Source: a virus
Lineage: Duplodnaviria; Heunggongvirae; Uroviricota; Caudoviricetes
Reading direction: 5' to 3' (one strand)
Length of the DNA stretch: 31,614 nucleotides
Virus record (IMG/VR): IMGVR_UViG_2579778529_000009
Coordinates: 1 to 31,614 of that record
Part shown: positions 1 through 31,614 of the stretch, piece after piece
Layout of the letters: each line of letters opens with the position of its first letter
How positions within the stretch are numbered: position 1 is the stretch's first letter
Notes under the pieces: generated by a model
Told to the model about the DNA's origin: nothing
Databases searched by the model: none
What the model saw: the letters and a program-made list of their open reading frames with translations, nothing else
Translations under genes and position numbers: made by a program

Positions 1-273
1 CATCCCGGTGACCATACCGTGCAGGTTAGAAACCGTCAGTGTCGGACGGGCAGCACTGCCCTTGCCGTTCAGTTCAAATCCTGTCCCCTGAATGGGGTAT
101 GCCTGATACTGCCGCCCCTGCCAGGTAACCGGCTCACCTTTTTCGTTCTGCTCATTACAGAAAAAATAACGTTCACCACCGACCTCTGTCAGATCGATTT
201 CCCAGAGCACCACCTGGGCTGACTGAGTGAGGCGTGTCGTCTCATGATGTGTTTCCTGTGGAATATCCTGCAT
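1..273 (-). CDS. L: Minor tail protein L, N-terminal 91 codons (gene continues beyond window start)
   Basis: Reverse-strand translation from ATG at 273 gives MQDIPQETHHETTRLTQSAQVVLWEIDLTEVGGERYFFCNEQNEKGEPVTWQGRQYQAYPIQG..., near-identical in pattern to recalled lambda gpL N-terminus; GGAGG upstream; open to position 1. Confidence 0.85.
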   Translation of the reverse strand, partial: MQDIPQETHHETTRLTQSAQVVLWEIDLTEVGGERYFFCNEQNEKGEPVTWQGRQYQAYPIQGTGFELNGKGSAARPTLTVSNLHGMVTGM

Positions 274-282
274 CAGAGCCTC

Positions 283-612
283 CTATGCCACGACCTGTTC
301 AAAATCTGCCGTTATGGTTACCCACAGCGCCCCCACGCTTGCCGACCATTTACGACAAACCACCCTAATCGGTTTCCAGTCATAAGGTGGCGTCCACTGA
401 AATGCGCGGACGCCACCGTGCCGTTCCAGAAAGGCTTTTAAAGATGGGTGTTCACATTTACGAACACGTATCGTCACGCTGTAAGTCGACAACTGGTTAT
501 TCAGTCCCGCCGCACGACGCTGTTCATAACCATCGCCCAGCTTCACTGTCACCACTTTCGGCTCTGATACCACATTCATATCCGGGCGCACTTTCCAGTG
601 AAACGTCTCCAT
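283..612 (-). CDS. M: Minor tail protein M
   Basis: 109 aa; METFHWKVRPDMNVV...GDGYEQRRAAGLN...WTPPYDW...ADFEQVVA matches recalled lambda gpM along full length. Confidence 0.9.
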   Translation of the reverse strand: METFHWKVRPDMNVVSEPKVVTVKLGDGYEQRRAAGLNNQLSTYSVTIRVRKCEHPSLKAFLERHGGVRAFQWTPPYDWKPIRVVCRKWSASVGALWVTITADFEQVVA

Positions 613-3600
613 TACCGATATGCTCCACTTAACCGACCACCATCACGGGCCTGCTGTTGCATAAAGTCCGCTGCCGCTTTTTTCCCAAGGTCATAAACCA
701 CCTTCAGGGCAGCCGGACCTATCTGCCCGTTCGTGCCATCGTTATTGATCTCAATGTTGTACTGCGGGGCAAACATCGCCATACCTGAACCACCAATATC
801 CGCCACAACCCCCAGCTTACCGTCAGCACCACGACGCAGTGGCAGAATGGCTTCAGGTCCAGCTTCCCCCATCACACCCGCGCCTTTTGCAAAAGCAAAA
901 AACGTCGGACGGTTAACCACCGTGCCACTGTAACGACTCAAATCAGCAGACTGATAAATCCCCCCATTGGCATTCAGGGAAAGGCTGCTGAGATCAAATC
1001 CCAGTACACTGCCAATCCCTTTTATCGATTTCATCATGGTTGCCTGCGCCAGGATTTTCGCCATATCTGACAGCACCGAAGAGGTGAAGGATTTGAAGTT
1101 GAGTTTGCCGGTAGTGACAAAAGTTGCCAGGCCATTTCCCATGTTGCTGAAGGCTGATGAGAACACCTGTTCTGCTGTTCCTGCCGTATTGTCTGCATCC
1201 ACGGTAAAATCCTGAAATGCACGCAGGACTCCGTTTTTCCAGTTACCCTGCACAACTTCAAGCTGTTGCCAGTAACGGCGATTCTCATTCAGTTGTCGGT
1301 TCAGGCTCTCCGTCAGCGCCTGCTCGGCCTTTCTGTAGTCATCCGTGTTATATGTCCCTTTCTGCTCACTATCCCGCCTCAACTGCTCCAGCTGTTGCTG
1401 GTATTTCTGGCGAAGACTCAGTTGTACCTGATATCGCTGCCGCTGCTGATCACCCATACCCACCGTGGCGATATCCAGGTCATGTTGCTGACGCTGAGCG
1501 CGCTCTTCTTCAGCCAGTTGACTGGTCAGCTGAATTGTTTTTTTCTTCAGATCGTTGAGTGCCGTCTGTTTCTGAAGCTCCTGCTGTTTTACATCCAGCA
1601 GCGTCAGTGCCTGAATCAGTTCATCTTTACGGGCCAGCACACTCTTTTCATCTGCCGTCAGTTTTTTCCCGTCCAGATCGCTGATGCGCTGCTGCAGAGC
1701 CAGAAGCTGTTTATGCGCTTCTGTCATCTTTTCAGTGGCAATGCCTGCTGACTGTCTTGCAGCAGCAATCTGTCCTTCCACCTGTGCCTGTTGCTGACTG
1801 TACTGCAGCAATAACCGGGTGGCCTCATCATTACGGGGTTCGCGTGTTTTTTTCTTACCGGATGCCAGGGCTTTCTCGTAACGTTCATTTTCACGTTGTA
1901 TCGCCGCATCCCTGACAGCCTGATCGGCGTACTGCATGGCATTAATACGCGCAATTTCACGCTGATGTCGTGCTGCTTCCGTTTCATTCATCCGGTTCAG
2001 TGCAGCATTTTCAGCATTACGGCGTTTCTGTTGCTCCTGATAATTCCGCTCTGCCTGCTCTTTTGCATCCTGCAAATCCTTCTGGCGTTTTTTCTCCTGA
2101 AGCTCGTTAAGACGCTGCTGATCGTACTCAACCTGAGAAGATGATGCCGTCCAGGGGAGTCTTTTCGCCCGCGACACTTTCTCCTGTAAAGCGGCAATCT
2201 GTTCATCCAGCGAGTCTTCACGACCAATATTCATGGCCGCATCCCAGAAACGACTCCATAAATCAGACAGATACTTCAGCGTACTGCCCAGCGCATTGAG
2301 GTTATTATCAATATCCGCAGTACGCCGACCGGTTTCCTCTGCCAGTGCAGACATGGCTATCCGTGCCGCATCACTGGACCGCCCCTGTTCCCCAAGGACG
2401 CGTATCTGTTCAAGCTGAGTGGCAGTAAGAAAATGCAGCTCATTGTCCAGAGCCTTCTCGGCATTTACAGGATCATCCTTCAGCCGCTTAAACTGATTTA
2501 TGGTATCGCTGACCGACTGGCCAACCGATCGCTCCATCTGTGCGGCAGCTCTCGCCACCATACCGATATCGTTTCCACGAAATGCACCACTCCCCACCAC
2601 CTGAGCCAGCGCACCGGCTGCAGCATGTTGCGTAATACCATTCCCGGAAATAGCACGACTGAGCGTCCACAGCTGCCCGGCAGTGACTCCGGCATAATGC
2701 CCCGTCAGCGACAACTGGCGGTTAAATTCTTCCCCCTCCTTCTGACCATCATACCAGGCTTTACCCAGACCATAGACGGCCGCGGCAATACCGCCAATAA
2801 CCCCACCTGGCATCATGCCTTTCGGTGACATCAGTGTGTCTATCCATCCGGCACGGTTAGCCAGCGTTATCCCGGATCCCCTCAGCGCACCTAAATTGCC
2901 GCGAGCCAGTTCACCTATCAGAACGCCTATCTCCTGGCGGGCCGCTGCACTTTTCAGACCCAGCGAATGCGTGGCTTTTCCTGCCTGCTCCATTTTGCGG
3001 ATATACACTTCTGCAGCACTGCTTACCCCCAGCTGGGCAGCCTTAGCACGAAGCAACTCAGAAGAAGAAAGATTCTGGCGGGTTGCCTGCTCTTTAAGCT
3101 GACGGATAAACGCCACTTTCTGTCGGGTAGCCTCTGCCTCAGCCTGCGTAAGAACACGGGTTTTCGCCGTAACCTCAGAAATCAGCGCCAGATAATCCTG
3201 CTGACCAATCCCGCCACTGTTTCTGGCCTGTCGGATCTGCTGCTGAATACGCTGTAATTCCTGCAGCCCCGCACTGGCCTGTTTCACACTGTCAATCTGA
3301 CGATAAAACGCAGCAGCCGCTTTATCCTGAGCCTCCGCCAGAGCCATGGCCTGCGCCTGTTCCTCGCGCATTTTCTGGCTCAGTGCCTCCATACGCTGGC
3401 GGGTTTGCTCCACCTCGCGGGCCATGCGTTCATGAGCCTGTGCGCTCTTCTCCACCGTCTGCGCATGGACGGATGCGGCTGTTGCAGCCGAAGAAGCCGC
3501 CTGCATTGTCTGCCGGGCGGCCTGAGTCTGACGCTCCATAAAACGCTGCATACGGGCAGAAGACCGTTCTGCATCGCTGGCTGTACCATTCAGAAGGTTT

Positions 3601-3677
3601 TTGATACGGGGAATTTCATTTTTAAACTCTGCCGCATCAATCCCCAAATCAATGACCAGGTTGGCTATCTGGTCCAT
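612..3677 (-). CDS. H: Tail tape measure protein (gpH-like), about 1021 aa from ATG at 3677
   Basis: Very long Ala/Gln/Glu/Arg-rich coiled-coil-like protein immediately downstream of G/T and upstream of M; track ORF starts at GTG 3686, ATG at 3677 has GGAGG 8 nt upstream. Confidence 0.9.
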   Translation of the reverse strand: MDQIANLVIDLGIDAAEFKNEIPRIKNLLNGTASDAERSSARMQRFMERQTQAARQTMQAASSAATAASVHAQTVEKSAQAHERMAREVEQTRQRMEALSQKMREEQAQAMALAEAQDKAAAAFYRQIDSVKQASAGLQELQRIQQQIRQARNSGGIGQQDYLALISEVTAKTRVLTQAEAEATRQKVAFIRQLKEQATRQNLSSSELLRAKAAQLGVSSAAEVYIRKMEQAGKATHSLGLKSAAARQEIGVLIGELARGNLGALRGSGITLANRAGWIDTLMSPKGMMPGGVIGGIAAAVYGLGKAWYDGQKEGEEFNRQLSLTGHYAGVTAGQLWTLSRAISGNGITQHAAAGALAQVVGSGAFRGNDIGMVARAAAQMERSVGQSVSDTINQFKRLKDDPVNAEKALDNELHFLTATQLEQIRVLGEQGRSSDAARIAMSALAEETGRRTADIDNNLNALGSTLKYLSDLWSRFWDAAMNIGREDSLDEQIAALQEKVSRAKRLPWTASSSQVEYDQQRLNELQEKKRQKDLQDAKEQAERNYQEQQKRRNAENAALNRMNETEAARHQREIARINAMQYADQAVRDAAIQRENERYEKALASGKKKTREPRNDEATRLLLQYSQQQAQVEGQIAAARQSAGIATEKMTEAHKQLLALQQRISDLDGKKLTADEKSVLARKDELIQALTLLDVKQQELQKQTALNDLKKKTIQLTSQLAEEERAQRQQHDLDIATVGMGDQQRQRYQVQLSLRQKYQQQLEQLRRDSEQKGTYNTDDYRKAEQALTESLNRQLNENRRYWQQLEVVQGNWKNGVLRAFQDFTVDADNTAGTAEQVFSSAFSNMGNGLATFVTTGKLNFKSFTSSVLSDMAKILAQATMMKSIKGIGSVLGFDLSSLSLNANGGIYQSADLSRYSGTVVNRPTFFAFAKGAGVMGEAGPEAILPLRRGADGKLGVVADIGGSGMAMFAPQYNIEINNDGTNGQIGPAALKVVYDLGKKAAADFMQQQARDGGRLSGAYR

Positions 3678-3990
3678 AACGCACACCTCCGGAAATACCT
3701 TCCCCCAGATGCATCAGTTCTTCGTCCGTTCGCTCCGGTATCCCGTTCTCTTCCGGTAAAAGGCTGAAATCAGCCACCGCAGCATCACTGCTACCGGACA
3801 CCATTCTCACGATCAATGCCTTCAGCGAGGCAAACTGCGCATCCATCCACACATCACTGAAGCTCTGCATCCGGAAATAATCGCCCCACTCACCAAGCTC
3901 AGTGGCCGACATTTCCGACAGCATCCGCCGCCAGTCTGCCCGCCGGAACTCCCGGGCAAGCCGCATGACAAACTGCATTTCCCGCGTCAG
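3649..3990 (-). CDS. T: Tail assembly protein T frame, expected to be expressed as G-T fusion by -1 programmed frameshift near the end of G
   Basis: ORF in -1 frame relative to G, open from coordinate 4011 downward, overlaps G 3-prime end and H start; conserved G/GT arrangement of lambda-like tails. Confidence 0.6.
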   Translation of the reverse strand: MTREMQFVMRLAREFRRADWRRMLSEMSATELGEWGDYFRMQSFSDVWMDAQFASLKALIVRMVSGSSDAAVADFSLLPEENGIPERTDEELMHLGEGISGGVRYGPDSQPGH

Positions 3991-4376
3991 GACTTTTCCG
4001 GCGTCAGCACCTCATGCTCCAAATCCCCGGCATTCTCAATGGCTCCCATACCGCTCAGCGACAGAACCATCTCCGCCCCCGCTCCCAGGGCATCATACGA
4101 CCATGTTGTAATAACGGATGCGCAAAGCGTCTCAACATCCTGAGACTGTTCCGCATTCCACAGTGAGCGGGAAACCAGCCAGGCATTGATATCCATCCCC
4201 ATCCGCAGAAAAGCAATCTGTCGTTCAGCCTCCGGCAGTTCTCCCTCTTCGGCATCAAACTTTGCCGTTCGCTGCTGAACAAACGCCAGATATTCAATTC
4301 TCTGCAGCCCGGACAGCTCACTGAGCACCACGGACTGCTTTTCATAATTAAACGTGCCCTGTTTCAGAAACATCAT
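3987..4376 (-). CDS. G: Tail assembly chaperone G
   Basis: MFLKQGTFNYEKQSVVLSELSGLQRIEYLAF... resembles recalled lambda gpG (MFLK...LSELSALQRIEHLA); GGTGGAG upstream of ATG 4376. Confidence 0.8.
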   Translation of the reverse strand: MMFLKQGTFNYEKQSVVLSELSGLQRIEYLAFVQQRTAKFDAEEGELPEAERQIAFLRMGMDINAWLVSRSLWNAEQSQDVETLCASVITTWSYDALGAGAEMVLSLSGMGAIENAGDLEHEVLTPEKS

Positions 4377-4389
4377 GTTCTCCACCTGC

Positions 4390-4413
4390 AAAAAAGCCCC
4401 GGATAACCGGGGC
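4390..4413 (-). terminator. Putative intrinsic terminator/attenuator between major tail gene and G
   Basis: On minus strand GCCCCGG-UUAU-CCGGGGC hairpin followed by UUUUUU, located between V stop (4434) and G start (4376). Confidence 0.45.
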
Positions 4414-4433
4414 AAATGATGAGTATCGTCCTG

Positions 4434-5177
4434 TTAACCTGCGGCGCTGACAGCCACCGCAGCCACTGCCACAAAATCGCCGTCAGAAGTCATGCCCACA
4501 ATGCTGACACTGCCCTGCTTCACGCCTTTCACCGTGGCCACAAGCCCGTTCAGGGTCACCGTGGCAGTCTGTGGATCTGTCGAATGCACACTGATCGCTT
4601 TGTCACTGGCTCCGTCAGGTTTTACTGTAAAGGTCAGCGTGGTGGTTGCTCCCACTTTTACACTGGCAGATGCCGGTGATACTGTCAGCCCGGTAACGCT
4701 CACGGTTTCAGTGCCTTCCTCTGCCAGATACGGACGCCCCACACCGCTGATTTTCACTGTGCGGGTCATCACGTCTTTTGAGGCAATGGTTTTACCCAGT
4801 GAGCTCAGCCAGCCACGGAAAACATCAACAGTGCCGTTGGGATATTTGATACGAAACGCGCAGACTTCACCGGAGTCGAACAACTGAACCAGTTTTTTCT
4901 GCCCGCTGTCACCCGGACGCCAGGCCAGCGTCGCCGAAGTATCACCGACGGATTTCTGCCCCTGGGTTGTCGTTTTCCAGTCTGCATCTTCATCATCGAG
5001 ATAAGTGTCATCTTCTGCATCAGCGGTCATTTCGCCAGGTTGCAGATCCTTCACCATCGCAAGACGCAGCCAGTCAGTGTCCGATAAAGGGTTCGCAAAC
5101 GCATCGCCCTTGCCGGTGTACATCCAGAACGTCGTTCCCGCACCTTTCGTTTTTGCCAGTGGATTTGGTGTGGTCAT
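4434..5177 (-). CDS. V: Major tail protein V with C-terminal Ig-like domain
   Basis: From ATG 5177: MTTPNPLAKTKGAGTTFWMY...LSDTDWLRLA...YLDDEDADW...FRGW matches recalled lambda gpV; C-terminal Thr/Val-rich beta segment typical of Ig-like domain; GGAGG upstream. Confidence 0.9.
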   Translation of the reverse strand: MTTPNPLAKTKGAGTTFWMYTGKGDAFANPLSDTDWLRLAMVKDLQPGEMTADAEDDTYLDDEDADWKTTTQGQKSVGDTSATLAWRPGDSGQKKLVQLFDSGEVCAFRIKYPNGTVDVFRGWLSSLGKTIASKDVMTRTVKISGVGRPYLAEEGTETVSVTGLTVSPASASVKVGATTTLTFTVKPDGASDKAISVHSTDPQTATVTLNGLVATVKGVKQGSVSIVGMTSDGDFVAVAAVAVSAAG

Positions 5178-5187
5178 TGCCACCTCC

Positions 5188-5589
5188 TTAATTCGTGTAC
5201 GTGATCTGGTACGTGATTTCCGCCATCGCCCAGGTGGCCATCTCATTATCACGTTGATAGTTAAAACCGAGTGGGATCAGGGTGTCGATGAGTCCGGAAA
5301 GTGCCGGTACATCATTCAGGGCCGGGAAAATGGTGCTCTCCATCCACATATCCAGCTCTGAATCCGGTGCCTGTGCCCGGATGAAGACAGCAATATGCAG
5401 AACAGCCTGCCAGTCATCTTCATCCGTCATTTTTCCGGTGTACTGAGCATCACTCAGCCACACCGCCACGGCAGGCAGTTCCTGCGCATCAACAAATGCC
5501 GGAAGCCCGTCAAAAAACGTGGCGCTGTCTCCACACTGTTCCCGAAGGCGTGCCAGTACGACCTGGCGGATTTGTGTATGTCGGTTCAT
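5188..5589 (-). CDS. U: Tail terminator protein U
   Basis: ATFFDG...PAVAVWL...YTG...PDSELDMWMES...ITYQITY resembles recalled lambda gpU; ATG 5589 overlaps Z stop (ATGA); alternative ATG at 5601. Confidence 0.85.
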   Translation of the reverse strand: MNRHTQIRQVVLARLREQCGDSATFFDGLPAFVDAQELPAVAVWLSDAQYTGKMTDEDDWQAVLHIAVFIRAQAPDSELDMWMESTIFPALNDVPALSGLIDTLIPLGFNYQRDNEMATWAMAEITYQITYTN

Positions 5590-6164
5590 CGGGTCAGCCA
5601 TAACCTCAGTTGTTGTTTCAGTGCATACCCCAGCTGTTTCGGCATTTCCGCAGCAATGATGCGGTCGCGGGCATCTTCAAATGCCTGTGTCAGCTGTCCG
5701 GACAGAGGGATTTTCACCACATCAATGGGGTAACGATTTTTGCCATCAATACGCCGCATCACATGCCAGCGACCATTCGCCAGTTGCTGAATAAACGCAT
5801 CCCGGAAAAGATATTTACCCACCTTCAGCACGCTGCCACGGTACTGCAGTTTTCCACCACGCCGGGTCAGTCTGACCCGGGCGGTCCCCAGCTTAATGGC
5901 AGGCAGATTGCCCCGGTTAACGCGGATCCTGGCCGTCATTTTTCCTGACGGACTGGCTTTAAACACCCGGACACGCTGACGTACCAGTTTCAGGGGGATC
6001 CCTTTCACCTGGTTATCTCCCGCAACGGTATTCCCGGCAACCTGCCGGGTGGCAACCGAGACCGCTTTCTGTGCCACACGGTTTATCGCCCATGCGCTGG
6101 CCTGTGGCACCATACGGGTATCAAGGCTGTTCAGATTGCGGATGGCATTCTCAAGCCCCTTCAT
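5586..6164 (-). CDS. Z: Tail completion protein Z
   Basis: 192 aa in the lambda Z position between FII-like and U; family assignment from position and size. Confidence 0.7.
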   Translation of the reverse strand: MKGLENAIRNLNSLDTRMVPQASAWAINRVAQKAVSVATRQVAGNTVAGDNQVKGIPLKLVRQRVRVFKASPSGKMTARIRVNRGNLPAIKLGTARVRLTRRGGKLQYRGSVLKVGKYLFRDAFIQQLANGRWHVMRRIDGKNRYPIDVVKIPLSGQLTQAFEDARDRIIAAEMPKQLGYALKQQLRLWLTR

Positions 6165-6175
6165 CCCACACCTCT

Positions 6176-6451
6176 TTACTCAATAAAGATCATTGGCTTA
6201 CCGTTAAAGCGTTCATGCCGTGTGACCGTCCAATGTTGTCCGTCATAAACAACGCGATCCCCGCGCCGTGGGCGGTATCCCGAAGAAAACACCACCAGAG
6301 AGACCGCAGGTCCGGACAGAGCATTCAGCTCTGCCAGTGTTTCTCCCGGGATCACAGTCATATCGACATCATTAATCGAGGCTGTCTTTCCCATCTTTCT
6401 GACCGTGATCGCATCCATACGCGCTGCCAGCCGGGAAAAGGGATCAGACAT
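6176..6451 (-). CDS. Head-tail joining protein (FII-like tail attachment protein)
   Basis: 91 aa between capsid gene and Z; synteny with lambda FII. Confidence 0.6.
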   Translation of the reverse strand: MSDPFSRLAARMDAITVRKMGKTASINDVDMTVIPGETLAELNALSGPAVSLVVFSSGYRPRRGDRVVYDGQHWTVTRHERFNGKPMIFIE

Positions 6452-8045
6452 TGAGTTTTACCGGCACTTCTTCTGCACTGGTTCCGGCATCTGCCCAGAC
6501 AACCCCGACCAGCGGATCAGAGCCGCTGTTAGTCAGCTGAACTTTTCCGGACTTCAGATAAACCTTCTTACCCGTTTTCATGTCATCCGTTTTCAGCTTA
6601 GGCAGCATAAACACACCTTCGGTCAGGCCGTCGCCTGTTTCACCCTGTGGAATATCGGTCAGCATATTCAGATCATCATTGATAATGGCCTGACGGGTGA
6701 TACTGAACAGCTCGCCATAGGTCGCCAGTGCAATAGTGGCCTGTTTATCTCCGGTGGTGACGTATTTATATTCCGCCCCTTCACGCACCTGACGCAGAGC
6801 ACTGAAGCCCCCCATACCCACACGATGGGCAATTTTAAAATCAGACAACTGACCTTTCCGCGTCCACTGTTCATAGGTTTCAGGGGCATCTTCCCAGCCC
6901 TGCAGAATGGCTTTGTTCGCAACATCCAGCAGAATATTACCGAAGTCAGACGTACTGTGTGTGAACGCCGCACCGACCATCTGCATCGGGTTATAACTGG
7001 AAACCCCAATACCCCGTTCAGTCAGTGACATACGGGCATATTCACGCAGGGTCATCCCGTTGTAGACATTATCACGTTCGGTTTTTTCAAATCCGGCACG
7101 CGCCATCAGCGCCTGGCGGATCCCGTCCCCCACAAAATTACCGTTTCCGGCATAAATATGAGCCGGGGTATTTTTATTGGATGGCGTGGACTCGCGCCCC
7201 ATCTCGTTCAACAGCTTTTCGCGGGCCTGTTCCAGCGAACATTCAGGATCGGCAAGACACTGAGCCTGCAGCGTCTGATAACGCCCGCCAAACATGGCAA
7301 ACAGATCATTAATACCGTTTACACGCGCTTTTTGCTCTGCCAGTACCTGCGCACGGATACTGTTTTCATCCACCACGGGTGCTGCTGCCTGCACTGGCGT
7401 CCGGGAGGCTGCAGGTTCATCATCCTGTACGCGTGGAGCACTGTTGCGTGGCGGAGTAATCATGTTTCGAATGGATTCCGGCATCTTTTTAAATTCCTCT
7501 GTACGTTTTGACTGAATACATGCCATTGCCTTAACGGCTGGCGTCACCTGATCAGCAAATCCCTGTGCCAGACATTCGGCACCGGACATCCAGGTCTCAT
7601 CCGCCAGCATGGCAGCAATTTCATCGGTGGTTTTCCCGGTTTTCTGTGCATAAGCGGGTAACAGAACCGCCTCAACCTTATCGAGCAGGTCGGCATAGGT
7701 GCGCATGTCCTCCGCATCACCGCCCGTAAAGCCAAATGGTTTATGAATCATCATGAAGGTGTTTTCCGGCATAATGACCGGGTTTCCCACCATCGCAATG
7801 ACCGACGCCATTGACGCCGCCACACCGTCGACATAAACGGTAATGGACGCACCATGTGTTTTCAGCGCATTAAAAATGGCGATGCCTTCAAAGACATCGC
7901 CACCCGGTGAATTAATATGGAGATTAATGTGGGTGATATCGCCCAGTGCATTCAGATCACTGATAAACTGCTTCGCTGTAACACCCCAGAAACCAATCTC
8001 GTCATAAATATAAATATCCGCGTCACTCTGGTGACCAGCCTGCAT
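6444..8045 (-). CDS. Prohead protease (ClpP/S14-like) - linker/scaffold - major capsid fusion protein
   Basis: N-terminal ClpP-like region (IYIYDEIGFWG...INSPGGDVFEG...ASMASVIAMVG...MMIHKP), Pro/Ala/Gln-rich linker, C-terminal capsid-like region; only head protein gene between portal and FII; start ATG 8045 chosen just after portal stop (track ORF extends to 8306 overlapping portal). Confidence 0.6.
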   Translation of the reverse strand: MQAGHQSDADIYIYDEIGFWGVTAKQFISDLNALGDITHINLHINSPGGDVFEGIAIFNALKTHGASITVYVDGVAASMASVIAMVGNPVIMPENTFMMIHKPFGFTGGDAEDMRTYADLLDKVEAVLLPAYAQKTGKTTDEIAAMLADETWMSGAECLAQGFADQVTPAVKAMACIQSKRTEEFKKMPESIRNMITPPRNSAPRVQDDEPAASRTPVQAAAPVVDENSIRAQVLAEQKARVNGINDLFAMFGGRYQTLQAQCLADPECSLEQAREKLLNEMGRESTPSNKNTPAHIYAGNGNFVGDGIRQALMARAGFEKTERDNVYNGMTLREYARMSLTERGIGVSSYNPMQMVGAAFTHSTSDFGNILLDVANKAILQGWEDAPETYEQWTRKGQLSDFKIAHRVGMGGFSALRQVREGAEYKYVTTGDKQATIALATYGELFSITRQAIINDDLNMLTDIPQGETGDGLTEGVFMLPKLKTDDMKTGKKVYLKSGKVQLTNSGSDPLVGVVWADAGTSAEEVPVKLNV

Positions 8046-8058
8046 CCTGAACCAGGAA

Positions 8059-9567
8059 TTAATCTTCGGACTGGTCGTCGGTGTGCTGCGGCTCCTGTCG
8101 TTTCGTTGCGGCACTACTGCCTCCTTTATCACTGGCCGGATCGGTATCAAATACCAGATCCAGCTTGCGGTTTTCATCAATTTCGGCCTTGCGCCGACGT
8201 TTGACATCATCCGGATTACGACCACCAGCACGTACCCAGTCTGATTCTGTCGCCGCTCCACCACGAATCTGGATTTTCCAGGCCTCAGCCTCCTTAACAG
8301 GGTCAATCCACGGCATCACTGGTCCGGAATACACCGCGGTATACAGTGAAGAACGGTCAAGATCGCGGGGTAGCCTGATAACACCGGATGCCACAGCCTG
8401 TTTCAGCCATGCACGATACATCGGGCGGGTGACGGCACCAATAAACCAGTCCTGCAGGATCAGGTAGCCATCAGTGGATTCAACCAGCTCCTGACGCTGG
8501 GCGCTGTAAGTGCCGTTATAGTTGCGCGCTGTACTGGAAAAACTCAGACGACTGCCCGCCGCCACGGCACGCAACTGACCATTACGAAAAGTTTCAAGGT
8601 TAGGATTGGGGCGATCCGACTTCACCATTCCGATTTCTTCGCCGGGTTTCAGATCATCGTAAATAATGCCTGGCTGAATGGTAAGCTCGCGTTCCTTATC
8701 CTTGCTGCCATTACCATCCGGTTCATAGCTCTGCCCGTCGCCTTTGCGGATGTACATCCCCAGAGCAGCGGCGATCCTTGCTGCAGTCAGCTCATAATCT
8801 TCATAATCTTTCAGGGCACTGAGGCGGATCAGCACACCGGACAACAAAGACGTCCCGCGCATCTGGTGCAGACGGCGAACAAATTTAAGATGCAGCATTC
8901 GCTCTGCATCCACTTCTTTGGTTTCCATCTGCCGTCCGGATACGGGACGGCTTTTATACACCAGATATTTTTCGGGACGCCCCCAGTCATCAACAAACAC
9001 GCCCTGATTCAGCCTGTTGCTCTCATCACTGGTCATGGGAATAAAGTCCGGCTCGAGCGCCTCCAGCCAGAAATGAACACCGGCAGAAGGCGTCAGGCTG
9101 TTTATGCGCCCGGAAACCATCTGGGCAAACACCTCACCATCGCGCAGCCAGGTACGCAGCATCAGACGTTCCAGCATCGGACGGGTAAACTGCCCGGTGA
9201 CTTCCGGGCTGACAGACCATTCACTCCATCGGGTGCGAATCTCCGCTGCCAGATCACGGGCAATGGCCCCATTGCGTAATACCGGATGTGGCTCGACAAT
9301 AATCCCGTTTTTCCCCACCACCCGTTCTTCCAGCTTGTCAAATACACCAATAACCAGATCGTGGTTGTTATCAAGGTAACGGGCCTGCTCACGTAACGAC
9401 ACGGCCCCGTACTGGCTTAGCTGGTCGGCAGTTCGGTTCTCCCGTCGGGCTTTGTGTGTCCGCGTCGTTTTTACGGCTTCATAAGCCTGGATCACCGCAC
9501 GGGAACGCAGCCTTGCCGCTTTCCATCCAGGTGAAAAAACGCCAATCACATCATCAAGAATTGCCAT
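8059..9567 (-). CDS. Portal protein
   Basis: About 502 aa downstream of W and terminase; ATG 9567 overlaps W stop (ATGA); acidic C-terminus; lambda-order synteny. Confidence 0.85.
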   Translation of the reverse strand: MAILDDVIGVFSPGWKAARLRSRAVIQAYEAVKTTRTHKARRENRTADQLSQYGAVSLREQARYLDNNHDLVIGVFDKLEERVVGKNGIIVEPHPVLRNGAIARDLAAEIRTRWSEWSVSPEVTGQFTRPMLERLMLRTWLRDGEVFAQMVSGRINSLTPSAGVHFWLEALEPDFIPMTSDESNRLNQGVFVDDWGRPEKYLVYKSRPVSGRQMETKEVDAERMLHLKFVRRLHQMRGTSLLSGVLIRLSALKDYEDYELTAARIAAALGMYIRKGDGQSYEPDGNGSKDKERELTIQPGIIYDDLKPGEEIGMVKSDRPNPNLETFRNGQLRAVAAGSRLSFSSTARNYNGTYSAQRQELVESTDGYLILQDWFIGAVTRPMYRAWLKQAVASGVIRLPRDLDRSSLYTAVYSGPVMPWIDPVKEAEAWKIQIRGGAATESDWVRAGGRNPDDVKRRRKAEIDENRKLDLVFDTDPASDKGGSSAATKRQEPQHTDDQSED

Positions 9568-9779
9568 CAGAACCTCGCCAGCCGGTACCCGGGATGCCCC
9601 CGTCGTCGTGTAATCAGAGCCGCAAGGCGGCGCTCCCACTCCTGCCGTCCCTGCCGGATCTCAGATAAGTTTTCCATGGTCATCTGCTGACCATTAAAGG
9701 TGACGGATTTTCCGTCCAGCACCGCCATTTCAGCTTCCGTATAACGCTGAATCATGGCTTCGATATCATTCTGGTTCAT
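9567..9779 (-). CDS. Head-tail joining protein W-like
   Basis: About 70 aa between terminase large subunit and portal, C-terminal RRRG motif as in recalled lambda gpW; GGAGG 6 nt upstream of ATG 9779 which overlaps terminase stop. Confidence 0.65.
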   Translation of the reverse strand: MNQNDIEAMIQRYTEAEMAVLDGKSVTFNGQQMTMENLSEIRQGRQEWERRLAALITRRRGHPGYRLARF

Positions 9780-11878
9780 AACCATCCTCCGGAAGTCAGC
9801 CAGGGGTTAACATCGTCAGTTACTGTTTTCTTCCGTTTTTGTTTTTTAACAGGCGTGGATACCGGTTCCGGTGAGGATGACGGTTCGGTACTGTCCTGGA
9901 CACACTCCAGCCAGGTTTCCCGGCTCGCCCACTCCGGTGCATCCGGCCAGCGGATCTTTTCGTATCCATGCAGAATGACCAGAGCCTCGGCATACACCAT
10001 CAGGTCAAAAGCTTCGTTGGCACCGCGACCAGGCTTACTCCATTTCCCGTCACTGCTCCGCTCTTCATACGTCAGTTCGTCGTAAAACCAGCTCCCCAGC
10101 CAGTCAGGGAAATGCACATAGCCGGGACCTGGCGAGTCACGCCATAACGCGTTATTCACCCGGTCTTTCAGTGCATCCGTCTGAAGAAGCCAGAGCGGCA
10201 CATCACCTGCGGCCTGCGCCCGTCGGCCCGTTCGTCCGGTGTTATCAGGGAATGTACGAGTGATCAGTTTTGCGCGCCGGATGCTGTCGCCCTTAAACAG
10301 GTAAATACGTTTACCAAGGCCATCACGACGGCAACGACGCCAGAATTTATAGGCATTATCAGTGACCCCGTCTTCACCGCCGGAGTCCACCGCCATTGCC
10401 ATCAGTCGCATTTGTTGAGAAGGATCGGAGGCCAGCGGCCAGCTTTTATGAAAAACATCCGTCAGCAGGACATCCCAGTCTTCCGGATAGCTGGCCGGAT
10501 CAATTCGCTGGCTCTCCCCGTCGCTGTCACCGCGCAATGACTGCGTGATGTTGTAACGATCAATAATCCAGCGTTCGCCACGGCTGCCATAGCCCGTTAC
10601 CTGAACCACAAAACGGCGATGACGTCCCGCCTGCACATCCACTGTCGCCACAAGGAAATTAACGCCATCCGGCACACTGCGGGAAGGAACTGGCTCTGCC
10701 CGCTGCTCAAGCAGTTCACTTTTTCGTTGCTCCATGCTGGCGCGGGGAAGATAAGGTAATCCCCAGTCGGTATTGATAACCGTCTTGAGTGTTTCTTCAC
10801 TTCCGGTTGTCTCGTATTCCTGTTCTGCAGTAAGCAGTTTGTAAACGAGTTGCGAGAGTGTCTGGTAAGCAGCTGCCGGACCCTCCATCCAGAATGACGC
10901 AATACGTGAGCGTCGGGGATCACCATAACGACTGCCATCCGCATTGATGGATTCACCATCCCGCAACCAGACCCCACGTCCGTTCAGCTCACGTTTTTGT
11001 TCAGGCATAATCCGTCCTGAACAGGAAGGGCACTGAATATAAGCCGCCTCACTTGCCAGCACGGGATCGGCAATATCACGGAAACCAGCAACCACATCGC
11101 CGCAGGGCTGAAAATACTCACCACAGTGTGGACAGGGCCAGTACCAGCGACGGCGATCACCACGGTTATAGAGCGACAGGATCCCCGTGGTTGGTGGAGC
11201 CTCATGCGGTGAAGTCCGTCGCCATTTCACATCCTTCACATCCCTGCCGGGGGAACTCTCCACCAGCGTCATACCGCTGGACATAAATGTGGTGGTACGT
11301 TTTGAGGCAAGAGAGAAAGCATCCCCCTCGCCATCAATATCTTCCGGAAAACGGTCATAATCCGTCAGCGCGACGCATTTATAATCTGATGAGGACATGA
11401 TATTGACTGACGGCCAGCCGATTTTCAGGTAGTTACCAGCAAGGAATGTTCTGTCATAAACGTTGTTGTCATTTTTGTTCGGACTCAGGCGACTGACCAC
11501 TTCCGGGCTGACGCGAAACGTTCTGGCAAGTCGTTTTTTGGAGTGTTCGCGGGCTTTTTCCTCCGTCATCTGAATGATCAGCATATCAGCAGGATCGCAA
11601 ATCACGTTGTAAATCACCCAGCCGTCAATCAGGCCGATAGTCTTGCCAGTTCGTGCCGGGCCAACAAATATCACTGCGTCGTATTCACGCGAGGCCAGGC
11701 AGTTCATCGGCTCAATAACATACGGTGCCACCAGCGGATCCCACGGGACTGAGTTCCCTGCCCCCATGGGCACCCGCATATACTGAGCAACGGCATCAGC
11801 AACCCGCATTCGTCTCGGTGCGCGAAGGATATAACCTGAATCGGTTCGTGCTGCCTTTGCGGTTTCCTGATTCAGCAT
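9776..11878 (-). CDS. Terminase large subunit (gpA family)
   Basis: 700 aa; Walker A-like VGPARTGKT near N-terminus; position after small terminase; start overlaps Nu1-like stop. Confidence 0.9.
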   Translation of the reverse strand: MLNQETAKAARTDSGYILRAPRRMRVADAVAQYMRVPMGAGNSVPWDPLVAPYVIEPMNCLASREYDAVIFVGPARTGKTIGLIDGWVIYNVICDPADMLIIQMTEEKAREHSKKRLARTFRVSPEVVSRLSPNKNDNNVYDRTFLAGNYLKIGWPSVNIMSSSDYKCVALTDYDRFPEDIDGEGDAFSLASKRTTTFMSSGMTLVESSPGRDVKDVKWRRTSPHEAPPTTGILSLYNRGDRRRWYWPCPHCGEYFQPCGDVVAGFRDIADPVLASEAAYIQCPSCSGRIMPEQKRELNGRGVWLRDGESINADGSRYGDPRRSRIASFWMEGPAAAYQTLSQLVYKLLTAEQEYETTGSEETLKTVINTDWGLPYLPRASMEQRKSELLEQRAEPVPSRSVPDGVNFLVATVDVQAGRHRRFVVQVTGYGSRGERWIIDRYNITQSLRGDSDGESQRIDPASYPEDWDVLLTDVFHKSWPLASDPSQQMRLMAMAVDSGGEDGVTDNAYKFWRRCRRDGLGKRIYLFKGDSIRRAKLITRTFPDNTGRTGRRAQAAGDVPLWLLQTDALKDRVNNALWRDSPGPGYVHFPDWLGSWFYDELTYEERSSDGKWSKPGRGANEAFDLMVYAEALVILHGYEKIRWPDAPEWASRETWLECVQDSTEPSSSPEPVSTPVKKQKRKKTVTDDVNPWLTSGGWL

Positions 11879-12372
11879 TACTCCTCCTGCTGTAATTCCT
11901 CCTCATCATCCGCACCTGCTTCAGTCACCCGCAGGGCTATCTGATCGCGCAGATCATCAATAATGGACTGAACACGGCTCACAGCGGCAGGCTGCAGACC
12001 GCAGTCACGTTCAAGAATATCCGGTAATGTCTCCAGCACCTGCACGACCGCTTTTGCCCAGATGGCAAACTCCCGTCTGACATCACTGGCCGGAATGAGT
12101 TGTGCCGTTTCCTGTTCGAACTTAAGACGCTCACGTTCAGACTGATACCAGGCTTTGCGCTCATGCGCGTCCATTTCGCCTTCTGCAACCGGCGGAGGTA
12201 ATGCCAGAAATGCCGACACAATATCAACCACCCGATAAAGCTTGAGGTTGCTTTCATGCCCCCCTGCAACGGGTAGATTTTGCAGCCTTGCCGCAGCAGT
12301 CTGGCGATGTACACCTGACAGTGCCGCCAGTTGACTGATATTCAGCGTCAGATTTTTTAACTCTCGATCCAT
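11878..12372 (-). CDS. Terminase small subunit (Nu1-like, N-terminal winged HTH)
   Basis: ATG 12372 (track ORF begins at TTG 12408); N-terminal NISQLAALSGVHRQTAAARL HTH-like; acidic C-terminus; directly upstream of large subunit. Confidence 0.7.
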   Translation of the reverse strand: MDRELKNLTLNISQLAALSGVHRQTAAARLQNLPVAGGHESNLKLYRVVDIVSAFLALPPPVAEGEMDAHERKAWYQSERERLKFEQETAQLIPASDVRREFAIWAKAVVQVLETLPDILERDCGLQPAAVSRVQSIIDDLRDQIALRVTEAGADDEEELQQEE

Positions 12373-12735
12373 ACCCGCTCCAGAATGTTTTAAACATGCA
12401 TCTTGCAAACAACTTTAGGCAAACGGTGTCAGTGATGAACAAAAAACAATCAAGATCGACACCATGAAAATAAAACAGCTGTAATATCAATTAATTATAG
12501 TGGTGGTGATGACGGATAAAATTTCAAAAACTAGCCTTTTTCCGCGACGCTCCCGCCCCGTGGCAAGGCCACCCCACCGGGAGGACCCATGAAAAATGAG
12601 AGAAATTATCATTTATGCTCAATTAAACATCAGCATTATCGCAGCCCCTCACTGAAGGACTGCTGTAATGCTGATTGTTCAACATCAAAAAACCCAATCT
12701 GTTGCAAGTTATAAAAGCAACAAACGACATTGCGC

Positions 12736-12752
12736 GTTAAGATTTTCTTAAT
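12736..12752 (+). promoter_or_regulatory. PmrA(BasR)-box-like direct repeat GTTAAG-N5-CTTAAT upstream of ais-like gene
   Basis: Direct repeat of YTTAAK-like half-sites separated by 5 nt, about 55-70 nt upstream of ATG 12805; matches the PmrA box architecture known for chromosomal ais/pmrG. Confidence 0.35.
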
Positions 12753-12804
12753 ATTTAAGAAATATATTTTTTAATCTCATTTATTTTTGCAAAAGACTTT
12801 TCAT

Positions 12805-13380
12805 ATGCAGCGTCGAGAAATAAAGAAAATTACTTATTTAATCACTTTGATTTTAACTACTCTTTTGTTTGTTTATTTTTTAAGAACACCCACCACAATC
12901 AATATGAAACAGGCGCATAAAATAAATCAACAACACCAGACAATTTTCCTTATCCGTCACGGTGAACGATGTGACAGAAGCAAAAATGCATGTCTCTCAA
13001 GCAATAAAGGAATTACCGTCAATGGTGCCATTAAAGCTCATGATTATGGAAAAATATTTAGCAATACTTTCCCGTCATTCAGCCTTTACTCCACGGATAC
13101 CATACGGACAATGCAGACAGCCTGTTTTTTCTCTGGAGGAAAAGCAGCCTCCCGGATACCGTTGGCTGCAACATGCGGACTTGATGCTGCAAAGGACATA
13201 CTCAAATTGTCATCCGATAATAAAACTACCGTTATATTCACCCATAATCATTGCCTGACACAAATAGCAAAAAAAATGAAATGGTGGAAGTTAAAGCCAG
13301 AATATCTTGAAACACTGGTTCTTCATATCGAAAACAATCGTCTCATTCTTGACGGAAAACTGACTCACGATAAAGCGTAA
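12805..13380 (+). CDS. Ais/PmrG-like histidine phosphatase (LPS core heptose(II)-phosphate phosphatase homologue) with N-terminal signal/anchor; lysogenic-conversion cargo
   Basis: RHGERCDRS (RHG catalytic motif of histidine phosphatase superfamily), CLSSNKGITV, LYSTDTIRT, VIFTHNHCL, KPEYLETLVLHIE...LDG all parallel recalled E. coli Ais; hydrophobic N-terminus; AT-rich; opposite strand to late genes in the bor-equivalent slot. Confidence 0.75.
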   Translation: MQRREIKKITYLITLILTTLLFVYFLRTPTTINMKQAHKINQQHQTIFLIRHGERCDRSKNACLSSNKGITVNGAIKAHDYGKIFSNTFPSFSLYSTDTIRTMQTACFFSGGKAASRIPLAATCGLDAAKDILKLSSDNKTTVIFTHNHCLTQIAKKMKWWKLKPEYLETLVLHIENNRLILDGKLTHDKA

Positions 13381-13416
13381 CAATCATTCAAAGAGTCAAC
13401 ATATTTTCTGCATTAA

Positions 13417-13445
13417 CCCCGAACAGTTCCTCTGCCGGGGTTTTG
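13417..13445 (+). terminator. Intrinsic terminator after ais-like gene
   Basis: CCCCG-N14-CGGGG hairpin followed by TTTTG; between convergent ais-like gene and endolysin. Confidence 0.5.
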
Positions 13446-13451
13446 TATTAG

Positions 13452-13829
13452 TTATCGCCTCAACTGAAAATGCGGTCCGTCTTTCAGGCTGGTCCACTCC
13501 CCGCCCCATTCGATGGCAGTTCCCAGCTCTGCGGCAGCCTGCTTAAATGCCTGCGCGATTTTCTCGTACAGAGGCCAGTCCCATGACACCTGGCTGCCAA
13601 CCCAGGCCACAACATCCACCGCATCACCGGTCAGGTGGCGGCTGTTCATGGTCTGGCTCTTGCCTTCTGCAACCAGCTGTTTCTGGCGTTCTTTCGTGCG
13701 CAGGCCTTCCGTAATACCGAAATCAACCTCCGTCAGCTCCAGCGCACGGCGAACGACAGCAACCAGCTGTGGTTTAACGCCCTCCAGATTTTTCTCGCTC
13801 CGACGACTGAATCTGAATTTACCCGACAT
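13452..13829 (-). CDS. Endolysin, peptidase M15 (zinc D-Ala-D-Ala carboxypeptidase-like) family
   Basis: SRHLTGDAVDV (H-x6-D) and C-terminal GPHFQL His typical of M15 endolysins; GAGGTG upstream of ATG 13829; follows holin genes. Confidence 0.8.
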   Translation of the reverse strand: MSGKFRFSRRSEKNLEGVKPQLVAVVRRALELTEVDFGITEGLRTKERQKQLVAEGKSQTMNSRHLTGDAVDVVAWVGSQVSWDWPLYEKIAQAFKQAAAELGTAIEWGGEWTSLKDGPHFQLRR

Positions 13830-13831
13830 AT

Positions 13832-14107
13832 TCACCTCAACAATGGAAAGATTTTTGTGACGTTCCCGCGTGCGCGTATCACCAGCACGCAGAACAGCAG
13901 ATTAAAAAACACTTCCAGCCAGCCCGTTGCTAACGGGCGACCACACAGATAGCTGAGGGGCGCAAAGGCATACAGCAGCATCAGCAGCCAGGCCAGCCAT
14001 GACATCAGCGGTTTGTGCGTGGCATCTTTTCGGCGATAAAAAAAGAACGTCAGCACGATAACCGTGCATAACGCCACATTCAGCAATCCGGGAAGGTTAC
14101 TTAACAT
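13832..14107 (-). CDS. Small membrane protein in lysis cassette (holin/antiholin-like)
   Basis: 91 aa, 2-3 hydrophobic helices, between holin candidate and endolysin; start overlaps upstream gene. Confidence 0.45.
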   Translation of the reverse strand: MLSNLPGLLNVALCTVIVLTFFFYRRKDATHKPLMSWLAWLLMLLYAFAPLSYLCGRPLATGWLEVFFNLLFCVLVIRARGNVTKIFPLLR

Positions 14108-14489
14108 TGCCGCCTCCTCCGCCCCTCAGGCGGGAGAACAGGCCGGACACCAGTGATGCGATATCCTGCTGGTGGATGAATGACAGAATCTTCACTGACA
14201 CCACCGATACCAGCACCGCACACAGCGCATCTGCCGATGTACCGTCATACCCTGTTTTTGATGTAATCCAGGCTGACAGTACACGTGCTCCCAGCACGCC
14301 GACGATAAACGACACCAGAAAATGCGCCGCCACACGCCAGGCGGAAATCTTCTGCGGCACAGTTGCCACAAACAAAGCCCCCGCGAACGCACCAAACACA
14401 ATCCCGAAATCCGTTCCGGTGAACAGCCCGAATACCGTCGCCCCTCCGAGCGCAGCCGCCGTGCCGGAACCGGATAAGGGTTCAGACAT
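14097..14489 (-). CDS. Putative holin
   Basis: 130 aa with about 3 predicted TM segments and charged C-terminus; first gene of lysis cassette; AGGAG upstream. Confidence 0.5.
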   Translation of the reverse strand: MSEPLSGSGTAAALGGATVFGLFTGTDFGIVFGAFAGALFVATVPQKISAWRVAAHFLVSFIVGVLGARVLSAWITSKTGYDGTSADALCAVLVSVVSVKILSFIHQQDIASLVSGLFSRLRGGGGGNVK

Positions 14490-14506
14490 ACTTTTTTCTC
14501 CTGTAA

Positions 14507-14530
14507 ATAAAAAAGGGCCACCAGCGGCCC
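14507..14530 (-). terminator. Intrinsic terminator immediately upstream of holin RBS (candidate tR-prime-like site)
   Basis: Minus-strand GGGCC-N6-GGCCC hairpin followed by UUUUUU, about 18 nt before the holin Shine-Dalgarno. Confidence 0.45.
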
Positions 14531-14658
14531 GTAAAAAAACAACACCCCGTCAAAGGCACCCGCAGATACCTTTTGTGTGGTGTATTCAGATTTGACATAC
14601 GCTGAGCAGGGCGAAGAAATGAAAAAGGCCCGCAGTAGCGAGCCATGAAGAAACTGAA

Positions 14659-14685
14659 TAAAAAAAACCGCCTGGTACGGCGGTT
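14659..14685 (-). terminator. Intrinsic terminator downstream of tRNA-Gly
   Basis: Minus-strand AACCGCC-GUACCA-GGCGGUU hairpin followed by 7-8 U. Confidence 0.6.
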
Positions 14686-14947
14686 AAGATGAATTTCCAG
14701 GTTTTGCTTAATACGTGATTAATCTCAACGTTTTTTATAGATGTTAACAACATCGGAATGATGCATCACCGGCCCTGTCAGGAAATACAAAATCTCCACC
14801 GATAATGCACCATTACGCTGTTGTAAAAAGACAGCACTGGACTGTAACCGATATCACGTATTACAGAACAGGATGTGGATAAAGATTCAGGAAAACATCC
14901 CACATATAATATGTCAGTGCCCAAAACAACTTGGTATCGTCTACTGC

Positions 14948-15022
<75 letters not shown>

Positions 15023-15439
15023 ATACTATGCGGTCTTCAGTAATCACACGAATTACCGTGAAAGCCAGCACTGGTCTTTCCGACGGTAGTAACACCCCTG
15101 TGAACACCAAAATAACCGTCTTCCAGACCGACGAGAATACTAACGACATTTTTTCAGATATCAAAAATATATTTTGTTTTTAGTTTTTAATATATGTATG
15201 CATCTGTATCAGAAATATACAATTTATATCATTACTAAATTAAAAACATTTCTCTGACGTCTGATTAAAACGTTCCTGTTCCAGTTCCGCGCCAATCACA
15301 CATGGTCATTGCGTTTTACCAGTCCATCGCCACTATCAGGCTGACCAGGGGACGCCCCACCCGAACTGCTGAGAATGCCAGGCACACAAAGAATAATGCC
15401 CGCCAAAGCGTTCCTGCATACAATGACTGCAAAATTCAG

Positions 15440-16183
15440 TTATTCTTGAGCGGAGCCAGAACTCATCTCACTGAATGCAGCCATCCTGTAACCTTCCGGG
15501 GTGACCCCAAAATAACGCCTGAATACACTGATAAAATAAGATGTATTATTATAGCCACACTGCACAGCGATTCTGTTGATGGCACAGCTATATTGATGCA
15601 ACAGCATTGCTGCCATTCTCATTCTCTCCGTAAGCAACAACTCACTGAAACATGTGCCTTCTTCTTTCAGTCTTTTTTTTAACAAACTTTCACTCATACA
15701 TAACCGTGATGACACATCTCGCAGAGTCCAGTTTGCTGCAATGTCTGTATGAAACAACGCACCAAGCCTGCCGCTGATAGTACTGATACACGCGGTCATA
15801 AACGACGAAAACATTTTATCTGATGAAAAAAACGCCAGACACGAAAAGGAAAGCATTTCCGCTAAATTGTCCGTATGAATCTTTTCCTCATAAAGATAAT
15901 CAATCAGGATGCCCATCAATTCTGGCCTGGGAAAACTCATGCAAAGATATCGTGGCATTTTCCGGACTAAAACAACATCCTGTTTTACCCCACTACGCAA
16001 CAGGTAACGGCTAATTGTCGATTCACTGAGACTTATACGCCGAAAACATTCAGAAAAGGGCAATAACGGTCCAGCCCCTCCCCTGACAAGAAGTGCACTA
16101 CCACTTTCCAGAGAGAGTACTTTTCCTTCGAAGAGCACAACAAACGGGGAATGAACAAAAATAACAGAACAGGCCTCATTCAT
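15440..16183 (-). CDS. AraC-family transcriptional regulator (GadX/YdeO/AppY-like), prophage cargo
   Basis: C-terminal AraC-type double HTH (WTLRDVSSRLCMSESLLKKRLKEE...INRIAVQCGYNNTSYFISVFRRYFGVTP); ATG 16183 with AGGGA upstream (track ORF extends to 16291); AT-rich. Confidence 0.8.
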   Translation of the reverse strand: MNEACSVIFVHSPFVVLFEGKVLSLESGSALLVRGGAGPLLPFSECFRRISLSESTISRYLLRSGVKQDVVLVRKMPRYLCMSFPRPELMGILIDYLYEEKIHTDNLAEMLSFSCLAFFSSDKMFSSFMTACISTISGRLGALFHTDIAANWTLRDVSSRLCMSESLLKKRLKEEGTCFSELLLTERMRMAAMLLHQYSCAINRIAVQCGYNNTSYFISVFRRYFGVTPEGYRMAAFSEMSSGSAQE

Positions 16184-16460
16184 ATCAATATCCCTGACAT
16201 TACTGGTCGCAAGATAAGTATATATCACTTTACAAAAATGCAAGCCGTGAGCCCCGAATTCACGACCACCAGCGTGTTTACTGTACTGCACCAGGTTTAC
16301 AGGTACAAAAAACCGCTCGACGGCGGGTTTAAGCTGTGTGGCGAAGTAACCACTCTTAACAGATTAAGATAAAATTTGCGGACCGCGGTAATTTTTTTTG
16401 CTAAATTAAAGCCATATAAAAAAAGATCCATAAGAAATTATTAGTATACTAAGGTTTAAC

Positions 16461-17402
16461 ATGGCTACTATTGCGCAATCAAAGAAACAAAAAAAACTTA
16501 AAATTGGTTTTTACACCAGCAGTTCTGGGACTATCCGCAGCCATTCAGTTGCTAAGCAAGCAATTGAAAATCTGTATAATACTTGCGTAACCGTTACGAA
16601 TAATCATTTTGATACCATCTATAGAAATAAAAAGTTAAAAATAGCTTTTATAAATAAAGATACAAAAGCTAAATATTTCTTCGGCTACATGTCATGCTCA
16701 CGAGAAGAGTATCTCCTTCCTTATATTGGTGATGAATACTGGAATGAGCACAACATACCACTAGATGATAAAAAATACATAGTCGAAAGAACCTATTTTT
16801 TATATTATTACGATAGTGATATTTTAATATTAACTCAAAATCATCTTGGGCCGAAAGAATCGGATTTAGCTTATCTGCTTTACAGCCAGAGTGGTAATCC
16901 TGGAAATAACTTTTCATTCCAAGCCATCTGGAAAAAAGAGAGCGTCAAAGAGCTACTTGAAACAGGAAGTACTTTGAGAAGTTGTGATATTGTCCTGGCT
17001 GCTCCCAGGAACTTTGATGCAACAAATTACCAGCTAAATAGTTCATTTTCTAAGGAACTGGTAAATATGATGGTAGGGCTGGGTGGAACACGTCTCAAGT
17101 TAAATCTAAGGGGACGTGCATCAGGGAGAGTAAAAGTCAAAGGTTATTTATCAGATCTCGTTAAGGATGGTATTAAAGAACTCCTTGAAAAAATGCCGGG
17201 AATTGTAAAAAAAGCGGCAGTAACACAGCCCAAAAATACCGTTGAACAAAGTCTTCTTGATCAGGTACTCATTTCAGAAAAAAACATATATACCGTTAAT
17301 GGTTATGGCACTGATAGTGATGTTCTGCAAGCCATGATTTCTGCTAAAATTGATAACAATGAATACCTTAAGCAATACGATATCAGCAAAAAGAAGGTAT
17401 AG
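16461..17402 (+). CDS. Hypothetical 313-aa soluble protein; candidate RexA-like sensor component of a two-gene abortive-infection/exclusion module
   Basis: AT-rich; AAGG RBS 6 nt upstream; N-terminal KIGFYTSSSG and internal LGPKESDLAYLL resemble recalled lambda RexA motifs (GFYATYRS, GPTTSDLTDFL); 3-nt gap to downstream membrane gene. Confidence 0.5.
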   Translation: MATIAQSKKQKKLKIGFYTSSSGTIRSHSVAKQAIENLYNTCVTVTNNHFDTIYRNKKLKIAFINKDTKAKYFFGYMSCSREEYLLPYIGDEYWNEHNIPLDDKKYIVERTYFLYYYDSDILILTQNHLGPKESDLAYLLYSQSGNPGNNFSFQAIWKKESVKELLETGSTLRSCDIVLAAPRNFDATNYQLNSSFSKELVNMMVGLGGTRLKLNLRGRASGRVKVKGYLSDLVKDGIKELLEKMPGIVKKAAVTQPKNTVEQSLLDQVLISEKNIYTVNGYGTDSDVLQAMISAKIDNNEYLKQYDISKKKV

Positions 17403-17405
17403 GAT

Positions 17406-17849
17406 ATGTTATTGAAATACTTAAGAAACCTGATTGTAAGTGTTTTTTGCACCTTGTTCCTACTGAGGTATATCCCTCAGATGGGGCATGCTGACATACT
17501 TACAGCCTCCGGGGTTATTTCAACTGTATCCGGTATTTTATTTGGTTTTATTTTAGCCACAATATCAATTTTTAGTGCTGCTAGCGAAAACTCAAATGGA
17601 ATAATAAAAGCATTAAAAAACAACAACATACTTCAATTTATTATTGTAAATCTATTAACCGCAGGTGCATCTTTAATTACGGCATGCGTTATTGCTTTGA
17701 TAGCAATGTTTGCCAATGAAAAGACATTGTTACATGGAGAAAAAATAGAATTTATTTTAATTATCGAATCTTTATCTCTTCTTATCATTTCAGTAATAAC
17801 TTTTGCCTTTACATGGAGAAAAGTAAACTGGATACTCCCCCACATTTAA
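17406..17849 (+). CDS. 147-aa four-helix membrane protein; candidate RexB-like effector
   Basis: Four hydrophobic segments (about 8-20, 33-58, 75-102, 117-137); LFLLRYIPQ resembles recalled lambda RexB LLFRHYIPG; size matches RexB (144 aa); translationally coupled to upstream gene. Confidence 0.5.
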   Translation: MLLKYLRNLIVSVFCTLFLLRYIPQMGHADILTASGVISTVSGILFGFILATISIFSAASENSNGIIKALKNNNILQFIIVNLLTAGASLITACVIALIAMFANEKTLLHGEKIEFILIIESLSLLIISVITFAFTWRKVNWILPHI

Positions 17850-17872
17850 AAAGGGCAGAAATGCCCTTTTTT
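17850..17872. terminator. Bidirectional intrinsic terminator between convergent Rex-like operon and Q
   Basis: AAAGGGCA-GAAA-TGCCCTTT hairpin flanked by A-run on one side and T-run on the other, between stop 17849 (+) and stop 17873 (-). Confidence 0.6.
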
Positions 17873-18235
17873 CTACTCCATTTCAAGTTTAACATCCAGC
17901 ATTGAAAGGCATCCATCAATAAACCCTTCAGCCATCTGTATCTCTATACGTATCAATTTCTCATCTTTTTTGCGAGCTCTTGCAAGCTTTCTTTTCGAGA
18001 TGCCATACAGGTAATGGGCCACAATCAAAGAATGCTCGTACGGTTTTCGCTTTTTAAGAAGAGCAAGACAACCTTCAATAATTAATGCATCACTATCTGA
18101 ACAAGCCTGACGTGTTTTGCTTGTATAGGGAAGAAGCCCTTTAAACCCAGCAGCTATAGGAGAATAGTCTACTCCTGAACTATCACTCGCCGCCCATGCT
18201 CCCCAACGATCCAGAACCATTTGAATATCACGCAT
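17873..18235 (-). CDS. Late-gene antiterminator Q (QuuD-like family)
   Basis: MRDIQMVLDRWGAWAA...IAAGFKGL...IIEGCLALLKK...QMAEGFIDGCLSMLDVKLEME closely parallels recalled E. coli K-12 QuuD; start taken at internal ATG 18235. Confidence 0.85.
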   Translation of the reverse strand: MRDIQMVLDRWGAWAASDSSGVDYSPIAAGFKGLLPYTSKTRQACSDSDALIIEGCLALLKKRKPYEHSLIVAHYLYGISKRKLARARKKDEKLIRIEIQMAEGFIDGCLSMLDVKLEME

Positions 18236-18252
18236 CAACTTTCTCCACAAAA

Positions 18253-19248
18253 TCAGGCCAGCACGCCAGTTGCCAGCGCACGATCGATAAAACGAAATAT
18301 CAGCTCCAGCTGGGAGCCATACCTCTCTTCAAATGCCACGGTATCCGCATGCAGCTCGTCGTGATGCTTTCTGCACAAAGGCAACACAAAAAGGTCATGC
18401 GCTTTTGTTCCCATTCCACCCTGACCGTAACCTATCAGGTGGTGGGGATCATCAGCGGGCTTTCCACAACATGCACACGGCTGTGTCTTAACCCAGCGCG
18501 TGTACTTTTCATTAACCCAGCGGCGACGTTTTGGGCGTAACATAAAAGACTCCGGCGACTCCGGATCCACTTTCAGCGCCAGCACCTTTTTCGCCTTATC
18601 CTGGATGATGCTGGTGGCAGGAACCGAAGGCACAAGGTCACTTTCCCGGGTGACAGACGGCACAACAGGCTTCGGTAATCTCAGTGCCTTACGGGCTGCA
18701 CTTTCCGGTAAGGCATCCGCCAGGTCATTACGAATCAGCCACCAGCACAGTTCCGGCATTGTCACAACGTGACTGTCATCAAAACCGAGATCCCGACGCA
18801 CAACAGACAACACCCAGCGGGCACAGTTATCCGTTGCCATTGATTCCAGCCGTTCCGTGAACTGATCGCGCAGCTGGTTATCGCAGTGCCAGCACAGACG
18901 GATTGCACCCGGAGCGTGTCGCATTGTGGTCATGTTCTCGCTGTGCCAGTCGGAATGAGGCCACTGGCAGCCTTTTTTACGAAGTAACCAGCTTTCAAGA
19001 CATTCCACGCCACCAGCACGACGGATCACTGCCTCATTGCGGAACACGGCCCGAACGGCAGGATCATCCGCCAGCGGTTGTGACGCCGCGGGAACGGCAC
19101 CACTGGCGAAAGATGAATAATGCTCCGGCTCAGGCTCCAGCAGGACACGCCCCTGCATAAACAGGGGCATCAGCTCTGAACCGGGCCTGAACAATACGAT
19201 CCCCATACGCGGGGCAATTTCAGGGGTCAGTAGTGCTCTCACGGTCAC
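18253..19248 (-). CDS. DUF968-family protein with C-terminal Cys/His (HNH-like) motif
   Basis: 331 aa; C-terminal CACCGK...DPHHL...CRKHHDELH; typical nin-region gene upstream of Q in lambdoid prophages. Confidence 0.55.
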   Translation of the reverse strand: MTVRALLTPEIAPRMGIVLFRPGSELMPLFMQGRVLLEPEPEHYSSFASGAVPAASQPLADDPAVRAVFRNEAVIRRAGGVECLESWLLRKKGCQWPHSDWHSENMTTMRHAPGAIRLCWHCDNQLRDQFTERLESMATDNCARWVLSVVRRDLGFDDSHVVTMPELCWWLIRNDLADALPESAARKALRLPKPVVPSVTRESDLVPSVPATSIIQDKAKKVLALKVDPESPESFMLRPKRRRWVNEKYTRWVKTQPCACCGKPADDPHHLIGYGQGGMGTKAHDLFVLPLCRKHHDELHADTVAFEERYGSQLELIFRFIDRALATGVLA

Positions 19249-19249
19249 C

Positions 19250-20047
19250 TCAATGAACGGTATCGAGCAGCTTTAACAGCTCAGGGAATCGGGATTCGAA
19301 GAAATGCGGCTGCGTCTCGCGCGGATTTGCGGGACTGGTGATGTTCTTGCCGAACATGCAGCCTTTCGCTGTCAGCGACCAGAATTTTTTGATGTTGTTA
19401 ATCGCGGTACGGCTGTATCGTTCGCGTTGTTCAACGATCCCCAGCTTCGCCATCTGGTGATATGCCTGATTAGCCGTCAGGCGGATACCATACTGTTTCA
19501 GCAGTGCACTCAGCGACAGCGTAGGGCGACTTGAGCCATCAGGCGCGTCAGCAGGAGCATCAATGGCATAGCGCGGTGCCAGATTCGGTAAGCCAACAGC
19601 CTCCTGGAGTTTCTGACAGGCACTAAGCACAGATGAGTTAGACAGATTTAACTCCCGACGCATAAAGTCCAGCAGAATCACACCAGCCTGCATCTTGTCA
19701 GCAGCCTGCCCGGATAATTTTTCCGGTATGCTGGTTACCATGTCAAAAGTACGGATCACCTTCAGATGGAATGACGGGCTAATCCACATTGCATAGGCAT
19801 ACACCAGTTCCTTGCAGACATACGTTCCCTGGTTATTTCCACCACGAATGACATTAACTGGCGCTATATTGACCGAGTTGCAAATCTGCAACTCGCTTAT
19901 TAAGCGTTCAGTTTGCTCATTGCGGAGCCAGAATGCGGGCTTATGCTTATCCAGAGAACCAGCAGCCCTGTGCAGATCGTTCAGGCTGTAACGACCATAA
20001 GCATCACGACGAACTTCAATACCATCAATAACCATCAGATTATTCAT
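19250..20047 (-). CDS. KilA-N domain protein (antirepressor-like)
   Basis: N-terminal IDGIEVRRDAYGRYSLNDLHRAAG pattern typical of KilA-N domains. Confidence 0.65.
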   Translation of the reverse strand: MNNLMVIDGIEVRRDAYGRYSLNDLHRAAGSLDKHKPAFWLRNEQTERLISELQICNSVNIAPVNVIRGGNNQGTYVCKELVYAYAMWISPSFHLKVIRTFDMVTSIPEKLSGQAADKMQAGVILLDFMRRELNLSNSSVLSACQKLQEAVGLPNLAPRYAIDAPADAPDGSSRPTLSLSALLKQYGIRLTANQAYHQMAKLGIVEQRERYSRTAINNIKKFWSLTAKGCMFGKNITSPANPRETQPHFFESRFPELLKLLDTVH

Positions 20048-20066
20048 ACTTCGTTTCTCCTCTTAA

Positions 20067-20456
20067 TCAGGCGGCTGCACCCGCCGTTTTCTCGTACTTA
20101 CTGATAGTGATCTCGACCTTCCCTTCCGGGATAACCGGTCCCCACTCCACCAGCATTCTTTTCACCTGACTGTCGTCTTCCCACACACCCGCGTGGGTCA
20201 GGGCGTCAAACAGCGCCTTGTTATAGTTGTCCAGATCGCGGATCCGGTTATCCGGAGGAAACAACACGATCTCCACTGAAGCAGGTGCCGACGTTGGTTT
20301 TGGCAGACGACGTAACTGCTCAACTATTGCTGCACACGCCGCGCTCTGAAATTTTCGCCCCGCCGCGCTTATCAGGCTCTTACCAGCAAATGCCCCTTTG
20401 TTGGGGTGTCGCCAGTACGTGTTCACGCTGGGCGGGAAAGGCAGGATTAGCTTCAT
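20067..20456 (-). CDS. rusA: Holliday junction resolvase RusA
   Basis: 129 aa; LPFPPSVNTYWRH...RDLDNYNKALFDALTHAGVWEDDSQV matches RusA family including catalytic Asp cluster. Confidence 0.85.
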   Translation of the reverse strand: MKLILPFPPSVNTYWRHPNKGAFAGKSLISAAGRKFQSAACAAIVEQLRRLPKPTSAPASVEIVLFPPDNRIRDLDNYNKALFDALTHAGVWEDDSQVKRMLVEWGPVIPEGKVEITISKYEKTAGAAA

Positions 20457-20779
20457 ACTTTCAGGCCTCTCTCATGTAACCAGTGGGCTGCACGCAACCT
20501 GGCGTTCTCCTCACCGGCAAGCAGTGCGCGGATGATACCGACCGCCTCGCTGTCGTCGTCCTTCACCGCGGTATGAAGCGTGATCCCCCGGGCCACGCCA
20601 CGCTTTATCGTGATGACGCCTTTTTTCTCCAGTGCGCGAAGATGCTCTACCGCTGCATTCACTGAACGGTATCCCAGCATGGTTGCCACCTCCTGATTGG
20701 TTGGCGGGAAGCCACGTTCTTTCTGGTAAGAAATCAGCATATCCAGCACCTGCTGCTGGCATTGAGTTAACGTCGTCAT
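20453..20779 (-). CDS. LexA DNA-binding-domain-only protein (no S24 peptidase domain)
   Basis: LTQCQQQVLDMLISYQKERGFPPTNQEVATMLGYRSVNAAVEHLRALEKKGVI parallels recalled LexA N-terminal winged HTH ([53 protein letters not shown]); only 108 aa. Confidence 0.7.
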   Translation of the reverse strand: MTTLTQCQQQVLDMLISYQKERGFPPTNQEVATMLGYRSVNAAVEHLRALEKKGVITIKRGVARGITLHTAVKDDDSEAVGIIRALLAGEENARLRAAHWLHERGLKV

Positions 20780-21429
20780 GCCGCCATCTCCCTGACCAGC
20801 TTTTCCGCCTGCAGGCGAACCTGCGCCAGAAACGCCTCACCACATGCCTCAAGTTCATCGCGCCCGATGTAGCTGATTGCCGGTCCCTTCCAGGTCTTGT
20901 CGAAAACAGCAATAGCACCAGCGAAGAAAGCGCCTGTCGGCACCTGCTTCTCATCCTTCGGGATAAACCAGGCAGGCAGTTCAAAACCAATACGCCCGCG
21001 AATAAAAGCAATATGATCTGCATCTTCCGGCCACCACACTTCGCTGGTGGCAGCTTTGATCAGGAAAACATAGCGCCCGCCCTTATCACGCATGGCACTG
21101 GCATGCTTCATGATGTAACGCATGCCGGTGATGTATTGCCCCTCATGCTGACTGGCGCGGCTGTATGGGGGATTTCCAAAGGCAGCACCTTTAAGCTCCG
21201 CAAGGCGTTCTGACCAGTCATGCGCCAGCGCGTTGTCTTCCGCCGTGTAATACGCAGCACATTTGGCGTTATCACCGTCAGTGAACAGATCCAGAACAAA
21301 CGGACCAAACAGGGTGTTAATTCCCCAGAAAATGTTGTCCGGCGTGCGCCACTGATCGCCCACTTCCTTCAGTTCATGGGCTGGTTTGTTCCGCAGTTCC
21401 ACCAGCTCCTGGCAATATTTATTACTCAT
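20776..21429 (-). CDS. DNA N6-adenine methyltransferase (phage Dam-like, orphan)
   Basis: FGNPPY motif IV; about 217 aa from ATG 21429 which overlaps stop of upstream gene; no adjacent restriction enzyme. Confidence 0.8.
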   Translation of the reverse strand: MSNKYCQELVELRNKPAHELKEVGDQWRTPDNIFWGINTLFGPFVLDLFTDGDNAKCAAYYTAEDNALAHDWSERLAELKGAAFGNPPYSRASQHEGQYITGMRYIMKHASAMRDKGGRYVFLIKAATSEVWWPEDADHIAFIRGRIGFELPAWFIPKDEKQVPTGAFFAGAIAVFDKTWKGPAISYIGRDELEACGEAFLAQVRLQAEKLVREMAA

Positions 21430-21923
21430 TAAGCCCCCACGTAATTCCCTGACAGATACCACTCATCACCCGATACAGCGCGCTTGCTGCTTTTCCGTAA
21501 ACACTGCTCACGACGCGCCAGAAAATTGTTTCGTTCTGGCTGGGAGTGGCTTTCACGGAATGCCGCCATCCACACCGTTGCAGCACGACGGTATAAGCCC
21601 CTGGACTCCAGTTCTTCAGCCTGGCGGGTCAGGCATAAAATCTCCCGCGGGTCGTTAGTGCCGACATAGAAATTGCGCACAGGTCTGGTTTCACGAACTG
21701 GTTGCCGTTCCGCCTCCGGCGATATCTTTGTCTGGCGCGGGAAATGTCTGCGTGTATCCCCTTCACAACGGTGAGCCACACGCCCACTCTGACGTAACTT
21801 GCTTGCTGACTGCAGAACGCGCTGCCGTGAGTAACCTGCAAAAGCATCCGCAATGTCTCCGGAAGTACACCCCGGATGGGCTTCAATGAATTTCTGAACT
21901 TCATTCAAAAGACTCATGATCAC
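21429..21923 (-). CDS. Putative regulator with C-terminal PerC-like motif
   Basis: LESRGLYRRAATVWMAA...ARREQCLRKS resembles PerC/Pch family signature; N-terminal HTH-like segment; ATGA coupling to replication gene. Confidence 0.4.
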   Translation of the reverse strand: MIMSLLNEVQKFIEAHPGCTSGDIADAFAGYSRQRVLQSASKLRQSGRVAHRCEGDTRRHFPRQTKISPEAERQPVRETRPVRNFYVGTNDPREILCLTRQAEELESRGLYRRAATVWMAAFRESHSQPERNNFLARREQCLRKSSKRAVSGDEWYLSGNYVGA

Positions 21924-22738
21924 CCCCTGAATCCTGCCGGGATCTGGCTGTAGTCCACGTTGTCGTAACTGGCTTTGAAGTACGGGTCCTCACGTCTGGC
22001 TGCAGATACCGCAGGAACTTCCCAGGATTCTTCGAAATGACGATCCGGACCAAAGAACGTGACAGCCTGTTTCACAAATTGTGTGCCGCTGTTACCCATC
22101 GCAGATACCCAGCCCGCATAGCGTTTCACACCTTCCAGCATGGTTTCGGGGTTTACCCCCTCATTCAAACGGGCTTTCCAGGCTTTGAAGGCTGCAGATT
22201 TTGAATTGCCACCAGCACGTTTGGGATATGCCAGCCATGCCTGCTCAAACTCCGGAGAGTATTCCGGTCGGTTTGAACGAACTCGCACAGACTCATCAGC
22301 AGATGCACCAACAGCTATTGGTTCATTGACTGGTTCTTTGACTGGTTCAAAAGAGTGACTGGTTCTGGGTGAATCTCCTGCACTACCCCCTAGTGCAACT
22401 CCTGCACTACCTGGTGAATTTGCTGCACCAGATAGTGAATTATTTGCACTACCCCCTAGTGAATCTCCTGCACCATCCAGATGAAGGAGATAGATATTAC
22501 TTGAGTTACCTTTTTCACCTTTCCGGGTGACTTTTTTTACCAGCCCGGACTCACAAAGGGCCGCAATATGATTCATCACAGAACGTTTGCTAATCTCGCA
22601 CTGGTCAGCAATATGCTGGTAGCTGGGCCAGCACTCACCCTGATCGCTGGCATTATCAGCCAGCTTGATCAGAACCAGTTTTCGCAATGGATTACCCACT
22701 CGAATTTTCATCGCTTTAACCATCAGCTCCATACTCAT
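21920..22738 (-). CDS. Putative replication initiation protein (N-terminal HTH; contains iteron-like repeats)
   Basis: N-terminal HTH (WPSYQHIADQCEISKRSVMNHIAALCESGLVKK), low-complexity Gly/Ser/Ala middle encoded by DNA direct repeats, conserved C-terminal domain; O-equivalent position. Confidence 0.55.
   Translation of the reverse strand: MSMELMVKAMKIRVGNPLRKLVLIKLADNASDQGECWPSYQHIADQCEISKRSVMNHIAALCESGLVKKVTRKGEKGNSSNIYLLHLDGAGDSLGGSANNSLSGAANSPGSAGVALGGSAGDSPRTSHSFEPVKEPVNEPIAVGASADESVRVRSNRPEYSPEFEQAWLAYPKRAGGNSKSAAFKAWKARLNEGVNPETMLEGVKRYAGWVSAMGNSGTQFVKQAVTFFGPDRHFEESWEVPAVSAARREDPYFKASYDNVDYSQIPAGFRG
22320..22475. repeat. Cluster of short direct repeats inside replication gene; candidate iteron-type origin
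   Basis: TGACTGGTTC x3 (about 22329-22365) and TGCACTACCCCCTAGTG / GTGAATCTCCTGCAC each x2 (about 22368-22474). Confidence 0.4.
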
Positions 22739-22959
22739 GCTGCACCTCCGAGATGCTTCATGTTTTTTCCGGAGCGAAAGGTTATAAGCGGCATACTGAC
22801 GCGGTAATTACGGCCCAGCGGTTCACAAATCACCTTCTGACATTCACGGTCAACCAGGCTAACACGTAGAACATGCCCTGCAGGTGTGGTGTACCACTGA
22901 CCCGGACGAGGACAACGGAAAGTCTGATTGGTAAACCGTTTGAAAATATTCCGGATCAT
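22735..22959 (-). CDS. Hypothetical small protein (74 aa)
   Basis: Start and stop both overlap neighbours in ATGA-type couplings, suggesting genuine translation. Confidence 0.4.
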   Translation of the reverse strand: MIRNIFKRFTNQTFRCPRPGQWYTTPAGHVLRVSLVDRECQKVICEPLGRNYRVSMPLITFRSGKNMKHLGGAA

Positions 22960-23501
22960 TTGCGCCCCCTTACCTCTGAAGGGTTCAGCGACAAATTTAT
23001 GAGGCAGGCCAGTGCCGAAGCATCATTAATATAGTCATACAAGCTAACAGCCAGCGGAGATTCGGCTTTTGCCAACATAGGATAAAGCTGCTGCAGCCAG
23101 ACCTGATGAATTGATGAAATGTAGGAACAGAGAACGCTGGCGTTATGTGCAACGTCGCTCGGTACAGCGGGCTTTGAAAGCTGTTTCTCCATCTGGTTAA
23201 AGGCATTGATGTATGCCTCTTTGAACTGGGCAGCACGTTTACCCGTGAAACCCATAGCAAGAAACGCAAAGCCGTCGCGGGTTATTTGATAGCAAGGTAG
23301 TTTGCGGCCTGTGCAATCGGTGTAATCACTCACCGAAAAATTGCGGGCAGTGAATGATGCGGAACATTCAAGCGTGCGGATCTTTTTCAGTACATCGTCA
23401 TGACGTTTGGAGAAGAAGTTGGCAACAGCCAGGGATGAAGTAACAGCCTGACCATCAACGATGGCAATTTCAGGTTGAGTGAGGGTTGGGATCGTAGCCA
23501 T
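22956..23501 (-). CDS. Rha-family phage regulatory protein (from internal ATG 23501; ORF remains open upstream to 24107)
   Basis: MATIPTLTQPEIAIVDGQAVTSSLAVANFFSKRHDDVLKKIRTLE... typical Rha N-terminal domain; AAAGAGG RBS upstream of ATG 23501. Confidence 0.65.
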   Translation of the reverse strand: MATIPTLTQPEIAIVDGQAVTSSLAVANFFSKRHDDVLKKIRTLECSASFTARNFSVSDYTDCTGRKLPCYQITRDGFAFLAMGFTGKRAAQFKEAYINAFNQMEKQLSKPAVPSDVAHNASVLCSYISSIHQVWLQQLYPMLAKAESPLAVSLYDYINDASALACLINLSLNPSEVRGRK

Positions 23502-24103
23502 GATGGCAGCCTCTTTGGTGATTTTTAATAACTCACCACCAAGGCTTTCCACGACCTTATTGGTGGTGAGACGTACAGGGGTGGAAATACCGGTCACCAA
23601 AGAACCCGGCCCAACCGAAGTTGGCCCTGCACGCCCCACCATAATTTGGGCGTAATGCTGCTCATGACACAAAAAAACCGCAAGAGCGCGGTTGTGCGCT
23701 TTGGTGAATTCCGGGTTTCCACGCCCGGCACCCGCTTTATAAGGTGCCTGAACAGTGTAACGTCCCGGAATGGCAGAATCAATGTGCTGGTGGTCCTTCA
23801 CACTCAACAAAATCACGCCTGAATTTCCACAAAGGACTAAAGCATTCATGCGGGTAGTCTTTGCGAAGATAGATAACGCGCTGTGTTTCTGGCTCCCAAC
23901 GAATAACATGAACATAAAGTCCTCTTCCGTCACGAAACCAGCGGTTAAGTTCCTGCACAACTCGCCCCCCACAGTCAGGTAAAGTTCTCTGTGGTTACTT
24001 ACAGCCAGGTGATTTGGTAATCTGCATTCATGCCGTAACAACAGGTGTGCAGCGACACTGACCACCAGCTGTTGCGACAAACGGTTATTTGCCGTTAAAC
24101 TGT

Positions 24104-24655
24104 TCATGCGTTAGTTTCTCCACAGACACAAAACGCCACGACGCCCGGAGCTGCACACTCGCGGGCGTCACTCTTTTCTGGAGCGCAGAAAATTTTGTAG
24201 ACCAGTGCCGCATGCTCCTGGAGCTTCGAAATTGACAGATACAATTCATCATTAATTGCTGTCTGCTCGTGTGGCTCCACTACCCCATCTTCGATTGCCG
24301 AACGAATCTGCTTTGAGTAACTCCCGATCTGTTCGATGACTTCCAGCAGGCGCTGGTTTATATCTGCGTTCTCTACTTCCTCAATTTCAGGAAGCGATAC
24401 AAACACCCCACCAGCAGACTGTGCGACAGCATCCGCAATGTAGTGAGTGCCAGCAGCACGCTGTAAAATCATTGCCCATCCCAGCGGGAAAATCTGATCG
24501 CCATCTGCACGAAGGCGGTTGAATAAAGCGTTCTCTGTAACATCCAGCCACTCAGCAGCTTCAGCGTAACCCCCCGGCAACGCCGCGATAGTTTTTCTGA
24601 CAGCTTTCACGTACCACTCAGGCTGTTTTTCCACTTTCCAGTGATGATTACCCAC
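24104..24655 (-). CDS. Hypothetical regulator in the cII position (function unassigned)
   Basis: 183 aa directly downstream of cro-like gene, start overlaps cro stop; no confident motif. Confidence 0.35.
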   Translation of the reverse strand: MGNHHWKVEKQPEWYVKAVRKTIAALPGGYAEAAEWLDVTENALFNRLRADGDQIFPLGWAMILQRAAGTHYIADAVAQSAGGVFVSLPEIEEVENADINQRLLEVIEQIGSYSKQIRSAIEDGVVEPHEQTAINDELYLSISKLQEHAALVYKIFCAPEKSDARECAAPGVVAFCVCGETNA

Positions 24656-24908
24656 GGCTTACCTCCTGTTCCTGTGGTTTAAACCCATTCTGGTTTTGGC
24701 TAGATTGAAAACGTGCCGGATAAAGAATCTGCATTTCGCTGATTTCACCCTTAAAAAAATTGGCCAGACGTTCTGCAAGATCGATAGATGGAATTTGTTC
24801 CAGTCTTTCAATACGACTCAGCGTCGCTGGATTGACCTGAACGCCAGCAGCAACATGCTGCAAAGTAAATCCGTGCGCCTTACGCACATTACGTAATGGT
24901 GATTGCAT
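24648..24908 (-). CDS. Cro-like HTH (XRE-family) repressor
   Basis: 86 aa, HTH (FTLQHVAAGVQVNPATLSRIER); divergent from CI-like gene across operator region; GGAGG upstream. Confidence 0.7.
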   Translation of the reverse strand: MQSPLRNVRKAHGFTLQHVAAGVQVNPATLSRIERLEQIPSIDLAERLANFFKGEISEMQILYPARFQSSQNQNGFKPQEQEVSRG

Positions 24909-24922
24909 ATGACCTCCACATA

Positions 24923-24985
24923 TTGCGTGATGAGCATATTATTTCACGCAAATATTTTGCGCAAGTTGATTTGCTTAACGCGCAA
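24923..24985. promoter_or_regulatory. oR-like operator region between cro-like and cI-like genes
   Basis: TTGC-N7-GCAA-type 15-bp sites (TTGCTTAACGCGCAA; imperfect TTGCGTGATGAGCAT) spaced 24/48 bp in the 97-bp divergent intergenic region. Confidence 0.45.
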
Positions 24986-25005
24986 TAAAGAAATGTAATA
25001 AACGC

Positions 25006-25698
25006 ATGAACATAGGAAACCGAGTCAGACAACTTCGCCAGGCGAAGAACATGAAAATAGCCGATCTCGCTGAAGCAATAGGAGTGGATGCGGCGAATAT
25101 CTCACGCCTGGAAACAGGTAAGCAGAAACAATTCACTGAACAAGCCCTGAGTAATATTGCCAGGAGCTTAGGTGTTGATATTGCTGATCTCTTTACCTCA
25201 GACTTCAAAAGTAATACTGTATGCAAAAACAGTATTAGTGAGGATGTTGCGCAGGTGAAGGATGTATTCCGTATTGAAATGCTGGATGTCAGTGCCAGTG
25301 CGGGAAATGGCCTTATCCAGGGCGGTGATGTCATTGATGTGATTCATGCCATTGAATACAGAACTGATAATGCTGTATCGATGTTTGGCGGACGGCCAGC
25401 CAATCACATTAAAGTTATCAACGTTCGTGGGGACAGTATGTGTCCAACCATTGAGCCAGGAGATCTCATCTTCGTTGATGTCAGTATCAATCAGTTTGAT
25501 GGAGATGGTATCTATGTATTTGGTTTTGATGATAAAATTTATGTCAAACGACTGCAAATGATACCTGACAAACTACTGGTGATTTCTGATAACCAGATTT
25601 ACCGTGAATGGGGAATTACCAGCGAAAATGAACACCGGTTTATGGTCTTTGGAAAGGTCTTAATCAGCCAGTCACAAACCCTTAAGCGACACAATTAA
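25006..25698 (+). CDS. CI-like repressor (HTH XRE + S24 LexA-like autopeptidase)
   Basis: N-terminal HTH (NMKIADLAEAIGVDAANISRLETGK); C-terminal S24 domain with Ser in VRGDSM and Lys in YVKRL. Confidence 0.9.
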   Translation: MNIGNRVRQLRQAKNMKIADLAEAIGVDAANISRLETGKQKQFTEQALSNIARSLGVDIADLFTSDFKSNTVCKNSISEDVAQVKDVFRIEMLDVSASAGNGLIQGGDVIDVIHAIEYRTDNAVSMFGGRPANHIKVINVRGDSMCPTIEPGDLIFVDVSINQFDGDGIYVFGFDDKIYVKRLQMIPDKLLVISDNQIYREWGITSENEHRFMVFGKVLISQSQTLKRHN

Positions 25699-25753
25699 CC
25701 CTTACCTCCTCATCAATTAGCCACCCGAAGGTGGCTTTTCATTACTCATCAAA

Positions 25754-25792
25754 TTGCATATCTCGCAACAAAAACACTTGCATAATGCGCAA
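25754..25792 (+). promoter_or_regulatory. oL-like operators downstream of cI
   Basis: Two sites TTGCATATCTCGCAA and TTGCATAATGCGCAA, 24 bp apart, same TTGC-N7-GCAA consensus as the oR region. Confidence 0.45.
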
Positions 25793-26497
25793 CTTCATTT
25801 TATCTTTCTTTCCAGACAAACAAACAAGGTACTAACAAAATTTGGTTGTAACACGGCGTATGGCACATGCGTCGTTAGCGGTCTGGGGACGTTAAAGGGG
25901 ACAATCCACTCCTTGCTCGGGCAAACAAACCAGGTAGCCGGAATGTGCAAGTCAATGATGATGCTGATAAGACGCCTAACCAGCGTGGCGATTCGGTTTG
26001 ACGCCTGGGAAGAGACCAGGGTGCAACGATGAGGGCATTTATGGAACCGCGACAAAGTGTGGTGCCGTAACTGGCTAAGTGCTCTCAGCGTTGTGGTGAA
26101 TGCGCAGGCTGATGCGCGAAAGACATTGCAGATATTGCGGAAAAGAGCTGTTCGGCGGGGCAATTAAATGCCCGTGAGAGTCTGAAATAACCGCAAGCCG
26201 GAGATCAGCACCGGTCACCACAACAGCCACTGCTTTGGCGGTACCAGTTTGTACACTTGCTTCCGGCTGGTACCGTCCTTTTTACAAAACAGAGAAGAGC
26301 ATCACCGGACGACGGGCTCATAACCCAATCCATCCGGGCGGCTGCCACCGCAGGTGTTCTTCTCTGTTTTGTGGAGAAACTAACCGCCCCTGCGGGGGCA
26401 TCTATTGAAACGTAATTGACTCAATAATCGCCGGATGGTGAGGGCTTCCTTTTCCCAAAATTCAGCGCGGTGCAGCGCATATAAAGTGGAGAACGAA

Positions 26498-27034
26498 ATG
26501 TCATTTATTAAAACTTTTTCCGGGAAGCATTTTTATTATGACAAGATAAATAAAGACGACATCGTTATTAACGATATCGCGGTTTCCCTTTCAAATATCT
26601 GCCGCTTTGCCGGTCATCTTTCTCACTTCTACAGCGTCGCCCAACATGCGGTGCTTTGCAGCCAGCTGGTGCCGCAGGAATTTGCTTTTGAAGCTTTAAT
26701 GCATGATGCAACAGAAGCATATTGCCAGGACATCCCCGCACCACTGAAACGACTTCTTCCTGACTATAAACGGATGGAAGAAAAAATAGACGCCGTAATC
26801 CGTGAGAAATACGGGTTACCTCCTGTTATGAGCACGCCAGTGAAATATGCCGATCTCATTATGCTGGCAACCGAACGCCGCGATCTCGGGCTTGATGATG
26901 GCTCTTTCTGGCCTGTGCTGGAAGGTATCCCGGCAACAGAGATGTTCAACGTGATTCCACTGGCTCCAGGCCATGCCTACGGGATGTTTATGGAACGCTT
27001 TAACGAATTATCGGAGTTACGCAAATGCGCATGA
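26498..27034 (+). CDS. HD-domain phosphohydrolase (YfdR-like 5-prime-nucleotidase family)
   Basis: HD motifs (FAGHLSHFYSVAQHAVL...EALMHDATEAY); 178 aa from ATG 26498 with GGAGAA RBS; first gene of early-left operon. Confidence 0.7.
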   Translation: MSFIKTFSGKHFYYDKINKDDIVINDIAVSLSNICRFAGHLSHFYSVAQHAVLCSQLVPQEFAFEALMHDATEAYCQDIPAPLKRLLPDYKRMEEKIDAVIREKYGLPPVMSTPVKYADLIMLATERRDLGLDDGSFWPVLEGIPATEMFNVIPLAPGHAYGMFMERFNELSELRKCA

Positions 27035-27387
27035 ATGTTTTCGAAATGGAAGGGTTTCTTCGTGGGAGATGTGTACCGCGAGATCTGAAAGTGAATGAAA
27101 CGGATGCTGAATACCTAGTGCGTAAATTCGATGCGCTTGAAGCTAAATGTGCAGCACAGGAAAACAAAGTAATACCAGTGTCAACTGAACTGCCACCAGC
27201 AAATGAAAGTGTTTTGTTATTTGATGCTAATGGAGAAGGCTGGCTGATTGGCTGGCGTTCTCTCTGGTATACATGGGGGCAAAAAGAAACCGGAGAATGG
27301 CAGTGGACATTTCAGGTCGGGGACCTTGAAAACGTCAATATCACTCACTGGGCAGTAATGCCAAAAGCACCGGAGGCTGGAGCATAA
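27025..27387 (+). CDS. Hypothetical early protein (DUF551-like C-terminus)
   Basis: 120 aa; C-terminal ITHWAVMPKAPE resembles DUF551 signature; overlaps neighbours. Confidence 0.45.
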   Translation: MRMNVFEMEGFLRGRCVPRDLKVNETDAEYLVRKFDALEAKCAAQENKVIPVSTELPPANESVLLFDANGEGWLIGWRSLWYTWGQKETGEWQWTFQVGDLENVNITHWAVMPKAPEAGA

Positions 27388-28007
27388 TGACCACATTTAC
27401 CGATAAAGAACTGATTAAAGAAATCAAAGAACGAATCAGCAGCCTAGAGGTTCGAGACGATATTGAGCGCCGTGCTTATGAAATTGCTCTGGCATCGCTA
27501 GAAGAGGAGCCGGTGGCATGGCTGCATTCAGAAAATGGCTTAGGTATTCCGGCAATAACGAGGAGTAAAAACATTGCTGACAGTTGGTTATCAAAGGGCT
27601 GGTATGTTCAGCCGCTATATATAGCCAAGCCAGTGCCGGTGGTGCCAGATGCTCGTCCGTCTTTAAATAATGGCATAGTCGGTTTTGATGAAGGCTGGAA
27701 CGCCTGCCGCGCCGCCATGCTTCATGGTGCCGAACCTGTAAGCCAGACTTACAAGTTGAACAAGCTGTCGGGCAACTCTCCAGTAACTCCGGATGGTTGG
27801 ATAAGCTGTAGTGAGCGAATGCCGAACGATAAACAGTATGTTTGGTGTTGGGGGAAGCCTTACGGCTGGACTGAGTGCGATACCTTCGAAGGGTATTACG
27901 ATTGGTCGAGAAACAAATGGTGGGCAGTTACTGACGATAGGGAAGAACCGGCATCGAAAGTAACCCACTGGATGCCGCTACCGGAGCCGCCGCAGGAGGT
28001 GAAGTAA
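27387..28007 (+). CDS. DUF551 domain protein
   Basis: C-terminal WISCSERMPNDKQYVWCWG...THWMPLPEPP typical of DUF551 early-region proteins; ATGA coupling both sides. Confidence 0.6.
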   Translation: MTTFTDKELIKEIKERISSLEVRDDIERRAYEIALASLEEEPVAWLHSENGLGIPAITRSKNIADSWLSKGWYVQPLYIAKPVPVVPDARPSLNNGIVGFDEGWNACRAAMLHGAEPVSQTYKLNKLSGNSPVTPDGWISCSERMPNDKQYVWCWGKPYGWTECDTFEGYYDWSRNKWWAVTDDREEPASKVTHWMPLPEPPQEVK

Positions 28008-28201
28008 TGAACAACTTAATGACAACTAAACAAGTCGCCGACTTCTGTGGCGTTTCAGTATCGACTGTTCTTCGCTGGAACAGCGTAAACAGGAGAACTG
28101 GCCAGAAATACAGGCCTGACTTTCCAGATCCTGATATTAAATCCTGCCCAAATAAATGGGCATCACGCAAGATATACAGATTTGCTGGAGTTATTGAGTA
28201 A
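28007..28201 (+). CDS. AlpA/Xis-like small DNA-binding protein (putative excisionase/regulator)
   Basis: 64 aa; MTTKQVADFCGVSVSTVLRW HTH typical of AlpA/phage excisionase family; in integrase-proximal region. Confidence 0.6.
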   Translation: MNNLMTTKQVADFCGVSVSTVLRWNSVNRRTGQKYRPDFPDPDIKSCPNKWASRKIYRFAGVIE

Positions 28202-28414
28202 CGTGTATTATCTCAGATGGGAGCTGACATATCTATGGCACAGACCAAACTAATCTGACAGTCAAGTCTGTGCCAAGAGCAAACGTTGCTAATTTAATGT
28301 TAAGTTGTTTCTCTTGAAGACGATCACGCTATGATACAACCTATAAAATTATCGATATCTGAGAGAACCAGTAAAAAGTTTAAGTCAAGGGTTCTATAAG
28401 TGTGTTAATTTATT

Positions 28415-28445
28415 GGGAAGCAATAAGCTTCCCTTCTCTTTATTT
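28415..28445 (+). terminator. Intrinsic terminator at end of early-left operon, overlapping 3-prime end of convergent gene
   Basis: GGGAAGC-AATAA-GCTTCCC hairpin followed by TTCTCTTTATTT. Confidence 0.5.
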
Positions 28446-30140
28446 AGGTACGCTATCAACACTTTTGAGAATCGTTGATGTTAAAGGCTGCGACTTTAGT
28501 AAGTCTCGAGAAATATCCGGATCTGGTATAGCTATTTTTACTAAACTCTCAAGTTTTTCAAACCACTCCCCATCATTCATTGAGAATAAGTTATGAAGAG
28601 CTTCATTTTTATTTTTGAACCCCCAAGCCTTATAATTATTACCACAGTATTTTGACGCAGCAGTTAGAATATGCCAGCGTAATTTTGAATACTTCCCATC
28701 AAACCTCTTATTTGAGATAAGAGCCTTTAGCCTATACAAGCAATAGCAAGATATATAATAATCATCCTCGAGGGCATCGGAAGAGAAAACCTCATTAAGT
28801 AAGTCACCAGTTAACCTATTTGGATAACGACTGGAATAATCTGGTCTCATCATAACAATAGCAGCATATGCTCGCGCAACTTCTCTGATATCAAATATGC
28901 GTACTGGAGCTATACTTTCTGAACTATACTGCCCCTTTCTTCTCTCAAAATAAATTTTATTTCCTTCAATAGCACCTTTAGCATTAAAATAATGTTCTAA
29001 TTCCCTTAATTTTTTTAGCGTTGAAATGAACTGTGCATCTTCAACTTTAGATTGTCTATTCGTAGCTCGTACAATGTCATCAAGGATCGCTGGCTCATCG
29101 GTTTCAATTAATTTAATCATTAAACTAACTGATTCATCTACTTGAATGTCTTTTGATATAAGAACATTAGACGTTTGACATCCATTAACAATTTGAAAAT
29201 CTCGTATAAAAATTTCTTGCCCTGCAGGCCTCACGCTTGATGCAACTATTGTCACTCCATTATTCATTAAACCAAATCTTGCTTTTTTTCCATCAGTATC
29301 TAGTGTTCCTGCAATTTCTGAATTTACGTCACCATCAATTCCCAGAAAATCTCTAACATTTTCTTCGAATAATTTTTTTCGAGGGTTTCCATTTTTGTCT
29401 TTAAGTATAGAATCAATAAAACTACGAGCTTTGACTGTAGCTACATAGGCATTATTAATATTAGGGGCCGCTGGGAATGGAGCATAGCCTATTGTAGGAA
29501 GTTTAGCTTCTATTGGACCTTCCGCAGCAAGCCAAAGCTCATGAATCATGTCTTTGTGAGCCATAATGAAGGATGTTTCATGTGAAAACCCGAGTGACTT
29601 TAAGCTTTTTTCACCCGATGCAAATGCAGCTTTTATTTCTCTGGCCTCTGTATTTTGTGCAGCACTAAAAAAATATGCGTATAAGTCTGGAAGGCCATTT
29701 TTGACTCTGCCGATATTAGCAAATATCAAGTTGAACATTTTTTTAAAGTCCGCTAGATATTCACTGTGGGGTTGTTGTGGCGCTGGTGAAAGATAATCTC
29801 TTATTGACGCAATGTAAGAGTCTATTTCCTGTTTGCTCCACTTCTCCGATGACTTAGCTTGCGTGAATACTAATGAAACTTGAAACTCGCGACGTGAGTT
29901 TTGGAAAATCTCCTGAAGTTCTTCAGTTGAAAAAATGGCTCTGTCGTCTAAAAATAAAAATGCTCCATCAATACCAGGGTCCGGGCCTTCATACACAAGA
30001 TCACTGACCTCAACTTTGTCGCCTGAGTATTTTGAAAAAGCACAATAGTTCACAAACGCCTCAAAATTTTTGGTCTCCTCATAGGGCGCAGCGAATGCTT
30101 TGCAAAAGGCATCGAAATAAGATTTCGTGACTAAATGCAT
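28440..30140 (-). CDS. Large AT-rich orphan protein (about 566 aa); candidate abortive-infection/defence protein (AIPR-like?)
   Basis: ATG 30140 preceded by AAAGGAG; visibly lower GC than flanks; between xis-like gene and integrase, convergent with early-left operon; possible N-terminal nuclease-like acidic motif (GIDGAFLFLDD...FQVSLVFTQAK), unverified. Confidence 0.5.
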   Translation of the reverse strand: MHLVTKSYFDAFCKAFAAPYEETKNFEAFVNYCAFSKYSGDKVEVSDLVYEGPDPGIDGAFLFLDDRAIFSTEELQEIFQNSRREFQVSLVFTQAKSSEKWSKQEIDSYIASIRDYLSPAPQQPHSEYLADFKKMFNLIFANIGRVKNGLPDLYAYFFSAAQNTEAREIKAAFASGEKSLKSLGFSHETSFIMAHKDMIHELWLAAEGPIEAKLPTIGYAPFPAAPNINNAYVATVKARSFIDSILKDKNGNPRKKLFEENVRDFLGIDGDVNSEIAGTLDTDGKKARFGLMNNGVTIVASSVRPAGQEIFIRDFQIVNGCQTSNVLISKDIQVDESVSLMIKLIETDEPAILDDIVRATNRQSKVEDAQFISTLKKLRELEHYFNAKGAIEGNKIYFERRKGQYSSESIAPVRIFDIREVARAYAAIVMMRPDYSSRYPNRLTGDLLNEVFSSDALEDDYYISCYCLYRLKALISNKRFDGKYSKLRWHILTAASKYCGNNYKAWGFKNKNEALHNLFSMNDGEWFEKLESLVKIAIPDPDISRDLLKSQPLTSTILKSVDSVPK

Positions 30141-30390
30141 AAAAACTCCTTTCTGAAATAAGATAAGTTTATTAGAAACAACAAGATAAAGATAATAGTA
30201 ATACAAGTTAAAGACATACTGCATCACATAAGTTGGTCAAGATCAATAAATCAATAAGGATCCCCTATGTTTTATGTATTGTTGATAATTCTATCACCTC
30301 TTACTTCTGGTCTAAGCGTAACCTACTCAAGAATGCCATTGAAAATGTCCACTGTTCGCTCAAAACAGACTGTCAGGGCTACGCAAGCTG

Positions 30391-31614
30391 TCAGGTAGAT
30401 TCTGGGCCAGTACAAGTAACGATCGATTCAACTCTCTCCCACCATGCCTGATATGCTTTACGCTGTTCTTCTAGATAATCGCTCTTGTCATAAACCTGCC
30501 AAACCCCTGGCAGTTTATGGCCGAGCATTATTTCTGCAATATGAGGAGCAGTAAGATCAGAAAAGTTTGTTCGTGCTGTTCGCCTCAAATCATGAAGAGA
30601 CCAATGAGGGAATTGATGCCCCAAACGCCTCCATGCGTACTGCATTAAATTGTAAGGCAGCGACTGCAATGATGTTCGACCAACGGGTTCCCTGCTTCCT
30701 TCCTTAGTAAAAAGCATATCGGAACCATTGTTCATAGAGATAGCGTTCTTTATAAGCTCCTCCACCGGTTCAATAATGGGCCTCTTTAGCGGTTCGCCTG
30801 TTATCTCTCCAGTCTTATGTCGTTCTGGTGGTACAGTCCATACCTTATTAATGAAATCAAAATCGCCCACCCTGGCAGTAATTAGCTCTGAACTACGGCA
30901 GCCAAAATGCAGCAATAGCTTAATGAAGGCCCGGTATTTAGGAACCATTCGAGAACCATCGATCGCAGAATAAAGGATTTTAATTTCATCATGTGTCAGA
31001 AACCGTTTCTTCTGACCTTTACGGATATCCATATCTTTACCCGTGATATCCGACAGCGGGCGAGTTTCAATGAGCTTTCTCTTATACGCCCAGACATGGG
31101 CCTGCTTTGCGTTAATTAGCAATCGGTCTGCTATTGCTGGAGTCTTAGTGCTAAGAGGCTCCAGGACTTCTAACCAATCATGCAATGTAGCTGCATCGTG
31201 AGGGATATTCCCGATTTTAGAGAACAGGTGCAGCTCAAACGAGCGGAGTATCTGTTCAGAACCTTTTTTATTTTTTACACAATATGCTTCATACCAGGCA
31301 CGGATCACAGACTCTACCGTCATGGCTTCAGTAGCTTTTCGTTTTTCAGCCTGCTTGACCAATCGTGGATTACGGTTTGACTCAAGTTCACCACGGAGAC
31401 GGATAACTTCTTCTCTGGCCTCTTTTAATCCAGTTGCCGGGTAAGTTCCGATATCAAGACGCTCACCTTTCCCTGCCCATTGATAACGATATTGGAACAC
31501 TACGCGACCTTTCGGTGATACTCTGACAGACAGACCATCACGATCGGATTTAACCAAAACCTTATCACGTTCCTTTCCAACGACTGAACGCAACCACGCA
31601 TCAGACAACGCCAT
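30391..31614 (-). CDS. int: Tyrosine integrase, P4/CP4-57 (IntA-like) family
   Basis: 407 aa; N-terminal arm-binding DUF4102-like region (GLSVRVSPKGRVVFQYRYQWAGK); catalytic HDLRRT and C-terminal Tyr (VYDKSDYLEEQR); start codon is the last 3 nt of the window. Confidence 0.9.
   Translation of the reverse strand: MALSDAWLRSVVGKERDKVLVKSDRDGLSVRVSPKGRVVFQYRYQWAGKGERLDIGTYPATGLKEAREEVIRLRGELESNRNPRLVKQAEKRKATEAMTVESVIRAWYEAYCVKNKKGSEQILRSFELHLFSKIGNIPHDAATLHDWLEVLEPLSTKTPAIADRLLINAKQAHVWAYKRKLIETRPLSDITGKDMDIRKGQKKRFLTHDEIKILYSAIDGSRMVPKYRAFIKLLLHFGCRSSELITARVGDFDFINKVWTVPPERHKTGEITGEPLKRPIIEPVEELIKNAISMNNGSDMLFTKEGSREPVGRTSLQSLPYNLMQYAWRRLGHQFPHWSLHDLRRTARTNFSDLTAPHIAEIMLGHKLPGVWQVYDKSDYLEEQRKAYQAWWERVESIVTCTGPEST

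Follow-up and report, generated by a model that had tools for sequence, protein, structure and literature searches.

Organization of the ais-like locus

The window (the whole stretch of phage DNA analysed here, 31,614 nucleotides) contains an ais-like gene, which belongs to a lambdoid prophage and is flanked by the endolysin gene and terS. It is on the strand opposite to both the lysis cassette of the late operon and the terS-like gene that opens the packaging module (Table 1). In a prophage of porcine ETEC1738 that is 100% identical, RefSeq has the same CDS and names its 191-aa product "LPS core heptose(II)-phosphate phosphatase"; this automatic annotation predates our analysis. GC content is 0.30–0.41 across the gene and 0.51–0.59 in the flanking phage genes. 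The three lysis genes match the Pfam families Peptidase_M15_4, Phage_holin_3_7 and Phage_holin_8, and these and the terS-like gene are all transcribed leftwards. An initial annotation of the locus had described an AT-rich 191-aa open reading frame, opposite in strand to the late genes and placed between the lysis and packaging functions, whose product has a hydrophobic N-terminus and an RHGERCDRS motif. All of these observations are confirmed, and its interpretation, described below, is supported at the sequence level.

The gene and its promoter region form a cassette of ~0.8 kb whose edges are marked by breaks in homology with related prophages. On the left side, homology with L106, which has an 85%-identical allele and a different packaging module, starts at ~12630, and homology with L113, which has the same terS and no ais-like gene, stops at ~12590. 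On the right side, homology with L112, which has the same lysis cassette and is also without the gene, resumes at position 13415. This is also the first base of a GC-rich hairpin with a T-run, situated between the convergent ais-like and endolysin genes; the 86-nt stretch containing it (13375–13460) has a folding energy of -19.6 kcal/mol (z = -3.0). A simple terminator scan called no terminator here because the loop exceeds the limit set by its rule. L106 and L109 have the same hairpin, and so does the ais-less L112; the proposal that the gene has its own terminator is thus only partly correct, in that the hairpin and T-run are real but not exclusive to the cassette.

Table 1. Coordinates of the ais-like gene, its predicted signals and its neighbours in the window
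Feature	Position	Strand	Description
DUF1441 terS-like gene	11878–12408	-	Start of packaging module; Pfam DUF1441, RefSeq annotation
GC-rich cos-like segment	~12540–12590		Common to the ais-less prophage with the same terS (L113)
AT-rich moron cassette	~12630–13415	+	~0.8 kb, promoter region and ais-like gene; from homology breakpoints and GC
PmrA/BasR-box-like direct repeat	12736–12752	+	GTTAAGATTTTCTTAAT; GTTAAG (12736–12741), spacer ATTTT, CTTAAT (12747–12752)
Predicted -10 hexamer	12763–12768	+	TATATT, 10 bp after the box
ais-like CDS	12805–13380	+	ATG start, 191 aa (stop codon included in coordinates); Ais/PmrG-family histidine phosphatase, WP_032192250.1
N-terminal hydrophobic helix	12829–12882	+	Residues 9–26; hydropathy peak ~2.0
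RHGERCDRS	12955–12981	+	Residues 51–59; catalytic Arg-His-Gly of histidine phosphatase branch 1, then family-specific ERCDRS
THNHC	13240–13254	+	Residues 146–150; second conserved active-site His motif
Terminator-like hairpin	13415–13449	+	AACCCCG...CGGGGTT (13415–13442), then TTTTGTATT (T-run to 13449); between convergent ais-like and endolysin genes
Lysis cassette of late operon	13452–14489	-	M15 endolysin 13452–13835, holins 13832–14107 and 14097–14489

The encoded protein

The product of the ais-like gene aligns with K-12 Ais at 45% identity over 160 aa (E = 7e-47), which bears out the proposed relationship to the Ais/PmrG family. It passes the NCBIfam model PRK15416 ("LPS core heptose(II)-phosphate phosphatase"; 205.2 bits vs a cutoff of 142) and does not reach the cutoff of the PmrG equivalog model (111.8 bits vs 170). 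The match to Pfam His_Phos_1 (PF00300) is marginal, at 22.9 bits vs a cutoff of 21.7, and covers only the N-terminal half (residues 47–112). The catalytic His and Arg residues, whose loss would have spoken against the initial annotation, are all kept, with R51, H52, R101, H147 and H149 invariant in an alignment of 19 family members. Residues E54, R55, C56 and D57 in the first motif and N148 and C150 in the second are invariant as well, and cysteines C56, C63 and C150 are conserved, a point in favor of export. The AlphaFold model has a mean pLDDT of 92.6 and the alpha/beta fold of the superfamily; in Foldseek it is closest to the histidine phosphatases phosphoserine phosphatase, SixA, PGAM5 and PhoE (probability 1.00, TM 0.5–0.6). 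A sequence search of solved structures yielded no close relative, the sole match being a remote one to fructose-2,6-bisphosphatase, and the protein matched no PHROGs family and gave no match in PADLOC.

Expression of PmrG is activated by PmrA. The phosphate of heptose II is removed by PmrG (as cited in PMC8129183). The phage protein belongs to the same PRK15416 subfamily and has identical active-site motifs. It is a paralogue of PmrG, with heptose(II) phosphate as its predicted substrate. However, a neighbour-joining tree places it in a clade separate from chromosomal Ais/PmrG, and since it also scores below the equivalog cutoff its substrate may differ from that of PmrG.

The two proteins also differ at their N-termini, where Ais/PmrG has an export signal and the phage protein a putative one. 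The phage protein begins with the charged segment MQRREIKK followed by 18 hydrophobic residues, and residues 2–26 form a single helix in the AlphaFold model. No AXA-type cleavage motif follows this helix, whereas chromosomal Ais has a cleavable signal with ...GTHA/AWSS at this point, and residues 9–26 are probably an uncleaved signal anchor or export signal. Comparison with the 85%-identical allele indicates purifying selection (dN/dS 0.37). We note by inspection of upstream sequences that the Shine-Dalgarno sequence is weak in the window allele, which has AAGA where its relatives have AAGGA.

A predicted PmrA/BasR-type promoter

The PmrA box is defined as YTTAAK-N5-YTTAAK (PMC3973317, PMC10927774), the verified Salmonella boxes having CTTAAG and XTTAAT as first and second half-sites 5 bp apart (PMC3973317), and it overlaps the -35 position (PMC4660055). 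The direct repeat reported upstream of the ais-like gene is present and matches this definition at 11 of 12 positions, the one mismatch being that the first half-site begins with G instead of C or T, both in the window allele and in its closest relative. One-mismatch sites are not significantly enriched in the window (four observed vs 1.99 expected), and the chance of finding one in the 150 nt upstream of the gene, on the sense strand and given local composition, is 0.015, which is weakly significant by itself; with the further demand for a -10-like hexamer 10 bp downstream, this probability drops to 0.0012. Because the repeat alone is only marginally unusual, the significance of the box rests mainly on its conservation in relatives. 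A further one-mismatch box lies at 14707; it is followed by neither a properly spaced -10 nor a gene, and was rejected.

The predicted -10 hexamer would place the transcription start near 12775. There is no -35 match, as AGATTT at 12740–12745 agrees with TTGACA at none of six positions by eye, and an activator would therefore be needed. A generic sigma-70 scan found no full promoter upstream of the ais-like gene, which is to be expected of an activator-dependent promoter.

Eight diverged alleles from phages or plasmids have the box, the 10-bp gap and the -10 hexamer in the same orientation, 64–71 nt upstream of the start codon, and the boxes of the relatives show no mismatch or one to the consensus. 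Over these eight, the two half-sites carry 1.78 and 1.57 bits of information and the -10 carries 1.52 bits, with ~0.5 in the flanks, and the hexamers at the same spacing in the relatives include CATAAT, TATAAT and AATAAT. There are departures from this pattern: one phage allele (L114) has lost the first half-site, and the box is missing upstream of the relatives on fimbrial plasmids and IncI1. The layout is that of known BasR targets. K-12 arnB (pbgP) has CTTAAGGTTAAGTTAAT, 10 bp and TAAAAT, and K-12 eptA (pmrC) and waaH (yibD) are arranged in the same way, with boxes at -69 and -71, respectively; all share the direct repeat in the same orientation, the 10-bp gap and the lack of a -35, and the gap is identical to the arnB spacing in 14 Enterobacteriaceae. 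The predicted phage promoter differs in that its first half-site starts with G, and in that it is located on phage DNA beside cos. Putative PmrA control of the phage gene gains independent support from a layout that is kept in eight alleles and equal to that of arnB, eptA and waaH.

We also scanned with a matrix for which chromosomal arnB sites were the sole training set. With this matrix the site upstream of ais is the best match of its locus in nine of 16 scanned loci, that is, in nine of the 11 phage-derived ones, and in the window alone it ranks third among 63,164 positions. The matrix is over-fitted to the arnB spacers, and we have relied on conservation across alleles instead.

The initial annotation had described the box as retained. 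This is incorrect, because chromosomal ais has no sense-oriented box to retain in any of 18 Enterobacteriaceae loci. The chromosomal gene adjoins the arn (pmrHFIJKLM) operon, and the sole good box there is that of arnB, which is ~200 bp upstream of ais and faces arnB; its palindromic CTTAAG core also reads as a one-mismatch site towards ais, but without a properly spaced -10. The phage gene, in contrast, has its own predicted arnB-type promoter.

Distribution and relatives

The ais-like gene is rare, being carried by 24–29 of 5426 complete E. coli genomes, whereas more than 2000 carry the flanking modules, and a search of 50,697 deposited phage genomes found a homologue in only one. Nearly all carriers of the window allele are porcine ETEC and edema-disease strains. 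Homologues in this slot, again on the opposite strand, are associated with at least four packaging modules and two types of lysis cassette, and include those of the Stx1 phage GER2 and of an O104:H4 prophage; the protein cluster of these two sister alleles has members annotated from Shigella sonnei.

The cassette is a discrete insert of atypical composition, on the opposite strand and with a predicted promoter of its own, and its presence or absence among related prophages (it is missing from L112 and L113) supports the suggestion that it is a lysogenic-conversion gene, or moron. It resembles morons of the lambda bor and lom type, as well as the LPS-modifying phage conversion genes gtrABC and oac, in being an independent unit in the lysis–packaging slot with atypical GC, variable presence and a predicted effect on the envelope. 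It differs from them in that the predicted target is inner-core phosphate rather than O-antigen, and in that the gene appears to be wired to a host two-component system.

More distant relatives are found on plasmids. IncI1 TraG, a "predicted phosphatase" encoded inside the transfer region, is 43% identical to the window protein; a transposon screen found it largely dispensable for transfer (PMC4288162). Members of a fimbrial-plasmid clade, AfrS-like genes on Pef/AF-R1-type plasmids, are 49–54% identical, and a relative on pCROD1 adjoins a PefC/AfrB-type fimbrial operon. These plasmid genes share the family and its invariant catalytic residues with the phage gene, but they lie inside transfer or fimbrial operons.

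Discussion

The explanation that we favor, and think probable, is that the cassette is a moron encoding an exported or membrane-anchored Ais/PmrG-family phosphatase with a periplasmic catalytic domain, which is expressed from a BasR-activated promoter and removes phosphate from the LPS inner core. The promoter would be independent of the phage late operon and dependent on an activator, with the PmrA/BasR box, at about -39 to -23 and 10 bp upstream of the -10, taking the place of a -35 element. In a lysogen, we infer that signals to the BasS/BasR (PmrB/PmrA) system of the host, such as Fe3+, Al3+ or mild acid, would cause phospho-BasR to bind the box and to turn on the ais-like gene along with arnB, eptA and waaH. 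This enzyme, predicted to face the periplasm from the inner membrane, would then remove an LPS inner-core phosphate, most likely that of heptose(II) by analogy with Salmonella PmrG, and the expected phenotype is a less negative surface charge. Counted against this explanation are the score below the PmrG equivalog cutoff and the separate clade, the G that begins the first half-site, the third rank of the window site with the arnB-trained matrix, the loss of the first half-site in L114 and the lack of a box in the plasmid relatives, the weak Shine-Dalgarno, and the chromosomal ais that E. coli already has. The gene is a credible lysogenic-conversion gene that has already been annotated automatically and is apparently unstudied; a literature search found no paper on phage-borne ais-like alleles.

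A first rival explanation concerns the substrate. The same enzyme and moron could act on a different periplasmic phospho-group in the service of the element, with heptose(I) phosphate or pyrophosphoethanolamine, lipid A 1-diphosphate, and a phosphoprotein or phosphosugar as candidates, and altered phage receptors or surface-organelle assembly as examples of the benefit. The shortfall against the PmrG equivalog model, the distinct clade, the signal-anchor-like N-terminus where Ais has a cleavable signal, and the very different mobile contexts of the relatives (IncI1 traG, the pCROD1 fimbrial operon) all point this way. However, the active-site motifs RH[GA]ERCDRS and THNHCL are identical to those of Ais/PmrG, and co-regulation with LPS-modifying genes through the predicted PmrA-type promoter fits an LPS substrate; we regard a different target as possible, though doubtful. 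That the phosphatase is as described and the repeat is not a BasR/PmrA site, with the gene constitutive, silenced by H-NS, or under another OmpR/PhoB-type regulator such as the PmrA paralogue QseB, seems to us quite unlikely. The window site is mismatched and marginally unusual alone, TTAA-type repeats arise readily in AT-rich DNA, and conservation among alleles partly reflects shared descent; yet the conserved positions cluster in the half-sites and -10 between scrambled flanks, three independent known BasR targets have the same spacing, orientation and distance to the start codon, and the lack of a -35 calls for an activator.

Two further readings appear very improbable. One is that the product is not an enzyme but an AfrS-type "transcriptional activator" that regulates adhesin or virulence genes with an AraC-family partner, for which there is a candidate in the same prophage (15440–16291). 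Cantey and colleagues are said to have found in 1999 that expression of the AF/R1 pilus requires both the AraC-type afrR and afrS, and a 99%-identical truncated copy in UMNF18 has been deposited, by a single depositor, as "transcriptional activator AfrS". Against this, the window protein has no DNA-binding domain, and combines an N-terminal membrane or export helix with a complete histidine-phosphatase active site that is invariant in the fimbria-linked relatives too. The AraC gene is ~2 kb away across the lysis cassette and is GadX/GadW-like (38–39% identity), no AraC gene or fimbrial operon adjoins the window gene, and most phage alleles have no AraC neighbour. The other, to which we give equally little credence, is that the gene is a decaying, non-functional passenger, as might be suggested by the shortened copies of 150 aa in UMNF18 and 139 aa in L026, and by the weak ribosome-binding site of the window allele. 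This is at odds with an intact reading frame retaining all invariant residues, the dN/dS of 0.37, the conserved promoter layout, and the recurrence of the gene in many prophage backgrounds.

A broader proposal, which we consider rather unlikely, is that Ais-like phosphatases, including the phage protein, IncI1 TraG and "AfrS", are a general tool with which enterobacterial mobile elements retune LPS inner-core phosphates for their own benefit. The phage version, plugged into PmrAB, might then provide conditional receptor masking or superinfection exclusion as well as protection against cationic peptides and metals, and the reported activator role of AfrS would be an indirect effect of a periplasmic enzyme.

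Under the favored explanation, the BasR-controlled phosphatase moron may make little practical difference, given that E. coli has an ais gene of its own. If this explanation is true, a temperate phage supplies an additional LPS-core-remodelling enzyme that is switched by the envelope-stress signal of the host PmrAB (BasSR) system, a circuit that also drives polymyxin/colistin and metal tolerance. The carriers are relevant, being mostly porcine ETEC and edema-disease strains, and colistin has been used to treat Enterobacteriaceae infections of food animals (PMC7360418); sister alleles are found in an Stx1 phage and an O104:H4 prophage. The locus would offer a testable example of a moron predicted to have acquired a promoter belonging to a host two-component system, and it would tie three poorly understood mobile-element genes, the phage ais-like gene, IncI1 traG and afrS, to one enzyme family.

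The ais-like gene and its surroundings

The window is a lambdoid prophage with 100% identity, over the stretch tested, to a prophage of porcine ETEC strain ETEC1738. The ais-like gene is read against both of its neighbours, the terS-like gene and the lysis cassette, and has a GC content of 0.30–0.41 compared with 0.51–0.59 in both flanks. What the initial annotation described in the sequence (a 191-aa reading frame on the opposite strand, an RHGERCDRS motif, a hydrophobic N-terminus and AT-richness) is correct throughout. It also credited the gene with its own terminator; the hairpin and its T-run are real and oriented such that plus-strand transcripts would end before reading antisense through the lysis genes, but the same hairpin is present in L112, an ais-less prophage with the same lysis cassette, and is thus not private to the moron. 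If the GC-rich segment near terS is cos, as is probable, the moron would occupy the extreme end of the packaged genome.

In place of the ais-like cassette L112 has two very short ORFs (37 and 51 aa). No Rz/Rz1-type spanin is annotated between the endolysin and terS (two holins and the M15 endolysin; 13452–14489, minus strand, and 12409–12800). Between the Q antiterminator and the lysis genes there is a second AT-rich island, none of whose three genes has a PADLOC match; its AraC-family regulator is similar to the Psr/PatE-type regulators of acid resistance and virulence that prophages carry in EHEC. Elsewhere in the prophage the C4 and isrK RNAs, which lie next to each other, constitute a P1/Gifsy-type module for control of immunity or of an anti-repressor.

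Features of the prophage referred to in the text
Feature	Position	Strand	Remarks
terS-like DUF1441 gene	11878–12408	−	Neighbour of ais-like gene
Probable cos	12540–12590		GC-rich segment CCGCGACGCTCCCGCCCCGTGGCAAGGCCACCCCACCGGGAGGACCC, just upstream of terS; kept in ais-less prophages that share this terS
PmrA-box-like repeat	12736–12752	+	GTTAAG-ATTTT-CTTAAT; one mismatch to YTTAAK-N5-YTTAAK
Alternative TTG start	12787	+	In frame, upstream of ATG; judged less likely
ais-like ORF	12805–13380	+	Intact, 191 aa, ATG start
Hairpin and T-run	13415–13442	+	86-nt stretch with hairpin folds at z = −3.0
M15 endolysin	13452–13835	−	Lysis cassette; other neighbour of ais-like gene
Holins	13832–14489	−	Lysis cassette
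tRNA	14951–15022	−	Between lysis cassette and AraC island; tRNA-Gly in RefSeq for the identical ETEC1738 prophage
AraC-family regulator	15440–16291	−	Second island; 38–39% identity to GadX/GadW
DUF6731 protein	16461–17402	+	Second island
147-aa protein	17406–17849	+	Second island; without family
C4 antisense RNA	23559–23646	−	Rfam, 83.6 bits
isrK Hfq-binding sRNA	23671–23747	−	Rfam, 67 bits

Distribution of the cassette

Of 5426 complete E. coli genomes, only 24–29 have the full region, and almost all of these are porcine ETEC or edema-disease strains; more than 2000 carry one flank or the other. The gene is missing both from L112, which has the same holin-holin-M15 cassette, and from the prophage L113, which shares terS and terminase, and alignment places the cassette edges at ~12630 and ~13415. 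Diverged alleles (55–85% protein identity) occupy the same slot on the opposite strand beside at least four packaging modules (DUF1441/GpA, Nu1/GpA, HNH with P27-type terminase, and ParB/Terminase_2) and two types of lysis cassette; carriers include Stx1 phage GER2 and a 933W-like prophage of O104:H4. The cassette is a moron. The GER2-type allele is in 43 of the 5426 genomes, and its cluster has two members on 521 and at least 1000 contigs and members annotated from Shigella sonnei. A homologue was found in only one of 50,697 deposited phage genomes, and PHROGs contains no family that covers the protein; this is a prophage gene largely missed by phage catalogues. We note that the GER2 record (MG710528.1) annotates only a 90-aa fragment (7229–7501), although the full ORF of 193–204 aa (6887–7501) is intact in its sequence.

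The Ais-like protein

The predicted kinship with Ais/PmrG holds, with 45% identity to K-12 Ais over 160 residues (E = 7e-47). The protein passes NCBIfam PRK15416 for the Ais/PmrG subfamily (205 bits; cutoff 142) and is narrowly above the Pfam His_Phos_1 threshold; RefSeq already makes the family assignment, and the identification itself is not new. A 19-member alignment drawn from phages, plasmids, chromosomal Ais and IncI1 TraG has twelve invariant positions, R51, H52, E54, R55, C56, D57 (within RHGERCDRS, residues 51–59), R101, H147, N148, H149, C150 and H174, and the catalytic His and Arg residues (R51, H52, R101, H147, H149) are therefore kept. An AlphaFold model built from 17 sequences (pLDDT 92.6) has a lone N-terminal helix (residues 2–26) and a compact alpha/beta domain whose best structural matches are the histidine phosphatases phosphoserine phosphatase, SixA, PGAM5 and PhoE; a sequence search of solved structures found no close relative. 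The N-terminus, MQRREIKK followed by 18 hydrophobic residues, departs from that of Ais in that the segment is long and no AXA-type cleavage site follows it (Ais has ...GTHA/AWSS), such that the protein may stay attached to the inner membrane by this segment, its enzymatic part facing the periplasm.

A candidate PmrA-type promoter

The direct repeat GTTAAG-N5-CTTAAT reported upstream of the gene is present, but taken alone it is weak evidence for a PmrA box: the window has four one-mismatch sites where two are expected, and, at local composition, one would turn up in the upstream 150 nt with a probability of 0.015. Comparison with other promoters is what decides the matter. When eight diverged alleles are anchored on their start codons (the window, L106, L109/L110, L010, L116, L012/13/24, L014/L005 and the IncF plasmid allele L003), all eight have a box with 0–1 mismatch (e.g. 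CTTAAGGATTCCTTAAG) 64–71 nt upstream of the start codon and exactly 10 bp from a −10-like hexamer (TATATT, CATAAT, TATAAT or AATAAT). Information content is 1.78 and 1.57 bits in half-sites 1 and 2 and 1.52 bits in the hexamer, compared with 0.49 bits in the 40 nt upstream and 0.55 bits in the 25 nt downstream. Known BasR/PmrA targets have this layout too: arnB/pbgP in 14 Enterobacteriaceae (in K-12, CTTAAGGTTAAGTTAAT-attctatcct-TAAAAT) and K-12 eptA and waaH, with boxes at −69 and −71 from the start codon. With an arnB-only matrix, 9 of the 16 loci scanned have their best locus-wide match at the ais-upstream site; these are 9 of the 11 that are phage-derived. Definitions in the literature are consistent with this picture: verified Salmonella boxes are CTTAAG-N5-XTTAAT (PMC3973317), and the PmrA box overlaps the −35 element (PMC4660055). 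No −35 match was found at proper spacing in the window (by eye, AGATTT agrees with TTGACA at 0 of 6 positions), and a generic promoter scan of the upstream region found nothing, as expected for an activator-dependent promoter.

The box was earlier thought to be retained from chromosomal ais, which is wrong: in 18 chromosomal ais-arnB intergenic regions the only good box is that of arnB, ~200 bp upstream of ais and pointing away from it. The mobile clade appears to have its own dedicated promoter. Of the relatives examined, only the phage clade and one IncF allele show this PmrA-type promoter, along with a weaker version at a chromosomal homologue in Dryocola clanedunensis. The latter (L027, ~5910–5942; 49% identical) has a box with two mismatches, GATAATGTTCCCTTAAG, 70 nt before the start codon. 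Here too 10 bp separate the box from the hexamer, AATAAT, so this kind of promoter may be older than its move into phages. Among the phage alleles L114 has lost the box, and pCROD1-type and IncI1 relatives are without it.

Proposed role and alternatives

In a lysogen the late operon is silent. Fe3+, Al3+ or mild acid, sensed by BasS, would act through phospho-BasR on the promoter that belongs to the cassette and turn the gene on at the same time as arnB, eptA and waaH. The enzyme would then strip an inner-core phosphate on the periplasmic side, the target being Hep(II) phosphate by analogy with PmrG (PMC8129183), with a less negative surface charge as the result. That the cassette is an exported Ais-family phosphatase moron is very probable, and control by BasR is likely; the odds that Hep(II) phosphate is its specific substrate are about even, and the statement as a whole is somewhat favoured.

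A different phospho-substrate, or a role serving the element itself, is unlikely but the most credible alternative: in contrast to true Ais/PmrG, the phage protein falls below the PmrG equivalog threshold (111.8; threshold 170) and lies in a different clade of a neighbour-joining tree. A promoter outside BasR control is less probable still; the regulatory prediction is well supported and directly testable. The gene is under purifying selection (dN/dS 0.37, against the 85%-identical sister allele), and we consider a decaying passenger very improbable. We give equally little credence to an AfrS-type co-activator, a reading suggested by the name ‘transcriptional activator AfrS’, under which a truncated copy from UMNF18 was deposited, and by the AraC-family gene in the prophage; that regulator is GadX/GadW-like and lies ~2 kb from the ais-like gene on the far side of the lysis genes, an AraC neighbour is absent from most phage alleles, and the protein has an export helix and full catalytic site but no DNA-binding domain.

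Relatives on other mobile elements

Approximately 1440 plasmids encode relatives, the bulk of them IncI1 TraG (43% identity), encoded between traF and traH and scored as largely dispensable for transfer (PMC4288162). In the R64-type transfer region of ~1400 IncI1 plasmids, TraG (L120, 5001–5567) belongs to the histidine phosphatases of the Ais family and keeps every catalytic residue. Since the thin pili of IncI1 plasmids recognise LPS cores, TraG might act on LPS. Another clade adjoins a PefC/AfrB-type fimbrial operon on C. rodentium pCROD1. An Ais-like gene accompanies an EAL-domain protein and helix-turn-helix regulators both there (L004, 5881–7507) and on the IncF plasmid (L003, 6932–13230), a hint that regulatory and enzymatic genes may recur as a set around fimbriae of the Pef/AF-R1 type. 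A literature search, thin on subscription journals, turned up no publication dealing with an ais homologue on a phage or with its promoter. Together the plasmid and phage relatives indicate that Ais-like enzymes are recurrent cargo of enterobacterial mobile elements, and the phage gene, as interpreted here, adds a member to the Ais family, the PmrA regulon and the LPS-modifying morons, all of which were already known.

Follow-up and report, generated by a model that had tools for sequence, protein, structure and literature searches.

Several prophages of E. coli carry genes for AraC-like regulators that connect to host circuits of acid resistance and virulence. PatE activates gadE and hdeAB, AppY directly activates gadE and its expression also affects biofilm formation and motility, and PsrA and PsrB are prophage-encoded secretion regulators of EHEC O157:H7. 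All of them act in lysogens on host genes, where they converge on the gadE/hdeA circuit. The DNA analysed here (31,614 nucleotides of a Caudoviricetes virus, IMG/VR record IMGVR_UViG_2579778529_000009; the window in the following) encodes a protein of this kind at 15440-16183 on the minus strand, for which a preliminary description made from the sequence alone had already named PatE and PsrA/B as points of comparison, with roles that agree with the literature. On the alignments and the phylogeny described below, the protein is a separate lineage of the GadW/YdeO/AppY/PatE/PsrA group, and nothing was found in the literature on this particular protein.

The AraC/XylS family is defined by a C-terminal domain of about 100 residues with two helix-turn-helix motifs, and the protein of the window has this domain. 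In Pfam, HTH_AraC (PF00165) matches in two stretches with 58.9 bits (cut-off 26.6) and HTH_18 (PF12833) matches with 57.5 bits (cut-off 33.6), which bears out the double helix-turn-helix that had been seen before. An AF2 model from a 47-sequence alignment has a mean pLDDT of 88.1, and its C-terminal domain superposes on GadX (3mkl) with a TM score of 0.91-0.93 and an rmsd of 1.0-1.2 A at 43-44% identity; the structures nearest to the whole model are Rns, CsvR and ToxT (Foldseek E around 1e-12). PHROG 1450, which has no assigned function, is matched with an E of 8e-58 over residues 4-234. Like the GadW/YdeO/AppY/PatE/PsrA subgroup, the protein falls into the range of about 240-255 residues, is alignable over the full length and begins with M-x3-CSV, and BLASTP to the subgroup gives 31-39% identity over residues 1-232/245. 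Full-length identities are 38-39% to PsrA (ECs_1087, Sakai Sp4), 37-39% to ECs_0287 (Sakai Sp1), about 35-36% to GadW and YdeO, 29-31% to AppY, and 26-27% to GadX and EnvY. ECs_0287 stands for PatE in these comparisons and is presumed to be its orthologue because it is the sole AraC-like gene in its Sakai prophage, Sp1, which we take to be the counterpart of EDL933 OI-8. The DNA-binding domain is 44-47% identical to those of this presumed PatE orthologue, PsrA and GadW. Its recognition-helix motifs SESLLKK-L-K-E and CGY--SYFI-VFR-YFG-TP are kept in the full-length alignment, the two recognition helices are nearly alike throughout the subgroup, and C5 is invariant in the subgroup alignment (A2).

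Within this group, the protein is an orthologue of none of the named regulators. An orthologue should cluster with the named protein and share a high identity with it, as PsrA and PsrB do with 90%. In a neighbour-joining tree with 200 bootstraps, of the kind that the preliminary description had proposed for a comparison with the acid-resistance regulators, the protein and its relatives of 76-87% identity form a clade of their own with 100% bootstrap, and the deeper nodes have 16-23%, so that there is no supported sister. PatE and PsrA/B are apt for comparison, as the presumed PatE orthologue and PsrA align over the full length with 37-39% identity, but orthology is ruled out by that identity and by the separate clade; PatE and PsrA differ from each other (37% identity) roughly as much as the protein of the window differs from either. 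The best match in NCBIfam, the YdeO equivalog NF007407, reaches 144 bits with a cut-off of 348, and the GadX equivalog NF007432 reaches 104.2 bits with a cut-off of 500 and matches the C-terminal half only, so that neither assignment applies. The E. coli AraC-like proteins P0024 and P0042 are 52-53% identical to the protein over only about half its length, which suggests domain-level mosaicism within the regulator group.

The reading frame has its stop end at 15440 and gives 247 residues from the ATG at 16183, and the coordinates given earlier are those of the best-supported coding sequence. For the identical gene, RefSeq has 283 residues from a GTG at 16291 in ETEC1738 and RM10740 and 315 residues in ETEC1730, and the gene is called with 247 residues in PEC41, XJ6-3 and STEC308. 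The 247-residue start is favoured by several observations taken together. Close homologues have 245-247 residues, and the N-terminus MNEACSVIFV aligns with MSLVCSVIFI of YdeO, MTHVCSVILI of GadW, MDYVCSVVFI of AppY and MVVVCSVIMV of PsrA, the M-x3-CSV start matching residue by residue across YdeO, GadW, AppY, ECs_0287 and PsrA. A Shine-Dalgarno sequence AGGGA, read from the sequence at 16191-16195 on the minus strand, lies 7 nt 5' of the ATG, and the stretch GACCAGTAATGTCAGGGA is unchanged in 26 unique alleles. The GTG at 16291 lies within DNA that is also found in phage cdtI, which has no regulator gene, and it is a GTA in the allele of 88% identity. The 283-residue start is rejected as an over-extension into shared non-coding DNA, and the inconsistent RefSeq calls are corrected here.

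The inconsistent starts could also be read as signs of a decaying or silent remnant without function, and some database entries are shortened to 139-191 residues and a tail gene of the prophage is frameshifted in the reference record. Such a remnant is extremely improbable. The discrepancies between the starts are explained by over-extension into an upstream open frame, and the gene itself looks well kept: comparison of the window allele with that of XJ6-3, which is identical to it in 86% of amino acids and 91% of nucleotides, gives a dN/dS of 0.30, or 0.24 for the DNA-binding domain by itself, all 43 related IMG/VR loci have a full 247-residue match, all subgroup-invariant residues are present (alignment A2), and the fold is predicted with confidence. 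This pattern of substitutions indicates that the regulator is under purifying selection, and with its intact frame it is not the pseudogene that the preliminary description had considered as a way in which its reading could fail.

The chromosome of the porcine E. coli ETEC1738 is 100% identical to positions 14500-18300 of the window, and according to its annotated record the prophage is lambdoid, adjoins yjjG, and has its late genes on the minus strand of the window. Along this strand, a DUF968 gene (18253-19248) lies 5' of the antiterminator gene Q (17873-18250; PF06530, 175 bits), and further on there are the regulator, a tRNA-Gly(UCC) gene, two holin genes with an M15 endolysin gene (13452-14489, the holins at 14097-14489), and after these lysis genes the terminase and structural genes. 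Two genes on the plus strand lie between Q and the regulator, a DUF6731 gene of 313 codons (16461-17402) and a gene for a membrane protein of 147 residues with four transmembrane segments by eye (17406-17849). The placement of the regulator between Q and the holins, in an AT-rich island, had been recognised correctly: the GC content is 0.39 at 14490-17872, in comparison with 0.49 in the whole window and 0.54 in the structural genes.

Other parts of the prophage have cargo of their own. An AT-rich gene at 12787-13380 on the plus strand encodes a PmrG/Ais-like phosphatase of LPS core heptose(II)-phosphate, matched in NCBIfam with 205 bits (cut-off 142), and sits in the gap between endolysin and terminase, opposite in strand to both; it is found also in the RM10740 and ETEC1730 prophages and is missing in that of PEC41. 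Beside the integrase there is an AIPR-family (abortive-infection-like) gene at about 28439-30139 on the minus strand (L001 29940-31640). In the early region, the RefSeq annotation has a PerC-family transcriptional regulator at about 21428-21922 on the minus strand (L001 22929-23423), and the psr genes of EHEC are reported to co-occur with Pch regulators, which are PerC-like. The tail U gene (about 4422-4822) is the one frameshifted in the reference record, and given this frameshift the prophage may be defective.

The DNA directly upstream of the regulator resembles the start of a lambdoid late operon. A terminator scan found an intrinsic terminator, a hairpin with a U-run (AAACCCGCCGTCGAGCGGTTTTTT), at 16306-16330 on the minus strand, which is probably the tR' of a late promoter unit, and upstream of it a conserved late-leader block (16331-16391, minus strand) was recognised in alignment A1 and by BLAST to DLP12. 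Block and terminator together (16306-16390) lie directly 3' of Q in the phages 1720a-02 and PPyecE (alignment A1), and in 1720a-02 a homologous Q is directly followed by DNA homologous to about 16240-16400; in DLP12 the block is found about 120 bp upstream of essD. It carries an invariant TGTTAAGAGTGGTTACTTCGCCACACAGCTT, followed by the terminator hairpin with its U-run. Before TGTTAAGAGTGGTTACTTCGCCACACAGCTT there is a palindrome (16370-16390, minus strand) that varies with the type of Q, being GCGGTCCGC here and TACGTACGTA or ACGATCGT otherwise, which would suit a candidate Q-specific binding element. The same palindrome scores as a weak terminator on the plus strand. In regulator-bearing prophages with a long Q (250-273 residues), the sequence 5' of the terminator aligns downstream of lambda Q and keeps TAAATT/TAAGAT and AACGATGGG upstream of the terminator, which we take to be the -10 element and the pause-inducing element of lambda pR'. 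Because of its position after Q, its terminator, and these lambda-like elements in the long-Q prophages, the block at 16331-16391 is probably a late promoter, pR', that includes elements for Q loading and for pausing. For the Q type of the window, the position of pR' is deduced from conservation; convincing -35 and -10 hexamers were found neither for pR' in 16363-16400 nor for a promoter of the regulator itself.

In general, pR' is constitutive and its transcripts terminate at tR' in lysogens. The StxS paper gives general support for short RNAs between pR' and tR', with no sequence match to the leader of the regulator, and an Rfam search with E<=1 over 14300-18400 returned the tRNA only and no RNA family for leader and terminator block. 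If the block is the late promoter, Q would be separated from it by the inserted DUF6731 pair, and the regulator would be the first open reading frame of the late transcript. Predicted folds suggest that this prophage may have a leakier terminator than others. Here and in cdtI, one G is missing in the 3' arm of the tR'-like hairpin (GCGG instead of GCGGG), and the stem is bulged, whereas three other prophages have a perfect 8-bp stem; the 63-nt terminator context has -14.3 kcal/mol in comparison with -23.9 in RM10740, where a longer context adds a second 5' helix.

From the terminator to the ATG, the leader has 122 nt according to the alignments (16184-16305, minus strand). Its part at 16258-16305 is common to phages without the regulator, and 16184-16257 is specific to the regulator cassette. 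Conservation of the leader is 0.93-0.97 among the 26 unique alleles, with GATATATACTTATCTTG invariant, but this is not above the level of synonymous sites (0.966 versus 0.960) and hence does not by itself argue for a regulatory element there. A candidate -10 element TATACT of an own promoter can be read at 16217-16222 on the minus strand, with TTGCAT at 16238-16243; the TATACT is invariant across the alleles, the -35 is poor and the spacing 15 nt, and a scan for consensus sigma-70 promoters had no match in the leader.

Downstream of the regulator, the tRNA gene that had been described as adjacent is a tRNA-Gly(UCC) at 14948-15022 on the minus strand (ARAGORN; Rfam 65.6 bits), co-oriented with the regulator and 417 bp away from it. 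Its sole difference from K-12 glyT is a compensatory change in the acceptor stem, C6:G67 to U6:A67, and it accompanies only the regulator allele of about 100% identity. The surrounding DNA resembles part of an LT-IIb prophage record, with a similarity of about 82%. The Gly codons GGA and GGG make up 0.43 in the regulator and 0.39 in the structural genes, which indicates no special link between tRNA and regulator. Between the tRNA and the first holin, the scan gave three terminator-like hairpins on the minus strand (14515-14685), with a folding z of -3.7 for 14600-14700, and such a cluster would end those transcripts of the cassette that are not antiterminated. With the terminator upstream and the hairpins downstream, the regulator cassette is thus bracketed by terminators.

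Among 5426 complete E. coli genomes, about 65 were found to have the regulator. A near-identical allele together with the tRNA-Gly occurs in 23 of them (21 from pigs, one human, one of unstated source), and about 42 genomes, many from cattle or other ruminants, have an allele of about 88% DNA identity without the tRNA. A scan of GTDB species-representative genomes gave no relative, and the closest protein of a sequenced phage is 39% identical; the clade has so far been found solely in prophages of E. coli. The genomic context was compared in 43 related IMG/VR prophage loci. In every one of these, a terminator motif (CCCGC, a loop of 4-9 nt, GCGG(G), and a T-run) ends 123-124 nt 5' of the regulator ATG, in 41 a Q-type antiterminator is encoded upstream on the same strand, as judged by matches to six reference Q proteins of which several are mutually related (49-81% identity), and most have a holin downstream on the regulator strand. 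The other neighbours vary. The DUF6731 pair is found in two and the tRNA-Gly in four of the 43 loci, and the upstream neighbour is an ompC/nmpC-like porin gene in RM10740, an ORF6N pseudogene in XJ6-3, and Q itself in ETEC1730, PEC41 and STEC308; a methyltransferase is a further neighbour seen at this slot in E. coli genomes. The phages cdtI, 1720a-02 and PPyecE have related Q regions without the regulator. As an accessory gene that is variably present between Q and the lysis genes, the regulator agrees with a lambdoid late-region moron; of the promoter and terminator that a moron may have for itself, the downstream terminators are seen, and for a promoter in the leader there is the candidate TATACT, where the consensus scan gave no match. 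By this comparison of contexts, the regulator is an accessory cargo cassette that comes first in the late operon.

The constant placement behind tR' could also mean that the protein acts in lytic growth rather than in lysogeny. It would then be a factor of the phage cycle that is made only after antitermination by Q; it might, for instance, change the stress response or metabolism of the host or adjust the expression of late or lysis genes, and it would have no part in lysogenic conversion. The regulator is indeed the first open reading frame behind the terminator in 43 of 43 loci, with the fixed spacing of 123-124 nt and with Q types that match six reference proteins, it is co-oriented with tRNA and holins, and no convincing own promoter was found. 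A fixed spacing, however, may only reflect recombination at the conserved terminator block, and since cdtI, 1720a-02 and PPyecE have the same or a related Q and late region and lack the gene, the regulator is dispensable for lytic growth. The relatives PatE, PsrA/B and AppY, moreover, act in lysogens on host genes. A role confined to the phage cycle is thus a possible but unlikely reading.

The pair at 16461-17849 is indeed divergent from the regulator, as the preliminary description had it. The gap between them, given there as 170 bp, is 277 bp for the 247-residue gene and becomes 169 bp only with the GTG at 16291. The pair had been called Rex-like, and this holds for the architecture, a soluble protein of 313 residues and a membrane protein of 147, but not for homology: Pfam gave no match of the pair to RexA or RexB at E<=0.01 and no match at all for the second protein, and PADLOC gave no match for regulator or pair at E<=0.1. 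The two proteins belong to PHROG 7651 and 8552, both without assigned function. The pair is convergent with Q at a distance of 23 bp and lies between Q and the presumed late promoter, a place that in DLP12 and RM10740 is taken, in the same orientation, by an nmpC/ompC-like porin gene.

Genes of the AraC family often lie divergently next to those that they control. The head-to-head arrangement across 277 bp of AT-rich DNA invites the idea that the regulator locally controls the DUF6731/membrane-protein module by binding to the shared intergenic region and turning the module on or off. The distribution of the two makes this very unlikely. They are adjacent in just two of the 43 loci and in 14 of the about 65 E. 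coli genomes with the regulator, and these 14 are all from pigs and 99.8-100% identical in the region. The pair, in turn, occurs in 25 genomes, in 11 of which no regulator lies beside it, and one genome has regulator and pair at different loci. In phage cdtI, which is 99.7% identical to the window from position 16258 onward, the pair is present and the regulator missing, and the similarity breakpoints at 16258 and 16280-16362 lie inside the block that is common to many lambdoid phages. Breakpoints and near-identical pig genomes together fit a single recombination that joined two independent cassettes. From these comparisons, regulator and pair are independent, separately exchanged cassettes. 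The DNA between them, with the block that follows Q directly in related phages, probably serves as the late promoter/tR' unit and not simply as a control region common to both. The control of the two-gene module that had been suggested earlier is therefore disfavoured, and explaining the adjacency by a recent recombination removes a tempting but weak regulatory link.

What remains is an account in which the regulator is a moron-encoded transcription factor for host genes, and as a whole we consider this account reasonably probable. In a lysogen, RNA begun at the late promoter would be ended by the terminator (16306-16330), and the regulator would be expressed weakly or not at all, either from a poor own promoter in the leader (the candidate TATACT) or by leakage through the terminator. 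After induction, RNA polymerase modified by Q would read through, so that regulator, tRNA-Gly and lysis genes would be transcribed together and strongly. The protein would bind AT-rich promoters of the host, as do PatE, PsrA/B and AppY, and the likeliest targets would be those of the gadE/hdeAB acid-fitness regulon, with a changed stress resistance of the host in the pig gut as the result. Control of host acid-resistance genes is plausible in light of the relatives. As the regulator is orthologous to no characterised relative, this idea comes from homology only, and with 29-39% identity to the characterised regulators and no supported sister group, the target specificity is not readable from the sequence.

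A more far-reaching version would see in the clade a fifth, uncharacterised prophage lineage of GadW/YdeO-like proteins, firmly built in as the opening gene of the late operon, that is dosed by antitermination through Q and, in this phage, also by a terminator which the loss of one base has weakened, and that reprograms the host in those cells that are inducing or leaking. Host stress would in that case be reprogrammed upon late transcription and not via an ordinary lysogenic promoter; we regard this version as distinctly unlikely. The near-identical allele comes almost exclusively from pigs (21 of 23 genomes), and many of these isolates are designated ETEC; the regulator could thus influence gastric-acid survival or colonisation by strains of post-weaning diarrhoea and oedema disease.

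Among the known systems, PsrA belongs to the same group and has the same N-terminal CSV motif; its gene in Sakai Sp4 likewise lies on the late strand after Q and before the lysis genes, with the tRNA genes ileZ, argN and argO directly behind it. However, the two are in separate clades, psrA comes third in the row of genes after Q and the regulator of the window is the first open reading frame after the terminator, the tRNAs are Ile/Arg/Arg there and Gly(UCC) here, and the host is a porcine ETEC with no known link to the LEE. Related arrangements are seen in phiSTEC1575-Stx2k (L013 6512-6835), where a PsrA-like gene followed by three tRNA genes and stx2AB shares the interval from Q to the holin with a gene for an iraM-like anti-adaptor, and in Lambda_ev203, where an AraC-like gene lies just before S. 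PatE (Z0321, EDL933 OI-8), compared via ECs_0287, is also a prophage-borne AraC-like protein of 247 residues with 37-39% identity, but ECs_0287 lies beside an IS element, at the remote end of a prophage that is defective, and not behind Q, and it forms a clade with mEp332, Lambda_ev203 and P0012 at 96% bootstrap. GadW, YdeO and GadX share 40-46% identity in the DNA-binding domain, and the model fits the GadX domain at 1.0 A, but these regulators are chromosomal and that of the window is prophage-borne and accessory. AppY of DLP12 is again a prophage AraC-like regulator of the same group, with an identity of 29-31% only and with its gene near the tail-fibre end of DLP12, beside ompT. Rns, CsvR and ToxT, virulence regulators of the AraC family with two domains and solved structures, are the best full-length structural matches and match in sequence over residues 87-232, but the identity is about 20% and the two domains are oriented differently with respect to each other (rmsd about 15 A). 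The regulator is thus an unstudied lineage of a known group of prophage AraC-like proteins, in a known kind of location.

Follow-up and report, generated by a model that had tools for sequence, protein, structure and literature searches.

The product of the open reading frame at positions 20453-20779 of the window (the whole stretch of 31,614 nucleotides of viral DNA analysed here) is, as judged from its sequence and from a structural model, a bona fide LexA winged helix-turn-helix (wHTH) without the S24 autopeptidase domain. The window, 100% identical to NZ_CP122768.1, represents a lambdoid prophage that is integrated beside yjjG in E. coli ETEC1738. The explanation that we favour, tentatively, is that this 108-aa protein is a stable surrogate of LexA, made after derepression of the prophage, which would re-occupy LexA-type boxes in both phage and host DNA. 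The direct basis for this explanation is the domain identity of the protein, the loss of the peptidase, the residues that contact DNA, selection on the gene, its operon position, its behaviour as a cassette and its association with SOS boxes.

A LexA-type DNA-binding domain and its C-terminal tail

The coordinates and the length of the gene are exactly those of the first-pass annotation, which had also described the N-terminal 70 residues or so as a LexA wHTH and the S24 domain as missing (Table 1); both descriptions hold. Residues 1-65 match all 65 positions of the Pfam LexA_DNA_bind model PF01726 (E=2.9e-19; score 69 bits, cutoff 23.7), and in a phmmer search of PDB sequences the N-terminal domain (NTD) of E. 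coli LexA, 1lea, was recovered at E=6.5e-16, with LexA residues 2-70 aligned to residues 2-70 of the protein free of gaps. The identity to the E. coli LexA NTD is about 51% (51.5% by tblastn with LexA residues 1-69 as the query). An AlphaFold2 model of the protein (pLDDT 82) was superimposed by Foldseek on 1lea and 3jso with an rmsd of 1.0-1.2 Å over 66-68 residues; in this model the wHTH is formed by three helices (residues 6-22, 28-35 and 40-52) and by a two-stranded wing (residues 56-58 and 66-68).

Table 1. Coordinates of the LexA-like gene, its parts and the related features of the window
Feature	Position	Strand	Description or basis
LexA-like gene	20453..20779	-	108 codons plus stop, ATG start; PGAP WP_000210154.1; PHROG 362
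LexA-type winged helix-turn-helix, codons 1-70	20570..20779	-	PF01726, LexA alignment, AlphaFold2 model, Foldseek
Recognition helix RSVNAAVEHLRAL region, codons 39-52	20624..20665	-	Codons read directly, LexA alignment
C-terminal tail, codons 71-108	20456..20569	-	Linker 71-74 and helical hairpin H75-87, H93-102 (predicted)
Dam, phage N6-adenine methyltransferase (upstream neighbour)	20776..21429	-	PF05869, E=1e-45
RusA Holliday-junction resolvase (downstream neighbour)	20067..20456	-	PF05866, E=6e-15
ATGA overlap, Dam stop/LexA-like start; junction where the cassette is absent	20776..20779	-	4 bp
ATGA overlap, LexA-like stop/RusA start	20453..20456	-	4 bp
Delayed-early operon	17873..24908	-	Gene order, Pfam
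cI-like HTH+S24 repressor gene	25006-25698	+	Cleavable type
Near-consensus SOS (LexA) box TACTGTATGCAAAAACAGTA	25215..25234	.	Inside the cI-like gene, codons 70-76

Beyond the wHTH the resemblance to LexA is soon lost. The TIGR00498 lexA equivalog model of NCBIfam scores 70.5 bits, below its cutoff of 110.95, with only model positions 1-91 of 203 covered, and a profile-profile alignment (hhalign) of the LexA-like family with full-length LexA stops at LexA residue 87; no Pfam match to Peptidase_S24 was found in the 108-aa protein, from which the domain carrying the Ser119-Lys156 dyad is missing. On domain and score criteria the protein thus appears, from its sequence, to fall outside the LexA repressor proper (TIGR00498 equivalog; S24 family). 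Residues A88-G89 align with the LexA cleavage pair A84-G85, but this segment is predicted to be helical, its catalytic domain is missing and the AG pair is not kept in distant family members. RecA*-stimulated autocleavage, the mark of LexA proper, is not predicted by either the sequence or the model, and the earlier description of a non-cleavable LexA mimic stands in this respect: a LexA DNA-binding domain (DBD) alone, with the catalytic domain missing, would be unable to cleave itself.

In LexA, direct readout of the CTGT half-site is mainly due to S39, N41, A42 and E45, according to a summary of the crystal structure in which LexA is bound to DNA (PMC11442139). All four residues are kept here, as read directly from the codons (20663-65, 20657-59, 20654-56 and 20645-47, respectively), and every member of the LexA-like family has the wing motif RGI. 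Glu44, named as a LexA contact only in an older, NMR-based model (PMC13416735), is replaced by a valine (V44, 20648-50) and the position is non-acidic in every family member. Since Glu44 is replaced family-wide, a shift in specificity or affinity is possible; moreover, since the C-terminal domain of LexA, which normally sets the geometry of the dimer, is gone, the spacing preference of the protein may differ. A natural NTD fragment of LexA keeps SOS-box binding and repression, and has to be cleared by ClpXP for the SOS response to be activated, so that a protein consisting of a DBD only is plausible as a repressor (PMC10584840). Binding of SOS boxes by the 108-aa protein is, from its sequence, plausible. 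Kim and Little are said to have reported in 1992 that LexA can dimerise on DNA.

The tail had been overlooked in the first-pass annotation and, rather than a mere stump, residues 71-108 are predicted to be a conserved two-helix module, which AlphaFold2 models as a disordered linker followed by two helices. The tail is kept in homologues from Escherichia, Citrobacter, Salmonella and Hafnia, and a tail motif, with A97 and L101 invariant, is common to relatives of 40-50% identity. No Pfam family was found for it, a match to NIL being insignificant, and a Foldseek search of the PDB returned no structural match to the tail, only the wHTH being matched and the hits to MarR, DtxR and ArsR proteins having an rmsd of 8-13 Å; assignment of the tail to a known domain was therefore rejected. 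The first tail helix aligns weakly with the cleavage-site strand of LexA (VGIIRALLAGE against LVGRVAAGE), a likeness probably left over from an ancestral full lexA gene. A role for the tail in trans as a substrate or inhibitor mimic of the LexA cleavage loop (LLAGE against VAAGE) was considered and set aside, the AG pair not being conserved in distant members. The modelled hairpin is a candidate dimerisation or partner-binding module.

Distribution, selection and operon context

By its sequence the protein belongs to PHROG 362, short phage LexA_DNA_bind proteins, whose name, "transcriptional repressor", is an annotation name; residues 1-108 align with profile positions 1-106 of 106 at E=1.6e-59. 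PGAP calls it a "LexA family transcriptional regulator", and in phage records it is found as "LexA-like protein", as "LexA DNA binding domain protein" and, wrongly in some, as "SOS-response repressor and protease LexA". Genes 96-99% identical to it are present in phages SfII, SfIV, SfV (orf42), cdtI and mEp460 and in Stx2a, Stx2c and Stx2k phages, and the LexA-like gene is carried by 2,233 of 5,426 complete E. coli genomes (about 41%), with as many as four copies in one genome. When 1.8 billion representatives were searched exhaustively, relatives of 106-135 aa came to light that have 40-53% identity and the same architecture; a search of genome contigs with the single protein returned only a Shigella flexneri representative and distant LexA-like matches. 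The gene is already annotated and very common; in the literature we found no functional study of a gene of the PHROG 362 type, only listings such as that of the pfam01726-only "pham 237" (PMC8136144).

Among 50 distinct alleles, 49 of which are intact, pN/pS has an overall value of 0.13, with 0.05 for the DNA-binding domain and 0.24 for the tail. The low pN/pS and the intactness of the alleles indicate that the gene is maintained by selection, and the selection is purifying on both the DNA-binding domain and the tail. The 108-aa form dominates, its clusters having 2527, 782 and 374 members, with occasional frameshifted or fused variants. The gene is also a precise optional cassette: at four loci (L137, L143, L144 and L167) Dam is fused directly to RusA at an ATGA junction and the 324-bp open reading frame is precisely absent. 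Altogether the gene is absent from 5 of 61 relatives, and Dam, RusA and DUF968 are intact, at 95-100% identity, in relatives that lack the cassette. These data bear on the view that the gene is a non-functional remnant of a captured lexA gene. The fading of homology in the region of the LexA cleavage site, as expected of a truncation, would agree with it, and so would the frameshifted or fused variants and the dispensability of the gene in the five relatives. However, the pN/pS value, the intact alleles, the dominance of one length of product, a tail conserved across four genera and in clades of 40-50% identity, and an absence that is clean at the ATGA junctions, with no sign of decay, all speak against it; a dead remnant is hardly credible, and the selection analysis effectively refutes it.

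The delayed-early operon, the rightward one of the prophage, runs in the order cro-like, ymfL, (isrK/C4 RNAs) Rha, a hypothetical gene, O-like HTH_36/DnaD_N, PerC, Dam, LexA-like, RusA, KilA-N, DUF968 and Q. As had been proposed, the LexA-like gene shares an operon with RusA and a Dam-like methyltransferase, both of which adjoin it through 4-bp ATGA overlaps. A promoter of its own was sought and rejected: from 20047 to 21462 the - strand showed no promoter-like or terminator-like site. A putative dam promoter is annotated upstream of dam-orf42 in the record of SfV; its hexamers are poor, and the equivalent in the window is no better. Because the operon is of the lytic, delayed-early type and the gene has no promoter-like site of its own, the gene should be silent in the lysogen, and we infer from the sequence that its expression is confined to the delayed-early, lytic phase.

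It had been suggested that the protein could interfere with, or insulate, the SOS-dependent induction of its own prophage. That suggestion, in which the protein would be present in the lysogen and would buffer induction from SOS boxes, fared poorly. The window's single strong SOS box does lie in the immunity region, inside cI (see below), and there is the dam promoter annotated in SfV. But that promoter is poor, the operon is lytic and there is no promoter-like site on the - strand at 20047-21462; a gene silent in the lysogen cannot easily insulate its own prophage, and its product would have to act after induction or during infection. Furthermore, the cI protein is of the cleavable HTH+S24 type, so that induction would not proceed via an SOS-box promoter that the LexA-like protein could shield. 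We regard a role in the lysogen as very improbable.

The surroundings of the gene also invite a comparison with lambda NinH, a homodimeric DNA-binding protein of the nin region that mimics the host protein Fis (PMC7166090). The LexA-like protein could, similarly, be an architectural or targeting aid to Dam, RusA or DUF968/HNH, with DNA binding of low specificity or a partner recruited by the tail. Translation of the gene is coupled to that of Dam and RusA, DUF968 lies one to three genes downstream in all five contexts, and the tail is conserved yet matches no known dimerisation fold; moreover, in a group of distant relatives, the P0137-like clade, a conserved partner-like gene, orf80, is found immediately upstream in 28 of 34 loci. 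However, since Dam, RusA and DUF968 persist intact where the cassette is absent, none of them needs the LexA-like gene, and in SfIV and Ayreon the gene adjoins PerC, without Dam. The retention of the residues for sequence-specific contacts also favours specific over architectural binding, and we consider an accessory role of this kind improbable, though less so than a role in the lysogen.

SOS boxes in the window and around the family

A search for CTGT-N8-ACAG, proposed earlier as a check, had a mixed outcome: the window does contain two sites, but one of them is at chance level and neither is at an obvious promoter. Two sites were observed against 0.48 expected, and two or more occurred in 9 of 100 shuffles; the plain count is uninformative alone, and only with a graded score did one site emerge as exceptional. 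This site, TACTGTATGCAAAAACAGTA, is the window's only strong SOS box. Its arms, TACTGT and ACAGTA, are perfect, and its score was reached in none of 300 Markov-simulated windows (analytic expectation, 0.002). It differs from the E. coli umuDC box at two spacer positions.

The box is located in the sequence coding for the inter-domain linker of cI. It is kept, with five spacer variants, in 80 of 80 viral loci that have this cI allele, and diverged cI alleles (about 70% identity) keep it despite changes in the encoded residues (TVCKNS, TVYINS, TVYLNS, TVCINS and TVYEYS); the sole invariant residues of the linker, T71, V72 and S76, are those encoded by the arms of the box. That the box is kept while the encoded residues vary points to selection on the DNA site. 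The cI-internal box is thus a candidate target of host LexA and possibly also of the LexA-like protein. No convincing promoter was found at this box by a promoter scan and inspection by eye. An antisense, LexA-controlled promoter directed toward cro was considered on account of an element beside the box, TTCACC-17-AATACT, but was not supported; the element is below the threshold of the scan and, by eye, has no equivalent in the cI allele of locus L024. The box and the LexA-like gene co-occur in 56 of 61 relatives. Strict co-occurrence was dropped as a proof of a functional tie: the five relatives without the gene still have the box, and just 4.4 kb separates the two features, which indicates linkage.

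At least one strong SOS box was present in each of the five complete gene-carrying phages or prophages examined; our scans covered phages and loci that carry the gene, and the counts given here are not meant to show that boxes are commoner than in other temperate phages. In SfIV and in relatives of the L127 type the box is in the first stretch of intergenic DNA downstream of the cassette, before a KilA-N or regulator gene; cdtI has a tandem pair of boxes in front of dinI; and in SfV, cdtI, Ayreon and L132 a box lies across the start codon of a late methyltransferase gene. The association is closest in the P0137-like clade, in which 25 of 34 loci have an SOS box scoring at least 15/20 in the 1.5 kb upstream of the LexA-like gene. 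Here the box directly precedes a DinI gene (PF06183, E=8e-22) in 17 of the 18 loci that bear dinI, and dinI heads the string dinI-orf80-LexA-like. At one such locus, L105, a strong terminator precedes this string and the -10 of a promoter-like element overlaps the SOS box. In this clade, then, the uncleavable LexA look-alike appears, from the arrangement of the sites, to be itself repressed by LexA. Of 80 loci in the P0131-like clade, only 7 have an SOS box within 5 kb. In the accounts cited, host LexA alone is described as accounting for the SOS boxes of many temperate phages, for example those in front of LexA-controlled antirepressors (PMC8044961; PMC3121763).

A possible LexA surrogate and its nearest counterparts

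According to the explanation that we favour, the surrogate would be made from a delayed-early (pR-type) operon and hence only after derepression of the prophage or during infection, at a stage when, in an SOS-induced cell, host LexA would already have cleaved itself. Its wHTH would recognise LexA-type CTGT half-sites, and two copies would be paired on the palindromic box, through either the helical hairpin at the C-terminus or contacts made cooperatively on the DNA. It would be blind to RecA*, because the S24 domain is missing. The C-terminus of the protein, …ERGLKV, does not resemble the …VAA end that the natural LexA NTD fragment exposes, so that the LexA-like protein would probably escape ClpXP as well. 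The outcome would be that SOS-box promoters are repressed again, both at phage-borne boxes and in the host SOS regulon. Its phage targets could be, in relatives, the boxes before KilA-N or antirepressor-like genes, before dinI and at the late methyltransferase gene and, in the prophage studied here, the cI-internal box; the targets on the side of the host would include LexA-controlled functions of competing prophages. Here we infer the DNA specificity, dimerisation, stability, expression timing and physiological pay-off of the surrogate. Several observations count against it: the replacement of Glu44, the loss of the LexA C-terminal domain, the precedent of a phage LexA-type protein with another target (gp6; see below), the sufficiency of host LexA as an explanation for SOS boxes in temperate phages, the persistence of the boxes in the five relatives that lack the gene, the scarcity of boxes in the P0131-like clade and the absence, from the window, of a box at a recognisable promoter. 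In its broadest form, that is, with a RecA-blind surrogate in about two-fifths of E. coli genomes that closes SOS-box promoters again, with the box of the cI linker among its sites, and reshapes the host SOS response, the proposal is possible but rather doubtful.

The precedent is gp6 of GIL01, a tectivirus of Bacillus thuringiensis, which is the one phage protein consisting of a LexA DBD only that has been studied (PMC6182141). Gp6, a truncated homologue of LexA with 44% identity to the DBD of its host's LexA, binds GaCACAnnTGTGaC instead of the LexA box and is an activator of the late promoter P3 (PMC6182141). The main rival to the surrogate is a private-operator regulator of this kind: a captured LexA wHTH would have drifted to an operator of its own and would activate or repress one phage promoter or a few during lytic growth. 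Apart from gp6 itself, the substitution of Glu44, universal in the family, would fit such a drift, a new dimerisation module would probably alter the spacing of the half-sites, and the position of the gene just upstream of DUF968 and Q, by one to three genes, is fixed in five of five contexts at 40-100% identity. However, the four residues that read CTGT in the crystal structure are kept, unlike what is reported for gp6, and lambdoid late transcription is run by Q, which is present in the window (PF06530). Activators of the gp6 type work from a palindromic operator of their own, at about -43.5 relative to a late promoter, but we found no candidate private operator here; the flanking open reading frames overlap and the interior of the operon has no intergenic DNA near the gene. 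Nor is there a sequence relationship to gp6 (L207:4350-4547), with which BLASTP gave no alignment at E<=100; the lack of detectable similarity argues for an independent capture from a different host lineage. We hold this alternative to be unlikely, but more credible than an accessory role or one in the lysogen.

[quoted passage not shown] If the surrogate is real, induced lambdoid and Stx prophages would reshape mutagenesis, filamentation and colicins in the host and the LexA-controlled antirepressors of rival prophages, along with their own SOS-wired genes. If LexA boxes are indeed occupied, the dynamics of the SOS response in induced cells would be strain-dependent and could be predicted from the presence of the gene; cross-talk between prophages through LexA-controlled antirepressors would likewise be tunable by one small gene, and in the dinI-orf80-LexA-like clade the protein would close a direct negative-feedback loop, repressed by LexA, on the SOS regulon. 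If the protein has its own operator instead, it would be a second, independent re-tooling of the host LexA DBD by a phage, after GIL01 gp6: an instructive case of regulator capture, though a more ordinary result.

With gp6 the protein shares its nature as the product of a phage early gene, a LexA-type wHTH without S24 and a phage life cycle wired to host LexA. It differs in that gp6 has 66 aa and no extra module, whereas the 108-aa protein has a conserved helical hairpin of 38 aa (predicted), and in that gp6 has its own palindrome and activates late transcription, whereas here the CTGT-reading residues are kept and late control is by Q. The likeness to the NTD fragment of E. coli LexA (residues 1-84) extends to the fold, to the identity of about 51% over residues 2-70, to S39, N41, A42 and E45 and to the RGI wing. 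Compared with LexA itself, the protein is without S24 or the catalytic Ser and Lys residues, has Glu44 changed to Val and has a helical tail in place of a …VAA end recognised by ClpX, and its gene is in a phage lytic operon with no SOS-box autoregulation, except in the distant dinI-linked clade. Lambda NinH is similar as a small, dispensable protein of the nin region that mimics the DNA-binding part of a global DNA-binding protein of the host (PMC7166090), but its HTH is of the Fis type, in contrast to the LexA wHTH, and what it mimics is a nucleoid protein and not the SOS repressor. Finally, the antirepressor systems of Gifsy, Fels-2, 186 and N15, and CTXphi, resemble the present case in having canonical SOS boxes with host LexA as the input (PMC8044961; PMC3121763), and the boxes of the relatives, before KilA-N or antirepressor-like genes and before dinI, are similar to those of such LexA-controlled phage switches. 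In what these reports describe, the switches use host LexA only, whereas this prophage adds an uncleavable LexA-type DNA-binding protein of its own.

A LexA box within the repressor gene

The prophage carries a near-consensus LexA box inside its cI-like gene, in the part that codes for the linker of this HTH+S24 repressor family (see the table for the coordinates of this and the other features). The same internal box is present in the related viral loci L016, L024, L061, L124 and L127-L206, and was found in all of the loci with the cI allele of the window (80/80). Across alleles of about 70% identity the arms of the box are constant and the residues encoded by the spacer vary; in the linker, only T71, V72 and S76 are invariant among the alleles compared. 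No promoter was evident at the box in the window, and we found no report in the literature of a LexA box within the cI linker.

A further case of an SOS box within coding sequence, beside the one in cI, is TACTGTAAAAATAAACAGTG, which overlaps the start and first codons (MKNTVKINSV) of a late-region DNA methyltransferase gene located between Q and the lysis genes, in SfV, cdtI, Ayreon and L132.

Coordinates of the features discussed (window positions unless a locus is named)
Feature	Location	Strand	Remarks
LexA box in cI	25215-25234		cI-like gene 25006-25698 (+)
SOS box at methyltransferase start	SfV L208:34170; cdtI L210:44083; Ayreon L211:41489; L132:1159
dinI-orf80-LexA-like unit	L105 4209-5327		example
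SOS box with three ORFs	L109:2635-4311		box 19/20
Dam-RusA ATGA fusions	L137, L143, L144, L167: about 5771-5774, 6158-6161, 5629-5632
Dam methyltransferase	20776-21429	-	PF05869, E=1e-45
Minor tail U family gene	4423-4823	-	source-record annotation
LPS core heptose(II)-phosphate phosphatase	12806-13381	+	PGAP; cargo, between terminase and lysis genes
tRNA-Gly (anticodon TCC)	14948-15022	-	ARAGORN and Rfam
Moron-like block	15441-17849		PGAP; between Q and lysis genes
AIPR-family (abortive-infection-type) protein	28440-30140	-	PGAP; cargo, adjoins integrase
C4 antisense RNA/isrK Hfq-binding sRNA region	23559-23646, 23671-23747	-, -	Rfam
Hairpins in C4/isrK RNAs	23619-23605, 23693-23676		terminator-like
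cI-yfdR gap	25699-26497		800 bp
Hairpin directly 3′ of cI	25719-25736	+	terminator-like
Hairpins in cI-yfdR region	26400-26385, 26580-26556	-, -	terminator-like

The LexA-like gene and its neighbours

Four contigs (L137, L143, L144 and L167) provide natural deletion controls for the LexA-like gene: its ORF is precisely absent, and the stop of Dam is fused to the start of RusA in the same ATGA. Judged from these sequences, the gene behaves as a cassette swapped at overlapping start/stop junctions. In several RefSeq phage records (SfII, SfV, cdtI, mEp460, Stx2a_WGPS2) the adjoining Dam is named 'phosphoadenosine phosphosulfate reductase', probably an annotation artefact; the apparent source of the name is phrog_33262, whose profile has 495 positions, of which Dam matches only 283-492.

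In the distant clade of relatives (L098-L126), the LexA-like gene belongs to a compact unit formed by a strong terminator, an SOS-box promoter, a DinI-family gene, orf80 and the LexA-like gene itself; at many of these loci another SOS box is found about 480 bp farther upstream. In 28 of 34 loci the gene immediately preceding the LexA-like one is orf80, a conserved unknown gene of 80 aa for which Pfam gave no match. In L109, a large ORF ends about 20 bp before a 19/20 SOS box, which itself overlaps the predicted start of a 125-aa ORF; next come a small ORF of 64 aa and one of 379 aa whose product, judged by eye, resembles RecA. This arrangement suggests that a phage-borne SOS module precedes the LexA-like gene.

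Cargo genes and small RNAs

The prophage may be tail-defective, because the source record marks its minor tail U family gene as carrying a frameshift. Its moron-like block encodes an AraC-family regulator (-), a DUF6731 protein (+) and a hypothetical protein (+), and the tRNA-Gly gene is in the same Q-to-lysis-gene region; in Stx phages, stx occupies the corresponding position.

No convincing ORF was found between cI and yfdR, a region with terminator-like hairpins; a small gene or RNA may have escaped annotation in this gap. The matches to C4 (83.6 bits) and isrK (67 bits), with a terminator-like hairpin in each RNA, fall within the 5′ part of the ORF for a 383-aa protein that is annotated as 'Rha family'; the annotated start of this ORF is probably too far upstream. 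The region resembles an sRNA-controlled ant module of the P1/Gifsy type.

Follow-up and report, generated by a model that had tools for sequence, protein, structure and literature searches.

A conserved three-way-junction RNA with an initiator-tRNA-like anticodon arm in the early-left leader of a lambdoid prophage

The stretch of viral DNA analyzed here (31,614 nt, hereafter the window) contains a perfect 15-bp inverted repeat between the early-left operator and the first early-left gene. What is this repeat, and what might it do? A first-pass annotation had described its surroundings as a highly structured leader, and this description holds: the region is non-coding, belongs to the early-left strand and lies downstream of the oL operators. 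Two operator-like sites, TTGCATATCTCGCAA and TTGCATAATGCGCAA (25754-25792, + strand; TTGC-N7-GCAA at 25754 and 25778), place pL just upstream of the leader. Matches to TTGC-N7-GCAA number seven in the window against 1.36 expected, and three of these are found in the immunity region (24971, 25754 and 25778). A cI-like repressor gene occupies 25006-25698, with its terminator at 25719-25736. The first early-left gene past the leader is yfdR (5'-deoxynucleotidase; 26498-27034, + strand; RefSeq annotation of a 100%-identical match), after which small ORFs follow. Pfam recognized no ORF between 25800 and 26497; the sole match, of a 25-aa ORF to Zn_ribbon_3, was sub-threshold (16.3 bits against a cut-off of 27).

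The inverted repeat and the fold that it closes

The left arm of the repeat, ACAAAACAGAGAAGA, occupies 26284-26298 and the complementary right arm 26358-26372, precisely where the first-pass annotation had put them. No other perfect inverted repeat of 15 bp whose arms lie at most 150 nt apart exists in the window, and any comparable repeat was present in only 2 out of 200 Markov-simulated windows. When G-U pairs are counted the repeat grows to a helix of 25 bp (helix P1; 26279-26303 with 26353-26377, + strand), of which the 5' strand UUUUUACAAAACAGAGAAGAGCAUC contains the left arm and the 3' strand GGUGUUCUUCUCUGUUUUGUGGAGA the right arm. The nested hairpins noted earlier inside the repeat are indeed present: helix P1 encloses two of them. 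The repeat is the core of the closing helix of a conserved three-way-junction RNA in the early-left (pL) transcript, which spans 99 nt (26279-26377, + strand) and is referred to as module C below. RNA folding, the first check proposed for this region, yields a stable structure: the junction RNA alone folds at -50.2 kcal/mol (z = -7.35), and for a region of 191 nt the + strand (z = -6.5) does better than the - strand (z = -3.95).

The first of the enclosed arms, P2 (26305-26337), opens with a 7-bp helix (26305-26311 with 26331-26337), continues with an invariant internal loop (AC at 26312-26313, AAUC at 26327-26330) and ends in the tip GGG-CUCAUAA-CCC (GGGCUCAUAACCC; 26314-26326), where a 3-bp GGG:CCC helix carries the 7-nt loop CUCAUAA. 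The other arm, P3 (GCGG-CUGCCA-CCGC; 26338-26351), is the variable third arm of the junction. It has 4 bp here, 6 covarying bp in Klebsiella copies (GCGUUG/CAACGC, GCGCUG/CAGCGU, GUGUUG/CAGCAC), and is up to about 39 nt long, or branched, in Mixta, Citrobacter and Buttiauxella.

Conservation of this structure in relatives is borne out by covariation across 36 distinct sequences. In these, 93.6% of the cells are paired, against at most 49% when the partners are slid by one to three columns, and of the 18 pairs 11 show changes in both partners; none of 500 shuffles reached the observed values. For P2 alone both sides change in five of the seven pairs, with 93% of the cells paired, while the core of the alignment (G16-C35) shows no variation; one arm holds an invariant core of 19 nt. 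The covariation derives from a few lineages, spanning E. coli, Citrobacter, Enterobacter, Kosakonia, Mixta, Klebsiella and P1-type phages. Helix P1 is 20 to 25 bp long in relatives, with zero to six mismatches (at most three in all copies but one). Its 25 positions comprise, over 21 distinct strand pairs, 407 Watson-Crick, 93 G-U and 25 mismatched cells. In alignment A1 the counts for helix P1 are inflated, as its 3' strand was placed by best pairing; P2 is unaffected by this. Watson-Crick pair swaps are seen at positions 5, 6, 9, 10, 12 and 17 counted from the junction. Since the 93 G-U cells would be A-C mismatches on the opposite strand, the pairing fits the + strand only. We have high confidence that module C represents a family of conserved, structured + strand RNAs.

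These observations also bear on the reading that the conserved item is a protein or a DNA site, namely small ORFs (mEp460_036 on the - strand, ymfH of K-12) or a palindrome serving protein binding or recombination. RefSeq and GenBank do annotate ORFs over the element, and two of them match PHROG families of unknown function (phrog_3651 and phrog_33599), but such matches can only mirror conserved DNA. No frame is consistently open in diverse members (stop-free stretches run from 9 to 209 codons), the indels in P3 are not multiples of three, and the Pfam search has no match above threshold. A DNA palindrome, in turn, is at odds with the G-U cells and compensatory changes, which indicate pairing within one RNA strand. 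We consider either version very improbable.

The second check, a search of Rfam and a covariance search, gave a divided outcome. Rfam 15 has no match to the leader, module C included, either in the whole window at gathering thresholds or in 25600-26600 at E-values up to 10, nor does it have a family matching the related loci in phage P1, swi2, IME207, GZ7 and RNA-virus-like contigs. Our own covariance model (R1), on the other hand, does recover relatives.

Relatives and the likeness to initiator tRNA

Module C is widespread. Among the 5426 complete E. coli genomes 2778 carry a copy, as do enterobacterial genomes of eight genera, and at least 120 viral contigs match it. Its carriers include SfV, SfII, SfIV, Stx2a, Stx2c and Stx2k phages, cdtI, mEp460 and ST64B. 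In E. coli genomes it is mostly unannotated or overlain by hypothetical ORF calls. A scan of genome contigs with a 16-nt pattern proved loose: its 120 matches were mostly due to chance, with a few tRNA-Met genes and only about 15 true elements. Model R1 recovers the copy in K-12 e14 as well as two diverged copies in the tRNA region of phage P1, where they sit on 14-bp stems. According to BLAST and model R1 there is one copy each in the window, in complete mEp460 and in the 5.2-kb immunity-region locus of SfV. An apparent second site in phage records (BLAST) corresponds to the 3'-terminal, yfdR-proximal region of the query and is not another copy of the RNA. A literature search for the sequence of module C returned no matching paper, a search on tRNA-like phage decoys nothing specific, and one on xisE with RNase III nothing relevant.

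The copies in Klebsiella phages have the same core in an RNA of 70-71 nt. Its acceptor-like stem measures 6 bp, and its 3' end reads RCCA in every distinct copy of this type except one. In 15 of 18 such loci a canonical tRNA ends 6 nt upstream of the element, approximately the spacing between tRNAs, and the copies take the last slot of the tRNA array, followed by a terminator.

The tip of P2 itself (26314-26326) is identical in 13 of 13 nt to the anticodon stem-loop of E. coli tRNA-fMet. Each of the 5426 genomes has annotated tRNA-Met genes that match the 77-nt sequence of this tRNA, with a median of four copies. The loop also has the make-up of an anticodon loop, with seven nucleotides, U33, a purine at 37 and a closing helix (C-U-CAU-A-A on GGG:CCC). 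Diverged copies retain CAU and mostly U33 and A37, whereas positions 32 and 38 vary (CUCAUAA, GUCAUAU, UUCAUAU, CCCAUAA, CUCAUUC). The loop of the K-12 e14 copy is UUAAUAA rather than CUCAUAA.

The likeness has its bounds. The anticodon stem is copied over 3 bp only, with positions 27-28 and 42-43 unpaired, and the window copy cannot serve as an aminoacylatable tRNA because it lacks a CCA end. A canonical cloverleaf, with D-arm, T-arm (GTTCRANYC) and an acceptor stem of 7 bp, is found by ARAGORN in the window only for tRNA-Gly at 14948-15022, and the Rfam tRNA model (RF00005) calls none in 25600-26600 even at E-values up to 10; the Klebsiella copy goes uncalled too. Moreover, the AC-GGG / CCC-AAUC frame and its flanking helix also occur in small RNA-virus-like contigs with unrelated 7-nt loops, where 15 of 106 matches have at least six of the seven P2 pairs (about 1.4 expected). 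The GGG:CCC helix may therefore belong to a structural module of general use, and its agreement with tRNA-fMet may in part be coincidence. Weighing both sides, we lean slightly towards tRNA mimicry as the selected feature.

Module C could instead be a base-pairing regulatory RNA, with the exposed, invariant CAUAACCCAAUCC as a seed for initiation regions of the form GGAUUGGGUUAUG (Shine-Dalgarno-like plus AUG). The stretch is partly single-stranded, its complement does resemble a ribosome-binding site with AUG, and elsewhere in prophages Hfq-dependent sRNAs such as Pas and STnc100 are encoded close to tRNAs. The GGG:CCC helix (G-C or G-U in 36 of 36 sequences), however, locks up half of the supposed seed, no Hfq-type terminator comes after the element, and the tRNA-array setting and CCA end of the relatives would be left unexplained, which makes this reading improbable. 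The paper on Pas and STnc100 concerns other sRNAs, of the Q-tRNA-TerB region, and the STnc100 family of Rfam gave only a sub-threshold match of 34 bits, to a B-type module of phage P1 (see below).

The remainder of the leader

Upstream of module C the leader contains further structured segments. Module A (25836-26030, + strand) has homologues near phage tRNA genes: in phage P1 they directly follow trnI on its 3' side, and in phiV10-type phages they directly precede tRNA-Arg on its 5' side. Its RNAalifold consensus comprises 56 pairs, seven with compensatory changes, though from three sequences only. Element X (26031-26086, + strand), read directly from the sequence, has a 10-bp stem (GAGGGCAUUU / AAGUGCUCUC) and represents, in reduced form, a long-stem element which bears a T-arm (GGUUCGAAUCC) in phage P1 and swi2; its stem sequence also closes a core of the module C type in phage P1. 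An ARAGORN 'tmRNA' in swi2 was judged a false positive, as it spans the RNA array and a real tRNA-Met.

Module B (26090-26224, + strand) is a four-arm, cloverleaf-like RNA with a closing stem at 26090-26099 / 26215-26224. The GGCUGA loop of its hairpin 1 (26102-26117) is complementary to loop AGAUCAGCA of hairpin 3 (26198-26214). In 66 distinct full copies from viral contigs the ends are conserved, and the pairs of hairpin 1 are G-C 63 times, A-U three times and mismatched never; the middle arm is very variable in length (about 12 to 200 nt, for a total of 68-218 nt). These copies divide into 28, 23 and 15 over the length classes modulo three. The short Arg-containing ORF that had been suggested to encode a mini N-like peptide exists (MRRLMRERHCRYCGK; 26100-26177, 25 aa), but an N-like peptide is unsupported: the ORF coincides with the conserved 5' end of this widespread RNA, and since the middle of module B varies over all three length classes the ORF is not conserved. 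In P1, phiV10-type, swi2 and IME207 phages, modules A, B and X adjoin tRNAs. The three are RNA modules of the kind that flank phage tRNA genes elsewhere.

Between modules B and C lies what looks like an intrinsic terminator, T0: a GC-rich hairpin of 13 bp (26237-26277, + strand) followed by C and UUUUU (26279-26283). With a GC-rich hairpin directly before a U-tract termination is predicted; the stem has -20.5 kcal/mol, and the 15-nt loop is atypical. In 16 of 21 diverse relatives the hairpin has a free energy of -16 to -23 kcal/mol, with stems that differ in sequence (GGCGGUACCAG, GCGGCGUC, GCGGCAUC, UGCCCAUC), and in 20 of the 21 the U-run is found, ending exactly 27 nt upstream of the conserved core. 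The U-run doubles as the 5' end of helix P1.

A conserved terminator-like hairpin and U-run (26237-26283) immediately upstream, with the U-run within helix P1, could point to a transcription attenuator, in line with the earlier suggestion of a terminator/antiterminator element. Yet the 3' strand of helix P1 is made about 70 nt after the U-run and so cannot affect termination there. The minimum-free-energy fold contains both T0 and the junction, and no alternative pairing of T0 with the junction or the terminal hairpin holds across lineages; the repeat and the GCCCC hairpin described below form none with T0. Nor can either of these two be a terminator itself, as no U-tract follows them on the + strand (GGAGAAACUAAC and AUCUAUUGAAAC, respectively), and a terminator scan makes its call (26400-26385) on the - strand only. 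An attenuator is therefore highly improbable.

Downstream of the junction a conserved single-stranded AACUAACC leads into a small hairpin (together 26378-26399, + strand). This is the GCCCC-UGCG-GGGGC hairpin reported after the repeat, and it is found at 26386-26399. Its stem covaries (GCCCC/GGGGC, CGACCU/GGGUCG, GGCGG/CCGCC) and its 4-nt loop varies (UGCG, UGCA, UACG, GGCA). The variable 4-nt loop does not fit an N/nutL-like element, whose boxB hairpin has a GNRA-like pentaloop. Such an element also lacks a boxA (YGCUCUUWA, none within one mismatch in 25800-26500) and an identified N-like gene.

In relatives a distance of roughly 5-20 nt separates the small hairpin from the Shine-Dalgarno sequence of the gene that follows. 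This brings up a purely cis-acting alternative, in which module C is an RNase III site that determines where the early-left mRNA begins, how stable it is and how it is translated, and the tip merely aids folding or protein recognition. Placement directly upstream of the first early-left gene recurs in class 1 and class 2 relatives, and compensatory changes keep the 25-bp helix long, both as would be expected of such a site. On the other hand, the same core closes Klebsiella tRNA arrays, with a CCA end, a terminator and no dependent downstream ORF; it is also embedded in the RNA array of phage P1 on 14-bp stems; and an invariant core of 19 nt in a single arm exceeds what an RNase III site needs. 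We regard a role purely in cis as unlikely.

Proposed function and comparison with known systems

For module C we infer a function as a tRNA-anticodon-arm mimic that is released as a stable RNA by RNase III cleavage and acts in trans. In this model T0, ahead of helix P1, would stop part of the transcription from pL, and the transcripts that read through would fold the three-way junction. RNase III would then cut helix P1, separating the leader from the mRNA and freeing a stable, stem-capped RNA of roughly 60-100 nt, while the downstream mRNA would retain a protective 5' hairpin (26386-26399). RNase III substrates have at least 20 bp (about two turns) of mostly uninterrupted double-stranded RNA, and helix P1 has 25 contiguous pairs including G-U; we put processing at even chances. 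The freed RNA might bind or divert a factor that reads a CAU loop on a GGG:CCC stem, with a VapC-type toxin that cleaves initiator tRNA, MetRS and the 30S P site with IF3 as candidates. VapC of Shigella and Salmonella cuts tRNA-fMet within the anticodon stem-loop (PMC4705866). A decoy directed specifically against a tRNA-targeting nuclease seems unlikely to us. As a whole, the reading of an anticodon-arm-mimicking phage RNA cut from the early-left transcript is put forward tentatively, at a little under even chances; the earlier suggestion of a small RNA is compatible with it.

A wider and more doubtful proposal is that module C, with its anticodon hairpin, and module B, as a cloverleaf-like, kissing-loop scaffold with a hypervariable insert, belong to an undescribed class of tRNA-shaped or tRNA-mimicking phage RNAs. 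Enzymes that process tRNA or double-stranded RNA would excise them, and they would act in trans on host translation or on tRNA-targeting or retron-type defence. The phage groups concerned are this prophage family (in its leader) and P1, Klebsiella lambdoid phages and several siphophages (in their tRNA regions). The ymfH gene is reportedly a trigger of retron-Sen2; under this proposal ymfH would be an RNA locus and the triggering an RNA effect.

Should module C work in the way outlined above, an element that is very common in prophages would be a functional RNA rather than a spacer or an ORF. About half of the complete E. coli genomes contain it, and so do serotype-converting phages of Shigella and Stx2 phages; the overlaid hypothetical ORFs include ymfH of K-12 e14. 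It would account for the about 600 nt of conserved non-coding leader that this group of lambdoid phages carries, extend current ideas of phage tRNAs countering tRNA-targeting defences by a tRNA mimic at the RNA level, and provide testable candidates among the factors that read the anticodon arm of initiator tRNA. In practical terms, two or three RNA families new to Rfam come out of the analysis, and ORF annotations in many phage genomes, plp/upl of phage P1 among them, are marked as likely spurious.

Among known systems, the put RNAs of HK022 had been named as a possible parallel. Each consists of about 70 nt in two adjacent stem-loops (a V shape) that act on RNA polymerase, with one copy just after pL and one about 270 nt after pR (PMC9378689). 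Module C, too, is structured and belongs to an early operon of a lambdoid phage without an identified N gene. A factor-independent processive antiterminator of the put type, which acts in cis through the beta-prime zinc-binding domain of RNA polymerase, would find terminators in both early operons (T0 in one, and in the pR operon that of isrK at about 23671). The architecture is different, however: a three-way junction of 99 nt with a 25-bp closing helix instead of two stem-loops, in one copy per phage, which lies past T0 at a distance of about 480 nt from oL. Model R1 has no match in the whole HK022 genome at E-values up to 10, blastn-short of the leader against HK022 gives chance matches only (at most 18 nt), and relatives come last, on the 3' side, in tRNA arrays, a setting in which antitermination is senseless. 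The put-like reading is thus largely refuted and hardly credible.

The RNase III site of the lambda pL/N leader is similar in being a long leader hairpin between operator/promoter and first gene; the 25-bp helix is long enough for RNase III, and processing is predicted to uncouple leader from mRNA here as well. Different are the three-way junction with its invariant arm, the lack of nutL, boxA, boxB and an N gene in the present leader, and the occurrence of relatives outside leaders.

Species 1 and 2 RNAs of T4 (rnaC/rnaD) are stable non-tRNA RNAs within the phage tRNA cluster that are co-transcribed with the tRNAs and presumably matured by tRNA-processing enzymes. By description they resemble module C as small structured RNAs among phage tRNAs. 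Module C differs in its defined anticodon-arm-like tip and in having moved, on a long helix, into the pL leader of lambdoid prophages.

Like other RNAs that copy part of a tRNA (the bacterial Y RNA-like YrlA, RF02553; plant-virus tRNA-like structures; the thrS operator, a mimic of an anticodon arm), module C reproduces a portion only, here the anticodon loop with three G-C pairs, to which Klebsiella copies add an acceptor-like stem with CCA. It has neither T-arm nor D-arm, nor does it lie at the 3' end of a virus or upstream of an aminoacyl-tRNA synthetase gene. The model of YrlA, which combines a Ro-binding stem with a tRNA-like domain that has a T-arm, gives no match in 25600-26600 at E-values up to 10 and a sub-threshold one of 23 bits elsewhere, in phage P1. 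Compared with tRNA-fMet, finally, module C is without cloverleaf, D-arm and T-loop and its anticodon stem has just 3 bp, but the anticodon stem-loop agrees in all 13 nt, and the Klebsiella copies are tRNA-sized, RCCA-ended and placed in a tRNA slot.

Setting and modular composition of the early-left leader

The window is a lambdoid prophage from E. coli, of the SfV/mEp460/cdtI type, and shows 100% identity to a segment of strain ETEC1738. According to the ORF list a cI-like repressor is encoded at 25006-25698 (+ strand), followed by a terminator found with the terminator scan (25719-25736, +). Pattern searches place two operator-like sites TTGC-N7-GCAA just past this terminator (25754 and 25778) and a third in the cro-cI interval (24971). 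The order of repressor, terminator and operator-like sites identifies the + strand past 25800 as the early-left (pL) transcript, whose first annotated gene, yfdR, starts at 26498 (+). A Pfam search of the ORFs in the approximately 700 nt between 25800 and yfdR gave no above-threshold match.

Several other features of the prophage were recorded. At 23559-23747 (- strand), within the 383-aa 'Rha/antirepressor' ORF (22956-24107), Rfam detects two families, C4 antisense RNA at 83.6 bits and isrK at 67 bits, so that the 5' third of this ORF is probably non-coding; the phage also carries a P1/P7-type C4-controlled antirepressor module, with the isrK terminator in the pR operon. Some 10 kb separate the immunity region from a tRNA-Gly(UCC) gene (14948-15022, - strand), and a 595-aa ORF (28440-30227, - strand) past the Xis/AlpA-like gene could be an accessory (moron) gene.

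BLAST reveals a mosaic leader, each of whose modules is found again in other phages. Module A and element X are structured segments at 25836-26086. Homologues of module A adjoin trnI on its 3' side in phage P1 and, in phiV10-type phages, tRNA-Arg on its 5' side; element X occurs with a T-arm in phage P1 and swi2. The X stem (AAGAGCAU / GUGCUCUU) is identical to the inner part of helix P1, the closing stem of the downstream module C. The structured region flagged in the first-pass annotation (26160-26400) begins inside module B (26090-26224), which holds the 25-aa ORF put forward there as a mini N-like peptide. In viral contigs 66 distinct full copies of this module were found, and it lies after tRNA-Asn-Thr of phage P1 (L005 1513-1648 and 1944-2045), in the promoter-driven RNA-plus-tRNA operons of swi2 (L249 1016-1092) and IME207, and at L251 1213-1348. 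Copies share a 5' end (GUGGUGAAUGCGCAGGCUGAUGCGC) and a 3' end (GCCGGAGAUCAGCACCGGYCACCAC) around a middle arm that is hypervariable and measures about 12-200 nt; since total lengths (68-218 nt) fall in all three classes modulo 3, the 25-aa ORF is not a conserved gene. One hairpin pair is either G-C or A-U and never mismatched, the loops of two hairpins (GGCUGAU and AUCAGC) are mutually complementary, and the copy in the window folds into a four-arm, cloverleaf-like structure. Widespread among phages and absent from Rfam, the module B RNA occupies tRNA-like slots of RNA-plus-tRNA operons. In swi2, an ARAGORN 'tmRNA' call (L249 911-1285) takes in an array of X and B RNAs together with a true tRNA-Met, and is most likely a false positive built from tRNA-like pieces.

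Structure and conservation of module C

The perfect 15-bp inverted repeat placed by the first-pass annotation at about 26284-26298 and 26358-26372 is present, with both arms exactly there. No other perfect 15-bp inverted repeat with a short gap occurs in the window, and just 2 of 200 simulated windows had any. Counting G-U pairs, it extends to a 25-bp helix P1 (26279-26303 / 26353-26377) closing a three-way junction with arms P2 (26305-26337, +) and P3 (26338-26351, +). Folded alone, module C reaches -50.2 kcal/mol (z = -7.35), and for a 191-nt region the fold is stronger on the + strand (z of -6.5 against -3.95 for the - strand). An invariant segment, G-AC-GGG-CUCAUAA-CCC-AAUC-C (26311-26331), carries the tip of P2: a GGG:CCC helix of 3 bp capped by a 7-nt loop and joined to P2 via an asymmetric AC/AAUC internal loop.

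Using a 20-nt core pattern, module C was found in at least 120 viral contigs; it also occurs in enterobacterial genomes of eight genera, including about half of the complete E. coli genomes, and a covariance model recovered additional copies. Covariation was assessed on 36 distinct sequences for the inner 8 bp of helix P1, for P2 and for the tip helix. Paired cells amount to 93.6%, against at most 49% when partners are slid by 1-3 columns; 11 of 18 pairs changed on both sides, and none of the shuffles matched the observed values. The figures for helix P1 are optimistic, because its 3' strand was placed by best pairing, but P2, anchored by the invariant core only, still shows double changes in 5 of 7 pairs. 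Across 21 distinct versions of the full 25-bp helix P1 there are 407 Watson-Crick, 93 G-U and 25 mismatched cells, with Watson-Crick pair swaps at six positions. Read from the opposite strand, the G-U pairs would turn into A-C mismatches, so the structure under selection is that of the + strand RNA. No consistently open reading frame was found across the members, and length differences in P3 are not multiples of three. Two ORFs overlapping module C match PHROGs; these matches were rejected as a sign of coding, for they only mirror conserved DNA. The leader feature is therefore real: a conserved, structured, non-coding RNA rather than a chance palindrome.

Directly upstream lies T0, a GC-rich hairpin with a 13-bp stem (26237-26277, +), after which come a C and a U5 run (26279-26283). 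Judged by its sequence it looks like an intrinsic terminator, which the consensus scan missed because of the 15-nt loop. Of 21 diverse relatives, 16 have an equivalent hairpin (dG -16 to -23 kcal/mol, with differing stem sequences), and the U-run, which doubles as the 5' end of helix P1, was located in 20 of the 21, ending exactly 27 nt before the core. Downstream, a conserved single-stranded AACUAACC precedes the small hairpin noticed earlier (26386-26399, +). The latter covaries (GCCCC/GGGGC, CGACCU/GGGUCG, GGCGG/CCGCC, with variable 4-nt loops), is never followed by a U-tract, and in relatives lies about 5-20 nt ahead of the Shine-Dalgarno sequence of the next gene.

Likeness to tRNA and association with tRNA arrays

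The P2 tip, GGGCUCAUAACCC, equals the anticodon stem-loop of E. coli initiator tRNA, of which three consecutive G-C pairs beside the CAU loop are the hallmark. A tRNA-fMet query matches annotated tRNA-Met genes at 100% in 5426 of 5426 E. coli genomes (median four copies). Diverged copies of module C (loops GUCAUAU and UUCAUAU, both in phage P1, CCCAUAA and CUCAUUC) keep CAU, and most keep U33 and A37, while positions 32 and 38 vary. The copy in the K-12 e14 prophage, with loop UUAAUAA, counts against mimicry. Moreover, small RNA-virus-like contigs show the AC-GGG/CCC-AAUC frame and a flanking helix close to their ends, combined with unrelated loops, and 15 of 106 pattern matches have at least 6 of 7 flanking pairs (about 1.4 expected); part of the tRNA-fMet match may thus stem from a general structural module. 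The form GACGGG-N7-CCCAAUCC is seen 140-190 nt from the ends of 1.3-3.9 kb contigs (L400 188-208; L403 142-162; L419 163-183; L437, - strand, about 165 from the end). Size and ORF pattern, including a 914-aa ORF in one, suggest that these are RNA viruses, and the frame may reflect a shared structural module or convergence.

In Klebsiella lambdoid phages the core of module C forms an RNA of 70-71 nt whose stem has 6 bp (GGCCUG/CAGGCC); every distinct copy except one ends in RCCA. In 15 of 18 loci the element follows the end of a canonical tRNA (for Arg, Asn or Thr) by 6 nt, roughly the spacing of neighbouring tRNAs. Helices P1 and P3 together give 12 bp and the P2 arm about 12 layers, dimensions that would correspond to those of two tRNA limbs; neither ARAGORN nor the Rfam tRNA model calls this copy. 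Phage P1 carries two copies on 14-bp stems in an RNA-module array between trnT and tciA, arranged head-to-tail as X-B-X-B-C-B-C-B (L005 1440-2330; AF234172 ~69.5-70.2 kb). Opposite-strand annotations, plp/upl, cover part of the array; these ORFs may be spurious. Module C belongs to an undescribed RNA family tied to phage tRNA operons.

In e14, the ORF 'ymfH' (L357 2362-2673) begins within a B-type module and extends across T0 and the module C copy; it probably represents an RNA locus and not a gene. Among the reported triggers of the retron-Sen2 toxin is a ymfH clone (bioRxiv 10.1101/2020.06.22.160242); given the underlying module C, this hints at a link to defence.

Candidate functions and comparison with known systems

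The region had been proposed to act as a terminator/antiterminator, a put-like RNA or a small RNA, and its short ORF to encode a mini N-like peptide. Only T0 qualifies as a terminator. The switch itself fails, as the 3' strand of helix P1 is transcribed too late to affect T0; T0, module C and the small hairpin all coexist in the minimum-free-energy fold. A nut/N system is contradicted by the absence of boxA, of a boxB-type pentaloop and of a conserved peptide. A small RNA, meaning a stable species produced by processing, is possible.

Our best-supported working model combines mimicry of a tRNA anticodon arm with RNase III processing. T0 would stop part of the pL transcription, and read-through transcripts would fold module C. 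Cleavage of the 25-bp helix P1 by RNase III would free a stem-capped RNA displaying the anticodon-arm mimic, the downstream mRNA retaining a 5' hairpin. The mimic might then engage a factor that reads the initiator anticodon arm. Candidate partners would be MetRS, for which CAU is the main identity element, the 30S P site with IF3, and VapC-type toxins. Such toxins of Shigella and Salmonella cut tRNA-fMet within the anticodon stem-loop (PMC4705866).

Put RNAs are about 70 nt long with two stem-loops and occur twice per phage, putL directly after pL (PMC9378689). Module C differs from HK022 put in forming a three-way junction and in being present as one copy per phage, about 480 nt from oL, and a search of HK022 for similarity to module C or the leader gave no match; the put-like reading is accordingly dropped. 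A parallel would be the lambda N leader, an RNase III substrate, as is proposed here for helix P1.

Follow-up and report, generated by a model that had tools for sequence, protein, structure and literature searches.

The interval between the excisionase and integrase genes of the prophage analysed here (the window, 31,614 nucleotides) is occupied by one large AT-rich gene, and the question is what this gene encodes and what brings it to this position. The initial annotation had proposed an orphan gene of 566 codons, a candidate for defence cargo. The corresponding long open reading frame on the minus strand ends at 28440. Mechanically it opens at GTG 30227, yielding 595 amino acids, while the ATG at 30140 yields 566 amino acids (28440..30140, minus strand) and is the start used in the RefSeq PGAP annotation (WP_061362269.1). 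The first two residues, M1-H2, are invariant in 31/31 aligned homologues. The GTG start was rejected, as the extension is missing from the PGAP call and the homologues all begin with MH. The Shine-Dalgarno box AGGAG, read from the sequence at 30146..30150 on the minus strand, precedes the ATG by 5 nt, so both the frame and its ribosome-binding site are as originally described. An Rfam search of the region 27900-30500 produced a single match, to sroE, at chance level (E 0.67).

The low GC content that had drawn attention to the gene is confirmed. It equals 0.369 (0.279 in third codon positions), compared to 0.453 in the integrase gene, 0.498 in the DUF551 gene and 0.49 in the entire window, and falls within the lowest 4.7% of 1701-nt windows. 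The same tendency to be AT-rich relative to the flanks is seen in all homologues examined. Equally AT-rich stretches exist elsewhere in the window, at 12.5-13.5 kb and 14.5-18 kb. The second AT-rich island did not receive a defence assignment from PADLOC or Pfam.

The gene is not an orphan. Residues 258-518 match positions 1-292 of the 308-position Pfam AIPR model (PF10592) with 148.4 bits against the cut-off of 25 (E 5e-43), as the earlier suggestion of an AIPR-like protein had it, and the PADLOC AbiU model (PDLC02357) is matched end to end (residues 2-562 on positions 3-535 of 537; 371 bits, E 2.6e-111). Scores against this AbiU model are 590 bits for a lactococcal AbiU1-like plasmid protein and 375 bits for the Fels-2 homologue. 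In PHROGs the protein matches phrog_1841, described as 'Abi alpha-like abortive infection mechanism' in the category moron. The RefSeq name at a locus with 99.8% DNA identity is 'AIPR family protein', and the representative of the 90%-identity cluster (P0001, 'AIPR family protein', E. coli, 566 aa) is 100% identical. By word-index search the homologues number 2,092, and at E<=1e-3 there are matches to 3,553 clusters of 50% identity; all 72 homologues that were aligned match Pfam AIPR. On sequence similarity, the ORF belongs to the widespread and already catalogued AbiU/AIPR family of anti-phage defence proteins. Membership in the Mza system as MzaE was considered and rejected, as NCBIfam NF041935 gives 37.7 bits against the cut-off of 1050 and the neighbours are xis and int, with no MzaA-D. 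Since PGAP, PADLOC and PHROGs already name the gene, the value of its annotation as such is small.

Close relatives of the gene are scattered. Its DNA is present at >=95% identity in 63/5,426 complete E. coli genomes, and homologues at 70-76% identity are spread across Proteobacteria, including Pseudomonas and Burkholderia. No near-identical match was found among the INPHARED phages, and at the protein level these contain only distant matches, Fels-2 being the best. The settings of the close homologues are unrelated to one another: a mobilisable element, a chromosomal islet and a P2 hotspot. The Aeromonas homologue adjoins an XhoI-type restriction-modification system, a relaxase and an integrase-like gene, and the Kosakonia homologue adjoins small HTH/TacA-like genes. 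No neighbour gene is constant among the Pseudomonas, Kosakonia and Aeromonas loci, and no second gene was found in the 2.1-kb cassette that carries the gene here. Together with the full-length PADLOC match this agrees with the proposed single-gene abortive-infection system, and the genomic comparison shows a family member with no conserved partner gene.

The gene lies between an excisionase gene and an integrase gene, as initially described. The excisionase (28007..28201, plus strand, 64 aa) is identified by phrog_1553 (E 7.7e-36) and by weak Xis/HTH_17 matches. The ORF on the other side (30391..31614, minus strand) encodes a P4-type integrase, named 'tyrosine-type recombinase/integrase' by PGAP and matching an NCBIfam integrase domain (E 1.5e-18); the AbiU gene is 250 nt downstream of it on the same strand. 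Five sister prophages integrated at the same chromosomal site have both flanks in common with the window and other genes in the xis-int slot. Breakpoints of blastn alignments with these prophages fall at 28279-28293 on the left and 30377-30409 on the right, which delimits a variable cassette of approximately 2.1 kb (28294..30376); the GC content over 28202-30390 is 36.6%. In the sister prophages the AbiU gene is replaced by five different unannotated cargos. Thus the xis-int interval is a variable cargo locus, in line with the integrase-proximal cargo suggested earlier, and the comparison shows cassette-like swapping of the locus among the sister prophages. None of the five alternative cargos matches anything in Pfam or PADLOC or contains a recognisable defence gene, and for this reason the label of a defence hotspot is one that we infer. 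Repeats around the cassette are short and probably occur by chance; one of them, a 9-nt inverted repeat with copies at 28255 and 30368, brackets it.

The plus-strand operon formed by the yfdR-like gene, the DUF551 gene and xis converges on the AbiU gene, which agrees with the initial description of convergence with an early-left operon. Between them, 6 nt past the stop codon of the AbiU gene, terminator scanning and folding revealed a GC-rich hairpin with a 7-bp stem (28415..28433). It folds on both strands, with -12.4 kcal/mol (z -2.6) on the plus strand and -13.3 kcal/mol (z -4.0) on the minus strand. It is the plus strand that carries the U-rich tail UUCUCUUUAUUU, and the scan labels the structure as a plus-strand terminator. 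On the strand of the AbiU gene the stem is followed by AAUAAAUUAA, and therefore the hairpin is not a canonical intrinsic terminator of this gene. Thus the earlier claim of an intrinsic terminator at the gene end stands as regards the hairpin but not as regards the strand. As the U-tract is on the plus strand only, the most plausible role of the hairpin is to terminate or insulate against read-through out of the xis operon. At the other end of the gene, a promoter scan did not detect sigma-70-like sites on the minus strand between int and the AbiU gene, and no terminator was predicted there. Expression of AbiU in the lysogen is therefore assumed.

The protein has three parts: a predicted N-terminal nuclease fold, a central AIPR core with a putative ParB/sulfiredoxin-like fold, and a C-terminal helical domain. 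Residues 1-250 (29391..30140, minus strand) form an alpha/beta domain of restriction-endonuclease-like fold, modelled by AF2 with pLDDT 90.6, and the C-terminal part is all-helical. In 72 diverse homologues D58 is conserved in 72/72, E27 and Q94 each in 71/72, and K96 in 63/72, being replaced by E or T in the other nine. In an hhalign comparison with E. coli Mrr (E 9.4e-4, probability 22%), D58 of the string DPGIDG falls on D203 in GDGGIDG, and Q94 and K96 fall on Q219 and K221. The D...(Q/E)xK motif of the Mrr family is catalytic (PMC2938202, PMC5435990): Mrr D203A is a catalytic mutant (PMC5435990), and the activity of MspJI is abolished by D334A and by Q355A (PMC2938202). Hence residues 1-250 are predicted to be an Mrr/FokI/MspJI-type PD-(D/E)xK nuclease domain with E27, D58 (29967..29969, minus strand; the predicted metal-binding aspartate) and Q94-A95-K96 (29853..29861, minus strand; the predicted (Q/E)xK half of the motif), which gives substance to the nuclease-like acidic motif suspected initially. 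The Pfam nuclease profiles are silent: over the N-terminal domain of the 72 family members no PD-(D/E)xK-type or other nuclease model was matched, AIPR being the only family they have in common at E<=1. A search of PDB sequences with the family profile gave nothing at E<=1, and Foldseek likewise did not turn up a solved AbiU structure.

The AIPR core (residues 258-518; 28587..29369, minus strand) has the putative ParB/sulfiredoxin-like fold followed by helices. Four of its motifs were called invariant, NNGxT, NGCQT, TNxQ and ERR. Within N319-G320-C321-Q322-T323 (29172..29186, minus strand) the N, G and Q are invariant in the 72 homologues, C is retained in 71/72 and T in 70/72. In the AF2 model this signature lies at a strand-to-helix junction, between the strand 309-319 and the helix 321-329. 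The near-invariant cysteine is reminiscent of the catalytic GGCHR motif of sulfiredoxin. One possibility, which we regard as tentative and rather doubtful, is that the core is a sulfiredoxin/ParB-type nucleotide-dependent switch that gates the N-terminal Mrr-type nuclease and senses a phage-specific nucleotide, DNA feature or protein. If so, AbiU proteins would make up a class of their own, NTP-gated single-chain restriction/Abi enzymes whose mechanism has yet to be described, and an E. coli prophage carrying a member of this highly conserved proteobacterial clade would offer a tractable model of it.

Taken together, the locus is probably a horizontally acquired anti-phage moron of the AbiU1/AIPR family that occupies the xis-int slot of a lambdoid (CPS-53-like) E. 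coli prophage by yjjG. In the lysogen the AbiU protein would be present at a low level and inactive. Once a second phage infects the cell, the ParB/Srx-like core, together with the helical tail, would detect a phage cue, perhaps a nucleotide, a protein of the phage or some nucleic-acid feature. Sensing would license the Mrr-type nuclease to cleave DNA, and the cleavage would block or delay phage gene expression, an effect reported for lactococcal AbiU, and reduce the yield of phage, perhaps at a cost to the cell that is infected. Excluding competitors would be the benefit to the prophage. Published data on the family are consistent with such a role. According to the summary of Dai 2001 in PMC13064643, lactococcal AbiUi alone gives resistance and delays phage transcription. 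The phenotype of this prototype is weak, the efficiency of plating being reduced 10- to 100-fold (PMC13064643). A Vibrio AbiU was validated as protective in a study that also identified 'Surt', an anti-AbiU protein encoded by a phage (bioRxiv 10.1101/2024.06.14.598830). P2 and P4 elements both have AbiU in their defence hotspots (PMC13586616), and the top 30 systems of the P4 hotspot include one of AIPR type (PMC9122126).

The same domains could serve in a different mode, namely type IV-like restriction dependent on a modification or another feature, giving direct immunity with survival of the infected cell. Here the ParB/Srx-like core would be an NTP-dependent DNA sensor, as in GmrSD/BrxU, and the nuclease would cut only foreign, for example hypermodified, DNA. 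The alignment of the nuclease motif with Mrr itself, the frequent linkage of AIPR genes to restriction-modification operons (PMC2292703, PMC3506569) and the restriction-modification system beside the Aeromonas homologue point in this direction. However, the prototype is classed as abortive infection and acts on transcription of unmodified lactococcal phages (PMC13064643), and Pfam does not recognise a modified-base reader (SRA, winged helix, etc.) in the protein. We consider this mode unlikely. Much less probable is an HEPN RNase, an identification stated in PMC3506569 and compatible with the effect of lactococcal AbiU on phage transcripts and with the all-helical C-terminal part. The N-terminal domain is instead alpha/beta with D...QxK, no Rx4-6H motif occurs across the 566 residues, and no AbiU2-like gene is present at the locus; moreover, the same group later treated AbiU1/AIPR as a ParB-like domain combined with other nuclease domains and placed HEPN in AbiU2 (PMC3632139). 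We give this reading almost no credence.

It may also be asked whether the gene is involved in defence at all, rather than being a selfish or prophage-maintenance nuclease (addiction, stabilisation, or a part in prophage DNA transactions close to int and xis) that has no more than its domains in common with AbiU. The gene does follow int directly and in the same orientation, neither a promoter nor a terminator being predicted in between, and the alternative cargos of the slot are not recognisable as defence genes. On the other hand, the sister prophages have the same int and xis and entirely lack the AbiU gene, which is therefore dispensable for integration and excision. Close homologues also occur in the unrelated contexts listed above, and the protein matches over its full length a family in which two members have been validated experimentally as defence proteins (PMC13064643; bioRxiv 10.1101/2024.06.14.598830). 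A maintenance function thus seems very improbable, though less so than the HEPN assignment, and the anti-phage moron remains the preferred explanation.

AbiU has been known since 2001 and is still without a solved structure or an established biochemical mechanism. The E. coli copy is a genetically convenient model, in which D58, Q94, K96, C321, E399 and R400 are the residues to mutate. The swap-in slot formed by the xis-int interval of yjjG-integrated lambdoid prophages extends the concept of P2/P4 hotspots, and for new biology its five alternative cargos are more promising than the AbiU gene.

Among characterised systems, lactococcal AbiU (AbiU1/AbiUi; PADLOC PDLC02357, DefenseFinder AbiU) belongs to the same size class (589 aa compared to 566 aa here), has the same order of an N-terminal D...QxK domain and the AIPR core, and is likewise a single-gene system on a mobile element encoded by an AT-rich gene. 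BLASTP aligns residues 48-476 with the lactococcal AbiU1-like plasmid protein at 24% identity (E 9e-28), and the alignment includes the D...QxK motif ('DGGCDS...IIIQSKNS') and the NNGxT and NGxQTS motifs. The differences are the lack of an AbiU2 (HEPN) gene downstream and the location in a proteobacterial prophage instead of a plasmid of Firmicutes. The Fels-2 protein STM2723.1 is similar end to end (30% identity, E 7e-100), with an equal score against the AbiU model. Like the AbiU genes of the P2/P4 hotspots, it is prophage cargo in a variable locus (PMC13586616). However, Fels-2 is P2-like and its gene is flanked by the replication genes on one side and portal gene Q on the other, the P2 slot being adjacent to Q, whereas here the xis-int slot belongs to a lambdoid prophage with a P4-type integrase; the clade of the family is also a different one. 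MzaE, a component of the five-gene Mza system, has the AIPR core in common with our protein (NCBIfam NF041935, E 9e-10, residues 255-406; PADLOC MzaE, E 6e-9).

At the domain level, the predicted nuclease shares D...(Q/E)xK with the cleavage domains of Mrr, MspJI, AspBHI and FokI, and the strings GIDG and QAK are identical to those of Mrr. In Mrr and MspJI the nuclease is C-terminal, whereas here it is predicted to be N-terminal, with approximately 20 additional residues (helix 72-81) between the D and QxK strands. Unlike the Mrr-like nucleases, the protein does not match Pfam Mrr_cat and has no known DNA-reader domain. The AIPR family is related to the N-domain of DndB (PMC3632139). The signature motif is DGQQR or DGQHR in GmrSD/BrxU (DUF262 ParB-like NTPase plus nuclease) and DndB, and NGCQT here; the effector of GmrSD/BrxU is a DUF1524 nuclease domain, whereas here it is predicted to be of the Mrr-type PD-(D/E)xK class, with the order of the domains reversed. 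What AbiU would have in common with these systems is the two-module logic, a putative ParB/Srx-fold and a nuclease effector within one protein.

The single long ORF of the region ends at 28440 on the minus strand. The mechanical ORF opens with a GTG at 30227. Biological evidence supports the ATG at 30140 as the start, yielding 566 aa: it is preceded 5 nt upstream by AGGAG on the same strand, is used in the PGAP RefSeq annotation, and falls on the invariant Met-His (M1, H2) opening 31 of 31 aligned homologues. The gene has GC content 36.9% (GC3 27.9%), compared to 45.3% in the integrase gene, 49.8% in the DUF551 gene and 49% in the window, and lies within the lowest 4.7% of equal-size windows. 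Its left neighbour is an excisionase gene (28007-28201, plus strand; phrog_1553, E 8e-36); its right neighbour, upstream on the same strand, is a tyrosine integrase gene (30391-31614, minus strand; PGAP and domain search). The yfdR-like/DUF551/xis operon is convergent with it. Thus the low GC, the ribosome-binding site and the genomic setting described in the initial annotation all stand.

Equally AT-rich islands occur elsewhere in the window, at 12.5-13.5 kb and 14.5-18 kb. The former (36-41% GC) contains a 197-aa ORF (12787-13380, plus strand) with a marginal histidine-phosphatase match (His_Phos_1, E 8e-5, 22.8 bits with the cut-off 21.7). The latter (14500-18000, 33-44% GC) lies just downstream of the gene for antiterminator Q (17873-18250, minus strand) and contains a pair of genes encoding proteins of 313 aa (DUF6731, phrog_7651; 16461-17402, plus strand) and 147 aa (phrog_8552; 17406-17849, plus strand), and an AraC-family regulator (15440-16291, minus strand). 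None of its genes matched PADLOC models. It is possibly a second moron locus.

The protein had been considered an orphan, possibly an AIPR-like abortive infection protein. It is not an orphan: it matches Pfam AIPR (PF10592, E 5e-43, 148 bits with the cut-off 25), the PADLOC AbiU model over its whole length (E 2.6e-111), and phrog_1841, "Abi alpha-like abortive infection mechanism" of the moron category (E 2e-70), and has 2,092 homologues in a word-index search. The same matches confirm the proposed family, and, the orphan premise aside, the earlier interpretation was correct in substance. An exhaustive search of cluster representatives produced 3,553 clusters at E<=1e-3, 476 of them at E<=1e-30. 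DNA at least 95% identical was found in 63 of 5,426 complete E. coli genomes (at least 99% in 59 records), where the RefSeq name is "AIPR family protein". A 99.5%-identical copy resides on the 373-kb E. coli plasmid NZ_CP135245.1 (14311-16008) and shows that the cassette also occurs outside the yjjG prophage. Homologues with 70-76% identity occur in Burkholderia, Pseudomonas, Kosakonia, Cupriavidus, Paracoccus, Methylobacterium and Aeromonas. This breadth, together with GC content low relative to the flanks at every homologue locus examined, indicates frequent horizontal transfer. Close homologues are solitary at the loci examined, as expected for a single-gene system, and lie in mobile or defence-type neighbourhoods. 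The Aeromonas homologue adjoins an XhoI-type restriction-modification system, a relaxase and an integrase-like gene; the one from Kosakonia adjoins small HTH/TacA-like genes.

The window is a lambdoid prophage with terminase, portal, head protease/capsid protein, tape measure, antiterminator Q, a LexA-like repressor and CPS-53-type yfd genes. A near-identical AIPR-int segment in E. coli strain 26561 belongs to a prophage flanked by prfC and yjjG. In five sister prophages inserted at yjjG (L002-L006), homology of the flanks extends to about 28290 and resumes near 30380; the interval between, corresponding to window positions 28294-30376, holds different cargos. These encode hypothetical proteins of 239 aa (L002:2144-2863, minus strand), 342 aa (L003:2672-3700, minus), 271 aa (L004:1829-2644, minus), 436 and 81 aa (L005:969-2517, plus), and 377 aa (L006:922-2055, minus). 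The xis-int slot is therefore a cassette-exchange locus. Comparison of the five cargos with Pfam and PADLOC produced no match except a chance-level one to REase_II (271-aa protein, E 1e-3). As to the earlier suggestion of a hotspot for defence cargo, the slot is variable, and no defence genes were recognized among the alternatives, which may be uncharacterised defence or moron genes. AbiU/AIPR genes are present in the hotspots of P2 and P4 elements (PMC13586616, PMC9122126), and by analogy the slot may be a "defence hotspot".

The intrinsic terminator assigned to the gene is half right. The hairpin exists (28415-28433; -12.4 and -13.3 kcal/mol when both strands are folded). However, the terminator scan places its U-rich tail on the plus strand, and on the minus strand, that of the gene, the stem is followed by AAUAAAUUAA. 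Thus it is oriented against read-through of the xis operon into the gene antisense. A strong stem-loop, GGCACAGAC…GUCUGUGCC (28236-28275, plus strand; -20.2 kcal/mol, z -4.9), starts 35 nt past the xis stop codon within the conserved flank. Four of the five sister prophages keep the stem, with differing loops; it may be a site of termination or processing for the xis operon. The cassette is bracketed by a perfect inverted pair of 9 nt, CTGACAGTC (28255-28263) and GACTGTCAG (30368-30376), part of a 25-nt repeat with 72% complementarity; the left copy is inside the conserved flank and the right one just before the homology restarts. L004, with a different cargo, has a near-identical motif, AAAACAGACTATCAG, at this right end. 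The pair could be a chance occurrence or a recombination scar.

The AlphaFold2 model, based on an alignment of 72 diverse homologues, has high confidence (pLDDT 90.6, pTM 0.79). In the N-terminal domain E27 (71/72), D58 (72/72), Q94 (71/72) and K96 (63/72) are conserved. In the profile-profile alignment with the Mrr family (E 9.4e-4, probability 22%), DPGIDG stands opposite GDGGIDG of Mrr (D203), and TQAK opposite VQAK (Q219, K221), with about 20 residues (helix 72-81) inserted between these motifs. Enzymes of the Mrr superfamily bind metal through D…(Q/E)xK; D334A and Q355A inactivate MspJI (PMC2938202), and D203A is the catalytic mutant of Mrr (PMC5435990). Foldseek gave no significant match with either model, and none of the family members scanned has a Pfam match over this domain. 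The predicted N-terminal nuclease, which had been suspected from an acidic motif, is well supported at the level of fold and motif, but not at that of profile membership.

In the core, N261, R263, N273, N293-N294-G295, T297, N319-G320, Q322, N361, Q363 and E399-R400 are invariant in the 72 sequences, and C321 (71/72), T323 (70/72), T360 (68/72), R401 (71/72) and Q404 (67/72) nearly so. The AIPR-core signature NGCQT (residues 319-323; 29172-29186, minus strand), with cysteine in 71 of 72 diverse homologues, occupies the strand-to-helix junction of a putative ParB/sulfiredoxin-like fold and is reminiscent of GGCHR, the catalytic motif of sulfiredoxin. The C-terminal approximately 110 residues are helical in the model.

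The protein is probably a latent Mrr-type DNase, which the putative ParB/Srx-like core and the helical tail would switch on when infection is sensed; the DNA cleavage would then delay or block phage gene expression. The main rival is a type IV-like restriction that depends on a feature of the DNA, analogous to GmrSD/BrxU, and it seems rather improbable. An HEPN RNase mechanism is unlikely: older literature ascribes an HEPN domain to AIPR proteins (PMC3506569), but a search of this protein revealed no Rx4-6H motif, and that assignment does not hold here. A role outside defence, or a selfish one, is likewise unlikely. As the gene itself is already catalogued by standard tools, what retains value is the mechanism of AbiU and the unannotated alternative cargos of the slot.

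AbiU from Vibrio has been validated, and a phage anti-AbiU protein, Surt, has been found (2024 preprint, bioRxiv 10.1101/2024.06.14.598830). In the Fels-2 prophage, STM2723.1 (L007:4001-5698; NC_010463.1 22639-24336), flanked by the gpA/dinI region with replication genes and the portal gene Q, is annotated as "hypothetical protein". It is a full-length AbiU/AIPR homologue (PADLOC AbiU, E 2.7e-112) with 30% identity to the window protein. On a Lactococcus cremoris plasmid, the gene for a 589-aa AIPR protein precedes one of 341 aa, the two sizes being those of the AbiU1/AbiU2 pair. The AbiU model scores 590 bits with the lactococcal protein, 375 with the Fels-2 homologue and 371 with the window protein. 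The lactococcal and window proteins are 24% identical (residues 48-476, E 9e-28) and have the key motifs in common. By these scores and this identity, the window protein represents a divergent branch of the AbiU1 family in Proteobacteria, and it has no AbiU2 partner.
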